Positions 1-64,000 of a stretch of DNA of 64,000 nt are shown here, in pieces (within the stretch, counting starts at the first letter, position 1; each line of letters starts with the position of its first letter). The position numbers and the translations under genes are program-made. Location: the NCBI GenBank assembly GCA_039815185.1, contig JBCBZT010000017.1, forward strand, positions 72,348-136,347, read 5' to 3'. Origin of the DNA: Cyanobacteria bacterium P01_A01_bin.123. Its GTDB lineage: Bacteria > Cyanobacteriota > Cyanobacteriia > Phormidesmidales > Phormidesmidaceae. The notes beneath the pieces are model-generated. The model had not been told where the DNA came from, did not search any database, and saw only the letters and a program-made list of their open reading frames with translations.

Positions 1-204
1 ACCGAACAACTGTGTCCCAAAAACTGCATGAATGCTGCATTCCTAGTGAATTCACGATTATTTTTCCTGTCGTTGTAGATAAAACCACTCAAAGCATCCT
101 GAAATCTTCGAGGGGTACCATCGAGGTTAGGTGAATCTATCGAGGCATAAGGTCTAGACCTTCGCCTATTCTTCAAAATAGGCAAAAGGTGTTGAATCTA
201 CCAT

Positions 205-1239
205 ATGAGCGCAGTGAATTTAGAGAGCTCTCGCAGCTATGATGCGATCTCGGACGATCAGCTAAAAGACGAAGATAATGCCATTTGGGTGGTGGATTTA
301 TCTGAGGAGGTTCGCCACACCTGGCTGCAGCGAATTTACTGGTTGCGTTGGGTTGATCGGCTGGCTGAGCAAGAGCAAATTGTGCGTCAAGGTAATGCGT
401 TTCAAGAGTTCCAGCAGGCTTGGAAGCGCCTTTTAGAGAGCGGCCAAGTGCACCCCCATGATCACCAGTGGATCATCCTAGATTATCTACACCAAGTTTG
501 GTTTTCGCCAGAGCGGAGTGCCATTATTGCTGAAGCAATTGAAGCTTGGGATGGTTATGTGGACGCAATGGGAGACTACCATCAGCGTGATTTGACCCTT
601 GAAACCCTGGCAGATTACGAGCTGATGTTAGAGCGTATTGCAGGGTCATTCTTCCAGTGTTTCCCTTATCAAAATGTTAGCCAATTGCAGGCAACTCGAT
701 TCTTTGGCCTGGTCGACCAGTTTTATAACAACCTGCGAGATTTGCACGAAGATACCCTGCAACAGGTGTGTTACTTTCCCGCTGAAGTCTTAGACCGATT
801 TAACCTCCATCGTCAGGAAATTTTGGAGATGACCTGCTTCAAAAATCCAGGCTACTTCAAGCTGATGGAGTTTTGGATTGAAGACTATTTGCCTACCATT
901 CGGCGCAAAACCGCGCGACTGGTACTCGCCAGCGATCTCCATCCCTCTTGGCGATTGTTGGGCAATTGGTGCATTCATCGCTATGGTCGGGTGGAGCGAG
1001 TGATGAAAAGTTGCAGTTACAACTTTGTTGAATTTCCGACTCAATACTGGAAAGAGGTGCGCCGGGATTTAGCTCACTACCATACGTTGACTCAGTCTGG
1101 GCAAATCAGCTCAGTGCAGCGGGCCTATCAAGTCTCTGCGATATCACGCTTCTTAAAACTGAGCCCAGCGACCGTCAACACCATTCAAACAGGATTTAAG
1201 GCCTTGGAACAAAACTGGGACAGCATCTCATCTCGCTAA
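205..1239 (+). CDS. Squalene/phytoene synthase family (head-to-head prenyltransferase fold) protein, divergent
   Basis: FYNNLRDLHED matches the family's second Asp-rich motif, followed by YFPAEVL. ETLADYELMLERIAGS resembles the conserved central helix. The first motif is degenerate (VDRLAE). Confidence 0.75.
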   Translation: MSAVNLESSRSYDAISDDQLKDEDNAIWVVDLSEEVRHTWLQRIYWLRWVDRLAEQEQIVRQGNAFQEFQQAWKRLLESGQVHPHDHQWIILDYLHQVWFSPERSAIIAEAIEAWDGYVDAMGDYHQRDLTLETLADYELMLERIAGSFFQCFPYQNVSQLQATRFFGLVDQFYNNLRDLHEDTLQQVCYFPAEVLDRFNLHRQEILEMTCFKNPGYFKLMEFWIEDYLPTIRRKTARLVLASDLHPSWRLLGNWCIHRYGRVERVMKSCSYNFVEFPTQYWKEVRRDLAHYHTLTQSGQISSVQRAYQVSAISRFLKLSPATVNTIQTGFKALEQNWDSISSR

Positions 1240-1270
1240 GGTATCTTTAACAAGCACTCAACCGATAAGC

Positions 1271-1687
1271 ATGAGCATGCTCAACTTTTTTAGATCTTTG
1301 GTGTTGATTGGATTACTCCTAGTGACGAATATTGCTAATTTAGACATCGTGCTGTCAAACTATGGCTCAACCCAAGGACAGTTGGTGGTGTCTTTGTTTG
1401 AGAGTCCAGCCACATTTTTGGTAGAACCACTGCAGACGGCAATCATTACGCCGATTCCAACGGAGACTGCAGCGGTCAGGTTTGACCAGCTGCCCACAGG
1501 TGATATTGCGATCGCGGCCTTTCACGATGTCAATGCCAATGGCGAACTCGACACGGGCCTGTTTGGTATTCCCACAGAAGTATTTGTGTTTGGCAACAAT
1601 GCCCGAGGCACCTTTGGTCCCCCTTCGTTTCAATCGGCTGCGATCGCTCTAGAAGGCGGCGACAATACCCATAGGGTGTCTTTCTAA
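1271..1687 (+). CDS. DUF2141 family secreted protein
   Basis: Signal-like N-terminus. AIAAFHDVNANGELDTGLFGIPTE..FGNNA..FGPPSF is typical of DUF2141. Confidence 0.85.
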   Translation: MSMLNFFRSLVLIGLLLVTNIANLDIVLSNYGSTQGQLVVSLFESPATFLVEPLQTAIITPIPTETAAVRFDQLPTGDIAIAAFHDVNANGELDTGLFGIPTEVFVFGNNARGTFGPPSFQSAAIALEGGDNTHRVSF

Positions 1688-1831
1688 TTGGGCTATGGAG
1701 TTACGGCTGTGCCGCCTACCCGACATCTTCTCGATTCAGATTTACCGTTGGCATAACAATGCAGATGCGCTCAGTCGCCTGGTGGTTGGCTGGTCATCAA
1801 AAACACATCTGACTTTCGAGAAATTGAAATC

Positions 1832-2848
1832 ATGCAACGCCAACCTTTGTCCCAATTGTCTGACCGCCTGTTTATTACCGATGGCGGTCTCGAAACAACG
1901 CTAATTTTCCATGCAGGGTTACATTTGCCTGACTTTGCTGCATTTGACTTGTTAAAAGATGCACTGGGTTACGAAGCGCTATATCAATACTTTCGAACCT
2001 ATGCCAGACTTGCCCAGACCTATAATGTTGGCTTGGTGTTAGAAAGTGCGACTTGGCGAGCCAGCGCGGATTGGGGGACTAGGTTGGGCTATTCTACTGA
2101 GGCACTCGCTGAGGCTAACCACCGCGCGATCGCGCTATTGAAAATCATCAGTGATAAGTATGCTACGCCCCAATCTCCTATGGTGATCAGTGGTTGCATT
2201 GGCCCCCGAGGAGATGGCTACAATCCAGCTGAATCGATGAATACTACTGAGGCTGCGACTTACCATCGGCCACAGATTGAAACGTTACGCCAAGCGGGTG
2301 CAGATTTCGTGACGGCCATCACGATGACCCATACCGAAGAGGCCATCGGTATTGCCCGCGCGGCTCAATGGGCTGAAATGCCTGTGGTGATTTCGTTTAC
2401 CGTCGAAACAGATGGTTGTTTACCGACGGGACAATCGCTCAAGCAAGCGATTCGTCAAGTGGATGCCGTTACCAGTAGTGCCCCAACTTACTACATGATC
2501 AATTGTGCCCATCCATTTCATTTCGCCCATACCTTACTGTCTGGGGAACCCTGGCTAGCAAGGCTGCGGGGCATTCGACCTAATGCATCCCAAATGAGTC
2601 ATGCTGAACTCGACAATGCCGAAACGCTCGATGCGGGCAATCCCATTGAACTGAGTAGCCAGTGTGGCGCTCTAAAACGCAAACTGCCCAACCTAACGGT
2701 AATTGGGGGCTGCTGTGGAACCGATCATCGCCATGTCGAAGAAATGTGCAAGGCTTTTGTGGCTTCGAACACTGAAGCTGTTAACGAAAATAACGACCTA
2801 AAAACTAAGTTGCAGAAGCGCGATCGCGCTTCTGCAAGCTTGCCCTAA
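1832..2848 (+). CDS. Homocysteine S-methyltransferase family protein
   Basis: TDGGLET N-terminal motif, with Zn-binding INC and GGCCG cysteines. Confidence 0.9.
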   Translation: MQRQPLSQLSDRLFITDGGLETTLIFHAGLHLPDFAAFDLLKDALGYEALYQYFRTYARLAQTYNVGLVLESATWRASADWGTRLGYSTEALAEANHRAIALLKIISDKYATPQSPMVISGCIGPRGDGYNPAESMNTTEAATYHRPQIETLRQAGADFVTAITMTHTEEAIGIARAAQWAEMPVVISFTVETDGCLPTGQSLKQAIRQVDAVTSSAPTYYMINCAHPFHFAHTLLSGEPWLARLRGIRPNASQMSHAELDNAETLDAGNPIELSSQCGALKRKLPNLTVIGGCCGTDHRHVEEMCKAFVASNTEAVNENNDLKTKLQKRDRASASLP

Positions 2849-2890
2849 TCCACTCCACAGGATCCTTACAAATCAAGGGTGTAAGGATAG

Positions 2891-4282
2891 TCAAGCATTG
2901 ACCATAGTCTTTACCTGAGGCCCGGTTTCAGGTTCTTCAAGCCCAGGAATTTCATCGTGGCCTGTAATCAAGCGAACACCGCGCTTGCGTGTGAAGTAGT
3001 TCCAGGCCCACTGGGTCATCACCAATAGTTTATTGTCAAACTCCACCAGATAGTAGATATGAACAATAATCCAGACAAACCAGGCTGGGAACCCCCACAT
3101 CTTTAAGAAGCCCAGGTCAACGACCGCAGCATTGCGGCCAATCACAGCCATGCTACCCTTATCGCTGTACTGAAACTGAGGCATTTCAGCACCAGTAATC
3201 CGGCTTTGAATCACCTTCGCAATGTGTTCACCCTGCTGCATTGCAACTGCCGCAACCCCGGGTAACGGCTTGTCATCGCCCTGGTGGGCATAGTGAGCTA
3301 AGTCACCCACGACATAAAGATTGCTGTAGTTGGGAACGCTCATGTCAGGCTCCACAATTACCCGACCCACCCGGTCGAGTTGAGCACCCGTGCGCTCAGC
3401 AATCACACCTCCCACGGGGGATGCTTTCATACCTGCCGCCCAAAGAACGGTGCAGGCTTGTTGTTGGCTGATTTCTTCACCGCTACGGAATGTTACCGTA
3501 TCCCCTTCAATACCCGTCACTAAGGTTTTGGTGCGGATTGTTACGCCCAGCTTCTCTAAGGCTGCTTGGGCCTTAGCCGAGAGTTCCGGTTTGTAGGGTG
3601 GCAGCACCCGATCCATTCCTTCCACCAAAATGATTTCGGTTTGGGCGGTATCAATCGCGCGGAAATCGTCCTTCAACGTGTCATAGGCCAAATCAGCCAG
3701 TGCCCCAGCCAGTTCCACCCCAGTTGGCCCGCCGCCCACAATGACAAATGTTTGTAACGCCTTCCGTCTGGCAGGATCTGTGGCCTTTTCTGCTGCTTCA
3801 AAAGCCAAGAAAATCCGACGGCGAACTTCCAGTGCATCCTCAACGGTTTTCATCCCGGGGGCGATGCTCGACCACTCATCTTCCTTGCCAAAGTAGTGGT
3901 GGCTGACGCCAGTGGCCACAATCAAACTGTCGTAGCCAATCACCTCACCATTTTTAAGGGAAACCCGTTGGTGATCAGCATCAATGTTGGTCACCTCACC
4001 CATAATTACCTGGGCATTCTTTTGGCTACTTAAGACAGCCCGTAGGGGGGAAGAGATGTCTCCAGCGGATAGCCCTCCAGTTGCGACCTGATAAAGCAGT
4101 GGTTGGAACAAATGAAAGTTGCGTTTATCGATCAACGTAATCTTAACGGGGGCTTTAGCCAGGGATTTAGCGGCGTAAAGACCTCCAAAGCCACCACCGA
4201 CAATGACAACGTGGTGAAGAGGTGTTTCTGGGCCAGAGGTAGCTTGATGAGACGGTGAGGGACGCTGGAGAACTGCTGTCAT
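2891..4282 (-). CDS. Type II NADH dehydrogenase (NAD(P)/FAD-dependent oxidoreductase)
   Basis: VVIVGGGFGG, FQPLLYQVATG, IVGGGPTGVELAG and YVVGD motifs. Start probably ATG at 4282 (MTAVLQ), though the ORF extends to 4339. Confidence 0.9.
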   Translation of the reverse strand: MTAVLQRPSPSHQATSGPETPLHHVVIVGGGFGGLYAAKSLAKAPVKITLIDKRNFHLFQPLLYQVATGGLSAGDISSPLRAVLSSQKNAQVIMGEVTNIDADHQRVSLKNGEVIGYDSLIVATGVSHHYFGKEDEWSSIAPGMKTVEDALEVRRRIFLAFEAAEKATDPARRKALQTFVIVGGGPTGVELAGALADLAYDTLKDDFRAIDTAQTEIILVEGMDRVLPPYKPELSAKAQAALEKLGVTIRTKTLVTGIEGDTVTFRSGEEISQQQACTVLWAAGMKASPVGGVIAERTGAQLDRVGRVIVEPDMSVPNYSNLYVVGDLAHYAHQGDDKPLPGVAAVAMQQGEHIAKVIQSRITGAEMPQFQYSDKGSMAVIGRNAAVVDLGFLKMWGFPAWFVWIIVHIYYLVEFDNKLLVMTQWAWNYFTRKRGVRLITGHDEIPGLEEPETGPQVKTMVNA

Positions 4283-4417
4283 GGAGTTATAACCAAGTGT
4301 TAAGTTTCCTAAGCAAATATTACTCGCTATCGGCCCCATAGTGCCCAGATATTTATTCTAATTCACGGGAAATTTGTCAATCAATTGTTTCAAAATAAAA
4401 GAAGTTGTGTTGTGTCT

Positions 4418-5956
4418 TTACTTTGGCGGCGATTCGCATGTGTCGGGGTCGTCGGTTTGGGGCGTTTCAGTGGCGTTGACATAATCACTATCGGACTTTG
4501 CACCTTCGGCAGCTTGAGGGAGGGGCTTAGATTCAAGGGGCTTGCCGCCGTAGGTTGGTAGCAGGGTCAGTTGGTTGTTAGCGCGAGGCTTGGTGGATTG
4601 GCGTCGTCTGCGGGACACGTTTTCTTCGGTGGTTTCTTCGGCAATCACTTCATACAGTAAGGCGAGCTTGTTGCCAGTGCCTTTACGCAAAACACGGCCC
4701 AAGCGCTGGATATATTCGCGAGTAGATCCAGATCCTGAAAGCAAAATGGCGATCCGGGCTTCGGGTACGTCGACCCCTTCGTTGAGTACGTGGGAGACCA
4801 CTAGGGTTTTGTAGGTACCGTCGCGAAAGGCTTGAAGAATGCTATGGCGCTCTTTCACCGGGGTCTGATGGGTAATAGCGGGGATCAGAAAGTCTTGAGA
4901 AATTCGATAAACCGTGGCATTGTCATTGGTGAAAATCAACATTCTGTCGGGATAGTGCTGGGCTAGCAGATTAGTCAGCACCTGCAGTTTGCCTTCGGTC
5001 CCTAGGGCAATGGTTTTGGCTTCGCGGTGGGCTAGCATGGCGCGGCGACCCGCTTGGGTGCGAGCGCTGGCTTGTACAAACCGCTGCCATCCCTGGGCTG
5101 AACTCAGCCAGATATTGGTCTGCTGCAAAAATTGGTTGCGGTGTTGAATCAGGTGGTCGTAGCGATCGCGCTCAGTATCAGACAACTTGACCTTGATTTG
5201 AATGATCTGATAAGGCGCGAGGGCTTGCCCAGAGAGTTCTTCGGCGGTTTTGTGATAGATGACAGGCCCTAATAGTGTGGTTAAATCGGCATGGCGACCA
5301 TCGGCCCGATCGGGGGTCGCGGTGAGCCCCAGGCGATAGGGAGCGATCGCGTATTCTGCAATCACCCGGTTAAAGTCACTGGGCAAGTGATGGCACTCAT
5401 CGCAAATCAGCAGTGCATATTGGTTGCCTAAGGTTTCGGCGTGGATAGCGGCGCTGTCGTAGGTGGCCACTAGAATCGGTGTGCGATCGCGAGAACCGCC
5501 CCCCAACAAACCAATCTCTATATCCGGGAAAGTAGCCTTGAGCTGGGCATACCACTGGTGCATTAGATCCAGCGTCGGTACCGTGATCAGAGTGCTGCGG
5601 GGGGTGGTTTGCATGGCTAACTGGGCCAAGTAAGTTTTGCCAGCAGCGGTTGGCAGCACGACGACACCGCGCCATCCTGCCTCAATCCAGGCTTGTAGTG
5701 CCTCTTGCTGGTGCGAGTAAGGCTGCATCACCACTTGGGGTTTCAAGCTTAGGGGTTGAAACCCCAGGGCTTGATCGTTGAAGGTGACAGATTCAGCTTT
5801 AAGCGCTTCGACCAAAGGCCGATACTGGTTGGCCGGGACTCGAAATCGCTCAATCCGATCATCCCAAACTGCAAACTCAATCCAGCTTTTGCCCCGGGGT
5901 GGTGGGTGGAGGACTAAGGTACCGCGATCAAATCTCAAGGTTGGGGTGCGCGGCAT
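4418..5956 (-). CDS. Superfamily 2 helicase, XPB/Rad25-like
   Basis: LPTAAGKT (Walker A), DECHH, GLTAT, NEGVDVP and QRLGRVLR motifs. Confidence 0.9.
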   Translation of the reverse strand: MPRTPTLRFDRGTLVLHPPPRGKSWIEFAVWDDRIERFRVPANQYRPLVEALKAESVTFNDQALGFQPLSLKPQVVMQPYSHQQEALQAWIEAGWRGVVVLPTAAGKTYLAQLAMQTTPRSTLITVPTLDLMHQWYAQLKATFPDIEIGLLGGGSRDRTPILVATYDSAAIHAETLGNQYALLICDECHHLPSDFNRVIAEYAIAPYRLGLTATPDRADGRHADLTTLLGPVIYHKTAEELSGQALAPYQIIQIKVKLSDTERDRYDHLIQHRNQFLQQTNIWLSSAQGWQRFVQASARTQAGRRAMLAHREAKTIALGTEGKLQVLTNLLAQHYPDRMLIFTNDNATVYRISQDFLIPAITHQTPVKERHSILQAFRDGTYKTLVVSHVLNEGVDVPEARIAILLSGSGSTREYIQRLGRVLRKGTGNKLALLYEVIAEETTEENVSRRRRQSTKPRANNQLTLLPTYGGKPLESKPLPQAAEGAKSDSDYVNATETPQTDDPDTCESPPK

Positions 5957-5964
5957 AAACCAAA

Positions 5965-6011
5965 TCCGATTTGAAAACTTGGGTTTTGAGCTTGGAGAAA
6001 ACTATGGATTG
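5965..6011 (+). repeat. Dispersed repeat family A, copy 1
   Basis: TCCGATTTGAAAACTTGGGTTTTGAGCTTGGAGAAAACTATGGATTG, with related copies at 7066, 9641, 26631 and 40797. Confidence 0.8.
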
Positions 6012-6040
6012 AGAGGGGATTGGAGGTGGCTGAGGGTTAA

Positions 6041-6868
6041 CTACTCTTGAATCAATGCCTGCACAGCACTCGCTTGACGCACGTGGGTAAAGCTGGGGTC
6101 AGTTTTGACCATCATCCGATAGAGCTGCGGACTCAGCTGAATAGCCTTTTGTAAATTGTGAGCCGATTGATCAGCTTTGTCTTGCAACGCATAGGTAACG
6201 GCTCGTCCGTACCAGGCGTTGGGGTTATCTTCCCGATACTTAAGAGAGATGTCAAAGCTAGCGATCGCATCCTCAAACCGCTTCATTTTATTGAGGACAA
6301 AGCCCCGATAATTCCAGGCGTAATAACAGTCACGTTTGAGCGTTAGCGTTGTGTCGAGGCTATCGAGGGCCTGCTTATAGCGGCGGACAGAAGCCAATGC
6401 GATCGCCTTGTTATACCACGAACGATAGTGGTTGGGGCGCAGCTTAATCGCCCGTTCAAAACTGCTGATCGCCTCGATAAACTGATCCAAATGTAGTTTG
6501 GCATTGGCCAGGTTGTACCAGGCTTTGGCGTCGCTTGGATCACAGGCTACGGCCCGTTCAAAACTAGACAGTGCGGCTTCGTAGTCTCCTTGCTTAGCCT
6601 GAACAATGCCGAGGCCATGCCAGGCTAAGACGCTTTTGCCATTCAGTGACAGGGCTGCCTGGAAACTCTCTAGGGCCATCTCATAGGACTTGAGTTCGAA
6701 CAAGGCATAGCCTCGATGGATCCAGCTCTCCCAGTTGTGAGGATTCTGGTTCAGAACCTGATCAAATTTCGCGATCGCACTCTCGTAGTGGCCAATGTCA
6801 TACAGGGCAGTGCCTTGACCGTACCAAGTTTCAGAGTTGGAGTTTTGCGCTTCAGGGGAGGTAAACAC
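6041..6868 (-). CDS. Tetratricopeptide repeat protein
   Basis: About 34-aa repeats with the AWxxxG/AxxxFxxA pattern throughout. GTG start. Confidence 0.9.
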   Translation of the reverse strand: MFTSPEAQNSNSETWYGQGTALYDIGHYESAIAKFDQVLNQNPHNWESWIHRGYALFELKSYEMALESFQAALSLNGKSVLAWHGLGIVQAKQGDYEAALSSFERAVACDPSDAKAWYNLANAKLHLDQFIEAISSFERAIKLRPNHYRSWYNKAIALASVRRYKQALDSLDTTLTLKRDCYYAWNYRGFVLNKMKRFEDAIASFDISLKYREDNPNAWYGRAVTYALQDKADQSAHNLQKAIQLSPQLYRMMVKTDPSFTHVRQASAVQALIQE

Positions 6869-7065
6869 AGCACTAATAGTGTCAGGTCAATGGAAGCAAG
6901 GTCAAGCAGCTGCGAATGAAACCGAGAAAGCGAGAGCCAGTAAATCAAATGTGATCTCAAAGTGATTAAGCCAGTCCCGTAGCATCCTGAACCCCTGAAT
7001 TCAAAGGAGATTTCTATTTTGCAAGATCACTATTCTGGTGGATACTATAAGGCCAATGCATGACA

Positions 7066-7136
7066 TCCGATTTGAAAACTTGATTTGGGGTGCAGCACCT
7101 ACGCCCCAACTGAAAAAGCTATAGTTCTGAATCAGG
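7066..7136 (+). repeat. Dispersed repeat family A, copy 2 (with internal hairpin)
   Basis: TCCGATTTGAAAACTTGAT, then the TTGGGGTG..CGCCCCAA hairpin, then CTGAAAAAGCTATAGTTCTGAATCAGG, which matches the end of the 26631 copy. Confidence 0.75.
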
Positions 7137-7251
7137 ACAAAGTTTAGAATAAAACTTTTATAGCTCCTTATGCCATTGCAGTGGACTATCAGCGCTTTTA
7201 GCCAAGATTTTAAACCCCATCTAAAGTCCTAGCAACAAAACTCAACACTTT

Positions 7252-8661
7252 ATGCCCGCTTCGACAACCTATCGCATCGAAAAAGATTCTATGGGGGAAC
7301 GCCAAATTCCTGCCCATGCCTATTATGGTATCCAGACGTTACGAGCGGTTGAAAACTTCCCAATTAGCGGCCTTAAGCCGTTGCGCATCTATGTCGATGC
7401 TTGTGTGTTAATCAAAAAAGCGGCGGCGATCGCCAATGGGGAATTGGGCTGTATCCCATCCGACATTAGCCGCGTCATTGTCCAAGCTGCTGATGAAGTC
7501 CTGGCAGGCAATCTGCGTGATCAGTTTATCGTTGATGTCTATCAGGCTGGGGCAGGTACCTCTCACCATATGAATGTAAATGAGGTCTTGGCCAACCGTG
7601 CCTTGGAGATTTTAGGAGACGCCAAGGGCAACTATGGGCGATTGAGCCCCAATGACCACGTCAACTACGGCCAGTCCACCAATGATGTGATTCCGACTGC
7701 GATTCGCATTGGCGGTTTGATTGCCATGGAACATCGTTTGTTCCCGGCCCTCTCCGATGCGATCGCGGCCCTCGACAATAATGCTGAAGCCTTTCAAGAC
7801 GTGGTGCGTTCAGGCCGGACTCACCTACAAGATGCCGTGCCTGTGCGGTTGGGCGAAACGTTTCGGGCTTGGGCCCAAATCCTCACCGAACATATGATTC
7901 GCATTGAAACGGCCTCTGGCGATCTGACCCTGTTGGGGTTGGGCGGGAGTGCTGCCGGAACCGGATTAAATACCCATCCCCAATATCGATCGCGGGTGGC
8001 TGAATTACTCGGCCAACTGATTGATCAGCCGCTGAAACCTGCGCCCCATTTGATGGCGGCAATGCAAAGTATGTCCCCTTTTGTGGCCGTTTCTGGTGCC
8101 CTGCGTAACCTGGCTCAAGACTGCGTCAAAATTTCCCACGATTTGCGTTTGCTGGATTCTGGCCCCAAAACTGGGTTCAAAGAAATTCAGCTCCCGCCAG
8201 TGCAACCTGGTTCGTCGATTATGCCGGGAAAATACAATCCGGTGATGGCCGAGATGACCTCTATGGTTTGCTTTCAGGTAATGGGCTATGATCAGTCGAT
8301 TGCGTTAGCCGCTCAAGCTGGGCAGCTTGAACTCAACGTGATGATGCCGCTGATTGCCTATAATCTGATTCACAGCATTGAGATTCTCGGCAATACGCTA
8401 GCCGCCTTCACCCAAAAATGCCTCAAAGGTATTGACACCAATCGCGATCGCGCTTTGGCCTATGCTGAAGGTAGCTTGGCCCTAGTGACGGCCTTGAATC
8501 CACACATTGGTTATCTCAATGCCGCGGCGATTGCTAAAGAATCCTTAGAGACGGGCAAATCCTTAAGACAACTGGTGCTTGAGAAAAACCTGATGGACGC
8601 TGACAAATTGGCTGAAGTCTTGGATTTGGCCCAAATGAGCAAAATTATTGGTACTCCTTAA
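7252..8661 (+). CDS. aspA: Aspartate ammonia-lyase (fumarase/aspartase superfamily)
   Basis: GSSIMPGKYNP signature and GRTHLQDA. YYGIQTLRAVENF and QAGAGTS look more like aspartase than FumC. Confidence 0.8.
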   Translation: MPASTTYRIEKDSMGERQIPAHAYYGIQTLRAVENFPISGLKPLRIYVDACVLIKKAAAIANGELGCIPSDISRVIVQAADEVLAGNLRDQFIVDVYQAGAGTSHHMNVNEVLANRALEILGDAKGNYGRLSPNDHVNYGQSTNDVIPTAIRIGGLIAMEHRLFPALSDAIAALDNNAEAFQDVVRSGRTHLQDAVPVRLGETFRAWAQILTEHMIRIETASGDLTLLGLGGSAAGTGLNTHPQYRSRVAELLGQLIDQPLKPAPHLMAAMQSMSPFVAVSGALRNLAQDCVKISHDLRLLDSGPKTGFKEIQLPPVQPGSSIMPGKYNPVMAEMTSMVCFQVMGYDQSIALAAQAGQLELNVMMPLIAYNLIHSIEILGNTLAAFTQKCLKGIDTNRDRALAYAEGSLALVTALNPHIGYLNAAAIAKESLETGKSLRQLVLEKNLMDADKLAEVLDLAQMSKIIGTP

Positions 8662-8671
8662 CGCAAGTTCT

Positions 8672-9634
8672 ATGATTAATTCAACACCCCAGGCGACCGC
8701 ACCCTACGCTATGGATGAAGAAGCCTGGTGGGTTCAGCAATGGGTTGATTTACTCAACTCCTATCGATTCAAGAAGCGGTTAGAGCGCGGGCGACGCTAC
8801 GCCCGTGAAGGTCATATCCTCAGCCTAGAATTCAAAGGCTCCAAAGTGGCTGCCAAGGTTCAAGGTACAGCGCCTGACCCCTATAAGCTCTCAATCTGGA
8901 TCGACCCCTTCTCGGACGAAGATTGGGACTATGTGGTTGATACCCTCGCCGAGAAAGCGCTGTTCTCAGCCCAGCTTCTAGCTGGAGAAATGCCCAAAGA
9001 CATTGAGGCCGTTTTTACCGCCAATGGTTTGAGTCTGTTTCCGTTTACCCTGTCCGATGTCCATTCCCGCTGTAGCTGCCCCGATCCAAAGAACCCCTGC
9101 AAACACATTGCGGCGGTTTACTACCAATTAGGAGACTTCTTTCGCGAAGACCCCTTTGTCCTGTTTCAACTGCGGGGCCGCACCAAAAGCCAACTGCTTG
9201 AGGCCCTACGTCAACGACGCAGACAGCAAAACCAAGTTGAAGCCGGGGTCGGATTGGCTGAAACTGCATCGGTTGAAGCTGAATTAACCGAAGCGGAATC
9301 AGCTGAAACTGCATCGGTTGAAGCTGATTCAACCGTGATCATGGCCGCCGATGACATGTTGGTGGCATCTGAAACGGCGATCGCGCCCGCATCGACAGAT
9401 CAGTTCGCAGTGAGTCGCCCTGTAACTGAACGCCCCCTTGACTTACAGCGATTTTGGCAATACGATCAGTCTCTTGATCACTCTTTAGTCGTCATTACCC
9501 CGACGAGTGAGACAGTGCTAGACACCCTAGGCCCCCTGCCGCTCCCTGCCGAAGATGCCCAAGCCGTGATGAACTATCTCAGAATGATCTATCAACAGGT
9601 GGGACAACAGGCAATGATGTCTGCCCTGAGCTAA
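8672..9634 (+). CDS. SWIM zinc finger protein
   Basis: CSCPD....CKH SWIM motif, RLERGRRYAREG and DPFVLFQLRG. Start probably ATG at 8672. Confidence 0.9.
   Translation: MINSTPQATAPYAMDEEAWWVQQWVDLLNSYRFKKRLERGRRYAREGHILSLEFKGSKVAAKVQGTAPDPYKLSIWIDPFSDEDWDYVVDTLAEKALFSAQLLAGEMPKDIEAVFTANGLSLFPFTLSDVHSRCSCPDPKNPCKHIAAVYYQLGDFFREDPFVLFQLRGRTKSQLLEALRQRRRQQNQVEAGVGLAETASVEAELTEAESAETASVEADSTVIMAADDMLVASETAIAPASTDQFAVSRPVTERPLDLQRFWQYDQSLDHSLVVITPTSETVLDTLGPLPLPAEDAQAVMNYLRMIYQQVGQQAMMSALS
9257..9327 (+). repeat. In-frame 26-bp direct repeat in SWIM gene linker
   Basis: GCTGAAACTGCATCGGTTGAAGCTGA at 9257 and 9302 (45-bp period), encoding AETASVEA twice. Confidence 0.9.
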
Positions 9635-9640
9635 CCTCCA

Positions 9641-9666
9641 TTCGATTTGAAACCTTGAATTTTAGA
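9641..9666 (+). repeat. Dispersed repeat family A, partial copy 3
   Basis: TTCGATTTGAAACCTTGAATTTTAGA, followed by a GTTGGTCCTA..TGGGGCCAAC hairpin. Confidence 0.6.
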
Positions 9667-9742
9667 GTGTTGGTCCTAGGGTCTCAAGGCATGGGGCCAA
9701 CGCTATAAGATATGGGATACAGAGTTTGAATAGGTAATTGCG

Positions 9743-11065
9743 TTGGCTTATCAGGTGGGCTTACTGGGGTTGGGGACAGTCGGGACAGGCACGGCTCAAA
9801 TTTTGACTGATGCAGCGGGGCGTTCTCCCTTAATTAGTGAAATTGAGATTGCTAAGGTAGGGGTTCGTAGCCTCGATAAAAACCGTGAGGTTGAGCTTCC
9901 AGCGGAGATGTTCACCACTGATTTAGACAGCATCGTCAGTGATCCAACAATTGATCTGGTCGTGGAGCTAATTGGCGGCCTAGAACCGGCGCGATCGCTA
10001 ATTTTAAGCGCGATCGCCCACGGTAAACATGTCGTCACGGCAAACAAAGCCGTGATTTCTCGCTTTGGGGATGAGATTTTTACAGCTGCGAATGCGGCTG
10101 GTGTTTACGTATTGCTGGAGGCAGCAGTCGGGGGCGGTATTCCGGTGATTCAACCCCTGAAACAAGCCTTAGGAGTGAACCGCATTCATGCGGTGACGGG
10201 CATCGTCAATGGCACCACCAACTACATTCTGACGCGGATGCAGCGAGAAGGCGGAGATTTTGCCCCCATCTTGGCTGATGCCCAGCGCTTGGGTTACGCC
10301 GAGGCAGACCCGACTGCTGATGTCGATGGATTAGATGCTGCCGACAAAATTGCGATTTTGGCATCCCTGGCCTTCGGCGGCCGGATTAAGCTCGATCAAG
10401 TGCACTGTGAAGGCATTCGCCAGGTGAGTGCGGCAGATATTGACTATGCCGACCAATTGGGATTTGTGATCAAGCTATTGGCGATCGCCAAACGCGACAC
10501 CTGCCCCCGCACCCAAGAGCAGCTTGACCAACTTCAAGTGCGCGTCCACCCTACCCTGGTGCCCGCTGAGCATCCTCTGGCGACTGTGAATGATGTGTTT
10601 AATGCGATTTTGGTGGAAGGTGATCCCTTGGGGCAGGTGATGTTTTTTGGCCCCGGTGCTGGTCAGGGGGCCACGGCTAGTGCGGTGGTGTCTGACGTGG
10701 TCAATATTGTCGCCACCCTCAAAGCCAATGCCGGCAATCCTCAACCCGGCGAAACCCTAAATCCGCTATTGGCTTGCTCCCACCAGCACTATTGCACCAT
10801 TAGCCCAATGGCCGATTTAATTAGTCGCTTTTATGTGCGCATCATTGCCAAAGACATGCCAGGGGTGATTGGTAACTTGGGGACTTGCTTCGGTCAGCAT
10901 GATGTCAGCATCGAGTCAGTGGTGCAAATCGATCGCCAGCAGCAGATGGCTGAAATCGTAGTGGTGACCCACGAGGTGCAAGAGGGCAACTTCCAGAACG
11001 CCTTAGCTGAAATTCGCACGTTTACAGACATCGACAGCATTCCCAGTTTGTTGAGGGTGCTTTAA
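9743..11065 (+). CDS. hom: Homoserine dehydrogenase with C-terminal ACT domain
   Basis: GLLGLGTVG, VVTANKA, EAAVGGGIP, NGTTNYIL and GYAEADP motifs, plus ACT DMPGVIG. TTG start. Confidence 0.95.
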   Translation: MAYQVGLLGLGTVGTGTAQILTDAAGRSPLISEIEIAKVGVRSLDKNREVELPAEMFTTDLDSIVSDPTIDLVVELIGGLEPARSLILSAIAHGKHVVTANKAVISRFGDEIFTAANAAGVYVLLEAAVGGGIPVIQPLKQALGVNRIHAVTGIVNGTTNYILTRMQREGGDFAPILADAQRLGYAEADPTADVDGLDAADKIAILASLAFGGRIKLDQVHCEGIRQVSAADIDYADQLGFVIKLLAIAKRDTCPRTQEQLDQLQVRVHPTLVPAEHPLATVNDVFNAILVEGDPLGQVMFFGPGAGQGATASAVVSDVVNIVATLKANAGNPQPGETLNPLLACSHQHYCTISPMADLISRFYVRIIAKDMPGVIGNLGTCFGQHDVSIESVVQIDRQQQMAEIVVVTHEVQEGNFQNALAEIRTFTDIDSIPSLLRVL

Positions 11066-11174
11066 GCGGAATCACAGGTGTGCCAATATAGGGATAACTG
11101 TAAAACTGTCCTATAGGGTTGACCTCACTTTTTCGCACACTGTATTCTTAGTTCAGGTGTGAGGAGCGAACAAG

Positions 11175-11220
11175 GAGCTCTGGGAGTCGAAACAAGGCAA
11201 GACGTCCCAGAGCTTTCTTA
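11175..11220. terminator. Hairpin between convergent hom and GGCT genes
   Basis: AGCTCTGGGA..TCCCAGAGCT 10-bp stem followed by TTCTT. Confidence 0.6.
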
Positions 11221-11298
11221 ATCTCAATTTTCTGTGGTCTTAGCGCTTCACCCAAAGAATTGCGATTGCATACGGCTTAATCGGCTGCTCGTTTGGAC

Positions 11299-11859
11299 TT
11301 ATGCTGACCGTCTGTTTGGATTGACCCAGGTTTTTTGCTGTAGGCCATGCATATGGTGAAACAGCTTCCAGCAGTATTGTTCAGGTAACCCACAGGTTAG
11401 TGCTCCTCGTAGGACGACGTTAAAGTACCAATCGTTGGGAGCAATTTCTTGGTTCAGTTTTTCCATTACGGTGTAGGTGCGGGTATGGTTGTACCGTTGC
11501 CCATTGCACACCACACTCACCTGCTCGCGGGAATAGCCTTCTTCTCGCTGATCGAGGGGATTGCTGAGTCGCCAAGGTAGGGCATAGAGGACGCCTTGTA
11601 CCTGAGCAGTGGAGTCTTTAACCACGTCTAGGACGCCGCAGTTGCGCCGCTGAGAGCGACGGTAAAACCCGAGTCGATAGCCTTTTAGGGTGGCGGGGCC
11701 AACCACATAGGCATGGGTCTGTTCACCCAGGGATCGCTTTAAATCGACTGGGCACATGCAAGACCCGTAGGCAAAGTAGTAAAACGTGGTTTCTAATGCC
11801 GTGGTGTGATGTACGGATACGCCTGGGGGGAGTTCTGAGCCAGAGGATTTTAACGCCAT
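11299..11859 (-). CDS. Gamma-glutamylcyclotransferase (AIG2-like)
   Basis: YFAYGS, VQGVLY, LDQREEGY and GALTCGLP..Y motifs. Confidence 0.85.
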   Translation of the reverse strand: MALKSSGSELPPGVSVHHTTALETTFYYFAYGSCMCPVDLKRSLGEQTHAYVVGPATLKGYRLGFYRRSQRRNCGVLDVVKDSTAQVQGVLYALPWRLSNPLDQREEGYSREQVSVVCNGQRYNHTRTYTVMEKLNQEIAPNDWYFNVVLRGALTCGLPEQYCWKLFHHMHGLQQKTWVNPNRRSA

Positions 11860-12042
11860 GGGGAACTAGGAAAAAGTAATGCAGATTGTGCTGAATTCTA
11901 ACAGAAATCCAAAGCTTGTTTTTGTAAACTACACTATCCCGATGGGTAAACCGGAGATTGTTTACACAGTGCAACGGTTGATAGCTTGGTGGTGGTTGTT
12001 ATGAGTAAACAGTCCCATTTGAAGTGCCTCAAATGGGACGTC

Positions 12043-12828
12043 TCAAAAAGGACTATGCTGTTGCCAAAAGGCATCAAATTTTTGGGGTTGAAGCATTCTC
12101 CAGGCGACCAAACCTGCCACACTCAGCGTGAACACGACAAGGACGAGGGAAATCAGTTGAGCAGCTATAGGTTGGCGCGATCGCGATCGCCCAGTCATTC
12201 CCTTAGTCTTAGGGCTCTTAGTCTTAGGGATTGAAGAGAGTGATGGCTTTGGAGCGGTTGCCTGATGAGGACTCTCAATTGGCTGAATTGTCGCAGGCGA
12301 TCGCGGGGTTGAGCGGGCTGCCGTTTGGGTCTGAGCCCGGCTTAGCATTTGAGTGATGCGATCAGGGCGTTGTCCACTCAAGCTCCACTGTTTCAAGCCG
12401 GGATAGGGAATGCCGCAGAGATTACTGGCCTCAAGCACCTTGAGCTTTTGAATCAGTGGTGGTGTATTCGAAATCAGGACTACGCCGCTATGGGGCTCTG
12501 CCCGAGTTAGGCCATAGACAGACTCCAAGATTGCGATTGTCTGCCGGGCTCGCTTGCTCAACCCTTGGCCGTCTGCAGGTTTCAGGGCAGGATGGGATTT
12601 GGGGTTGTCGTAGGTTTGCCAACCGCTAGTGGGGAAAAACCGAAAAAATTCCCTGGCTATGGTTTCTTGCGCTGGCTCGGGGGCACGATTGCAGAGGAAT
12701 CGCAATTCTTCAAACACCACCTTGGGTAAGTGACAAGTACCAAGCTTGCCAAACCGCTGCCATTCGCGAGTAGTCCCGGCCAACACTGCAGGGGTATCGA
12801 AGACAAGCAGCAGGATGGTTGGAGCCAT
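12043..12828 (-). CDS. PIN-like domain protein with C-terminal membrane anchor
   Basis: LVFDT..LPKVVFEEL PIN-like start, Pro/Ser/Lys linker, hydrophobic C-terminal helix. Confidence 0.6.
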   Translation of the reverse strand: MAPTILLLVFDTPAVLAGTTREWQRFGKLGTCHLPKVVFEELRFLCNRAPEPAQETIAREFFRFFPTSGWQTYDNPKSHPALKPADGQGLSKRARQTIAILESVYGLTRAEPHSGVVLISNTPPLIQKLKVLEASNLCGIPYPGLKQWSLSGQRPDRITQMLSRAQTQTAARSTPRSPATIQPIESPHQATAPKPSLSSIPKTKSPKTKGMTGRSRSRQPIAAQLISLVLVVFTLSVAGLVAWRMLQPQKFDAFWQQHSPF

Positions 12829-12889
12829 GGTTCAAGATCCTTGGGTAGTTTGCCTGCCGTTGCCCGAAAAATCCGGGGGTAAAGGTGCT

Positions 12890-14401
12890 CTACATGGCAA
12901 CAGCCCCAATGCCGAGCCGCCCAGCTAGGCTGGGAGTCAGGGGCAGCAATGTCACCAGCATCAAAAACAAGGCCAGCAGGGCTAGGGCAGCGCGGGCGTC
13001 GTCGGGTTCGGTCAGTTCATTGAGACCAGGGCGTTCTAAGTTGCGCTGCAAAAACAAAATCAGCACTGCCCAATACAGCGCCAGGGGATTGACTAAAGAG
13101 GCGATCGCCAAAACAATGATGGTCACGACTGTAGCCCGTCCGGCAATTTTGCGACCGTAGATGGCCTGCACCACACGGCCGCCATCCAGTTGGCCCGCTG
13201 GCATCAAGTTAATTGCTGTAATCACCAACCCCAGCCAGCCAATCACCATCAGCGGATGAACGTCCACTATCGCTTCTTGTAAGGCTGATCCCAAGACTAC
13301 GCGAGCTAAGGAGCCTACCAAGACGGACCCCTGAAAAAACTCCGTTGGCAATTGAAAATAACTGCCCGGATGGGATAATACCAATCCCAACAGCAGCATC
13401 ACTAAAGACAGTCCACCCCCTGCTGCTGGGCCTGCAAAAGACACATCAAACAGCACTGTGCGATTGGGCATGAGTGACTCAAATCGGGTCAACCCGCCAA
13501 AGGAGCCAATTTGCCAAGTGGGTAAGAAAAAGGGTGGACTCAGTTTGATTTTGTACTGTTGGGCCTTTACCCAGTGACCAATTTCGTGGGCAATCAACAC
13601 CGCCCATATCCCCAAGGCCACGGGCAACACCTCAGCCAATCGCTGGGGTTGTTCCAAAAAGTCAAATCCCATCAAAATACCGCTGGCTTCCAAGCTGGTG
13701 GCCAGGGTTGCAATTCCCATGACAACAGCCAAAATTTTCTGGGCGGTGGTAGTGGGTTGGGGATCGTTACTGCTGGGTAAAACCACCACCACCGGACGAT
13801 TCTCGGGTCCTTCGATCAGGAACAACCGATAGCGCTCCGCCAAACGATCTTCTAATAGTTGGGTTAGTTTGATCTGGGTTTCTTGGGGGTCGCCCCGCAG
13901 ATTTCCCTTAAAAATCGCCCCCTGCTGGTAGGGAATAGTTTCTGTCCGAAAGAACGTGTCAATGCCAAAGATGCCTTCTGCCGCTATTAGATCGTCTGGG
14001 GGAATGGGAATCAGCTCTGGATCGGTTGCGTCTGGTTGGGGGGACAGTTCCCCGGCAGTGTCGCCAATCGCTGTATTTGTATTTTCTGCCGCTGCGGTTT
14101 CCCCAGAGTGTTGATTAGCCAGGGCTGCTGCTCGCTGAGTCGTGAGTTCGTCCTTGCCCAGGACGCGTAATCGCCGTCCTAGATAGATGTACAACCCCGT
14201 CGACAAAATCACCATCAACAGCACACCAGCTAGATTGAGGTAAATACCAGCCGCAAATAGGCCAAAAAACAATAGCCAGGGTGCCATCAACACCACAGAC
14301 TGCAACCAAGCAAAAATGCCAAGCTTGCCGTAGGGTTTGGCCCGATAAAAGCCCCAAGCCAAAATGCCAAAGGCTGCTAGCAAAATTAGGAGAGTGATCA
14401 T
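12890..14401 (-). CDS. Site-2 protease (M50, EGY-like) membrane metalloprotease
   Basis: HEIGH, AGP and NLMPAGQLDGG motifs with multiple TMs. Start probably ATG at 14401. Confidence 0.9.
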   Translation of the reverse strand: MITLLILLAAFGILAWGFYRAKPYGKLGIFAWLQSVVLMAPWLLFFGLFAAGIYLNLAGVLLMVILSTGLYIYLGRRLRVLGKDELTTQRAAALANQHSGETAAAENTNTAIGDTAGELSPQPDATDPELIPIPPDDLIAAEGIFGIDTFFRTETIPYQQGAIFKGNLRGDPQETQIKLTQLLEDRLAERYRLFLIEGPENRPVVVVLPSSNDPQPTTTAQKILAVVMGIATLATSLEASGILMGFDFLEQPQRLAEVLPVALGIWAVLIAHEIGHWVKAQQYKIKLSPPFFLPTWQIGSFGGLTRFESLMPNRTVLFDVSFAGPAAGGGLSLVMLLLGLVLSHPGSYFQLPTEFFQGSVLVGSLARVVLGSALQEAIVDVHPLMVIGWLGLVITAINLMPAGQLDGGRVVQAIYGRKIAGRATVVTIIVLAIASLVNPLALYWAVLILFLQRNLERPGLNELTEPDDARAALALLALFLMLVTLLPLTPSLAGRLGIGAVAM

Positions 14402-14486
14402 GATGTAAACAAGGGACTCACACGCGGGAGAAAAATCGCCGTGACTAGCCAATAAACCACATCTGCTCTAGCGCCTTGAGTAAAGT

Positions 14487-14504
14487 GGGTCAAGGCCTTG
14501 ACCC
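14487..14504. promoter_or_regulatory. Perfect 18-bp palindrome in divergent promoter region
   Basis: GGGTCAAGGCCTTGACCC, with an extra half-site GGTCAAGG near 14534. Confidence 0.45.
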
Positions 14505-14683
14505 CTAAAAACGAAAACAACGGATTTGGATGTGGTCAAGGTTTAATCAGGCTATTGTTTATTCAGTTTAGAAGCACATTGGACTCCCTGCACTTTCTAA
14601 ATAACTGCGATTGGCCTGTCCTTGGGCTGATGTAGGTTTGGCTGGGAGTCGTTACTATCAAGCCAGGGGATTTTGGAGAGACT

Positions 14684-16330
14684 ATGCTCGCTTCTTCTAA
14701 TATGTCCCGCCAGGGCGAAATCATTGAGGTTGTGTTCCGCAACGGCTGGGACTACATGCGGCAGTTGCTCAGCGGCAGCAAAACCGATGAACCTGAGTTA
14801 CCGCCGCCGGCAGTGCTGTGCAATATCTTGATCGAGTTAGGGCCAGTATACGTAAAGCTAGGGCAGTTGCTCAGTACCCGCCCCGATTTATTGCCAACCA
14901 GTTACATCGAAGCGCTGAGTTCGCTTCAGTCTACGGTGCCAGCTATCCCTGCCTCAGAGATGGAGGGGTTTATTCGCCGGCAGTTACCCCGCCCCCCGGA
15001 GGAGATTTTTGCAACGTTAGACTATACCGCGATCGCGGCGGGCTCCATCGGCCAAACTCACCGTGCCACGCTCAAAGATGGTCGGGCCGTTGCCCTCAAA
15101 GCGCAGCGCCCAGGCATCGAACACCAGGTCGAGCGCGATATGGCCTTGATCCGTGATGTGGCCAAGTTGGTCTCAACGACACAGTTTGGGCAGCGCTATA
15201 ACGTGTTGTCCTTAGCCGATGAATTTGCCGAAGCCCTAAGTAATGAACTGGACTTTACCCAGGAAGCCACCTACACCGATCAACTACGGCTAAGTTTGAG
15301 CCGCACGAACTGGTATGACCCCAAGCGTCTAGTTGTCCCTCAGATCTATTGGGAACTGACCAGTCCTAAATTGATGGTGATGGAGTGGCTCAACGGTAAG
15401 CCAATACTGAAGGCTGCGATCGCCCAAGCAGAAACCTCCAGTGCCAAAACCCAACGGCAAGCCATCACCACCCTGCTGTTTCGCGCTTTTTTCAAGCAAT
15501 ATTTCATCGACGGATTTTTCCATGCCGATCCTCACCCCGGCAATATTTTCTATCTCGACGATGGTCGTGTTGCCCTACTCGATTGCGGTATGGTCGGTCG
15601 CCTCGATCCCCGCACCCGCGCCACGATGACCGATATGGTCTTGGCGATATTTAGCTGTGATGCCGAACGCTGTACCCAGCTTACGATGCAACTGGCTGAA
15701 CCCCTCCAACCGGTTAACCTAACGAGCTTAAAAAACGACTACGATCGCTTACTGACCCGCTACTACGGCCTCGACCTTGAAAAAATCAGTACAGCCGAAG
15801 TGTTCGGTGAACTGCTCGGAGCTGGGGTCAACAACCATCTTCGTTGGCCCGCAAACATTGGCCTATTCACCAAGTCCATTGCTAATCTGGAAGGCGCAGC
15901 CCGTCAGTTTGAACCCAAAATAAATTTGATGGCTGAAGTCCAGCCACTGATGCCCGATCTGCTCCGCCATCAGTTGATTGGGGATGATCCACTGCGTACT
16001 TTGCTGCGTACGGGCCTAGAATTTCGCAACTTGACTGTGGATTCCCCGCGCCAGTTTGGATTTATACTCGATCGCCTGAGCGAAGAAACCCTAAAGTGGA
16101 ACCTCAACATCCAGGGGGTAGACGGCCTCCGCAGCAGCATTGACAGAGCAGCCAATCGACGCTCATTTAGCACTGTGGTGGCTGCCTTGATTATTGGGGC
16201 AGCTGTTATTTCAACCGGGCAGCAATCGACCCAACTCCAATGGTTGAGTAATGGCCTGTTTGCAGCCGCTACGCTTCTAGGACTGTGGCTAGTGATCAGT
16301 ATTTTGCGTAGCGGCAATCTGCGCAGTTAA
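14684..16330 (+). CDS. ABC1/AarF/UbiB atypical kinase
   Basis: LGPVYVKLGQLLSTRPDLLP, AAGSIGQ, ELDF..E, FFHADPHPGN and LDCGMVG motifs, with two C-terminal TMs. Confidence 0.95.
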   Translation: MLASSNMSRQGEIIEVVFRNGWDYMRQLLSGSKTDEPELPPPAVLCNILIELGPVYVKLGQLLSTRPDLLPTSYIEALSSLQSTVPAIPASEMEGFIRRQLPRPPEEIFATLDYTAIAAGSIGQTHRATLKDGRAVALKAQRPGIEHQVERDMALIRDVAKLVSTTQFGQRYNVLSLADEFAEALSNELDFTQEATYTDQLRLSLSRTNWYDPKRLVVPQIYWELTSPKLMVMEWLNGKPILKAAIAQAETSSAKTQRQAITTLLFRAFFKQYFIDGFFHADPHPGNIFYLDDGRVALLDCGMVGRLDPRTRATMTDMVLAIFSCDAERCTQLTMQLAEPLQPVNLTSLKNDYDRLLTRYYGLDLEKISTAEVFGELLGAGVNNHLRWPANIGLFTKSIANLEGAARQFEPKINLMAEVQPLMPDLLRHQLIGDDPLRTLLRTGLEFRNLTVDSPRQFGFILDRLSEETLKWNLNIQGVDGLRSSIDRAANRRSFSTVVAALIIGAAVISTGQQSTQLQWLSNGLFAAATLLGLWLVISILRSGNLRS

Positions 16331-16400
16331 TCTGCTTAGAGATAAAGCACCTTCATGCTGCAATAGTGAAGATCCCTTACAGCTCAATCGACCCTGCTTC

Positions 16401-18071
16401 TTAGGCTTTGCGATCTGTCTGATTGTCTGCCTGATTTAAGACGAGCAAGTCGTTAGCGGCTTCCACCACCACCACCGGTAATGGACTGGTTGCCAAGACA
16501 GCTTGAGAAACGGACCCCACGATTACCTCATCCAGGGGGCGATGGCCGCGTTTACCGATGACAATTTCACTAACGCCGTGCGCTTGGGCTGTCCGCACAA
16601 TTGCTTCCGGCACCGATCCATCGGCGGTAATAACCCGATGGCGAATGTCAGCCAGGAGTTGCTTGGCCCGGTTGCGCAGCCGTCCCAACGCGGTGGGATC
16701 ATCGACCCGAATAACATGCAGCACGACCACTTCAGCATCACTGCGACGAGCGAGGTCGGCAGCTTTGGTCAGTACCTGAGTGGCTAGCGGAGAGGTATCC
16801 ACTGCCGCCAGCAAGATAACGCGATGGGAAACGGCGACTTTGGTCGGATCTACCTCACCGCGCTCCAGCAATTTGGGGGCAAATGTGGGAATTGCCCAGG
16901 CCCCCAACGGGGCAGTTACCAGAATGGATAGAGCAGCCAGCGCCAGAATCGTTTCTCCGCCGTCGATACCCTGGGCCAGAGGAACTGCCCCAATCGCAGC
17001 TTGTACTGTAGCTTTCGCCGAATTGCCCGACAGCAGAAACAGCCGCTCTTTCCAGTTCCAATTACTCCCTAGGGTAGACAGATACCACCCCAGCGATCGC
17101 CCGACTAGCGTCCCGATCGCTAGCACCAGCAAGCCGACCAGTAAGGTATTGCCGAGAACATCCAGTTGAATACTGGCCCCCAGCAGCACAAACAGAATGA
17201 TCTCGGCAATCACCCAAAGGCTATCAAAACCACCGCGCAATCGCCGCGCTAGGGGGGTATCCAGCTCAATCAGAAAAAATCCAGTGGCCATCACCGCTAA
17301 ATAGCCAGAGAACACCGGAAAATCATCTGCCAAGACCACTAGTAAGAGGGCAAAGCCCGCTGCCACTAAGGCATCCTGAACCGCATTTTGAGTCCAGTTT
17401 TGCTTTGCCAATAGCAATACCAGCATACGAGCTGTGACCCAGCCCAATAGCACCCCCAAAGCAATTTGGGTGATGATCTGAAACGGTAACAGTTGGATTG
17501 GGCTGAGGGTAAGACCACCTGGGAGGGACATGCCGATTGACGCATGTTGAGACAGAAACGCCAACAACAAGCTAAACACCAGCAGCAGCAGTACATCAGA
17601 GAGGGCACTGCCGGTCAAAATAGCATCCGGGATGCCTTTTTTGACCCCCCATCCCAGGCTTTTCAGCCGCAGCATTCCTGGTACGATCACCGCTGGCGAT
17701 TCGGCTCCAATCAGACAACCCAACAACAGCCCGGTAGCTACATCAAACTGGAACAGCCACATCGCCGCCAGGGTAATGGCGATCGCTTCACAGGTCGCTG
17801 GCAAAAATCCTAACCGTAGGGCCACCGATCCTTGCTGAGCCAGTTTTTCTCGGTCTAGCCCCAATCCTGCTTTCATCAAAATCACCATCACGGCAATGGT
17901 GCGCAGAGAATCTGATGCTCCCAAAACCGCTGGGCTAATGACGTTGCCCACCTGAGGGCCAATCACGATACCCACGAGCACCATGCCCACCAACCCAGGC
18001 GCTTTTAGCCGTCGAGCGATCTGCCCGACGAAAAAGCCCATCAGTAAAATCCAGATAATGCTTGCTAACAT
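16401..18071 (-). CDS. Cation:proton antiporter fused to a C-terminal universal stress protein domain
   Basis: Multi-TM with ESPAVIVP, SALSD and KATVQAAIG motifs. USP motifs LAAVDTS and IVIGKRG..IVGSVS. Confidence 0.9.
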   Translation of the reverse strand: MLASIIWILLMGFFVGQIARRLKAPGLVGMVLVGIVIGPQVGNVISPAVLGASDSLRTIAVMVILMKAGLGLDREKLAQQGSVALRLGFLPATCEAIAITLAAMWLFQFDVATGLLLGCLIGAESPAVIVPGMLRLKSLGWGVKKGIPDAILTGSALSDVLLLLVFSLLLAFLSQHASIGMSLPGGLTLSPIQLLPFQIITQIALGVLLGWVTARMLVLLLAKQNWTQNAVQDALVAAGFALLLVVLADDFPVFSGYLAVMATGFFLIELDTPLARRLRGGFDSLWVIAEIILFVLLGASIQLDVLGNTLLVGLLVLAIGTLVGRSLGWYLSTLGSNWNWKERLFLLSGNSAKATVQAAIGAVPLAQGIDGGETILALAALSILVTAPLGAWAIPTFAPKLLERGEVDPTKVAVSHRVILLAAVDTSPLATQVLTKAADLARRSDAEVVVLHVIRVDDPTALGRLRNRAKQLLADIRHRVITADGSVPEAIVRTAQAHGVSEIVIGKRGHRPLDEVIVGSVSQAVLATSPLPVVVVEAANDLLVLNQADNQTDRKA

Positions 18072-18250
18072 TACGCCACGTTGAGGTTATAGCGCTTCCC
18101 TGTTGGCTAAGGGACGAGTTTCAGGGCGAAAGGCTTTCGCCTTACAGCACTGTATACCCCATGCCAATGGCGTGGCTATAAATCGGTGAACCAACGTGGC
18201 TTGCAGCAGAGAGACTTGCTTGAGACGACTATAGCCCTACCCGTTCACCG
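18072..18250 (-). promoter_or_regulatory. Candidate cis-regulatory structured RNA leader (riboswitch-like) of antiporter
   Basis: Several overlapping inverted repeats, one of which pairs with the sequence 3 nt upstream of the ATG (see findings). Confidence 0.55.
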
Positions 18251-18312
18251 CAGGATAGGGTAACCCGTACGAACACCTTAAAGCGTTACCGGATGAAGCA
18301 TTAAGCCGGACA

Positions 18313-21300
18313 TTAGGCAGCGGTATTGACCAACTGCTCTAACGTTTTCAAGAGTACATGCTCGTTGTATGGCTTAGAGAAATAGGCGTTTGCGCCCAGG
18401 TTCATGGCGATCTGGCGGTGCTTTTGACCACTGCGAGACGTTAACATAATCACCGGAATCGGTTCAAATGTGGCGTCTGCTTTCGCTTTGCCCAGGAAGC
18501 CATAGCCATCGAGTCGGGGCATTTCAATATCGCAGATTACAGCCTGGGGCCGCAATCCCTCTTGGAGCTTATCGAGGGCGTCTTGCCCGTCTCGTGCCTG
18601 TTCAACCCGATAACCCGCTTTTTCTAGGGTTAGGGCTAAGAATCGCCGGACGTTAATAGAGTCGTCCACAATCAACAGGGTCGGTCGAGTGTGAGAGGCG
18701 ATCGCGGGCAGTAGCCCCGATTGGCGACGATCGGAGTCAGGTAATTCGTAAGCTGATTTGACTGCGAGTTTAGGTTCTGCCATATTGGAGCGCTGATTGC
18801 TGGTAATCCAGCGCAGCAGTTCTGGAATACTGACCAAGGGCACAACCCGGCCATCCCCCAAAATCGTACAGTTGCTAAAGCCAGCAGGTAAGGGTAAATC
18901 TCCCTCAACCCGGCGGATAGCCACCTCCTGCTCACCCCAACAGCGATCGACTTGCAAGCCAACGCACTGCCCGCCATTGTTAACGACTAAAACCGTAAAG
19001 GTATCGATCGCTGGCGGCGTCTCTAACTTGTAATTCGGGCGGGGGCCATTGAAGGCTAACCAATCGGAGAGGCGGACTAGGGGAATCAAGCGATCGCCCC
19101 ACTTAAAGCCTTCATGCTGGGCCGTTGACATGACCGCTTCTGGTGGTAGCAAGAGAATTTCTTCCATCACGTCGGTTGGAATGGCCAAAGCCATATTCCG
19201 ACTTTCAGCCAAGAGGATGCGGGCGACCGATAGCGTAAAGGGAACCGATAACGTAAATGTGGTGCCCTGACCCGGTTCAGTATCTACGGTGATCTCGCCA
19301 CGCATCTGCTTGAGATTGTTGCGCACCACATCCATACCGACGCCTCGGCCAGACAGATCGGTCACTTCAGTCGAGGTCGAAAAGCCCGGTTCAAAAATGA
19401 GTGACAGCAATTCTTGATGGCTAGCCGCAGCTAAAAGTTCGGCGTCTAGCCCCATTTGCTCAGCTCGGCGTCGAACTTTGTCAAGGGGAATGCCGCGACC
19501 ATCATCTTTAACCGTAATCAGAGTGCGGTTCTGGCGATGGGTGGCGCGAATCTCAATTAAGCCCTGGCGAGATTTGCCGCTCGTCATTCGCGTATTGGGA
19601 TCTTCAAGTCCATGGTCGAACGCATTACGCAACAGATGCATCAATGGATCGGCCAGGTTCTCTAGAATATTGCGATCGACTAGGGTATTGCCGCCCACCA
19701 CTTTGAGCTCAACCTCTTTGTTGTGCTCTAAACAAAGATCCCGCAGCGCTCGTGGGAAGCGCTCTAGGATATCAGATAGGGGTCGCATCCGGACTTGGGT
19801 GAGTCCGGTTTGCAACTGCTTGCCTGTTTTGTTGAATTTGCGCCCGGTTTGCTCGGTTTCTTCGAGTTCGAGTTCAACGTCGCTGGTGACCTCCTGAATC
19901 TGGACGATAGTTTCCATCATCTCCTGGGAAAGGAGATGCAGGTCACCATAGCGGTCCATTTCTAGGGTGTCGAAGGTATTACCATGCCCATTGGGTTGCT
20001 GAGTGGCCGCATCCGTCAAAGGCTGAGGTTGGGCGTCAGCGGCGGGTAGTAAGCGCTTAGGCTCAACCAGGCGCTGGCCAACGGCAACCTGGTCGTAGGC
20101 AGAACGCAACTGGCTATTGGCTTGATCTAAGGTTTGAACCCGTTGTTTGAGCTTGTCGATTAGACCCCGGAGCCGACTGACATTGAGCGTCAGGCTGTTG
20201 CGCTCAATGGTGAGTTCACCCATCAAATCGTTGAGCGCGTTGAGCCGCTTAACCGATACCCGCACGTTAGTATCTTGCTCTTCTTCCTCGGGTGGGGAAC
20301 TGTCCGGCTTGACTTCTAAGGGCCTACCGCTTTGAGCCGGGGGTGTCGCGACCTCATCATCTATGGAGAAGCTGGCATCGCTGATGACTTCAGCGGCAAC
20401 TGAGAAATCAGGCAACTCAGTGGCTTGCGAAGATAACTGAAAGTCAAAGTCAGCGGCATCTGCGGCAGTGACTGGGGGCTCAATTGGCGCTGTGGTAGGC
20501 CAAGTCTCTATATTGTCAGCCGTGACGTCTGTGACTGCAATGTCTGCCAGTGGAACCTCTGCTGCTGACAGCTCTGGGGAAGCATCGAAATCGGCGATTG
20601 ATACCGGTAACAGACCCATTTGCCCGGTGAGCACCAGCGCCTGAGACTGCCGCCAAGCCGCCACTGCCTGCTGAGCAATGATGCCGTAGTGTTCAGGTGT
20701 TGCTTCCAGCTGGGCTGTGACCGACTGACACAGGGCAGTAAAGGCAGATATTTGCAGCATCTCCCCTAGTCCCTGTAGCTCCTGCGCCAGGATCAGCACT
20801 TCTTCATTCAGACAGGGCTGTTGCGGGTCGGCTAAGATCGCCTCTAGCCGCTGTAAGCAGCCTTCGACCTCAGTCTCAAACAGCATCGGGATAATGTCTT
20901 GCCCCTCTTCCGGTGATAGCATCGAGGCGGCATCCTCTTCTTGGGGATCGCCCAAGCGTTGGTGCAGCTGCTCAAAAATCGGCTCAACTTGATTTTCCAA
21001 CCACGCCTGCTCTACGGGGAGTTGCTGTCGATTCAAGCCAATCACTTGATTTAAACAGTCAACCCCAGATAGCAACAATTGCTCTAGCTCTGGGTCTATC
21101 TCTAGCTGCTGCTTCTGAATCTTCAGCACTTTGAAGGAATCTTCTAGCCTGTGTGCTAGTCGATTCAGGACTGAATACCCCATCATGCCAGCACCGCCTT
21201 TAATGGAATGGGCCGCCCGCAGGGCACCATTAATTTTTTCGGTGTCGACTTGGCTATGGGCCACGCCCAGCAGAGCCGCCTCTAAGGTGCCAAGATACTC

Positions 21301-21354
21301 TTGAGCTTCGTCGAGAAACTGCAGCCTAATTTCCAGTTCCCTAGCGTCCGACAT
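18313..21354 (-). CDS. cheA: Hybrid CheA-like histidine kinase (HPt, HATPase, CheW, REC), operon 1
   Basis: AAHSIKG, HLLRNAFDHG, DDGRG, GFST..SGRGVGMDVV and C-terminal VDDS..CDIEMP. Start probably 21354. Confidence 0.95.
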   Translation of the reverse strand: MSDARELEIRLQFLDEAQEYLGTLEAALLGVAHSQVDTEKINGALRAAHSIKGGAGMMGYSVLNRLAHRLEDSFKVLKIQKQQLEIDPELEQLLLSGVDCLNQVIGLNRQQLPVEQAWLENQVEPIFEQLHQRLGDPQEEDAASMLSPEEGQDIIPMLFETEVEGCLQRLEAILADPQQPCLNEEVLILAQELQGLGEMLQISAFTALCQSVTAQLEATPEHYGIIAQQAVAAWRQSQALVLTGQMGLLPVSIADFDASPELSAAEVPLADIAVTDVTADNIETWPTTAPIEPPVTAADAADFDFQLSSQATELPDFSVAAEVISDASFSIDDEVATPPAQSGRPLEVKPDSSPPEEEEQDTNVRVSVKRLNALNDLMGELTIERNSLTLNVSRLRGLIDKLKQRVQTLDQANSQLRSAYDQVAVGQRLVEPKRLLPAADAQPQPLTDAATQQPNGHGNTFDTLEMDRYGDLHLLSQEMMETIVQIQEVTSDVELELEETEQTGRKFNKTGKQLQTGLTQVRMRPLSDILERFPRALRDLCLEHNKEVELKVVGGNTLVDRNILENLADPLMHLLRNAFDHGLEDPNTRMTSGKSRQGLIEIRATHRQNRTLITVKDDGRGIPLDKVRRRAEQMGLDAELLAAASHQELLSLIFEPGFSTSTEVTDLSGRGVGMDVVRNNLKQMRGEITVDTEPGQGTTFTLSVPFTLSVARILLAESRNMALAIPTDVMEEILLLPPEAVMSTAQHEGFKWGDRLIPLVRLSDWLAFNGPRPNYKLETPPAIDTFTVLVVNNGGQCVGLQVDRCWGEQEVAIRRVEGDLPLPAGFSNCTILGDGRVVPLVSIPELLRWITSNQRSNMAEPKLAVKSAYELPDSDRRQSGLLPAIASHTRPTLLIVDDSINVRRFLALTLEKAGYRVEQARDGQDALDKLQEGLRPQAVICDIEMPRLDGYGFLGKAKADATFEPIPVIMLTSRSGQKHRQIAMNLGANAYFSKPYNEHVLLKTLEQLVNTAA

Positions 21355-21358
21355 TGTC

Positions 21359-24300
21359 TTACCCCTCAGCGTCAACTTTGAATGTGCCAACCGATGATTG
21401 AAGCTCTTGAGCCACAGCTACAGTAGAGTGCAGGGCATCAGAGACATGCCGTGATGAGTCAGAAGTCTGCTTGGAGGCTTCTGCAACCGTATGCATCAAT
21501 TTGGAAACGGATGTAGACGTTTCTACCTGAGATACCGTTGCCGTTGAAATGGATTGCACCAATTGATCAATTTGGCGAGAAACGTCCAGAATTTGACCCA
21601 GGCTGGCTTTAGTCTCTTCTACTGAGCGTGTTCCCTCGACCACTTGCGTCGTGCTCTGCTCCATGGCTTCGACTACCTCGGCGGTCTCTCGCTGAATGGC
21701 TTCGACGATTTTCTCAATTTCTTGAGTCGCGTTGGAAGAGCGGTTTGCCAGTTCGCCTACTTCTTCCGCGACTACGGCAAAGCCCTGACCTTCTTCCCCA
21801 GCGCGGGCTGCTTCAATTCCCGCGTTGATGGCCAGCAAGTTAGTTTGTACTGCGATTTGGTTAATCAGCGAGACAACCCTAGAGATTTGCTGAGAGGATT
21901 CGCCCAGACGTTTCACCTGCTTAGCAGTCGTCCCTACCGTCTCTCTTAGCGTTAGGATATTTTGTTCTGTCCGATTCATCGCCATACTGCCAGTTTCGGC
22001 TGTCAAGGCAGCAGTGCGCGTCACTTGGGCTGCTTGACGGGCGCTTTCAGCGACTGACTCGATTGATTGGGTCATGGTTTCAACCGAGCTGAGCGCATCA
22101 GTGATGTTTTCAGCCTGGCTTAGGGCTTTGTCAGCCAGTTGACGAATCGCCGCCTCGTTGTCACCGACGGATAGGTTTACCTGTCGAGCGGAATCTTTTA
22201 CCTGAGTTACGATTTGCCGCAAACTCTCGATAATAGAGTTAAAGAAGTCAGCTACGGTGCCGATGTCGCCTGCGGTAACGTCGGCACGAACCGTCAAATC
22301 ACCGCTGGATGCGCCTTCTATTTCACTGAGCAGATTGACAAGCTGCATCTGCAGAGCTTCTTTTTGCTGCTGTTGTTCGGATGCGATCGATTGCGCTTGG
22401 TCAGCCGCGGCTGCTCGCTGAATCAATAGATCACTGCGATCAAGGGCTGAGCTAACCTGGGTTGTTACCTGGGTAAAATACTCAATTTCTGAATCCTGCC
22501 AGTCGCGGGGGCCAGAACATTGGTGAGCAATCAACAACCCCATTAGCTGCTCGCCTCTATTGATTGGGGCGACCAGATTGGCTTTGACGGCAAAGGGCTC
22601 TAGCTGTCTGAGGTGGCACTCTGTTAGCCCTGCTTTGGAGATATCTGGGGTAGCTTGAACTCGCCCCTGTTGATACTTGTTGACGTAATCTTTTTCAAAA
22701 CAGGGATCATGGATTTCGGCGTTAAGGGCACGGGGCCACTCACTGTCTACTGATTCGTGGGTAACTGTCCCTTTCCAGGTTTCGTCGAAGCGATAAATGA
22801 TTACTCGATCTGCGTCGATGTTTTGTCGAATTTTGGCTAAGGGCAGCTGGGCCAAAATGGCTTCCGGTGTTTCCGCTTGGGTGGCTTCCAGGGTAATGTT
22901 CTTTAGGGATTGAGCGTATTCGGTTGCGACTTCCCGCTGGACTAACAGGTCGCTGCGGTCGAGAGCTAAGCCAATCTGGGTTGCAATTTGGGCAAAGAAG
23001 TTGATTTCCTGCTTTTGCCAGTCGCGGGGGCCAGAGCATTGGTGGGCAATCAACAGTCCTATTAACTGGTTGCCTTTCTTGATTGGGGTAACTAGGTTGG
23101 CTTTGACGGCAAAGGGTTCTAGCTGCCTGAGGTGACACTCTGTCAGGCCAGCATTGTAGATATCGGGGGTGGCCTGTACCCGTCCCCGTTGGTATTTGGC
23201 AACATAGTCTTTTTCAAAGCAGGGGTCGTAGATTTCAGCACCGAGGGCACGGGGCCACTGGCTGGCCACAGCCTCGTGGGTAATGGTGCCTTTCCAAGTT
23301 TCGTCAAAACTATAAACTAGGATCCGATCTGCCTTGATCGTGTTGCGTACTTTCTCTAGGGGTAGCAGGTTTAGAACCTTCTCTGGGGTTTCAGCTTGGG
23401 TAATCTCAAAGGTGAAATCTTTGAGAAACTCTGCCCGTTCTGCTTCTGACTCTCGCCCTTGCAGGAAGGTTAACTGATCCAGCATGTTGCCGAGCTGGGC
23501 TGCCAATTGCCGCATAAAGGCGACTTCTGAGTCTTGCCAAGCGTGGACTTGAGCGCAGTGATGAGCAATGAGCAACCCAAAGAGCTGGCCTTCTCTCAAA
23601 ATCGGCACCACTAGATTGGCCTTAATTTGCAGCCGCTCCATTAGCCTCAGGTGGTTGGGATGGAACCCGGCATTGAAGACATCGCTGGTGGGCACCACCC
23701 GATCTTTCTGATACGCCTTAATCAGGGCTGGGGGAATGCAGGGGTCTTCGATTTCGTCATTGAGGGCTTGAGGCCAGCCTGAGGCAACTGACTCATGGGA
23801 GATGTAGCCACTCCAGTCTGGGTTGAAGCGATAAATCACCATGCGATCGACCGCGAGTGCAGTGCGAGCATCCGTCAATGCCTTGTTGAAAACCAGGGCT
23901 AAGTCTTGTTGATTGCGAACCTGGGAACCGACAATTTCTGATAGCAGGCGGGCTTGATCGGCGGCATTGGTTTGGGCTTGCAAAAAGTCCTTGACTCGGA
24001 TGACTAGGGCGTTAAAGGTAATGGCTAAGGTTTGGGCTTCGCGGGCACCACTGGGCACGGCGGCAACATCTAGATTGCCGGCGGCCACTTCTTTGGCGGT
24101 GCTTGACAGATACCGCAGCGGGCTGGAGATTTGGTTGGCGAGGCGCAAAATAATCGCTACGGCTACGCCAGCAGCAGCAAGTATGGCCAAGACGAAAATC
24201 AGAACGAGTTGTCGACCAGCGGCCTCTAGTTCGCTGTTGTCAACGGAAGCGATCGCCATCAGGCTAGTCCCCTCAATCATAGAGAGGTAATACTTACGCC

Positions 24301-25408
24301 CATTATTGACAAACGAAACAACAACGCCTGCATCGCCTTCATCCGTGGCAAATTCGGTAGCTTCTAATTCAGTCACGGGTTGAGCCCGCAGCTCAGCTGT
24401 CAGACTGTTAATATCAACCTCGGCCCCATCTGACTCACCTGAGAATTTCTCGAATAGGCTAGCCGCAACATCGCTAATCAGCGTTCCTCCCGTAATCTCT
24501 AGGGTATTTGTTGTCCCCTCTGCCGTAATCGTTTGTAAGACTTTGGCCGTAGTAGCATCAATGAGCTGCACTTGCTGAGAGTTAACCAGCCCTGAAAATT
24601 CCAGCAGTTCTGGAATATCCTGAAACCGTCCAGAATCCACTGAAGCAACAGCTTTAACCACGCCTAGAAACTCACCCGTCTCTGGATCTTGAATGGCTTG
24701 GCTAATCTCTAGTCCGTAAGTATTTGCCGACTCATCGAAGATGGGTTCAGAGATTGCACGGGTGTTGCTTTGGGCCTGTCGCCACCAGTTTTCGTCACTT
24801 TGCACAAAGTCAGATGTAGGGTTGCTATAAGCAACATTGAGCCCACGGTTGTCGGTAAAAAATAACTCACTTAACTCAGCGGTTTCAGCGGTTCTCGCCA
24901 GATAATCATTGAGCGTTTGGCTAGGCTGTATCAGCTTTGTTTCTGCAAAGCGTTGCTCAACATCTTCGATTGGCAAGTCACTCAGCCCGATGAATTGCTG
25001 CCCTGCCGACCTAGCCGCGTCGATCACCAATGGACTCTCGGCCACGACCTCTGGAATGGTAGCCAACTGGTCGAGGTAGTCGCGGGTTAGCTCACCTGCT
25101 AGTAGCGCTTTGCTACGCATTTGATCTGAACCTTCTTCTTCGAAGCGCTCATGAATCACCCGTTCTCCAGCAAAGCCTGCAATTGCCAGGGGAATCAAAA
25201 CCGCTGGCAAAACCCCCCGCAACAGCAGAAACCGCAGGCTTTTAGCATTTCCAGGTGGACTGGAGGCTAACTGCCAAGATGTATCGGCAGGTGAGCTCTG
25301 ATCGGCAGCCCTGCCACCAATGGGCAATGCCTGCGCGCCCTGGCCGTTTGTCTCTGCATTGGAATTTTGGGAACTGATGGTATTGAGGGAGCTAGGGCGA
25401 TTAGTCAT
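21359..25408 (-). CDS. PixJ-like MCP: TM, Cache-like, TM, HAMP, 3 GAF (1 DXCIP, 2 DXCF), MA domain
   Basis: DPCIP..HPNH, DPCF..ECH twice, and signalling domain [30 protein letters not shown]. Confidence 0.9.
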
Positions 25409-25634
25409 GTCGATAAAATCCTTGACATTAGGAAACTCAAAAAGGGGTGGGCAATGGTGGAGATGCAGGAGCTAATAATCAAAGCTAGACCGATGTCTGC
25501 CCGCCTCAAGGCTGATTTGAGCCTTAAAACCTCAGCTTGGCAAAACGCAGCTGTCTCCTACTTATGGGGCAGATTCTCAGCGCAGGCTGCGGCGCTAGAG
25601 CCTTAGAACCGATGTCATGTTTTAGACTTCAAAC

Positions 25635-26144
25635 CTATACCCAATCGTCGGGATTTTTGAGTAAGGGGGCTTGGCTGACGGCGGTGGCGTCGAGCACCAG
25701 CAAAATACCGTCCTCTTGCCAAATACATCCCTGTAGATAGGGTATTAATCCAGTCGTGGCCTGGCCTAGCGGTGATTGAATGTTGTCTCGGTTAAACCAA
25801 ACCATGCCGTTGATTTGCTGGACGGCTAGGCCAAGGCTGAGCTTACCCACGCGAATCACGACCAAATTATATTGTCGCGAGGTTGTATCTAGCCGATTAA
25901 GCTCCAGCAGACAAGCTAAATCGACGACCCAAATGATGCGGCTGCGGTGATTCATCAGCCCTAACATGCACTCAGGCATGTTGGGCATCGGGGTGAGCCG
26001 TTGCAGCGGGAGGGTCATCACCTCTTGAATCTGATGCATTGAAAAAACAGCAGGTGCTTTAGGCCCCAAGAGGAATTGCAGATGGGGCTCGCCCCCGGTT
26101 TTCTTGGGGCGTTTGGTTAGCGGAACAATCGCGGTGGTATTCAT
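25635..26144 (-). CDS. cheW: CheW-like adaptor, operon 1
   Basis: TPMPNMPECMLGLMNHRSRIIWVVDL and LGLAV motifs. Confidence 0.9.
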   Translation of the reverse strand: MNTTAIVPLTKRPKKTGGEPHLQFLLGPKAPAVFSMHQIQEVMTLPLQRLTPMPNMPECMLGLMNHRSRIIWVVDLACLLELNRLDTTSRQYNLVVIRVGKLSLGLAVQQINGMVWFNRDNIQSPLGQATTGLIPYLQGCIWQEDGILLVLDATAVSQAPLLKNPDDWV

Positions 26145-26148
26145 TCAA

Positions 26149-26526
26149 CTAGAGAGTAACTGACTTGACGGCCCGAAGAAGCTGATCTTGAGTAAAAGGT
26201 TTTGTGATGTAGGCATCGGCACCCTGTTTCATACCCCAAAGCCGATCGATTTCCTGATCTTTCGAAGAACAAATTACGACTGGAATGTTGGCTGTCTCAG
26301 AATTCTTTTTGAGGCTGCGACAGAGCTCGAAGCCGCTCATGCCGGGCATGACGACATCTGTAACGATGACAAAGGGCTTGAGCGTTACGGCTTTATCGAT
26401 TGCTTCTTTCGCAGACGCTGCACCGATAACGTTGTAGCCACTGTCACGTAAATAGTGGGACATTAACTCCATTTCAGAGGGCGTATCTTCGACGATCAAA
26501 ATAGGCTGGGTTAGGGTAATACTCAT
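26149..26526 (-). CDS. Single-domain response regulator (CheY/PixH-like), operon 1
   Basis: IVED, TDVVMPG..G and WGMKQGADAYITKPF motifs. Confidence 0.9.
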   Translation of the reverse strand: MSITLTQPILIVEDTPSEMELMSHYLRDSGYNVIGAASAKEAIDKAVTLKPFVIVTDVVMPGMSGFELCRSLKKNSETANIPVVICSSKDQEIDRLWGMKQGADAYITKPFTQDQLLRAVKSVTL

Positions 26527-26630
26527 CCTTGAAATTCCTAGAAGTGGGAGAAAGACGTTGCATACTTTGGTTTAAATAGCCGAGCAATATAAGCTCAAAA
26601 TTGAATGAAAGTATCTGGATTTAAACCACG

Positions 26631-26684
26631 TCCGATTTGAAAACTAGAGTTTTAGGCTAGGGGAAACTGCAGATCTGAATAAGG
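26631..26684 (+). repeat. Dispersed repeat family A, copy 4
   Basis: TCCGATTTGAAAACTAGAGTTTTAGGCTAGGGGAAACTGCAGATCTGAATAAGG. Confidence 0.8.
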
Positions 26685-26691
26685 CTAAGAC

Positions 26692-27744
26692 TTACTTCAA
26701 ATGCTTGAATATAATTTTGAGTAAGTCGGGCTGGCCGAAAGGTTTTGTGAGATACCCAGAAGCACCTACCAGCTTTGCTTTAGCTCGATCGATCAGCCCC
26801 GTGTTACCCGTTACCATGATGATGGGAGTGTGCTTAAACAAAGTATGTCGTCTCAAGAGTGAGCAAAGCTCATAGCCATCTAGGTTAGGCATTGTGACAT
26901 CTAACAAGATGATGTCAGGTTTATTGCGGATGATTTTCATCAGCGCACTGACTGGATTATCGATTCTCAAAACTTTGAATGCCGTATCGTCTAGAAACGC
27001 ATCAATTGCATTTAAGACAGTCGGGCTATCGTCAATGCAGGCTACGGTATAGGTCTTTTTCGCAGACGAAGTGGGCGATCGCAAGCCTTGCTCGGGAGAA
27101 GCTACTGGACTGGTGCTTGCAGATCGAGAAACAGAATTAGGCGCATTGGTTGGTCCTGGGGGAGATGTCCTGCGGAGCGGGACAAACGGTGCAGTGCTGT
27201 TAGCCCTAATAGAAGGGGACTGCTGCTTGAGTCGCTGCACTTGACAAGCCTCGACCAGAGGACGCAAATCTAGGCAACAAAATTGAGGCAACTGGGCCAG
27301 ATGACTGTCCGGGAGTAGGTCATAGTGGCCCAGTTGCAATGGCAATACGGTTTCTAAAACTTCTTTTGCTAGCGCCTCAATCAATTCAGCGGCTTGGGAA
27401 GGTGTGAGATATTTTTGCTCGACTAACCAGCAAATGGCTTCATAGTCCCAGCAGCGGTTTGTATCTGCGTCGACGGGCTTTTCAAAAAGCAGTCTGACCT
27501 GCACTCTTACTGGGCTTGCTAAGCTAGGGACTTGGGCATTAAGGCGACGAAGATGGCGATCGAGCCTGCCAAACGGGTTTAAAAAATTAGAGGCATAAAC
27601 GAGCTTACCCTTCTCTAGATAGAGCATCCAAACATTGGAGCCATCAGCAATTCGTAGACACCCGCTCGCTTGGCGACTGGCGGTCTGCGCCAAAATGCTG
27701 AGCAGGTGTAATTCTTGGGGAGAGCGATAAGAGTAGCTATTCAT
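26692..27744 (-). CDS. PatA-type response regulator (PATAN + REC), operon 1
   Basis: N-terminal SGCLRI..WMLYLEKGKLVYA and C-terminal VACIDDS..LDVTMP..DRAKAKLVGA..KPF. Start uncertain (27744 ATG or upstream to 27780). Confidence 0.85.
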   Translation of the reverse strand: MNSYSYRSPQELHLLSILAQTASRQASGCLRIADGSNVWMLYLEKGKLVYASNFLNPFGRLDRHLRRLNAQVPSLASPVRVQVRLLFEKPVDADTNRCWDYEAICWLVEQKYLTPSQAAELIEALAKEVLETVLPLQLGHYDLLPDSHLAQLPQFCCLDLRPLVEACQVQRLKQQSPSIRANSTAPFVPLRRTSPPGPTNAPNSVSRSASTSPVASPEQGLRSPTSSAKKTYTVACIDDSPTVLNAIDAFLDDTAFKVLRIDNPVSALMKIIRNKPDIILLDVTMPNLDGYELCSLLRRHTLFKHTPIIMVTGNTGLIDRAKAKLVGASGYLTKPFGQPDLLKIIFKHLK

Positions 27745-29461
27745 AGCAAGGAAACTTGTTCTTGTGCGCATTTCAGTCAATCTGTTTTAAAGACGTAGAA
27801 AGCGGTTGGTCAGGTCTCAAGCTGTCAATTTAACTAAAGCGACATGAAGTCAGTCACTCGGGCTTAATCTGCCGATTTAGCTAAGGCAGCCTGTTGATCT
27901 CACGGATGTCCGTAGAGTCCTTCGTCATTAGCTCAACGGATTAATTCAGTGATTCTTGAGATTATTTCTGGCCCTTAACTACTGGTATATCAACCCGTGT
28001 TAAAGGCGGCAGTATTCTAGGGGTAGTTGGAGATAAATAGGCTGACTTTGCAGGAGATTCAACTAGGCTTTCCGGTGACAATTTCAGGAGACTTATTCAG
28101 AAATCGAAACTTCAATAGTTGTAGAATCTGGTAGATTGAGCAGTCCTGTTTGTGAAAGCGCGTGACGATCTGCTTATGATTAACCACAAAAAGTTAACCT
28201 TTAATTCTTCTAGCTGGTGGGGGTAACCAGTTCAATTCCGTAAACTCGATACGGTCATTTAGAGCATACTCCTTTGATACTCGTACAATTCCGGATAAGC
28301 GTCAATTTAGAGCGTGGAAGTTTACTCTTTCTTGATTAATTCATACTTAATCTCACATTGGGCAACATCAATACTTATTATTCTGCTCAGATACGTTACT
28401 TGTAAGGACTGATAAAATAGATGAGTTCTGCGAGGTGCACAAGTAATTTATTCTGTCAATCAGAAAATTGACTAATTCGAGATATCTTAGTTAAAAAAAC
28501 ACAAAAAGTCTCTTTGTAATGCGCATCTTTAGAGCATCGATTGCTACTTAAGGAGCTGCTTATCCACGGGATAATGTTGTCGCATGCAACGTCAGACCTT
28601 TGAACTATAGCGCTGGCCAGATTGCTTAATTCACCTAGTATCGCTGGGATGCTCAACACACAAGCAATCTGGCTCGCTTTAGCGCACAAAGCTTTGTGGC
28701 TAAGGCTATAAGGGTAGATGTAGGTAGTATTTTTGACCTTCGAGTGATTGCTTAGGATGAAGCCATGAGTTTTGGAGTCAGGGCTGATGCTGGATTGTTC
28801 TTCATAGCGGTAAAAATATTTCCCGTCTTAGGGTTAAATCTTGCTTATTTAAAATATATTCTGGCCGATTATCCTCATTCAGTAAGAAAAATGAGAAATT
28901 ATAAAAACTAAGCGATTCTGCGTAATTTTATATTGACTGTGCTTAAAGTTACCCATAGAACTTGCCTGGTCGAACCCTGATGGGATAGGTTCATAAGACG
29001 AAAGCGTTCAAAACTTTGCCTTAACTTGGGATGGGGTAAATTCCTGGGTTTGAGGTCGGTGCATCTCTGGTCATTCTTCTAACTCAATATCCGAATACTC
29101 AGTCCTGCAGTTTTTGAAAAGGTTGCTTGTTGATGCAATGTTTGGGCTGTTGAATCGATTTGTAATTTCTATGCGACTGAAAAGATTTATCGCTTCAGCG
29201 TAAATGATAAGCGGATTCCGGTTCCTGGTCGTTGACTTTTATGTGGTTTCCGATGTAAGTCAATGGGCTCGCCAGTGCAGATCTCGCAGCTTGAGGTGTG
29301 GGTTTGATCTGGCGTGGTGTTTGGGCGGGTAGGCGATATCTACTTATTGAAAGTATGTCGAGTGGTGGGTGTGTAGGTGTTGCAGGGGTTAGTTCCCCTT
29401 GTAGCCCAGCTATTGCCCATGGAGGCTGCTGAGAAGTTTTGACGACATCGTTGAGTCTAAG

Positions 29462-29520
29462 CCGCATTTAATCTAGACCCGCATCTAATCTAGACCCGCA
29501 TCTAATCTAGACCCGCATTT
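29462..29520 (+). repeat. 17-bp tandem repeat x3.5
   Basis: CCGCAT(T/C)TAATCTAGAC at 29462, 29479 and 29496, plus a partial unit at 29513. No spacers. Confidence 0.95.
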
Positions 29521-29673
29521 AAGTTGATCCCTTGAGTAGGAGCGCCAGTCCTGACACCCCTGCAACGGAAACGATGGGTCTGGATGTGACCAAAGCTTAA
29601 TTTTTAATTTTTGCTCGAGTTGATCTCAGCGGTCGTGATGACGGCGGCTGAGATAGCTGACGACGATTTTCTT

Positions 29674-29721
29674 AGAACTGCGCTTCCTGATTGATTAAGA
29701 ACTGCGCTCCCTGATTGATTA
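29674..29721 (+). repeat. 24-bp tandem duplication abutting porin start codon
   Basis: AGAACTGCGCT(T/C)CCTGATTGATTA twice. The last A is the A of the ATG at 29721. Confidence 0.9.
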
Positions 29722-31337
29722 TGAGAAATTTGTGCCCGCATTCCCCAAGTCATCCCAATTATCCAAGCGATCGCGCTGGGGCTAATCGCCTGATACAGCT
29801 AGTTTGGCTAAGTTTTGGGCTGACGTTAGGATTTTATCCCTTCAATAGAGCGGCCCTGGCGGCTATTGTCGAGTCCGACCCAAACCTTTCTGAGTTCGCG
29901 ATCGCATCTGTAGACGCTCAATCGTCAATTGACACAACGCTTGTTGCCGTAGACCAGCAGCCCACTGAACCTACCAAGGCAGAACCGACGGCTGTCCTAG
30001 AGCGCATTGCTCAAACACCAGATCTACTAGCCGAGGAGGTTGAGGCGAATCCGGTTGCGGCTGCGCCGTTAACTGAATCGGCTGAGATCGAGCCCACCGT
30101 TGACTCGGATGAGCCGATTACCCAAACTTCAGAAACGTTACCCGCAGCCGGTAATACGGTTTTGGATGATGGGGTTTTGGGTGATGAGGCTTTGGGTGAC
30201 GCGGTTTTGGATGACGCGATCCCAGCGGGCACTGTCGTGTCGTCAACTGAATCGATGGAAACGGCACTGCCGGTAGCTGGCGGTGAACGCGTTGCCCAAA
30301 TGTCAGAGATGTCAACAGACGCGGCTGATTTGAATCTCGTTGATGGCAACGCCGCACCGCCCTCTGAACCCACTGAGCCGTTGCTGGACTATCAGCCGTT
30401 GCTGGAATTTCAGGCGGTCACAATTCTGCAAAATAATGACTTTTCCGGGCGGCTGAGAGCCACTGGAATCTATGCCATTAATGAGCAAGTGCTGTTTGGG
30501 GCGACAGTGGACTTGACTACCGGAGAGGCGTTTGTTGATTCCCGCGAAACAGGTTTAAGCCTAAATGAGCTCTATGTTGCCGCTGCGCCGATTCGAGACT
30601 TGCCCAACCTGAGGATGGTGGCGGGTCTGATGGATTTAACCTCTTATTTTGATCGCAACAGCTTTGCTAAAGACGGGGCCACCCACTTCTTTAATCCCGT
30701 GTTTCAGACTAACCCGGCCTTGAGTGCAACGGGCATCACTTCCCGTCCAGGACTGCTGGTGAACTGGGGCGCTACGGATTACCTAGAGCTCAAAGCGGCG
30801 GCGTTCTCCTCTAGTCGGGGGTTAGGTGATTTTGCCATTGATGGCTTTGCGGGCGAGGTGGGCTTTCGAGTTGAGAATTTGATTGTGCGCGGCACCTACG
30901 CAACCGCTCGCGATGCCGGCGAAGATGATGGATTTCGAGAAATCTTTCAGCTGCAGCGCAGTGACGGCAGCTTTGGCCTATTAGACGGTGACCGGGAAGT
31001 TGCCTACGGCATCAATGCGGAATATTTCATTGATGCTCTCAATATTGGCGTGTTTGGGCGCTACGGCTGGTATGACAACCAGGATTTGGATCGCGGCGGC
31101 AGCACCTTTAGCTTAGGCATGAATGCCCTGGACGTGTTTACTGACGGCGATCGCTTGGGATTGGCTTACGGCCAGGAGCTCTCGAATCGTGACTTGCGCA
31201 CGGGGGCAACGCCGGATGTGTGGGAGCTGCTTTACGACGCACCGATTTTCAGCTGGATGCGGGCAGGCGTGAGCCTGCAAAGTCGAAATCAGCTGTCTGA
31301 CACATTTATCGGGTTACGTCTCCGCGCGGATTGGTAA
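29721..31337 (+). CDS. Outer-membrane carbohydrate porin-like beta-barrel protein with acidic N-terminal extension
   Basis: Signal-like segment, low-complexity acidic region, then amphipathic strands (LNELY, SYFDRNSFA..FFNP, GVFGRYG) ending in aromatic W (LRLRADW). Confidence 0.7.
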   Translation: MRNLCPHSPSHPNYPSDRAGANRLIQLVWLSFGLTLGFYPFNRAALAAIVESDPNLSEFAIASVDAQSSIDTTLVAVDQQPTEPTKAEPTAVLERIAQTPDLLAEEVEANPVAAAPLTESAEIEPTVDSDEPITQTSETLPAAGNTVLDDGVLGDEALGDAVLDDAIPAGTVVSSTESMETALPVAGGERVAQMSEMSTDAADLNLVDGNAAPPSEPTEPLLDYQPLLEFQAVTILQNNDFSGRLRATGIYAINEQVLFGATVDLTTGEAFVDSRETGLSLNELYVAAAPIRDLPNLRMVAGLMDLTSYFDRNSFAKDGATHFFNPVFQTNPALSATGITSRPGLLVNWGATDYLELKAAAFSSSRGLGDFAIDGFAGEVGFRVENLIVRGTYATARDAGEDDGFREIFQLQRSDGSFGLLDGDREVAYGINAEYFIDALNIGVFGRYGWYDNQDLDRGGSTFSLGMNALDVFTDGDRLGLAYGQELSNRDLRTGATPDVWELLYDAPIFSWMRAGVSLQSRNQLSDTFIGLRLRADW

Positions 31338-31352
31338 ACAAGGACTTAAGTA

Positions 31353-33635
31353 ATGACCAAACAACGCAAACTGATCATGGCCTTACAGGCCCTTTGTTTG
31401 ACCGCTGGGTTGACGCTAACCCAAGGGTTAGAAATCCGTCCCGTGCTGGCTCAGAGCAGTGCGGTGCAAGCGGGCTATAGCTTTTTAGAGCGGGGCTGGG
31501 TAGACGATGCCATTCGCCAGTTTCAGCAGGCATTGCAACAACAGCCGCAATCTGTGGAGGCACGGTTAGGGCTGGCAATTGCCTACCAGCGAGCTGGGCA
31601 AGACGCTAATGCTTGGCAGGCTTATCAGCAAGTGCTGGCCCTCGAAGCGAATAACCGTCAGGCCCTGGCTGCCGTCGGTGAACTGGGCGGCTATCGTTCG
31701 GAATGGCAAGCGCAGGGTATTGAAGCGCTCACCACGCTATTGCAACTTAACCCGAATGATTCTGGGGCTAGGGCACAACGGGCCTTACTGCTGGGCTACC
31801 AGGGACGCTTTGCAGAAGCGATCGCGGACTATGAGATTGTCCTAGCCGAGAACCCCTCCCCCGAAACAGTTCTTGGTGCAGCCCAAATCTACACCTACAG
31901 CGGTAACACCAGCCAAGGGCTGGTGTTATTTGAGCAGTATCTGGCCAGTGGGCAGCCACTGACCGATGCTGGCGCCACTGCCTATGCCCAAACGTTGCAA
32001 CAAGCCGACCGCACCCCAGAGGCGATCGCGCTGCTGAATCGACGGTTGCAAGCTGCGCCTGACTCCATTCAGCTCCGTGCGGCCCTGGCAGTGGCCTATC
32101 AACGCAATCAGCAAACCGAAGCGGCGTTAAACGTGATTGAACCCTTGCGCGATCGCCCCGAGGCGGGTTTAACGTTAGCTCGGGCGTTGAGTCAGATTGC
32201 CCGTCAATCACAAGACTCGGGGCTTTATCGGGAAGCCGTTGCCCTTTACCAGCAGGCCCTAGGGTCAATGCCTAATCCCAACAGTGGGTTTGTGACTGAA
32301 GTGGCAGATGTGTTGAGTGAAGATCCGGGTTCTCAAGCGGAGGCGCTGCGACTCTACGACCAACTGCTGACTCAGTCTCCCAATCAACCTGATTTGCAAA
32401 CCAAGCGACTGATTTTAGCCATGGCCCTCGGTCAGCTTTCACGGTCTGATTTAAATCAGCAGCTGTTGACCCTGTTGCAACCTATCCCCGACGGCGCTGT
32501 AACCCAGCAGCAAGTGGGGCAGGCCCTGATTCGCTTGGATAATCCAGACCCAACGCTACTGCCGATCTATCAAGACCTGATTGCGGTAGACACCCCGGTT
32601 GATTTTCTCTACTTCCGCGTCGCCCAGATGTACCTGGCCCAGGACAATTGGGAAGCGGCTAGAGTGGCGATCGCGGCCTATCAAGCCACGCCTGCGGGCA
32701 GTCAAGACTTTGCCCCTGATTTGCTCCTGGCTGAATTAGAACGGCGACAAGGCAACCTAGACGCCAGCGCCCAGCAGTATGAGGCCATCCTCAGCCAAAC
32801 CCAGTCTCCCCAAGTGACTGAAATGGCGCTCTTGGGACTCAGTGGTGTGCGCCAAAGCCAGCAGCGTTGGGACGACGCCCTGGCCGTCTATGAACAGCTC
32901 TTGAATCTCAATCCCCAAAGTGAGCGAGCCCAGCTCGGTCAGGCGTATCTCGCCTTGAGGCTGCGGCAGATTAGCCCTGATTTGGCAGAAGCTGTGCTGG
33001 AGGACTGGCTGGCCGAGCATCCTAATGTTACCCCGGCAGTTGTGGTGCCAGAGTTACTGGACTTGGTGGGCACATTGCCACCAACGGCAGGCCGCAAAGC
33101 CCTGTATGAAAACCTGCTGGCGATCGCCCCTGAGCATTTAGGTCTGAACCGTCGGTATGTGCAAGTCCTGGCGGCGGCAGACCGAGAGTTGGCATTGGCC
33201 TATGTGCAACAGCTCACCCCGTCAGACCCCACGCAAGTCGGGCTTTACTTTGTGCAAGGGGAAGCTGCCCAAACGCTGGGCGAACTCGCCTTGGCCAGCC
33301 AAGCTTACGAAGCGATTTTGGCTCAGCAACCTGACAATGTCGATGCGCTATCTGCCCTTGGGGGGGTTCGCTTTCAGCAGCGCCGTCTGAACGAAGCAGA
33401 AGTGATATACGAGCGAGTCTTAACCCTGAAGCCCAATGACTGGGAAACTCGCCGCATCTTAGCAGAATTAAACCTGGCTCAAGATCAACCGATTGCAGCT
33501 TTTCAACAGTTCAGCGAGCTGCAAGGGGATGAAACCGCCAGGAGTCTCGAACAGCCTCTAGAACACCGAATTCAGCACATCCAGCTGAATTTCCTCCGTC
33601 GCCGGGGATTTCAACCGCTATGGGAGCGGTATTAA
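31353..33635 (+). CDS. Periplasmic TPR protein (BcsC-N-like scaffold)
   Basis: Signal peptide (..PVLA/Q) and many TPRs, with no beta-barrel. Lies directly upstream of bcsB. Confidence 0.8.
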   Translation: MTKQRKLIMALQALCLTAGLTLTQGLEIRPVLAQSSAVQAGYSFLERGWVDDAIRQFQQALQQQPQSVEARLGLAIAYQRAGQDANAWQAYQQVLALEANNRQALAAVGELGGYRSEWQAQGIEALTTLLQLNPNDSGARAQRALLLGYQGRFAEAIADYEIVLAENPSPETVLGAAQIYTYSGNTSQGLVLFEQYLASGQPLTDAGATAYAQTLQQADRTPEAIALLNRRLQAAPDSIQLRAALAVAYQRNQQTEAALNVIEPLRDRPEAGLTLARALSQIARQSQDSGLYREAVALYQQALGSMPNPNSGFVTEVADVLSEDPGSQAEALRLYDQLLTQSPNQPDLQTKRLILAMALGQLSRSDLNQQLLTLLQPIPDGAVTQQQVGQALIRLDNPDPTLLPIYQDLIAVDTPVDFLYFRVAQMYLAQDNWEAARVAIAAYQATPAGSQDFAPDLLLAELERRQGNLDASAQQYEAILSQTQSPQVTEMALLGLSGVRQSQQRWDDALAVYEQLLNLNPQSERAQLGQAYLALRLRQISPDLAEAVLEDWLAEHPNVTPAVVVPELLDLVGTLPPTAGRKALYENLLAIAPEHLGLNRRYVQVLAAADRELALAYVQQLTPSDPTQVGLYFVQGEAAQTLGELALASQAYEAILAQQPDNVDALSALGGVRFQQRRLNEAEVIYERVLTLKPNDWETRRILAELNLAQDQPIAAFQQFSELQGDETARSLEQPLEHRIQHIQLNFLRRRGFQPLWERY

Positions 33636-33682
33636 CCCATCTCTCTGCCAACCTGCATCTTTAAAACCTGACCAAAGCCATC

Positions 33683-36067
33683 ATGAAACGTCTTCAAACT
33701 GCTGTTGCTGTAATTTTCCATCGGCGATCGCGCCCCTGGCAGCTCGGTCTTTTAACCTGCTGTTTGGTGCTACAGCTTAGCCTAGGCAGCATCCCCGTTT
33801 ACAGCCAATCTGAATCGGCCCCAGCGACCAGCCCTCAACCCCCAGCCTCTACCCCGGCAGTGGAATCGCAGTCAGGCTCAGACTCTGGGCGAGCCGCCAT
33901 CACGCTACCCGAAACGAGCGGAGAATCACCCATTGTTAAAGCCTCTCCACCCGGAGAGTACGTGCTGGAGTTCAATCGCAGTCCCGTGGTCGAAGACCGA
34001 CTGCGGTTTGAAGGCATTTATGACGAAGCACGGCTGTGGTTTACCCGTCCCCGTGATTGGGAAACCCAGTCGGTTAAAGTGCTGCTGCGCTATCGCCATT
34101 CGGCAGCGCTCTATGCCACCCGCTCGAACATGACCGTGCTGGTCAACGGCACCAATATTGGCAGTGCGCCGCTCAACCGTAAACAAGGGGAACTGGGTGA
34201 CGCCGTTTTTGAAATTCCTCCCCGGCTGATTCGTGACTACAACGAGCTGGTGGTCGCCGCCCTGCAAAACAACTCACCCACCTGTACCCAAGACCCCTTT
34301 GATCCGTCGTTATGGTCTGAGGTGCTGCCCGACTCTAAGCTGGTATTTGACTTTGAACCCCAGCCCGTCACCCTCGACTTTCAGCAATATCCCTACCCGA
34401 TTGTGGATGTGTTGAGCTTAGAGCCCAACCAAATCACTTATCTCAAACCCACTGAGCTTGAAGAAACTTGGCTGACGTCATCGAGTCGTTTGCATAGCAG
34501 CCTCGGTCGCATCGTTGACTACCGCCCGCTCGATACCCGGCTGATTGAGGACTTGAGTCAGCTCGAAACCGATGGGCAACTGGTGATTATCGGCACCCCA
34601 GCAAGCCAACCCACGTTGGCCGAATTAGACCTACCCCTTGCATTTGAAGAGAATCAGCTGCTTGATAGTGACGGCCAGCCCTTGCCGGATGATGTTGGTG
34701 TGCTAGTGCTGACAACGGCATTAGATAATCAGGTGCCCGTGTTAGTGGCCACCGGCAATGGTTCGGCTGGCGTTGCGAAAGCCGTTCAGTTTTTGGTGCA
34801 GGGTCGTGACGAGGCGATCGGTACAGGTCAGGCCATTTTAGTGGATCAACTCACTGAAGTTCCCACCCCTGAACCGCGCCATTGGCCCGAGTATTTACCC
34901 CCGGAGGACACCTTTCAACTGCAGGAGCTGAACAGGTTTAATCAGGAGCCGTTTGAGGATGTCACCGTTTGGGGCTCCCAGTCTCCCGCGTTGGAATTTG
35001 ACTTTCGCGCCCTTCCCGATGACCAGTTCTTACCGGGCAGCATCATGCGGTTGAACTATAGCTATGGGCCGCAAATTAATACGCTGACGTCCCAGGTAGA
35101 AGTTACCGTTGACGGGGTTGCCGTGGGTGGCGAACGCCTGCGTTCAGAAGATGGTGGCACGCGGGAAAGTATTCAGCTCAGTTTGTCGCCAGATTTGATC
35201 AGGCCCCATTCCAAAATGCGGGTCAACTTTCGCCTCGATCCCCGTGAGCGTCGCTCTTGCAGCCGCGTCACTGACCAACAGCTTTGGGGGACAATCCACG
35301 CCGATACCGAATTTGAACTGGTTCGCGAGGTTGCAGCTTGGCTACCGGATCTAAAGCTCTTGCAGGACGGGTTTCCATTTGCAGCCCCGCAGGATCTGTC
35401 ACAAACTGCCATTACGTTGCCTGATGTGCCTACCGATCACGATCTATTGCTGATGCTGGAAATGAGTGAACGCTTAGGACGACTCAGTCAAGCCGAGTCG
35501 ATTCAGCTAGCGACCTATCGAACCAGCCAGGTGACGGCGGCTATAAAACAAGATCACCATTTGATTGCCATTGGTACCCAAGCAGACTTTCCGTTCCCCG
35601 AGGTGTTTGAACAAGAAGGCTTTCAGCTCGGTAGCGGCTCCACTCGCGAGTTGCAACAAACTCGGATTCAAACCCTTCCAGACGACGAGGGTATGGTGAA
35701 GCAAATTCGCTCTCCTTGGAACCCAGAGCGGATAGTGCTCGCCCTGAGTGGGCAAAACGCGACGGGCTTAGATCATGTACGCAACCTGCTGGATCAAGAT
35801 TCACTGTTTTATCAGCTCGAAGGCGATACGGTTTTGATTAGCGCCAGTGACCCAACGCCAGATCCCTATGATCCTGACGCCTACAGCCTGACCGTTTTAC
35901 AGCAGACCCAGCAGCAGCGTACCTCCCTTGAAAAGCAACCCCGACAATTGCTCCTGCGGCTGCAGCGCAACTGGCTCTTTGTCTCAGCAGGTACGATCAT
36001 CGCTGCTCTGATGTTCTACGGTATCGCCCTGCAGTTCCTCAAGCGACTCTCTCAGCCCGATACCTAG
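33683..36067 (+). CDS. bcsB: Cellulose synthase periplasmic subunit BcsB
   Basis: Signal peptide, two-fold repeated architecture (SNMTVLVNG / SQVEVTVDG, YPYP / LPDLKLLQDGFPF), SPWNPERIVL, C-terminal TM. Adjacent to bcsA. Confidence 0.85.
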   Translation: MKRLQTAVAVIFHRRSRPWQLGLLTCCLVLQLSLGSIPVYSQSESAPATSPQPPASTPAVESQSGSDSGRAAITLPETSGESPIVKASPPGEYVLEFNRSPVVEDRLRFEGIYDEARLWFTRPRDWETQSVKVLLRYRHSAALYATRSNMTVLVNGTNIGSAPLNRKQGELGDAVFEIPPRLIRDYNELVVAALQNNSPTCTQDPFDPSLWSEVLPDSKLVFDFEPQPVTLDFQQYPYPIVDVLSLEPNQITYLKPTELEETWLTSSSRLHSSLGRIVDYRPLDTRLIEDLSQLETDGQLVIIGTPASQPTLAELDLPLAFEENQLLDSDGQPLPDDVGVLVLTTALDNQVPVLVATGNGSAGVAKAVQFLVQGRDEAIGTGQAILVDQLTEVPTPEPRHWPEYLPPEDTFQLQELNRFNQEPFEDVTVWGSQSPALEFDFRALPDDQFLPGSIMRLNYSYGPQINTLTSQVEVTVDGVAVGGERLRSEDGGTRESIQLSLSPDLIRPHSKMRVNFRLDPRERRSCSRVTDQQLWGTIHADTEFELVREVAAWLPDLKLLQDGFPFAAPQDLSQTAITLPDVPTDHDLLLMLEMSERLGRLSQAESIQLATYRTSQVTAAIKQDHHLIAIGTQADFPFPEVFEQEGFQLGSGSTRELQQTRIQTLPDDEGMVKQIRSPWNPERIVLALSGQNATGLDHVRNLLDQDSLFYQLEGDTVLISASDPTPDPYDPDAYSLTVLQQTQQQRTSLEKQPRQLLLRLQRNWLFVSAGTIIAALMFYGIALQFLKRLSQPDT

Positions 36068-36211
36068 GGACAGCAATCCAGTTTCTGCTGCCAGACGTCT
36101 AACGGTTGTGAATCTGCTCAAGAAACCCGGTTTCTCAGCATCGGCAGGGCAGGCCTGCCCCTTTCCCTCCCTCTCCCCATCCCCATCCCCATCCCGCCAA
36201 ACCAGCATCCC

Positions 36212-38836
36212 ATGGTCAGCTTGTTGCCTAAAAAACGTCGTCCTTCTATCCTTCGTCGCTCCCTACATTTGCCATGGCGACTGCTAAGTGCTTTAATCCA
36301 CCATTTTCTGGTCAATCAACTCCCTACAAATTTCAATTTGATTTTGCAATGGCTGAATCGACAACAGCTATTTCTGCTGTTCGGGGCGGTGGCCGTGCTT
36401 TGCATCCCTTTAATCACGGCACGGCCTAGCATTTTGCAACAAGGGTTGATTACCTTACTGCTCGTTGGCATTGGCCAGGTTGTCTTGCGCATGGAAGAGC
36501 AGACCCAGGAAACCCGGACCTCGGAAGCGCTGCATCTGATCCTGGTAGCGCTGAGTCTGATGACAACGGGGCGGTATTTGTATTACCGCAGCCAATACAC
36601 GCTCAACTTTGATAATTGGGTGTCTACAGTCTTTTGCCTGTTGCTGTTTGGGGCTGAGCTGTATGCGATCTTTACCTTGATGTTGACCTACTTTCAGACC
36701 CTCAAACTGAAAGAGCGTCGGCCGCTGGATTTATCCACGATTCCCGTTGAGCAGTGGCCCAAAGTGGACATCTATATTCCCACCTATAACGAGGATGTTG
36801 AAATTGTCCGCAAGACAGTACTAGGTGCCCTTGAAACGGACTATGCCCGTGATCGAAAGCAGATCTATGTGCTGGATGATGGCCGTAAATACCCAGAGCG
36901 GCGGGCACAGCTCCAGCAGATGTGTGATGAACTCGGGGCCCAAATGCTAGTGCGGGATAATAATGACCACGCTAAAGCAGGCAACATCAATACAGCGCTC
37001 CAGCGGACTGGTGGTGATTTAGTGTTGATTCTCGATTGCGACCACATCCCGGCACGCAACATTCTTAAAGAAACGGTTGGCTTCTTTGAAAATCAAAGGG
37101 TTTCACTGGTTCAGACGCCGCATTGGTTTTATAACCCCGATCCGTTTGAGCGCAACCTGTTGACGCAAGGGCAGGTTCCGGTCGGCAATGAGCTGTTTTA
37201 TAAAGTACTGCAGCGGGGCAATGATTTTTGGAATGCGTCTTTTTTCTGTGGTTCAGCCGCAGTGATTCGACGACAGCATCTATTGCAAATTGGCGGCATT
37301 GCCACCGAAACAGTGACGGAAGACTGCCATACGGCTTTGCGACTGCACTCATTGGGCTATGAGACAGTCTACTACGACAAAATTATGGTGGCGGGGTTAG
37401 CGCCGGAGAAGTTTTCTGCTTATATCGGCCAGCAGGTGCGTTGGGCTCGGGGCATGGCTCAGATTTTGCGCCTCGAAAATCCGTTGTTTAACCGCAAACT
37501 GAAGCTGCGATTGCCCCAGCGTCTTTGCTACTTTAGCGCTACGTCACACTTCTTTTTTGGGTTTCCGCGTCTAATGTATGCGATCGCCCCCAATTTGTTT
37601 TTGCTCTTTGGTATTAGTGCAGTTAAGGGTTTGGGCTTAGAAACGCTCTTCTATGCATTGCCGCACATTGTCTTGTCGATGCAGACTAACCACATTCCCT
37701 ATAAGCATGTGCGTTTTTCCTTTTGGAATGAGATCTACGAATTTGCCCTGTCTTTTCAGGCGGGTCTTGTCACGCTTTTCGCACTGGTCAATCCTCAGCT
37801 TGGGTCTTTCAACGTAACCGATAAAGGGTTGACCGTTGAAGAGCGCAGCTTTGATTTGGATTCAGTCCGTTACCTGGTCATCTTAGGGGTGATTACAGGG
37901 GCGTCGTTGCTGACGATTCCGTTTTGGCTGATTCTCAGCCCGACGGATACACAGGCTGTGCTGGTCAATGCGCTGTGGTGCGTGTTTAATTTGCTGTTGG
38001 TGGTGGCGGCTTGTCTGGCTGCCTTTGAACAACCCCAACTCCGGCAGGCGCATCGGCTACCCCGCAAGTTGACTGCGATCATCCACAGTGAGGGCCAGAG
38101 TTGGACTGGCCAAACCCTCAACGTCAGTGAGAATGGGTCTCAAATCTGCATGGATGTGTGGCCCAATATTGCTGATCAAGTGAAGGTTGAGTTGGTTGGT
38201 GACTATGGGATGCGGGTCTTGCTGGATGCCAACGTGGTCAGGGCAACTGCGACGTCGAAGCTGCAAACCATACTGGCAGTCGAGTTTGTTAATCTGAGCC
38301 GGACTCAGCTAGATGATTTGGTAGTCGTGATCTATGCCGATGTGAATGAGTGGTATTCCCAGCATCGGATCGAGCAGGATAATCCGTTGCAGTCTCTGGG
38401 CTTTATTTTTACCAGCCTGAAGCGAGCCTTTAAGGAGTTTCAGCCAGAGCGTGGCGTCAAGATGCGTAAACGAGTCACGGCAACTGCGGAACTTTACTGG
38501 GAAGGGTGGGGGGATAACGCACTCACGGCTCAGGTCACCGAAATCAGTTCCCAAGAGTTGCGGGCTGAACTGGAAACTGAAGTGGATTTGAATTTAGCAG
38601 ACTTGGAGGCAGCTCAGGCGCTGCTAGGACTCATCGTGGGTCAATCTGAAGCCGACTTAGGCGCCCAAAGTTTGTTGGCCCAAGTGATGCGGGTTGAGGT
38701 CGTACCAATCGGGGGGTCGCTGCTCGCTCGGTCTGAGAGCGTTCAAAAACGGATTGTTTTAGAGCTGCGCTTTCCAGAAATGTTTGCAGAAACACAGCAG
38801 GCCAAAATTAAACAATTGCTGCGATCGCTGAATTGA
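36212..38836 (+). CDS. bcsA: Cellulose synthase catalytic subunit (GT2 + PilZ)
   Basis: DIYIPTYNE, LDDG, HAKAGN, DCD, QTPH, FFCGS, TED, QQVRW and FNVTDK motifs. PilZ motifs RQAHR and NVSENG. Confidence 0.95.
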   Translation: MVSLLPKKRRPSILRRSLHLPWRLLSALIHHFLVNQLPTNFNLILQWLNRQQLFLLFGAVAVLCIPLITARPSILQQGLITLLLVGIGQVVLRMEEQTQETRTSEALHLILVALSLMTTGRYLYYRSQYTLNFDNWVSTVFCLLLFGAELYAIFTLMLTYFQTLKLKERRPLDLSTIPVEQWPKVDIYIPTYNEDVEIVRKTVLGALETDYARDRKQIYVLDDGRKYPERRAQLQQMCDELGAQMLVRDNNDHAKAGNINTALQRTGGDLVLILDCDHIPARNILKETVGFFENQRVSLVQTPHWFYNPDPFERNLLTQGQVPVGNELFYKVLQRGNDFWNASFFCGSAAVIRRQHLLQIGGIATETVTEDCHTALRLHSLGYETVYYDKIMVAGLAPEKFSAYIGQQVRWARGMAQILRLENPLFNRKLKLRLPQRLCYFSATSHFFFGFPRLMYAIAPNLFLLFGISAVKGLGLETLFYALPHIVLSMQTNHIPYKHVRFSFWNEIYEFALSFQAGLVTLFALVNPQLGSFNVTDKGLTVEERSFDLDSVRYLVILGVITGASLLTIPFWLILSPTDTQAVLVNALWCVFNLLLVVAACLAAFEQPQLRQAHRLPRKLTAIIHSEGQSWTGQTLNVSENGSQICMDVWPNIADQVKVELVGDYGMRVLLDANVVRATATSKLQTILAVEFVNLSRTQLDDLVVVIYADVNEWYSQHRIEQDNPLQSLGFIFTSLKRAFKEFQPERGVKMRKRVTATAELYWEGWGDNALTAQVTEISSQELRAELETEVDLNLADLEAAQALLGLIVGQSEADLGAQSLLAQVMRVEVVPIGGSLLARSESVQKRIVLELRFPEMFAETQQAKIKQLLRSLN

Positions 38837-38903
38837 TTGGGCCTCGATATCTCAGCCACAATCTGCCCTGATTATTGCTCCCCATTTATCCCGTTTTGCT
38901 GTC

Positions 38904-39677
38904 ATGATAGAGAATTTTGAACCGATGATTGCCCCTTGGAGACTGTTGAGACACTTAGCAACGGGTTGTTTGATCGCGGCGATCGCGGTGAGTTGCACCC
39001 CCTGGCAATCGATCGGGTTGCGGCCTCGGCATAACCTCAGCAATGCTAGCTTGGACATCCAGGTGGAGCCGACGACAAAGCCTGGACAATACGCAATCTC
39101 AGGTACTGCTGATTTACCTCAAGGGACAGAACTGACGGTTGCGGCTATTCGCTATCTGCACCCGAGTCAGGCCCCTAGGGAAACAGTCAATCCCAAACCG
39201 ACGTACTCAATCTTGGCTTATGACAGCGTCGAAATTGAAGGCGATCGCTGGCAAACGCAATTGTCCCTCTGGCGAGCGGCTACCAATGGTGAGTTTAAGG
39301 AAGTTTGGCAACTCAACGAACCCGAACTAGAACTGACCGTCGAACCAGACGCCCAAGTCATGTTTCTGGCGACCCTAGGCCCGATTTATAGTCTGCAAGC
39401 CATTGAGCAACAACTGGCGCTTGAAAATCGGCAATTTGCCAGCCGATTTATCCAAATCACGTCAGAGGGAGGCCGCTATTTGCAAACGAGTCAGGTGCTC
39501 GCTATTGAGCTACCGACGGGTACCACTACCCCCGTAGGCACTCGACCCGAGGATATCAATGGGGGTTGGGGTAATCGCTATTTACCCCTGCCCGATTTAC
39601 CCAACACCCGTCAGCTAGAGTTTCCCGATCATCGTCAAACCAATGCCCCGGTTGCCCGCGAAGAGTTGTTGTATTAA
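38904..39677 (+). CDS. Hypothetical lipoprotein at end of bcs operon
   Basis: Lipobox-like IAVSC and a beta-rich body. Co-oriented, 67 bp after bcsA. Confidence 0.7.
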   Translation: MIENFEPMIAPWRLLRHLATGCLIAAIAVSCTPWQSIGLRPRHNLSNASLDIQVEPTTKPGQYAISGTADLPQGTELTVAAIRYLHPSQAPRETVNPKPTYSILAYDSVEIEGDRWQTQLSLWRAATNGEFKEVWQLNEPELELTVEPDAQVMFLATLGPIYSLQAIEQQLALENRQFASRFIQITSEGGRYLQTSQVLAIELPTGTTTPVGTRPEDINGGWGNRYLPLPDLPNTRQLEFPDHRQTNAPVAREELLY

Positions 39678-39678
39678 C

Positions 39679-39744
39679 CCTTGTCCAAGTCCAGTCCTGG
39701 GGGTTTTGTCTGTGGGAAAACGCCACCTCCCGAACTGGACTTGG
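39679..39744 (+). repeat. Palindromic dispersed repeat family B, copy 1 (possible bidirectional terminator)
   Basis: CCAAGTCCAGT..ACTGGACTTGG 11-bp inverted ends. Related to 59874-59936. Confidence 0.75.
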
Positions 39745-39755
39745 TTGAATCCATT

Positions 39756-40523
39756 CTACTGGCCGTCGCCAGATAGCAAGAGAATGTCGTCGCTGCCGCT
39801 GTAGTTGCTGCCATCGGGCAAAATTGCGCCCTCTAGCTGCACGCCCGCTAGATTTGCCCCTTGAAAATTGGCGTCGGTTAAATCTGTGTAGCGCAAATCA
39901 GCCCCTTGCAGGTTTGCCCCTTGAAAATTGGCGTCGCGCAAAATTGCCCCGTAGAGACTCGCATTGGTTAACTCGGCATTTTGCAGTGTGGCGTTATTGA
40001 GTGCTGCTTCTCGCAGTTCTACTCCGGTCAAAATGGCTTGATCTAAATTGGCTTGAATCAGATTAATAGCCATCAGCTGCGATCGCGTTAAATCAGCCTG
40101 ACTCAAATTTGCCTTGCCAAAATCAGCGCCAATAGCCTTGACTTCGATCAGCTGAGCTGATTCAAGCTGGGCTTGATATAAAACCGCATTGACCAGCTGA
40201 CTTTGCGAAAAATTGGTCTGGGTCAAATTTGCCCGACTTAAATTGGTGCGGCTGAGATCAAGGTCGCTGAGATCTGCCCCAGCCAGACTACAGTCCATAC
40301 AGTTATTAGTTGCTTGTAGTTGATCGATCTGGCTAAGTTGCGCTGGCGCGATCGCCGCTGGTTCGATATTTGATTGATTGATCGTGGCAGTCTCGGTGGC
40401 AGTTTGAACTATTTCTTGAGGCTCAGATTCAGCCGACTCTTCAGCCTCAGACAAGGTATAAACTGCGATCGGCGCGATCGTAGCAGCGATCAGTCCGCCC
40501 AACAAAAAGGTATTGAAATTCAT
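39756..40523 (-). CDS. Exported/anchored pentapeptide repeat protein
   Basis: Hydrophobic N-terminus, CxxC (CMDC), then A(D/N)Lxx repeats ending in LPDG. Confidence 0.9.
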   Translation of the reverse strand: MNFNTFLLGGLIAATIAPIAVYTLSEAEESAESEPQEIVQTATETATINQSNIEPAAIAPAQLSQIDQLQATNNCMDCSLAGADLSDLDLSRTNLSRANLTQTNFSQSQLVNAVLYQAQLESAQLIEVKAIGADFGKANLSQADLTRSQLMAINLIQANLDQAILTGVELREAALNNATLQNAELTNASLYGAILRDANFQGANLQGADLRYTDLTDANFQGANLAGVQLEGAILPDGSNYSGSDDILLLSGDGQ

Positions 40524-40796
40524 GGTTCAAAATTGGATGACAATATGTAGCGCCTTGGGTTGGCTTTAAGACTACTTTATGGCGCTTGATATCTTCTTCG
40601 TAATTAGCCAGTTTTTCCCGAATACATCCCTTAAAAGTATTGTTAATCTTGACACTTTAAAGTTTGGGTAATTAGACCCAAACTTTACCCGATATTTAAA
40701 CTCATACAGGTTTAATACCTAGAAGAGTACGTATAATAAAGTAGTGCTCTAGCTGGTCAATATAAATAATCAGGGAAATACCCAGCTTAAACAACA

Positions 40797-40844
40797 TCTG
40801 ATGTGAAAACTTAGGTTTTGAGTTAGATAAAGCTGCGGACTCAG
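40797..40844 (+). repeat. Dispersed repeat family A, copy 5
   Basis: TCTGATGTGAAAACTTAGGTTTTGAGTTAGATAAAGCTGCGGACTCAG. Confidence 0.7.
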
Positions 40845-40969
40845 TGCGGGTCAAAATTTAGAGGATTGACGCGCTAAGCAACCGCTCGGAAATCCTCAAA
40901 TACTGATTTCAAAATGGTTGGTAGGAACCCATTTTATTCAGTGACGTTCTTTAATATTCGGGTTTGAAG

Positions 40970-41734
40970 ATGCAAAATTTCCCTGTTCGAAACATTTTTC
41001 TGCCAGCGACTTTAGTGGCAAGTGCTGTTTTTGCTGTATTCACTGTACCCGCTGCCTTGAGGCAAGCTAATAACGGGCTAATCAACACAATTCCTGTTTT
41101 GAATCGATCCGCATTTATGAGCTCAGACCGGATTCATAAAGACGTGGCAATTCCCTATATTGGTACTGCAATTGTGCTTAGCGCCGGGGCTGGCATCGTG
41201 ACTGCTGAGCTATCGCGTAAGCGGCATGCTGCTAGTCAAGAGACAGTGCTGCAACAAGCTGAGTTTGATTCATTTGAAGACATCAGCGTTGCTCCTGAAT
41301 CAGCTGTTTTTCCTATATCAAATCCTAAATTTGAATGGCCGACTGCTGAGACAACAGAGATAGCGCCCTCTGGGGAAAATAATTTTTGGGACTACAATTT
41401 TCCAGCGGATATGCCGGAAGCAACTTGGCCGGAAGCATCCACGGCTAAAACGCCAATCGAAACCGCTCAAGATGCTGACTATACGGTTGTGATTTTTCCA
41501 GGACAATATCAGCGTTGCCGGATTCAAGTATCCCATTCGCCAGAGCACTTATATGCCATTGAGTTTGATGAGAAGTTTTACAGCTTACTCAGTGCCGGTA
41601 TTGCTAAAGAACAAGCCCTGGCTGCAATCAAGCAGCTCAATCAAGAAGATCGCCCCGCTATCCTGACTCAGATGAACCAAGGCTATGCCGTTTGGATGCT
41701 GGAACCCCAAGCTCAGTTAGTCGCTGTGGCTTAA
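40970..41734 (+). CDS. Hypothetical membrane protein
   Basis: Two N-terminal hydrophobic segments, an acidic linker and a small globular C-terminal domain. Confidence 0.7.
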   Translation: MQNFPVRNIFLPATLVASAVFAVFTVPAALRQANNGLINTIPVLNRSAFMSSDRIHKDVAIPYIGTAIVLSAGAGIVTAELSRKRHAASQETVLQQAEFDSFEDISVAPESAVFPISNPKFEWPTAETTEIAPSGENNFWDYNFPADMPEATWPEASTAKTPIETAQDADYTVVIFPGQYQRCRIQVSHSPEHLYAIEFDEKFYSLLSAGIAKEQALAAIKQLNQEDRPAILTQMNQGYAVWMLEPQAQLVAVA

Positions 41735-41820
41735 CCAGAGAACACCGCTGCAAAACCGCTGCAAATTAGTTAAATCGATGTCAGCAATTGTCAACTAGAG
41801 AAACCTTCGGATGAAACGCT

Positions 41821-42906
41821 ATGAAAACTGAAGAATTTTGGCGTCAACATCAAACAGGAGATAGGAACTTTTGCAATCTAACTTTGACTGAATTTGACTT
41901 TAGTGGTTGCGATCTCTGTAATGCCAACTTTTGGCGGGCTAATCTCAGCAACGTCAACTTGAAAGAAGCTAGTTTGGTTGAGGCAGATCTTAGAGATGCC
42001 GTCTTAGAAAATGCTGATTTGAGTAAAGCTGACCTAAGTCGATCTAACCTGCGGGGAACCAATCTAACGGCGGCTCAGATTAGTGCAGCGAGTTTTCAAT
42101 ATGCTATCTATGACAGAATGACGCAGTTTCCCGCAGAGGTTGGCCCTTGGCAGGCTCAGGGATATTACATTGGCCCTTTAGCAGACTTAAGTAGTGCTCA
42201 ACTCAATGATGCACGGCTAGAGGGGGCTGATCTAGCTGGGGCAATCTTGAATAATGCTCAGCTGCGTTCGAGCAATCTCTTTGGGGCTTCCCTAAAACGG
42301 GCTCAGTTGATTGATGCTGATTTGAGACAAGCAAATTTATCTGAAGCCGATTTCAGCAATGCTAATTTGAAAGAAGCGAATCTAAAGCAAGCTGACTTAA
42401 GTTATGCCAATTTGCACAAAGCCAATCTAATTGGCGCCAACCTAGTCGGCGTTGAGCTCCAGGGAGCCAATTTGCAACAAGCCCTCTACGATGAAACCAC
42501 TCAGTTCCCAGAAACCTTTGACCCCCATACTTTAGGGATGCTTTGGATCGGGCCAGGAGCCTGCCTTTGGCAGGCGGATTTGAGTGGGGCTTGTTTGGCA
42601 GGTGCGAATTTGAGTGGTGCAGTGCTCATGGGCGCGAATTTGGCCAAGGCCGATTTGTGGGGCGCGAATTTGGCCAAGGCCGATTTGAGCAATGCAAATT
42701 TATCCCAAACTATTCTATGGGGAACCAACTTGCAGGAGACTGATCTCCGTAATGCAGTGCTGACTAAAACGGCTTTACAGGGCGTTGATTTAACCACAGC
42801 GATTTTAGACAGTGCTGATGTGCAGACTAAAATTGCTTTGCAGCGTGTTGATTCAACCACAACGGTGTTAGAAGGTGCTGATGTCGATCAGCGTGCAGTT
42901 GGGTGA
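41821..42906 (+). CDS. Pentapeptide repeat protein
   Basis: GDRNF start, with A(D/N)Lxx repeats interrupted by YD..TQFP segments. Confidence 0.9.
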   Translation: MKTEEFWRQHQTGDRNFCNLTLTEFDFSGCDLCNANFWRANLSNVNLKEASLVEADLRDAVLENADLSKADLSRSNLRGTNLTAAQISAASFQYAIYDRMTQFPAEVGPWQAQGYYIGPLADLSSAQLNDARLEGADLAGAILNNAQLRSSNLFGASLKRAQLIDADLRQANLSEADFSNANLKEANLKQADLSYANLHKANLIGANLVGVELQGANLQQALYDETTQFPETFDPHTLGMLWIGPGACLWQADLSGACLAGANLSGAVLMGANLAKADLWGANLAKADLSNANLSQTILWGTNLQETDLRNAVLTKTALQGVDLTTAILDSADVQTKIALQRVDSTTTVLEGADVDQRAVG

Positions 42907-43449
42907 TCACTTATTGATTGTGAAACAGAGTTTATGTCGTTTCAACGGCTCAATGCGCTTCAAAAGAGCTGGAACTGAACAGGAAACGAAGCGATTTAAC
43001 CTCTAAGATTTTGTTTTTAATGGTGAGTGGTTGTTATATTTTTATCCCTGTCTTCCCAGATCTCCTATCTTTCTGGGACAGAGTGGGTCGGTGTCAATAG
43101 TTCGGTGTAAATAGGGAGAGCGCTTCAACCCACGACACATACCCCAAGGGGATGGGTTGCCTGTACTATCGAAGACGCCATGTAAACCGATAAGCTATCA
43201 ACTGCCTCCTTTTTGGCACATACAACCGCTGTTGAGGGGGGATATTTTTGGGGTGGCTATCTCGGCCGAGGGGTGATAAATTAAGCTTATTTACTGATAG
43301 ATTAAGCTTAATTGCGGAGGCTCAAGGCGCTTAAGTCATTAATTAAGTGCAATCTGTAACTTTCTATACCGTTTCCTACGAGGACTCGGAAGAGTGTTAA
43401 ATCAGGGGTTGTTGTCCCATACCACCTTTTACGGAGAACGTCCGGGATT

Positions 43450-44484
43450 ATGTCTACTAAGCCTATTACGCCTATATTGATGATTGGTACTCAGCGCTCA
43501 GGCTCAAACCTAATGCGGCTGATGCTAAACCAAATTCCAGCTATTGAAGCGCCCCACCCCCCCCATATTTTGCAGAGACTGATGCCGTTGCTGCCGACTT
43601 ATGGGGATTTGTCTGATCCCGCCATGTTCAGTTTGCTGGTTGATGATGTTTGCCAGCTCATCGAACTTAATCCTGTGCCATGGGATGGCGTTGTTTTAGA
43701 TCGAGGAGACATTGCCTCTCGATGCACTCAGAATTCTCTAGTGGCAGTATTTTCAGCGGTTTACGACGTTTTGGCGGAAACTCGCGGGGCGGAAATGTGG
43801 TGTTGCAAAAGCTTAGCTAACGTTCATTACGTCTCTGAGATTAACGATTACCTTGCCGATGCAAAATACCTTTACCTGTATCGGGATGGTAGGGATGTTG
43901 CGGTTTCGTTTAAGAAGGCAGTTGTCGGTCAAAAGCATTTTTATCACATTGCTCAAGAGTGGGCTAAAGCCCAGCGTGCAGCGTTGAAGATGCGCCACAA
44001 ATTTGATCAAAGTCAGTTCTTTAGCATCAGCTATGAGACGCTTACTGGCAATCCGGAGCAGTCACTTCAGGATCTTTGTGCCTTCTTGAATGTGGACTAC
44101 CACCCCGATATGCTGAACTTCCATGAGTCGACTGAAGCGAAAAGTACGGCATCTTCAAGTTCCCTTTGGAACAATGTGACTAAGCCAGTCATGAACCAGA
44201 ACACCCGCAAGTTCTTGAAGCAGGCTTCTGAAGAGGAAGTCAAGATTTTTGAGCTAGTTGCCGGGGATGTTTTAGATGAGTTGGGTTACGAGCGCACCCA
44301 AACCTCTTCATCGGATGTGGCTAGTTTTAGTGCTGAGGAAATTGCTCAGTTTGATGCCGAAAACCAGCAGCTGAAAGCGCAAACTAAAGAGACGATGGAT
44401 GCGGAGGATCGGGAACGCCGCAGTCGGCAGGCAGCTTTACTGACCGTGATTAAGGAACGCAGCTCAGTAGCAGCCGTCAGTTAA
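43450..44484 (+). CDS. PAPS-dependent sulfotransferase
   Basis: 5'-PSB loop GTQRSGSN, 3'-PB RDGRDVAVS, and SYETLTGNPE..L..LC.FL. No signal peptide. Confidence 0.9.
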   Translation: MSTKPITPILMIGTQRSGSNLMRLMLNQIPAIEAPHPPHILQRLMPLLPTYGDLSDPAMFSLLVDDVCQLIELNPVPWDGVVLDRGDIASRCTQNSLVAVFSAVYDVLAETRGAEMWCCKSLANVHYVSEINDYLADAKYLYLYRDGRDVAVSFKKAVVGQKHFYHIAQEWAKAQRAALKMRHKFDQSQFFSISYETLTGNPEQSLQDLCAFLNVDYHPDMLNFHESTEAKSTASSSSLWNNVTKPVMNQNTRKFLKQASEEEVKIFELVAGDVLDELGYERTQTSSSDVASFSAEEIAQFDAENQQLKAQTKETMDAEDRERRSRQAALLTVIKERSSVAAVS

Positions 44485-44508
44485 GGCCCTCTGAGCGATA
44501 TTAAAGCG

Positions 44509-44539
44509 GCTGAGCTGAGGTGGAGCATCTCAGCTCAGT
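44509..44539 (+). terminator. Intercistronic hairpin
   Basis: CTGAGCTGAGGTG-GAG-CATCTCAGCTCAG with a weak U tail. It may be a stability or partial termination element. Confidence 0.45.
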
Positions 44540-44580
44540 TGCTTGGTTAGTCAAAAGCAAACCTTATCTGCCACTTTTCT

Positions 44581-45867
44581 ATGACTCAGGATCCTATTGT
44601 CACCCAGTCCCAGGAGCCAGTCGCATCTGTTCAACCGCAGGAGACGGTGACCCTAAGCTATCTGTTTTGGACGTTTCTAAAAATCGGCAGTACTGCCTTC
44701 GGTGGATTCATGTCGCTGGTATCAGTCGTGGAAAGCTTCGTTGTTCAGCGGCGTCAGCTGATGACCCACGAAGACATGCTAGACGGAATTTCTCTGGCTG
44801 CTGTTCTGCCTGGGCCGATGGCCGCTAACGTCATTGCCTATGTTGGCTACCGTATTCGTGGCGTTTGGGGAGCCGTGGTCACTAGCGTGGGTTCCCTACT
44901 GACGTCCTACGTGATTATTTTGGTCTTTTCGATTTACGCTAAGCAGTTTGAATCAATTCCGGTGGTCGAAAAGGCCTTTATGGCTTTTATCCCGGCAATG
45001 GTTGCGATCATTCTGGCGGCTGCTTGGCGCATGGGTAAGAAGACAATTAAATCGGTACGCAACTGGCGGGCTATTTCAATCGCCGTGGTTTCAGCGGTGT
45101 TGTTAAAGTTTGTCGGTGGCTTTTATACAACGCTGCTGATTGTTTTGGGGTCGGGTGTTTTGGGCTACTTTTGGTATCACAGCGATGTAAAGGCTCAGGC
45201 ATCGTCTGATGCTGGGACGAGTTCACCTCCCCAATCCCAGTTGTCTAAGATCGACGTCATTGCATCGTTTGTATTTTTGAGCTGCTTTTTGATTTTGTAC
45301 ATCGTGCCGTTGCCGTTTATCAGCGACGATAGCCTGGCGCGGTTGTTCATTACCTTTTCGGGGATGAGTCTGCTGCTGTTTGGCAGTGGCTATGTCTTTA
45401 TTCCGATGATTCAAGAGTTGGTGGTGAACACCTATGATTGGATCTCTCAGCCGGAATTTATCAACGCGATCGCGCTTGGTCAGCTTACCCCAGGCCCGAT
45501 CTTGATTAGTGCTGCCGCTGTTGGCTATTCCGTCAAAGGTTTCTTAGGTTCGCTGGTGGCTACGTTCGGTATCTTTTTCCCCCCGGCGATGCTGATGTTG
45601 ACCTGCTCTAATCTGCTGGACAACATTAAGCAGTCAACCGTGATTCAAGCTGCTTTGAAGGGCATTCGCCCAGCGGTTGTGGGTCTAATTTTTATGGCAG
45701 GCATAGCGTTTGCCCAACCCGTACTGGCGCTGGGGCAATCTACGGCAACGTACTTGGTTACAGCATTGCTTTTCGCAGGTTCTATGTTTGCACTGCTGAA
45801 GTGGAAAGTTGAAGTAGTGCTGATTATTCCAATTGCGGGTGCGATTGGCGTACTCCTCTATCCGTAG
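44581..45867 (+). CDS. chrA: Chromate ion transporter (CHR) family, long-chain bidomain
   Basis: KIGSTAFGG..LPGP in the first half and LLFGSGY..QLTPGP in the second half. Confidence 0.9.
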   Translation: MTQDPIVTQSQEPVASVQPQETVTLSYLFWTFLKIGSTAFGGFMSLVSVVESFVVQRRQLMTHEDMLDGISLAAVLPGPMAANVIAYVGYRIRGVWGAVVTSVGSLLTSYVIILVFSIYAKQFESIPVVEKAFMAFIPAMVAIILAAAWRMGKKTIKSVRNWRAISIAVVSAVLLKFVGGFYTTLLIVLGSGVLGYFWYHSDVKAQASSDAGTSSPPQSQLSKIDVIASFVFLSCFLILYIVPLPFISDDSLARLFITFSGMSLLLFGSGYVFIPMIQELVVNTYDWISQPEFINAIALGQLTPGPILISAAAVGYSVKGFLGSLVATFGIFFPPAMLMLTCSNLLDNIKQSTVIQAALKGIRPAVVGLIFMAGIAFAQPVLALGQSTATYLVTALLFAGSMFALLKWKVEVVLIIPIAGAIGVLLYP

Positions 45868-45869
45868 CC

Positions 45870-46307
45870 TTAGATTTCGCTGAGTGCTCGCCACGTCGTG
45901 GGACTGACCGTTCCGTCTATGGGCAGATTATAGTCTGCCTGAAAGCGCTGGACTGCCAGGTGTGTCTTTAGCCCAAATTGGCCGTCAACGGCCCCGACGT
46001 AGTAGAGATCGATGGAAAGTAATTCCTGGATTGCTGTCACTGCATTGCCTTGGCATCCCTGGCGCAAGGTGGGCATGCCGACCGGGGTATCGGTGTAGAG
46101 CGCTTGCCAAGTGAGGGGGCCAACCACACCATCTGGGTTCAAGAACATGTGCGATTGAAAGCTCTTGACGGCAATCTCGGTTTCATAGTCAAAATGCCCT
46201 GTATGGGCAAGGGGCCTGAGCTTTTGACTTAAACGTTGCTGTAGTCTAATTACGGTTGGGTGATTCGATCCCAGTTTTAATATTGTTTTTGAAGTTACGT
46301 TAATCAT
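45870..46307 (-). CDS. Peptidoglycan-binding domain protein (two PG_binding_1 repeats)
   Basis: LKLGS..V..LQ..FD..T..AVKSFQ..DGVVG..TW pattern occurs twice. Confidence 0.9.
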   Translation of the reverse strand: MINVTSKTILKLGSNHPTVIRLQQRLSQKLRPLAHTGHFDYETEIAVKSFQSHMFLNPDGVVGPLTWQALYTDTPVGMPTLRQGCQGNAVTAIQELLSIDLYYVGAVDGQFGLKTHLAVQRFQADYNLPIDGTVSPTTWRALSEI

Positions 46308-46671
46308 TGGTTATTGTTGTGATCTGTAATCAGGCTACTTCAGTGCTCAAGTCGCCAAGATTTTAGAAACAAAGAAGACTCGACTTGGCACGGAGGCTCG
46401 AAACGATAAAATACAGAAGTTCTTATATCGTTACAATTTGCTTGGACTGGATTGAAAAAGTGGAGGAATGAGCACTCTTCCGATCGTATAGCGGTTTGCG
46501 AAATTGCCTCAACGACGGATTTTAACCCTATTGCAAATGCAAAAGAGCTATTGAAAAGATACCCCTGAATCTATTTATGATTATCTAGGCTAATTGCTGT
46601 CAATCCGTCGGAACTTCAGTAAGTTTACAAATGCTTTTAGTATAGGTTCACAAAGTTTTGAGGCGTGAGGC

Positions 46672-49600
46672 TTAACGCTTGGTGCTAATGCGGGCTGCGA
46701 TCGCGCCTAGCAGTTCTTGCTCCAGATAAGGTTTTGTGAAGTAATCGACTGCTCCGAGTTTCATCGCTAACCACCGATGTTTATCGTTACCCCTTGAGGT
46801 CAACATCATTGTGGGAATTTCGGCAAATTGTGGCGTTTCTCGGCGCTTAGTCAGGAATTCAAAGCCGTTCATGTTGGGCATTTCCACATCGCAGACAATC
46901 AGCTGAATGGCTTGATTTCGGGCTAGCTGCTCTAGGGCTTCTTGTCCGTCACGGGCCTGGAGTACCCGATATCCGGCTCGCTCTAAGGACAGTGCCAGGG
47001 TGCGGCGGAGGGTGACGGCATCGTCGACCACCAGCACCGTTGTGGCTTGCAGCATCTGAATATCGGGACTGTCGGAGCGATCGGCGACATTTTGTTTGGC
47101 TAGGACTGCCAGGGCCTCTAGCTCGGCATTGGATTCGGCGGCATGGGATGGGGTGGGCAGGCAGCGCTTGATGATGTCGTCTATGAAAACAGGGCCGTCA
47201 ATCACGGGCACCAGATTGCCGTCTCCTAGGACGGTGCAGCCGTAAGCGAAGATTGGCGGCTTGATGGCGGTGCCGAAGGGCTTCACGACCATCTCTTGTT
47301 CTGTGACCAAGCGATCGACCTGCAGCGCAAAGGCCTGTTCTCCTCGGGTTAGCACTAGCATCGGGGCTTCCCAATTGGTCGGTGTTGGTACGGTGGCTAG
47401 AACGCGACTGGGCGGCATTTCTGGTACAAAGCAGTTGTACTTTAATAGCGTTGATAGGTCGTAGACCGAAATATCCTTTCCCCGCCAGGAGAGAAACTGC
47501 TGCGAACCAACTGCTTGGAGCTGATTGGGTTTAGGCACCAGAATTTCCTGGATACTGTCACTGCGGATCGCTAAGGGGGTAGCGCCGACAAAGCAGATCA
47601 GCAGGTTGATGATAGTCAAAGTCAGGGGCAAGGTGAGGGTAAAGACACTGCCCTCTCCCGGTGATGAGGTGACGGTGATAGAACCGTTGAGAGACTGAAG
47701 CTGGTCGCGGACGATATCAAGGCCAACCCCGCGACCGGATAGTTCACTGACCTGCTGGGCCGTTGAGAAGCCGGGCTCAAAAATAAATTGGCTCAGGCGT
47801 GCTTCACTACAGGTGTTAGCTGTTTCAGCGTTGAGCCAGCCTCGCTCTACGGCGCGATCGCGAATCCGCGCAAAGTTCAGACCTTGGCCGTCATCGCGCA
47901 CCTCAATGACCACCTGACGACCCTCATAACGGGCCTGGATGGCGATTTGACCGATCTCTGGTTTGCCTGTCTGTTGTCGCAGCTCAGGGGGCTCAATGCC
48001 GTGGTCAAAGCTATTGCGTAATAGCTGCACCAAGGGGTCATAAAGCTTAGCCAAAACAGCCTTGTCCACTAGAATATCGGTGCCGCTGAGCTGGAGATTG
48101 ACCGCCTTATGATAAGTACTTGACAGATCGCGCAGCACCCTTGGAAACCGATTCAGCACCTGCTCTAGGGGAATCATCCGGGCCCACATCAGCTCATCCT
48201 GCATCTGGGAGAGCATTTTGCGGTGGCGACCCAGTGATTGATGCGATTGGTAGCTAAACAGGGAGAGATCTTCGACGGCTTCCTCTAGCTGTACGATTTC
48301 TTCCAGAAGGGTTTGGGTTTGGGCATGCACCTGGGTGTAGCTGTCCATTTCAAGGGAATCAAAGTTGTCTTCGCGGCTGGGGCTGTTGGTCACCGAACCG
48401 TTGACCGCTAAACGAGCCTGTCGCCGTTCTGGTGCGATCAGCATCTGATCTGAGAGGATCCGCAAGCTCTCGACAATCTCTTGAAATCGATTAAAGCGAC
48501 CGAGCAAGTCTTTGATTGACCCGCGCAGTTGATTGTTTTGCAGGTCTAACCCATTGCGATTAATGGTCAACTCACCGAGCAAGTTGTTCATCTGGTTCAG
48601 CCGTGCGGCTTCTACCCGCACAGTTAAGCCCGGGACGACTGGTTCAGAGGTTACCCTGGATTGAGTTTGAGGCGGGAGAGCGGCTGGAACCACTGTCTGA
48701 CCAGAAGTGTCGTCTTCAACAGAGGCGGCTTCAACAGAAGCGGCTTCATTGGGTGCTATGGCTGTGCCTTCTGCGGCCTCGCTAGCGGCGACATCAGCCC
48801 CTTCATCAAGGGCAATGTTAGCCCCTTCATCAGCAAAGGCCAGCGCATCGAGATCTGCGATCGCGCTTAACTCGCTGAACACTTGTCCAAATAGATTGGC
48901 ATCCCCTTCTGGGTCGCTCTCTGGGTCGCTCTCTGGGGTGATGTTATCAGGGGTGACTTCTGGCGTGACCTCTAAAGCGATATCTGGCGTAACTTCTAAT
49001 GGGACGACATTGGGTACGTCGTCGCTGGTGGCTAGTTGATCAAATAACCCTAGTGCGGCAAGCAATCGCTCTCGATCGATGCCCTCGCCGAGTTGGCCAA
49101 GCAGTTCCGTTGCCTCGTCAAGGGACCAGTCTGTTTCCCCAGTGGTAGCAATTTGATCACTAGCCCCTGCCGCCAGGGTTAACAAGGCTTCCGAGGGCGT
49201 TCCCCCCTGAGAAGCGGGTTGACTCAGGATATCAGTGCGACCGGCACGAAAATCATCTAGAGCCAGTTGGGCAATTTCAAGGGCTTGATCCGGATAGCGA
49301 TCGAGGGCTTGAACCGCCGCCGTTGCGATCGCGCCAAAGCCCGATAAATCCAGCAACTCTGCAAAGCCACTAAACACTTCCGCCTGAGCCCGCAGTTCTC
49401 CGGCGACCTCCTGATTGGAGGGATTGGCAATGACAGCAGCAAGGCGATCTAGGCCTTCCGCCACATCTATCTCAAAAATAGATTGGGCCATGCTCATGCC
49501 GAGGTCTTCGGAACTGGGAATAAAATCGGCTGTTGCCGCAATCGCATCGCTACACTGCACTTCTAGCTGGCTGAGAATTGGGTCGGCAGCCTCCAGCGCC

Positions 49601-49950
49601 TGCTGTGCATCAAACTGACCCTGCTGCAACTGCGTTATCAGCGGCAAGCGCAGACAGTCATAGGCCTGCAATAGCTGAGTTTCCAACTCAGTGTTGATTT
49701 CAATCGTGTCGCTGTAAAGGGCCTTAAAAATTGTTTCGAGGCGGTGGGCAATGGTTTTGATCGAATCTAGCCCAACACTCGCCGAACCGCCTTTGAGGGA
49801 GTGAGCCGCCCGCATAATACTGTGGATCGTGGCAGTATCCCGCGCTTGCCTTAGCGACAGCAGACCTGATTCAATCTCCTGGAGCAGCTCAGGAGCCTCT
49901 TCTATGAAAAACTGATAGGCCTGATCACGAATATCAGAATTAATAGTCAT
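46672..49950 (-). CDS. cheA: Hybrid CheA-like histidine kinase, operon 2
   Basis: AAHSLKG, QLLRNSFDHG, DDGQG, SGRGVGLDIV, CheW domain, and REC VDDA..CDVEMP. Confidence 0.95.
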   Translation of the reverse strand: MTINSDIRDQAYQFFIEEAPELLQEIESGLLSLRQARDTATIHSIMRAAHSLKGGSASVGLDSIKTIAHRLETIFKALYSDTIEINTELETQLLQAYDCLRLPLITQLQQGQFDAQQALEAADPILSQLEVQCSDAIAATADFIPSSEDLGMSMAQSIFEIDVAEGLDRLAAVIANPSNQEVAGELRAQAEVFSGFAELLDLSGFGAIATAAVQALDRYPDQALEIAQLALDDFRAGRTDILSQPASQGGTPSEALLTLAAGASDQIATTGETDWSLDEATELLGQLGEGIDRERLLAALGLFDQLATSDDVPNVVPLEVTPDIALEVTPEVTPDNITPESDPESDPEGDANLFGQVFSELSAIADLDALAFADEGANIALDEGADVAASEAAEGTAIAPNEAASVEAASVEDDTSGQTVVPAALPPQTQSRVTSEPVVPGLTVRVEAARLNQMNNLLGELTINRNGLDLQNNQLRGSIKDLLGRFNRFQEIVESLRILSDQMLIAPERRQARLAVNGSVTNSPSREDNFDSLEMDSYTQVHAQTQTLLEEIVQLEEAVEDLSLFSYQSHQSLGRHRKMLSQMQDELMWARMIPLEQVLNRFPRVLRDLSSTYHKAVNLQLSGTDILVDKAVLAKLYDPLVQLLRNSFDHGIEPPELRQQTGKPEIGQIAIQARYEGRQVVIEVRDDGQGLNFARIRDRAVERGWLNAETANTCSEARLSQFIFEPGFSTAQQVSELSGRGVGLDIVRDQLQSLNGSITVTSSPGEGSVFTLTLPLTLTIINLLICFVGATPLAIRSDSIQEILVPKPNQLQAVGSQQFLSWRGKDISVYDLSTLLKYNCFVPEMPPSRVLATVPTPTNWEAPMLVLTRGEQAFALQVDRLVTEQEMVVKPFGTAIKPPIFAYGCTVLGDGNLVPVIDGPVFIDDIIKRCLPTPSHAAESNAELEALAVLAKQNVADRSDSPDIQMLQATTVLVVDDAVTLRRTLALSLERAGYRVLQARDGQEALEQLARNQAIQLIVCDVEMPNMNGFEFLTKRRETPQFAEIPTMMLTSRGNDKHRWLAMKLGAVDYFTKPYLEQELLGAIAARISTKR

Positions 49951-50152
49951 AACTCTTTGAAATTTAGGGGGGGCTGACTCAAGCTGGAAGATTGCGGTGA
50001 GAAGGAAATTTAGACTTTAGACGTTACAAGAGGGCTTAATACTGTTCGATTCATTAGGAGGGCATGTGAGCAGGGGAAGAGCAACAAGACTGATCTGCCC
50101 CCTGCCTCTCAATGTCTGACGCATTCAAATAGATCGCCTAGGTCGCCAAAAC

Positions 50153-53134
50153 TCAGTCAATTTTGAATCGACCCACTTCTTCTTGGAGAGCTTGGGCAAC
50201 CGTGTTGAGCTGCTCAAACGAGCTGGATACTCGGTTAGCTTCTTCGGAGTTTTGATTCGCGATCGCAGCGACATTGGTCATACTCATCGTTACTCCCTCT
50301 GAGGCTTTAGACTGTAGGGCGGTTGCCTCGGTAATAGCTTCAACCAGGGTGCTAATCTGTTCACTGGCAGCCGTTATCCGGTTGAGGCTCTGGCGGGTAT
50401 CATCCACCAGTTGTGTCCCATCGACCACCTGCTGGGTACCCACCTCCATGGCCACGACCACTTCATTCGTTTCGGTTTGAATCCCCGCAACAAGTTTTTC
50501 AATTTCGGTGGTCGCTTCAGCAGACTGGCGGGCTAGTTCTCGTACTTCTTCTGCAACCACGGCGAACCCTTTGCCCCCCTCACCGGCTCGGGAAGCCTCA
50601 ATTGAAGCATTCAACGCCAGCATGTTGGTCTGGGCGGCAAACCCACTAATCAAGTTCACCACGTTGGAGATTTTCTGAGAAGATTCACCCAGGCGCTTCA
50701 CCTTCTTGGCGGTTTCAGCCACCGTTTCGCGGATGGCTAAGATCCCGTCTACTGTACGATCCATAGCCTCGTCACCCTCTTGCACCGTCTGGGAAGCCTG
50801 CTGTACTGCTTGTTCGGCGTCCTTCGCGTTATTAGCCACCTGGCGCACAGAATTGGCCATTTCCTGGGCTTGTTCTAGAGCTGCTTCAATCTCATTAGCC
50901 TGCTGTAGAGCTGAGGTTGACAAGTTACGAATTGACTCATCGTTGGCAGTAGTGGTTGAACCGACCTGTTCGGCAGCAATCTTCACCTGGGCCACAATCT
51001 TTCGCAGACTAGACACGGTTGCATTGTAAGAATCAGCCAGGGTGCCAATCTCATCCTCGGTCACCCTAGCGCGCACGGTCAGGTCCCCTTGACTAACCGG
51101 GTCTACTTCCATCAGCAGTTGTAGGGCACTGCGTTGGAGTCCCTCTTTAATCTGCCGCTGTTCTTCGGCTAAGGCCTCAGTCTGTTCCAGCAGCAGCACC
51201 CGTTCGATCACCAGGCTTGTCTGGGTGCCTAACTGTTTAAGGAAGTCAACATCTGATGCCTGCCAGTTATGGCGAGAACGGCAATGATGGGCAATGACAA
51301 GACCATAGAGCTGCTTCTGAGCTTTAAGCGGGACGGCCAGCATAGAGCGCACATCCAAATTGTCGAGCAGCTGCAAATGGGCTGGATGTAATTCAGCGGA
51401 GCGTACATCGTCAACCTGAAAAATTTCACCCGCTAAATATTTGGCCCGAGTTTCCTCGGGAATGCAGGGGTCGCTCAGGCCTTGTTCAAGCGCACTGGGC
51501 AGATTCTCCTTGACTGATTCTGCGGCAATCTCTCCCTCCCAGTTCTTGCCAAACTGATACACCACGACCCGATCGGCTTTGATAATGTCCCGTGCTTCGG
51601 TAACGGCCTGGTTCAACAGGTCGCCTAGCTCTGTGGAACGGATGATGTTGGCACCGGTAATATCTGAGAACAGGGTTGCTTTGCGGGCGTTAAGCGTTTG
51701 TTCGCCCAGGAACCCCTTTACCCGCAGTACCAGTTCATTAAAGGTCCGGGCTAGGTTCTCGGTCTCGGCACTGCCCTTGGGTTCGGCGGTGATTTCAAGG
51801 TTACCGGCTGACACCTGACGGGCTTTGTTCGAGAGATGGTTGAGGGGTGATGAGATCTGCCGAGATAAGCCAACAGTAATTAAGGCCGCCACCCCCCCCA
51901 GCAATATCGTAATCAGGCTAAACACGCCCAACAGTCCTCGACCTTCGGCATTGATCTCGGCGATGTCCATCGATGCGACCGAAACCCAGTCCAGTCGAGG
52001 CATTGTAGACAGGGCGTACTGCTTACCTTCGTATTGGAAGGAGACGACAAAACCTTGCCCTTCTGCAGTTTCTGATAGTTCTCGCACCTGCAATTTTTTA
52101 ATCGGATAGTTGGCTGTCAGGGTGGCCCCCAAATCGTCAGCGCTAATTGCCTCAAGGCTTCGTGCAGCTTCAACGACCTGAGCTGCAACCTGTGTCACAG
52201 TTCTGCCGCCAGTAATCTGCCGCCCGCTATAAGCACTTTTGGGCACAATCCTCTCTTCAGGCGTGAATGTGACAATCGAAAAAGATGAGCTGATATCCAA
52301 CAACTGCACCTGCTGCGACCCCTTAATACCGATGTTCTTGAGGTAGCTGGTTAAAAAAGTCAATTGATTCGAATCGAGAAATACCCTCAGCACGCCTAGA
52401 AACTCGCCATTATCAGGATTTTCAATGCGTTGACTAAGCGAGATCCCAAACAGAAGGGTTGATTCGTCCAACTCAGGATCACTAATCCATTGGGACTGGG
52501 CCTTCCCTTGCTGCCACCATTGATCTCGATAGTGTGCAAAACTAGATGGCATGGCGTTATATCCGACCATCAAACTATTCCGTTCAGTCAGTAATAACTG
52601 GGCAAATCCTTGAGCCTCAGAAAATCGGTTCAAATAATCAATGAGCGCTTGATTTGAAGTAATCTGCTTCGTGTTTGCAAACCGCGCTTCTAAAATCTCC
52701 AAGGGTTGCTGAGGTAAGTCTTCTGCTTCAGCAGCATCAGTTGCTGCTTGAGCTAAATTTTTGATGAAGGGACTAATGCCTAAACCCTCCAGAGCCTCAA
52801 AGTCTTCTTCCATTTTGCGACTAATCCCCTCACTGACCAGCAGCGCTTCACCCTCTAGCTGACTATTGATCTCTGCCTGAACTCGGTTCTGAGTAATCAC
52901 GTAACCGGCAATACTGGCAACCACTAACGGTGCTAGAGACAGTGGCAAAATCGTATTGAGTAGTTGTCTGCTCAGTGAGGCTGAGCGAGTTTTTCGCTGG
53001 CCAACTAAGGCAGTTATATGGGATTTAACGTCAGCATTATTGTTAGCTGGCACAATTGTCATCTCAGACCATGTGTTAGTCTCAGCATTGTTGATTTTGT
53101 CACCGCTGGTGGAATTCAAGGGGGTCGGAGTCAT
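50153..53134 (-). CDS. MCP: TM, Cache-like periplasmic domain, TM, HAMP, DXCIP GAF, MA domain
   Basis: QWWQQGK..ISDPELD (Cache-like), DPCIP..HPAH, and [31 protein letters not shown]. Confidence 0.9.
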
Positions 53135-53334
53135 TGTGATAGACCTTTCTGTTTACGTAATGGGCACAACCTACTCGCCCATGCGTCTGGAGATGAGTAG
53201 GGGGATAAAAACGGTTTAGCCTTGTCCACAACGAGTCAAAACTTCTTAAAGCTCGCCCCCGTGCTCTAGGCCAAGTCATTTTGGGAACTGTTAATCAAGC
53301 CGAGGAAATCTGCTCCTCTGATCTGGAATCAGGT

Positions 53335-54303
53335 TTATTGGGCGTCCCAACTGCGCAGCTGGAGTTCTGAAATCAGTTGGTCAACGGCCGCATAATCCGC
53401 AGCAGGCACAAAACTTTCAAGGTTGGCAGCCTCTAAGGCTGGGCTATCCGGCGGCATGTTCAACAGTGCCTGTTGGACTGACTCAACTAGAGCAGGTGGT
53501 GCACTGCTGGTGGCAGATACCGCCCAGGTCGGATAGAGACGCGTTGTGTGCTCGTAGATGAATCCGTCCTCTTGCTTCGGCTCAAGTACCCGAACCTGAC
53601 TCGTATCAGCGATCAAGCCGCTTTTGACCATGGTCTCTAGCTGTCCAGTGCGCACAAAGCCAAAATCAAGGTCACCGTTGACAACGTTCAAAACAATATC
53701 GTTTTGCGATGGAATTTCCAGTAGGCTATCAAAGTCCAGAAATGGATTGACATCGTTTTGCTGCACATGCAGCACTTGAAACAGACACCCTGCCGCTGCG
53801 GTTTCTAAAGAGACGCAGGCTCCGTTTTTACCTTTTAAGTCTTCAATACTGCTGATATCGCTATCACTTTTGACAATGATTTGACCGGCAAACTGTGCCC
53901 CAGTATTTGGTTGTGACTGGGTTATGATCAACTCCGTGTTATAGAGGCGGCGCATTTGCACCGATGCCAGGGGATTGCTAATGACAAAGTCAAGCGTGCC
54001 CTGTGCAACTTCTAAGAATTGGGTTGTCTGTGCCAGGGGAACCAGTTCAACGGGGCGTCCAATCTCCTTAGATAAATAATCTAATATTGGGTCATACTGT
54101 TCGCGCACAGATTCAATATTCCGAATAACCAGCACACCAACTTGAACGGCATCATCAGGGCCGCGATCAGTAGCATTTGACGGGGAAGCTGAGTCTGAAG
54201 CATTGTTGTTTGAGCTACAGCTTGCCAGTGGCACCATCAACACAGTGAATAGCCCCATCAAAATCGCAATTTGGTGAAATCGACGAGTGGAGAGAGTCTT
54301 CAT
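53335..54303 (-). CDS. Phosphate/phosphite/phosphonate-type (PhnD-like) substrate-binding lipoprotein
   Basis: Lipobox LASC, YDPILDYLSKEIGRPV, IIVKSDSDISSIEDLKGK, VVNGDLDFG and FVPAADY motifs. Confidence 0.8.
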   Translation of the reverse strand: MKTLSTRRFHQIAILMGLFTVLMVPLASCSSNNNASDSASPSNATDRGPDDAVQVGVLVIRNIESVREQYDPILDYLSKEIGRPVELVPLAQTTQFLEVAQGTLDFVISNPLASVQMRRLYNTELIITQSQPNTGAQFAGQIIVKSDSDISSIEDLKGKNGACVSLETAAAGCLFQVLHVQQNDVNPFLDFDSLLEIPSQNDIVLNVVNGDLDFGFVRTGQLETMVKSGLIADTSQVRVLEPKQEDGFIYEHTTRLYPTWAVSATSSAPPALVESVQQALLNMPPDSPALEAANLESFVPAADYAAVDQLISELQLRSWDAQ

Positions 54304-54553
54304 GGATTAATCTGACCTTTCAGTTAAGGACTTATTGTCAATTTTGTGCACCCCAACTCGAAGGAAGTTCATGCTAAGAAGCTTCCGATCATATAGTATT
54401 TAGAACAGTTCAAATAGCCTTAATTAAACATGATCTATATCTAAGTCTATGGTTTCCGATTAAGCTAAATGCTCAGATCTTTAGAATATGCTTTGTTGAA
54501 ATTAGGATCGGAGTCAGTAGGTAACCTTATGAGCTTTTGCCGCGTCATTACTT

Positions 54554-55132
54554 TTATCGTGTTATAGGTTGATCTGCCGTTGTTATTGCATTCAAAACTG
54601 CTTCGCCGTTTAAGATCCAGTGATCTTTGCTAGTGTCTCCTCTCCAATAGCCCTCTAGAAACGGTCTGATCGTTTCAGGTATTGCCAAATTGGTAATCGC
54701 CTGGATCAGCTCTGGTTCACAAATAACCATGTCGCTCACCCGATTGACCACGAGTCCTAGCACCGACGCTTTGACGTTAGAGGGGACTTGTTCCGACTGA
54801 CCTTTAAGCACGACCACTGTATGCTTTGATACGTAGTTCTTTTGCTGATACCAAGGTGAAAACCCAACCAAATGATTGAGGTCAATGACCCACAAGATAT
54901 CTCCTCGCCAGTTGTAGACACCTATCACCCATGGAGGCATTTGAAACATCGGCACAACTTGGCTGGTTGAAATTGTTAGGATCTCAAACAGATTAAGAAC
55001 CGATAGCAATATTGGCGTTTCAACCTCAAGCGCAAGTTGTATAAACTGCCGATCAGGCGATATGACTGGAATTTCGTTATCGGTAGTCTCCGTGGGCACA
55101 TTGCTATTGCTTAGTAAAGCGTCAGATGTCAT
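54554..55132 (-). CDS. cheW: CheW-like adaptor, operon 2
   Basis: VPMFQMPPWVIGVYNWRGDILWVIDL and LGLVV motifs. Confidence 0.9.
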   Translation of the reverse strand: MTSDALLSNSNVPTETTDNEIPVISPDRQFIQLALEVETPILLSVLNLFEILTISTSQVVPMFQMPPWVIGVYNWRGDILWVIDLNHLVGFSPWYQQKNYVSKHTVVVLKGQSEQVPSNVKASVLGLVVNRVSDMVICEPELIQAITNLAIPETIRPFLEGYWRGDTSKDHWILNGEAVLNAITTADQPITR

Positions 55133-55155
55133 GACTAACTCTAGTTTCTAGGGGG

Positions 55156-55527
55156 CTAACTTCTAGGCGATCCCAGGAGCTTGTTAATGGTTTCATTGAA
55201 ATCATCTTGATCGAGGGGTTTGGTTAGATAGGCATCAGCGCCCTGCTTCATACCCCAAAACTTATCAATCTCAGTGCCCTTTGTAGAGCAAATGACAATC
55301 GGAGTTTTTGAGCCACCCTCATCTTTAAGATCACGACAGATTTCGAATCCGCTGCGATCGGGAAGGACAACATCAAGAATAATCAGATCAAACTGATTGT
55401 TTTTAACTTTGTCAAAGGCTTCTGCAGCATTCTGGGCGACGATAAAGTTAATCCCGTTGCACTGCAAAAGGCCAGTGATAATCTCCTTATCAGTCATACT
55501 ATCTTCGACGACAAGAGCAGTAGTCAT
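55156..55527 (-). CDS. Single-domain response regulator (CheY-like), operon 2
   Basis: LVVEDS, LDVVLP and WGMKQGADAYLTKP motifs. Start probably 55527. Confidence 0.9.
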   Translation of the reverse strand: MTTALVVEDSMTDKEIITGLLQCNGINFIVAQNAAEAFDKVKNNQFDLIILDVVLPDRSGFEICRDLKDEGGSKTPIVICSTKGTEIDKFWGMKQGADAYLTKPLDQDDFNETINKLLGSPRS

Positions 55528-55619
55528 TGCAACCTCCAAGTAGATAAAGTAAATAGAACTCGTTAACTTGAAACACCAGTCATCTAATCGGGAAAATGGA
55601 TCAACTAAAGCGGGTAGCT

Positions 55620-56828
55620 TTATTGATTGATAGCTGCTGGAACAGCTAAGTGCTGATGAATTTTGCTTAAGATGATCTCTGCATCAACTGGCTTACTTAC
55701 AAAGTCAGTTGCGCCCATCAGTCGGGCTCTTACCTGATCGACAACGCCGTCATTGCCGCTTAGGATAATAATTGGGGTACTGCTAAATTTAGAGACTTTA
55801 CGCAATTGGCTACAGATTTCATATCCGTTTGTGTATGGCATGACAAGATCTAAAAAGATAATGTCTGGTTTTTTTGACAAGAGATTTGACATAGCTCTCA
55901 AGGGTTCTTGTACTGCCAAAAACCGATAGCCTTCCGATTGAACAATTTGTTCCATAAACCGACAGACTAAAGGACTGTCATCGACACAGGCAATCAATGC
56001 CCAGTCATTTTTGAGTTCTGGAGAAAAAGGAGCTTTAGCCTCAGGGACCTCCGTTGAGGGTGTGCAGTCTGAAATGTCATTTAGGTCAATCCATCCCAAC
56101 TGGATAAAGGTTTTCAGCGCCTGGGTAATTTGGATGACATCCCGACCCATTTTGACGGCGATATCTCGCAAACTATTTCGGCCATTGAGTAGGGTGACGA
56201 GTACCTCATAAAGTTGCCGATTGGTTTTTTCTTGAATCTTCTCAGGTTGTCTAATCACTGGAGCCTGGTCTGGAAAATGACCGTCCAGATTTAATTTTTG
56301 CCAATCTTCCCAGAAGCAATATGCGCTTTGAACAACACTTTCCTCGTTGATGAAGATAGGGTTCTGCGTCACAGGAAGAGACTTGCCTTCGATGACGGTA
56401 TAGGTTGCGTTCTTAGCCAGAAAGAGATCGAATAAAACTTCTTCTAGGATTCTCCTGGTGATACCAACGACCTCGCTTTGGTCAAGTTCACCGTTTTGTA
56501 AGTAGTCACGTATTTGTGCGTACTCTTGGTGAGCGAGTCGCTCCAAGTTAGTCTCGTGTGAGAGATCAAGACCCAATGCCGATAAGTTGATCTCAAGCTC
56601 AGTGACATGCGGCTGTAGCGTTCTTTGCCAGCGCCTCAGGGGATGCTTCCCGCCAGTGGCATATAAAAGACGTCCTGTATCAAAGAAGAATACCCATTGG
56701 TTGTCTGAATTATCTTTCCAAATAATTTCGCCTGAAAATTTAATGCTGGTCAGTGCCTTAAATAGGCTAATTTTTTTGGTTGCGGAGATGCTTGGTGATT
56801 GGGCTGGATAAAGAGAGACTGATTGCAT
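55620..56828 (-). CDS. PatA-type response regulator, operon 2
   Basis: FSGEI..WVFFFDTGRLLYATGGKHPLRRW, an HTH-like SLRDIAVKM segment, and REC IACVDDS..LDLVMP. Confidence 0.9.
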   Translation of the reverse strand: MQSVSLYPAQSPSISATKKISLFKALTSIKFSGEIIWKDNSDNQWVFFFDTGRLLYATGGKHPLRRWQRTLQPHVTELEINLSALGLDLSHETNLERLAHQEYAQIRDYLQNGELDQSEVVGITRRILEEVLFDLFLAKNATYTVIEGKSLPVTQNPIFINEESVVQSAYCFWEDWQKLNLDGHFPDQAPVIRQPEKIQEKTNRQLYEVLVTLLNGRNSLRDIAVKMGRDVIQITQALKTFIQLGWIDLNDISDCTPSTEVPEAKAPFSPELKNDWALIACVDDSPLVCRFMEQIVQSEGYRFLAVQEPLRAMSNLLSKKPDIIFLDLVMPYTNGYEICSQLRKVSKFSSTPIIILSGNDGVVDQVRARLMGATDFVSKPVDAEIILSKIHQHLAVPAAINQ

Positions 56829-58177
56829 ATGACTGAATCCTTGAAATGAAGATGGCTTTGGTATCTAAAGCGCTACGGAACCAGCTACTTTAAAGTCTGC
56901 ACGATTAAGACATAGGGATTTCAGCATTGCTACTCGAAGCCGTACTGGTAACCCTGATTATTTAAGTAAGGTTATCTCGCTGACAGTAGTCAGCTTTGCC
57001 CTACCAGATTGAATCATTCAAGATGACCATTAAAGTTAAGCTGGCTAGACATTCAGGAATTCTGAGTTGGGAGAAATTACGTGTATCTACAGGGAAGACG
57101 TGTTGAGTCATTTTGCTTACTTTACTTTACTCTTCAGAAACAGCTAATTTTAGCTGCCTATTTATCGCTTGAGTGATCCCCAGTGAGCTGAAATTCTTGG
57201 TATTAAATCGGCTCTGGGCTACCCTCAATAACTATTAGACAGCGTAAGCCGATGTTTGTTTCCAAGACACTGATTCAGATGTGAGATATTAATCTCACTT
57301 TATGTGGCTGATTAAGTAGTTGCATAAAGTTGAGTTGTGTGAAAATCTCAACTCATGTGTTTTTGTGTGTTATGGCTCAAGCCTCTAGTTTCAACTTAAG
57401 ACTCGGTAGATGTGTGCGAAAATCTGATAGATGCTGTGTGGAAAAAGTCAGGGTTGTGGTTAACCCAGTCGTGACCTTTAATTTAGCTTAGATGGGTGGC
57501 TAGAGTATTTACTTGGAAAAGTTTGTCGGGGACGATACTCTATTGTGGAGTTGGCAAATGTACCTATCTTAAAAGTACCATATTTTTGCTCATTAACGAT
57601 GAGAAAATGATGACTTTAGGTCGAAACAGTTACCTGTTTGGGGGGCTCATTGGTAACCTTTTGGCTCACGCCTATACTCGTACAAAAAGCTTCAGTCTGG
57701 CAAGGGGAATAGTCAGAGTTAATCAAACCTTTATAAGTTTTTTGGGCATTAAGAATTTGAATTTTTAAATATTATCCGAATTATAGGAAATCTGAGAGAT
57801 ATGACTGAGTTAGGGAGGTACTTGAAGAGATATTAGAAAATATTTGTCTGTCTCCGCTGCGTCTTCTTTAAACTTTAAAATCTGTAGTGCTGATTAAAAG
57901 AGAGTTAGTAGGAGCGGTTTTAGCTAACTGTGATTTTTATTGGCTGAAGCTTAATAGGAGAAATTTTCTGCCAGAAATACTGTCTGTAAACTCTCTATAT
58001 CCAGGACTGGATTTTTCTTAAAAGCAAAACTCTACATCCTCAGCTAGAAGTAGTTTGTAAGGCAGGATGTTGCAACTAATTCTTTAACGTTCTCATCTCA
58101 TGTTTTATATTTCACCTGTGAAGCGGCTTGAACTTCCTAGTCCTCAGTTTGCTCGCAGGTGACAGTCGCAAATTAGA

Positions 58178-59398
58178 TTACTGATTCTGCAATAGTGATT
58201 GAAGTTGATTGGTTGGAAATAAGCCTATCCAAACTAGATTTTGACTATAGTAAGCGGAGCGATCGCCCCAGATGCCAGCCTTATACTGAGGGGCGATTTG
58301 GCGCTGATAAATGTCGATCGCGATCGCGGGATCAACATCCTGCAATCCGACATAGAGCATGGCGTACTGAGCGATCGCGTCGTAGTCTGCTTGGGGTTGA
58401 CCTTGCAAATCAAACTCAGCTGGGATGCTTTGGTTGGCTTGCCACCAAGTTTTTATAGATTTTAGGTGATCGTTGAGATATGCCTCAGCCGGAGCGGCAT
58501 CAAACAAAGCTTGATCCCAGGCGATGCGCCACCAAACGCGATAGGCGTCAAAGCCGTACTGATTTTTCAGTGTACTTGTACTCGTTGCAGGGATGGGTTC
58601 AAAATCGCCCGATGCCCGATTAAGTGCGACCCAGTCACTGGGTAAGTTGAGGGTGGAGAGATCGGCTGAATTTTCTAAAACCTGATAGCTGCTATCAACC
58701 AGCGATAGCCAGTTGCGATCGCGATCAACCTCTGCAAACAGTCGGAAGGCATAGGGTGCTAAGTAGGATGGATTGAGATAGACATGGGTTTCGCTTTGAA
58801 ACGCGATCGCAGGGCCTGGCAGTAAATACCTTTGGTCGTTGATGGCAATTGTCGAATAGTCCCAAATGTCTTTTAACTTAGCCCGCGCTAGGTCTAGATA
58901 TTCGGGTCGTTGCCATTGACGAGCAGCCAAAATGAGCGCAAAAGCCGCATCGATGTCGGCGTCGCTGGCAAAATTAGCGTCTATTAATCCCCATTGCTCC
59001 CCTGCTTGCTGTCCCCACTTCCAACCCCAAAGCTGATCGATCACCTGATCACCTTGCTTTCGGCGCAGATTATTTTCTGCCCAATTTAGGGTGTTCGCAA
59101 ACGTTGTGGGGTCATCGACCAAAACGGCCCGCAGCATGGCATAGGCTTGGCCTTCTGAAACGGTGCGATCGCCTGCTTCAAAATCAATCACACGGCCATC
59201 CGCTTGAATGAACTGCTGCCGATACACCTGCCAGCTTTCGGCCAAAAGTGCTTGTGTCTCGGCTTCTGAGGTCACTTTTGATGATGCTAAGTCATGTTCT
59301 GGCTCGGTAAAGCGATCGCTGGTTGAGCAGGCAGTCAATACCGCCAGCATAAGTGCCATCAAAAAGTGACATATCTTAATGATTTTGTTGCGAGACAT
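58178..59398 (-). CDS. bcsZ: Glycoside hydrolase family 8 endoglucanase lipoprotein (BcsZ-like)
   Basis: Lipobox LTAC, DGRVID, TVSEGQAYAM, ASDAD, NPSY and FDAYRV motifs. Confidence 0.85.
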   Translation of the reverse strand: MSRNKIIKICHFLMALMLAVLTACSTSDRFTEPEHDLASSKVTSEAETQALLAESWQVYRQQFIQADGRVIDFEAGDRTVSEGQAYAMLRAVLVDDPTTFANTLNWAENNLRRKQGDQVIDQLWGWKWGQQAGEQWGLIDANFASDADIDAAFALILAARQWQRPEYLDLARAKLKDIWDYSTIAINDQRYLLPGPAIAFQSETHVYLNPSYLAPYAFRLFAEVDRDRNWLSLVDSSYQVLENSADLSTLNLPSDWVALNRASGDFEPIPATSTSTLKNQYGFDAYRVWWRIAWDQALFDAAPAEAYLNDHLKSIKTWWQANQSIPAEFDLQGQPQADYDAIAQYAMLYVGLQDVDPAIAIDIYQRQIAPQYKAGIWGDRSAYYSQNLVWIGLFPTNQLQSLLQNQ

Positions 59399-59873
59399 GT
59401 CTATCGGTCTAGACTTCTACGTGAAGTAGCTTAACTCACCGTCCTTCTTTACGTATTCTGGCGGATTTTTAAGATACAGGAAATTAATCAAATTCAAGTT
59501 GCTGCTAAGTAGACGCCGAATCTTGGACTATTTGCTCAAAATGTGTGTCCCTCCTTACGTGAGAACACGCTGCGAGAACCGCATAGTCCGATAGGATGCA
59601 AAAGCCAATGCGTTACTGATGTCCGAGTTCTGCATCCTAGGTTCCTTTGTTATCAGGCTTTCTCGGCTTCAATCGCTCCCGAAAAGAAGACCTTCACATG
59701 GATTTGAAGATTGTAAATTTTGGAATAAGCGTTGCTGTTATTGGGCAACCTTAGCTGTGTTAAGCGGTCATGCTTAACTGGCCTCGATCAGGGCTATCTG
59801 CTTAAACGACGCTGATTGATTTTAGAGATCAGTGCCGCTAGAGCTTCGTTATGGGTGCTATCGACTATCTATA

Positions 59874-59936
59874 CCTTGTCCAAGTTCAGACCAAGCATTT
59901 TATCTGTAGAGAAACTCTAGATCCGAACTGGACTTG
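59874..59936 (+). repeat. Palindromic dispersed repeat family B, copy 2
   Basis: CCTTGTCCAAGTTCAG..TTTTATCTGTAGAGAAAC..CCGAACTGGACTTG. Confidence 0.7.
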
Positions 59937-59978
59937 ATTTAAGGAGCTTTAATCAGCCAAAACATCTCTGCTATTGCG

Positions 59979-61154
59979 ATGCTTCATCGACGATTAATTC
60001 GCTTCATTGTTTGCGCCGTTTTAGGTGCGATCGCAGTGCTTTCTCTGTCTTTTAGCAATGCGCCTCAATTGGCGATCGCTGCTGATACACAGGCGCTGCC
60101 GCCGATGCCGCTTTCGACTCGAGGTGCCCAGATTATTGATGCTGCGGGTGCTCCTATCTTGCTGCGGGGGGTCAACTGGTTTGGCCTTGAAACCGAAACC
60201 CATGCACCCCATGGTCTTTGGGCTCGCGATTATAAAGACATGCTGGCGCAGATTAAAAGTCTGGGCTACAACTTTATCCGCATTCCATTCTCAATTACGT
60301 CTTTGCGCTCTGACACACTCAGTGGCATTGACTTCGAGATTGGAGAGAATGCCGAGCTTTGGGACAAATCGCCTGTAGAAGTTTTAGATTTAATTATTCG
60401 AGAGGCTGAGCGCCAAGATCTTTTGATTCTGCTGGACAGTCATCAGCTCAATGACCAGTTTATTCCAGAGCTTTGGTATGACGACGAGTACAGCGAAGCT
60501 GACTGGATTGGAACGTGGACGATGCTGGCCCAACGCTATCGAGATCAATCCAACATTCTAGGGGCTGACCTGCAGAACGAACCCCATGGACAGGCGAGCT
60601 GGGGCACTGGTGTGATTGAAACAGACTGGCGCTTAGCTGCAGAACGGGCCGGGAATGCGATTTTGGCGGTTAACCCCGATTGGTTAATTGTGGTGCAGGG
60701 CGTCGAAAAGAATGTGCCTGACCAGCAGCTTGAGATTCACTGGCAAGGCGGCAATTTAGAAGGCGCAGGTCGCTATCCCGTCAGACTTTCAGCAGCCAAT
60801 AAACTGGTTTATTCTCCCCATGAGTATGGGGCAGGGGTTTTTGACCAGCCTTGGTTTTCTGAACCTGAATTTCCAGACAATTTGTGCGATCGCTGGGAGA
60901 TCGGCTTCCACTATTTAGCCACTGAAAACATCGCGCCCATTTTGATCGGAGAATTTGGCGGACGGCAGGTAGATGACCAATCGACTGAAGGCATTTGGCA
61001 GCGAGAATTCGTTGATTTTATCAATGAAAACGATTTGAGCTTTGCCTACTGGAGTTGGAACCCCAACAGTGCCGATACGGGCGGCATCTTGCTTGATGAC
61101 TGGCAGCAAATTGATGCTGATAAACAGGCGCTCTTAGCGACGACGCTACCATAA
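59979..61154 (+). CDS. Secreted glycoside hydrolase family 5 endoglucanase
   Basis: Signal peptide, GVNWFGLET, PHGLWAR, catalytic NEPH and IGEFGG, and YWSWNPNSADTGG. Confidence 0.9.
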   Translation: MLHRRLIRFIVCAVLGAIAVLSLSFSNAPQLAIAADTQALPPMPLSTRGAQIIDAAGAPILLRGVNWFGLETETHAPHGLWARDYKDMLAQIKSLGYNFIRIPFSITSLRSDTLSGIDFEIGENAELWDKSPVEVLDLIIREAERQDLLILLDSHQLNDQFIPELWYDDEYSEADWIGTWTMLAQRYRDQSNILGADLQNEPHGQASWGTGVIETDWRLAAERAGNAILAVNPDWLIVVQGVEKNVPDQQLEIHWQGGNLEGAGRYPVRLSAANKLVYSPHEYGAGVFDQPWFSEPEFPDNLCDRWEIGFHYLATENIAPILIGEFGGRQVDDQSTEGIWQREFVDFINENDLSFAYWSWNPNSADTGGILLDDWQQIDADKQALLATTLP

Positions 61155-61320
61155 GAGATGCTGTTGGGTTAGCTAAATTGGCAAGCGCCCAGTGGCAAAA
61201 AGGCGATATCCCAAGGTCATGGCGATCATCGACACAAAGAATTGCCATAGGCTAATGGGGTTCAGGACAGCTTGACTGCAAAAAATATAAGGAGGTAACC
61301 AAAGCTGTAGTTGAGTTTGT

Positions 61321-61713
61321 TCAATACCAATCCACAAGCTTCAGGCGTGGAACTCTCGAAAACTCTTTTACATTATGAGTCACTAAAGTTGACTCCAAAG
61401 CTACAGCTGTTCCTGCTATCAAAACATCGAGTGCACCAATGGGAGTTCCTTGTCTCTCTAGATGGGCACGAATTGTTGCCGCTGCGATCGCACCCTGGCG
61501 ATCAAAAGAAACCAAATTAATGTAGCTGCAAAGCTGCTGTAATTGCTCTGTCCGTTTTTCAGGAGAGTTCGACTTGGCAATGCCGACTTGAATCTCAAAC
61601 AACACAATGGTGGGAATACGAATTTCCTTAGCAGGAATTTGAGCGAGATTCTGGGCCACTTCTCCCTGACCTTTGAAGTAATAAATCAGGGTATTGGTGT
61701 CCAAGATGTACAT
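61321..61713 (-). CDS. vapC: VapC PIN-domain toxin
   Basis: YILDTN, FEI, PIGALDVLIAG and LVTHNVKEFSRV motifs. Confidence 0.9.
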   Translation of the reverse strand: MYILDTNTLIYYFKGQGEVAQNLAQIPAKEIRIPTIVLFEIQVGIAKSNSPEKRTEQLQQLCSYINLVSFDRQGAIAAATIRAHLERQGTPIGALDVLIAGTAVALESTLVTHNVKEFSRVPRLKLVDWY

Positions 61714-61962
61714 CTAGAACCTCTCCCGAGGGATATCTTGCCCTGCGTTAGCTCGGATCTCCTCAAGGGAAGGAAAGTCACTCCCCCAGGATCCGGCTAG
61801 TGACTGGACAAGTTCTGGCCATGTTTGGGCGGTATTTGCGTTGGCAGTTTGAGATGCACTCTGATGCTTAGCTAGCAAAAATTCAGCAAAGGTCAGCACT
61901 TCGCTTGCTTGTGCTTGGGGCAAGGATTTTACCAATTCGTATATCTGGTCTGCGGTTGACAT
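61714..61962 (-). CDS. DUF2281-like antitoxin
   Basis: IYELVKSLP..EVLTFAEFL. Its stop codon abuts the vapC ATG. Confidence 0.75.
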   Translation of the reverse strand: MSTADQIYELVKSLPQAQASEVLTFAEFLLAKHQSASQTANANTAQTWPELVQSLAGSWGSDFPSLEEIRANAGQDIPRERF

Positions 61963-62337
61963 CGATTTCTCCTTGGCTGGCCATATGTATCTGTGTAGCT
62001 CTATTTTGCATATTTGTTGATAGGAGCCTGAGAAGCCTGACTGTGAGGGAAATGATGGTAGAGGTTATTATATCCCGAAGACATTCTGTATTGGAATTTT
62101 GGAGCAACTGAAGACTTTATGCAGCTATACTTAGGTGAAAGTTAATGTTCGATTTGACAAGTAGATGACTAAAATCCATCAATTTTTAGTCAATTGTTTT
62201 AGCTATTCAGGATTGAAGCTATTTTAAACTATGGTTATCTGTTTGTTATCATATAACTCTTTTGTCTAAATCATGAAGAAGATTTTCCTGTAACATTATC
62301 CCACTTTCCTAGCTCTATTTGGGAGAAATAACTAACC

Positions 62338-63891
62338 ATGAGTGATGGTAATACTGGACTTGTTCTAAAGTTCGACCCAAATACGGTACAACATCTGGGT
62401 ATATCCTTATACTCAAAACTTCCTAGCGTTTTATCAGAACTAATATCTAACTCTTGGGATGCTGATGCTGATAATGTGAAAATAGAATTTCATGATGCTG
62501 CTGAAGGGAAGTATATAGAGTATAGTGATGACGGAATAGGAATGAGCTTTGAGGAATTAAATGAAAAATATCTACTGATTGGAAGGAACAGAAGAATTTC
62601 TGAAGCTGATTTAACGCCCAAAGGTCGAAGAGTTATTGGGAAAAAAGGATTGGGTAAATTGTCAATATTTGGAATTTGTAATGAAGTAGTCATACGAACG
62701 GTAAAGAATGGAAGACTCAATGAGTTTGTCATGAACTTGGATGCAATTAAAAATTCTTCGGATTCACTTTATTATCCTGAAGTCATTCAATTCAACGTAG
62801 ATACGGATGAGGATTCTGGAACATATCTAAAACTAAGTGGGCTTAGACGAAAGTCTCCTTTCGATTGTGTATCAATAGCACAGAGCCTCTCTAAAAAGTT
62901 CTTGATATTTGATAGGTTAAATACAATTCTTATACACAACGATGCTAATCCTATAAATGTCACAAATGAATTAAAATTTCAAGGCTTCAACGAAGAATTT
63001 AGATGGGATTTTCCCTTGGATTTCAGCGATATCAACTACTCAAAATCAGCGAGGATAACTGGTAGTGTTATAACGCTTAAAACTCCTATTAAAGATACAG
63101 AGATGAAGGGGATTTATTTGACTTCACGCGGAAAACTTGTAAATAAGGCTGAATTTTACGGCTTGAGAGATACTGACCAATTTCATACATATGTAACTGG
63201 CTATTTGGAAGTCGACTTTATTGATGAGATAGAAGAAGATGTAATATCAACAGATAGACAATCTTTAAATTGGGAAAATGACGAGACGAAGGATTTATAC
63301 ACGTACCTACAGGCTATTATAAAAAAGATTGCAGCTGAGTGGAAAAGGAAGAGAGCTGCTCGGAAGAAAGAAGATATCAAAACTACTAAAAAACTTGATA
63401 TAGAAAGCTGGCAAAATAAACTACCATCATACGAAAAGGAGTTAAGCGAAAAAATCATTGGCTCTATACTAGAAAATAATACTATTGACGTTCATGATTC
63501 GAGCGAAATTATAGGAGGGGTTATAGACAAGTTTGAAAATAAGACTTTCAAACAATATGCATCTAATATAGCCGATCTTAATAAGCCAGAAGAGATTCCA
63601 ACACTTCTTAAGTTAATGGAAGATTGGAAAATGGTTGAATCACGCCAGTACTGTGATCTGGCTATTGCCCGTATAGAAGTTATCAATAAGTTTGAGGAGT
63701 ATATTGAGTCTGACACAAGAGAAGTACCTACTTTACATAACTTTCTTAAACAGTTCTCATGGCTTTTGGATCCAAGAATACTAGAATTCAGAGATGAAAT
63801 AACTTATTCAAAATTATTAAAGGAAACATATCCTGAAGATGAGTTGGATGAGAGAGATCGTAGAATAGATTTCTTATGTAGGGTTTGCTGA
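62338..63891 (+). pseudogene. GHKL/MORC-like ATPase, probably interrupted by an IS at about 63880
   Basis: ELISNSWDA, DDGIG and GKKGLGK motifs, S5-like domain and coiled coil. Ends RIDFLC-RVC*, where the last codons come from AGGGTTTGCTGA. AT-rich. Confidence 0.65.
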
Positions 63892-64000
63892 AAAAAGCTG
63901 TAACAGTTTCAGCACAAAGCTTTAGGGAATCAAAAGCGAGATTCAAGTGCAAGGAAAAAGCCGATAATTGGTTCAATCCCTTGCACTTGTCTTGCCGATG
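63880..64000 (+). mobile_element. Probable left end of an IS5-family element (runs off window)
   Basis: AGGGTTTGCTGAAAAA resembles cyanobacterial IS5-type terminal repeats (from recall). Subterminal hairpin CAAGTGCAAGG/CCTTGCACTTG (63944-63989). ATG at 63998. Confidence 0.6.

Follow-up and report, generated by a model that had tools for sequence, protein, structure and literature searches.

A probable remnant of a fluoride riboswitch in the leader of a cyanobacterial cation:proton antiporter gene

The antiporter locus and the helices of its leader

The DNA analysed here, a stretch of 64 kb referred to in its whole length as the window, carries on its minus strand an intact gene for a cation:proton antiporter. 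The initial annotation had named the gene so from the letters alone, and Pfam agrees, finding a Na_H_Exchanger domain (PF00999, E 1.9e-31) followed by a C-terminal Usp domain (PF00582, E 3e-20); the K+/H+ antiporter models of NCBIfam match the protein weakly, all under their cut-offs, and orthologues in relatives share 64–87% identity. Immediately upstream lies a gene for a CheA-like hybrid histidine kinase, in which Hpt, dimerisation, HATPase_c, CheW and receiver domains are recognised. The kinase gene probably belongs to a chemotaxis-like operon for motility or phototaxis whose 3' end now borders the antiporter leader; none of the other orthologous loci compared has such a gene in front of the antiporter. 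The spacer between the two genes constitutes the leader under study (table 1). A consensus scan of positions 17900–18700 for promoters of the sigma-70-like type found none, and the two terminator-like sites recorded in a scan of the same region both fall within the CheA-like ORF. Just past the CheA stop codon the sequence, judged by eye, resembles an imperfect tandem duplication in which UCCGGCUUAAUGCUUCA is followed by UCCGGUAACGCUUUAA (18300–18275, minus strand). On the other side, a gene for an ABC1 atypical kinase (14684–16330, plus strand) converges on the 3' end of the antiporter gene, and the gap of only 70 nt leaves no space for the crcB genes that are found downstream in relatives.

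Table 1. Features of the antiporter locus, in positions of the window.
Feature	Positions	Strand	Basis or remark
Antiporter gene	16401..18071	-	556 aa, intact; ORF list
Relic end: last part of C loop, C 3' strand, start codon, first codons	18061..18092	-	nhmmer
Leader under study (whole spacer)	18072..18312	-	241 nt, from the stop codon of the CheA-like gene to the antiporter start codon
Hairpin C, 3' strand CAACGUGGC	18075..18083	-	ends 3 nt before AUG 18071-18069; pairing check; nhmmer
Lineage-specific insert in C loop	18093..18177	-	~85 nt; gap between two nhmmer matches
Platform relic	18178..18252	-	nhmmer profile match; MAFFT alignment A3
Segment missing in close strain	18179..18277	-	99-nt deletion polymorphism; run X6 contig
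Hairpin C, 5' strand GCCACGUUG (ancestral start-proximal hairpin)	18192..18200	-	pairing check; homologous columns in 43 orthologues
Stretch without significant similarity to orthologous leaders	18253..18312	-	60 nt; place expected for aptamer and T 5' strand
CheA-like hybrid histidine kinase gene	18313..21390	-	upstream of antiporter; Pfam

The initial annotation described four helices in the minus-strand transcript of this leader, A to D, and proposed that they form a possibly uncatalogued ion- or pH-responsive translational switch. All the quoted strands lie at their minus-strand coordinates and every helix pairs as claimed: A comprises 7 bp plus 4 bp with one G-U pair and B 8 bp, while C, whose 3' end is 3 nt from the AUG at 18071, has 9 bp and its extension C2 7 bp. 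Hairpin D is likewise present, with the correction that its 8-bp complement is built around a single middle base and is effectively a stem of 7 bp with a 3-nt loop. Between 18250 and 18072 (179 nt) there are five perfect Watson-Crick stems of at least 7 bp, against a mean of 0.64 in dinucleotide shuffles, and none of 500 shuffles reaches five; the excess of long stems is thus real. The count of two stems of at least 8 bp is reached by 7 of 500 such shuffles, and that of one stem of at least 9 bp by 16 of 500. The minimum free energy of the 253-nt leader (-76.5 kcal/mol) is close to the shuffle mean (-77.0, sd 4.6; z = +0.12), with 104 of 200 shuffles folding at least as stably. In the full-leader ensemble, the mean pair probabilities are 0.70/0.65 for A, 0.59 for D, 0.18 for C, 0.13 for C2 and 0.04 for B, and folding predicts the 12 nt nearest the start codon to be largely paired (unpaired probability 0.03–0.32, depending on the 5' end chosen).

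Searches with Rfam 15 recognised no family on the leader strand, either at the gathering score or at E up to 10. The sole match in E-value mode was to the L31-leader on the opposite strand (17 bits, E 0.48). In the whole window a single match reaches its gathering score, a Cyano-1 RNA (RF01701; 11153–11221, plus strand; 49.7 bits against a gathering score of 41), which fits a cyanobacterial origin of the DNA.

Fluoride riboswitches and their expression platform in orthologous loci

While Rfam is silent on the leader itself, it does recognise a family upstream of the orthologous antiporters. The fluoride riboswitch (crcB motif, RF01734) lies directly 5' of the antiporter gene in 8 of the 19 orthologous loci scanned, with 36.5–52.9 bits against a gathering score of 34; a scan of positions 17950–18450 at E up to 10 found none in the window's own locus. 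Among 41 genomes (40 relatives and the genome studied here), nine contain RF01734, each in a single copy, and in all nine it adjoins the antiporter orthologue. We collected 107 distinct orthologous leaders, that of the window included, from relatives and public genomes, and compared them with a 193-position profile built from 37 complete aptamer-bearing leaders which are themselves among the 107. The aptamer part was found in 52 leaders, the platform only in eight (the window and seven others), the start region only in three and nothing in 44. With seven further leaders reduced to the platform, such relics evidently recur.

The arrangement of the orthologous loci is regular. In about half of the orthologues the aptamer lies ~105–120 nt upstream of the ATG and is followed by a conserved, covarying expression platform; when leaders were instead found by pattern, the 3' motif of the aptamer stood 100–135 nt before the ATG in 44 of 46, the remaining two having inserts. 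Of 44 leaders, 27 have a TATAA box 5–30 nt in front of the aptamer. The gene crcB was present inside the fetched flanks of 11 of the 52 aptamer-bearing loci, in none of the 47 loci without a trace of the leader and in none of the seven relic loci, and it follows the antiporter gene directly in three genomes (G027, G032 and G036). In some relatives one or two crcB genes stand directly downstream of the riboswitch-controlled antiporter (for example at 3180–3521 and 3679–4017 of locus L009, and in G027 and G036), so that a single fluoride operon exists there. The positions of aptamer, TATAA box and crcB thus define an ancestral unit of promoter, aptamer, platform and antiporter gene, to which crcB is added in some genomes.

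The platform was analysed in an alignment of 43 leaders (A2), from which L013 and L020 were omitted for their large inserts and L105 for a platform identical to that of L077. In stem T, the aptamer 3' strand CUCCUAC and the following UUCCG pair with CGGAA..GUAGGG; 86% and 93% of the cells of these two parts are paired in the 43 orthologues, and as the stem is nearly invariant it offers little covariation. A second helix, AT, joins the loop and 3' strand of T to a segment about 60 nt downstream, just before hairpin C, which it overlaps by the first 3 nt of C only. Its cells are paired in 82.8% of cases compared with 34–47% when the partner is slid, 11 of its 16 pairs show changes on both sides, its covariation of 0.311 exceeds anything obtained by sliding (at most 0.129), and RNAalifold selects it independently. 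Hairpin C, which ends 3 nt 5' of the AUG, is formed by alignment columns 108–116 with 140–148; 77.4% of its cells are paired and six of its nine pairs are changed on both sides. The suggestion that C covers the start region is thereby borne out, since in the orthologues it is a conserved, covarying hairpin over the bases just before the start codon. Six or more T within 10 nt past stem T were counted in only 4 of the 43 leaders, and T is thus mostly no classical terminator.

We modelled bound fluoride by blocking the 3' strand of the aptamer in silico. The mean unpaired probability of positions -12 to -1 rose from 0.305 to 0.403, a modest change, with increases in 31 of 46 leaders and decreases in five, and an example leader (L003) was shifted from T plus C to AT. 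Together with the covariation, these thermodynamic predictions suggest a translational relay of three helices, T, AT and C. Without fluoride, T would form and the partner of AT would remain free, C would close over the bases before the AUG and expression would be off. With fluoride bound, the aptamer pseudoknot would hold CUCCUAC and free the 3' strand of T to pair in AT; the first 3 nt of C would then be taken, C would be loosened, initiation would be eased and expression would be on. The conserved T/AT/C platform of the orthologues is directly testable.

Na+/H+ antiporters are reportedly among the genes associated with fluoride riboswitches. The crcB motif has been reported from the 5' UTRs of genes for ion transport and other functions; terminators often overlap it, and ligand binding is expected to raise expression (PMC2864571). 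The cyanobacterial platform looks like a translational relay rather than the usual terminator. In Enterobacter cloacae, a fluoride-induced operon has been described that combines a Usp gene with crcB (PMC5533749). Our searches of the open-access literature returned no paper on a cyanobacterial antiporter leader with a fluoride riboswitch and nothing relevant on riboswitch loss. The other candidate relatives are riboswitches for cations: the Na+-I (DUF1646 motif) and Li+ (nhaA-I) motifs are included in Rfam 15. They resemble the proposed switch in controlling cation:proton antiporters, as Na+-I riboswitches frequently do for Na+/H+ antiporters (PMC9971707), but the window leader gives no Rfam 15 match to them and its relatives carry a fluoride, not a cation, aptamer.

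Relic platform, insert and deletion in the window leader

Two matches to the profile were obtained in the window by nhmmer with filters off, profile positions 94–166 of 193 at 18252–18178 (24.4 bits, E 8.8e-10) and positions 161–192 at 18092–18061 (11.9 bits, E 5.7e-6). Positions 1–93, comprising the aptamer as well as the loop and 5' strand of stem T, have no match in the window under the same settings at E up to 10. In a MAFFT alignment of the window with 43 orthologous leaders (A3; L013 and L020 again left out for their large inserts), the first match reads, in order, as the T 3' strand GCGGUGAACGGGUAGGG, a variable spacer, the AT 3' strand CUGCUGCAAGCC, the C 5' strand and the first part of the C loop. 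The window leader is thus homologous to the 3' half of the platform of fluoride riboswitch leaders, in which the aptamer stands at a fixed distance. It differs from those leaders in that their defining element, the aptamer, is missing, as are the promoter and the T 5' strand. Where the ancestral promoter and aptamer would be expected, the CheA-like gene has its stop codon.

The fluoride riboswitch would still work if its aptamer had diverged beyond the reach of the models and lay partly inside the 3' end of the CheA-like ORF. Two local features point this way: GCUGCCUAAUGUCCGGCUU (18321–18303), at the CheA stop codon, bears a weak likeness to the 3' end of the aptamer and the start of stem T, and an 8-bp hairpin of CCCUAUCC (18260–18253) with GGGUAGGG (18242–18235), with a pair probability of 0.25, mimics stem T. 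The likeness of GCUGCCUAAUGUCCGGCUU is a marginal hint, as its Smith-Waterman score of 22, obtained by comparing the 148 nt upstream of the relic with the consensus aptamer half, is reached by 43 of 1000 shuffles. Against this reading, which we regard as next to negligible in probability, stand the RF01734 and nhmmer results just given and the absence from the window of the aptamer motifs that are invariant in all 43 aligned orthologues. Furthermore, no CrcB protein or crcB gene was found in this genome (99.99% complete), whose best RF01734 match (18.9 bits) lies elsewhere, inside an ORF of 853 aa. The leader does stand 5' of a gene that other members of RF01734 control. It contains no aptamer of at least 34 bits with P1, P3 and the pseudoknot-forming strands, and no platform competing with an aptamer 3' strand, the competing 5' strand being absent while positions 94–192 survive. 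Because it has no aptamer, the window leader cannot be counted as a fluoride riboswitch.

The gap between the two profile matches is an insert in the loop of hairpin C which is absent from all 43 aligned orthologues. Its near-terminal 7-bp inverted repeats, UUAUAGC and GCUAUAA, are the two strands of helix C2 (18181–18175 with 18093–18087); it also contains hairpin D (18141–18125) and the 3' strand of helix A, and as a whole it is palindromic and folds as a single long imperfect hairpin. In its inverted ends, hairpin fold and hairpin-loop site it resembles the small palindromic insertions (MITE-like hairpin elements) of cyanobacteria, from which it differs in being single-copy: the 8.09-Mb genome holds no other copy, the best other BLAST matches being 24–30 nt long (E 0.016 and 0.06). 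The insert has terminal repeats as such elements do, and without a second genomic copy it cannot be called a mobile element; the 5' 76 nt of the leader likewise occur only once in the genome. In another species (locus L013, ~3130–3359, minus strand) the same C loop carries an unrelated, near-perfect palindrome of ~110 nt, with the stem kept, as though this loop tolerated or attracted insertions.

Sequencing runs of close strains reveal further change in the same leader. A contig of 10,973 nt from run X6, ~97% identical, spans both flanking genes, with CheA and antiporter still adjacent. It aligns to 17700–18178 and 18278–18700 with 28 other letters in 902 bases and a clean joint that skips 99 bases. 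The deletion removes the entire upstream relic, and with it both strands of helix B and the 5' strands of helices A and C; this part of the leader is thus dispensable in a close relative. In run X5 a contig with ~98% identity has the leader free of gaps. A second joint, in run X2 (from 18194 to 18305 with 8 other letters between), was set aside as its support is too weak (depth 6.8, a side of 30 letters).

A probable decaying remnant and the alternatives

We consider it highly probable (at about 85%) that a fluoride riboswitch leader has been decaying in the window and is now a remnant that no longer senses anything. The ancestral order would have been a TATAA-type -10 box, the fluoride aptamer (crcB motif), stem T, helix AT, hairpin C and the antiporter gene, sometimes with crcB. 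A rearrangement would have put the CheA-like gene directly upstream, at the cost of promoter, aptamer and T 5' strand; the 3' strands of T and AT would be left, together with hairpin C and the palindromic insert of ~85 nt in its loop. Expression of the antiporter may now be independent of fluoride, either through transcription continuing from the upstream operon or by a promoter that has escaped recognition, and hairpin C or the alternative pairings would at most damp initiation constitutively. On this reading the leader is the output half of a catalogued riboswitch with an insert, and no new ion sensor.

The proposal from which we started, a functional uncatalogued ion- or pH-responsive translational riboswitch in which A (or B) alternates with C/C2 at the start region, draws on real features. 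The helices exist as written, A and C2 share a strand, long stems exceed chance, Rfam finds no family on the leader and the gene encodes a cation:proton antiporter. It was also right in part, in that the leader descends from an ion-sensing riboswitch and that C does belong to a mutually exclusive set, in the orthologues. What does not hold is its novelty and its sensing: the homologue of the leader is the output half of a catalogued riboswitch, RF01734, and with the sensing aptamer gone a ligand-responsive switch is unlikely in the window. Helices A and B, moreover, are without conservation or covariation in the 43 orthologues, where 44.9% of their cells are paired compared with 44.6% in shuffles and 30–50% when slid, 197 of 500 shuffles reaching the observed value; for helix A, this outcome had been named beforehand as one that would speak against the switch. 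The 3' strand of A, C2 and D all lie in the insert that the orthologues lack. Helix A is the tail of the T 3' strand paired with the left end of the insert, and helix B an altered T 3' strand paired with the C loop, each a product of chance or newly arisen. Neither of the segments put forward as a conserved core is conserved in the alignment with 43 leaders: AGUCGUC belongs to the variable stretch that follows T, GGUUCAC to the C loop, which also varies. C, the ancestral hairpin, explains the excess of long stems together with C2 and D, which are the inverted ends and the internal palindrome of the insert; this leaves A and B, two stems of 7–8 bp, at about the chance level (~0.6 expected). The overall folding energy equals that of shuffles, and in the ~97%-identical strain helix B is missing altogether and helices A and C have lost their 5' strands. 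BLAST of the leader against 172 other genomes of the same family recovered the start-codon end and five short matches of 21–25 nt only, and thus no close relative of the leader's DNA. We therefore hold a new switch of this kind to be extremely improbable. Only C is conserved, as part of the fluoride leader, and with no conserved structure of its own the leader does not represent a new riboswitch class.

The relic may have kept or gained a role that needs no ligand: hairpin C, extended by the inverted ends of the insert, could damp translation constitutively, affect RNA stability, work as a thermometer or be bound by an sRNA or protein. In its favour, all nine pairs of C are intact, and C is also kept in five aptamer-less leaders (L004, L040, L043, L084 and L139) and around the independent insert of L013; the bases nearest the start codon are, as noted, predicted to be mostly paired. 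The survival of C at 9/9 bp despite the loss of the sensor could reflect continued selection; the gap-free leader of run X5 also counts against the remnant reading. Yet the close strain has lost the 5' strand of C, 44 of the 107 leaders are without a trace of C, and the probability of C in the full-length ensemble is low, which together make such a role unlikely in our estimation. The long-stem excess (0 of 500 shuffles) and the predicted probability of ~0.7 for helix A also make a newly evolved structure possible. We see only a very small chance that the leftover platform and the insert, as A/B versus C/C2, have been re-used in the marine lineage as a new switch on antiporter translation; were this so, the cue might be temperature, pH, a cation or a trans-acting factor, and the output domain of a riboswitch would have been re-wired to a new input.

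Read as a decaying remnant, the locus removes a false lead, as its riboswitch-like helices are no new ion sensor, and it documents the decay of a riboswitch, with sensor and promoter lost by rearrangement and the partner gene crcB lost from the genome. The orphaned platform would now be eroding: one strain has acquired the insert, and a close relative has lost 99 nt. The orthologous loci have a meaning of their own, in that many cyanobacteria have one fluoride riboswitch per genome, and it controls a Usp-fused cation:proton antiporter, sometimes with crcB downstream. A cyanobacterial-type antiporter with 82% identity was also encountered on three contigs binned as Methylobacter or Methylomicrobium MAGs (L128, L129 and L130), which could be a matter of mis-binning or of horizontal transfer; at least two of these contigs carry the fluoride aptamer together with the platform.
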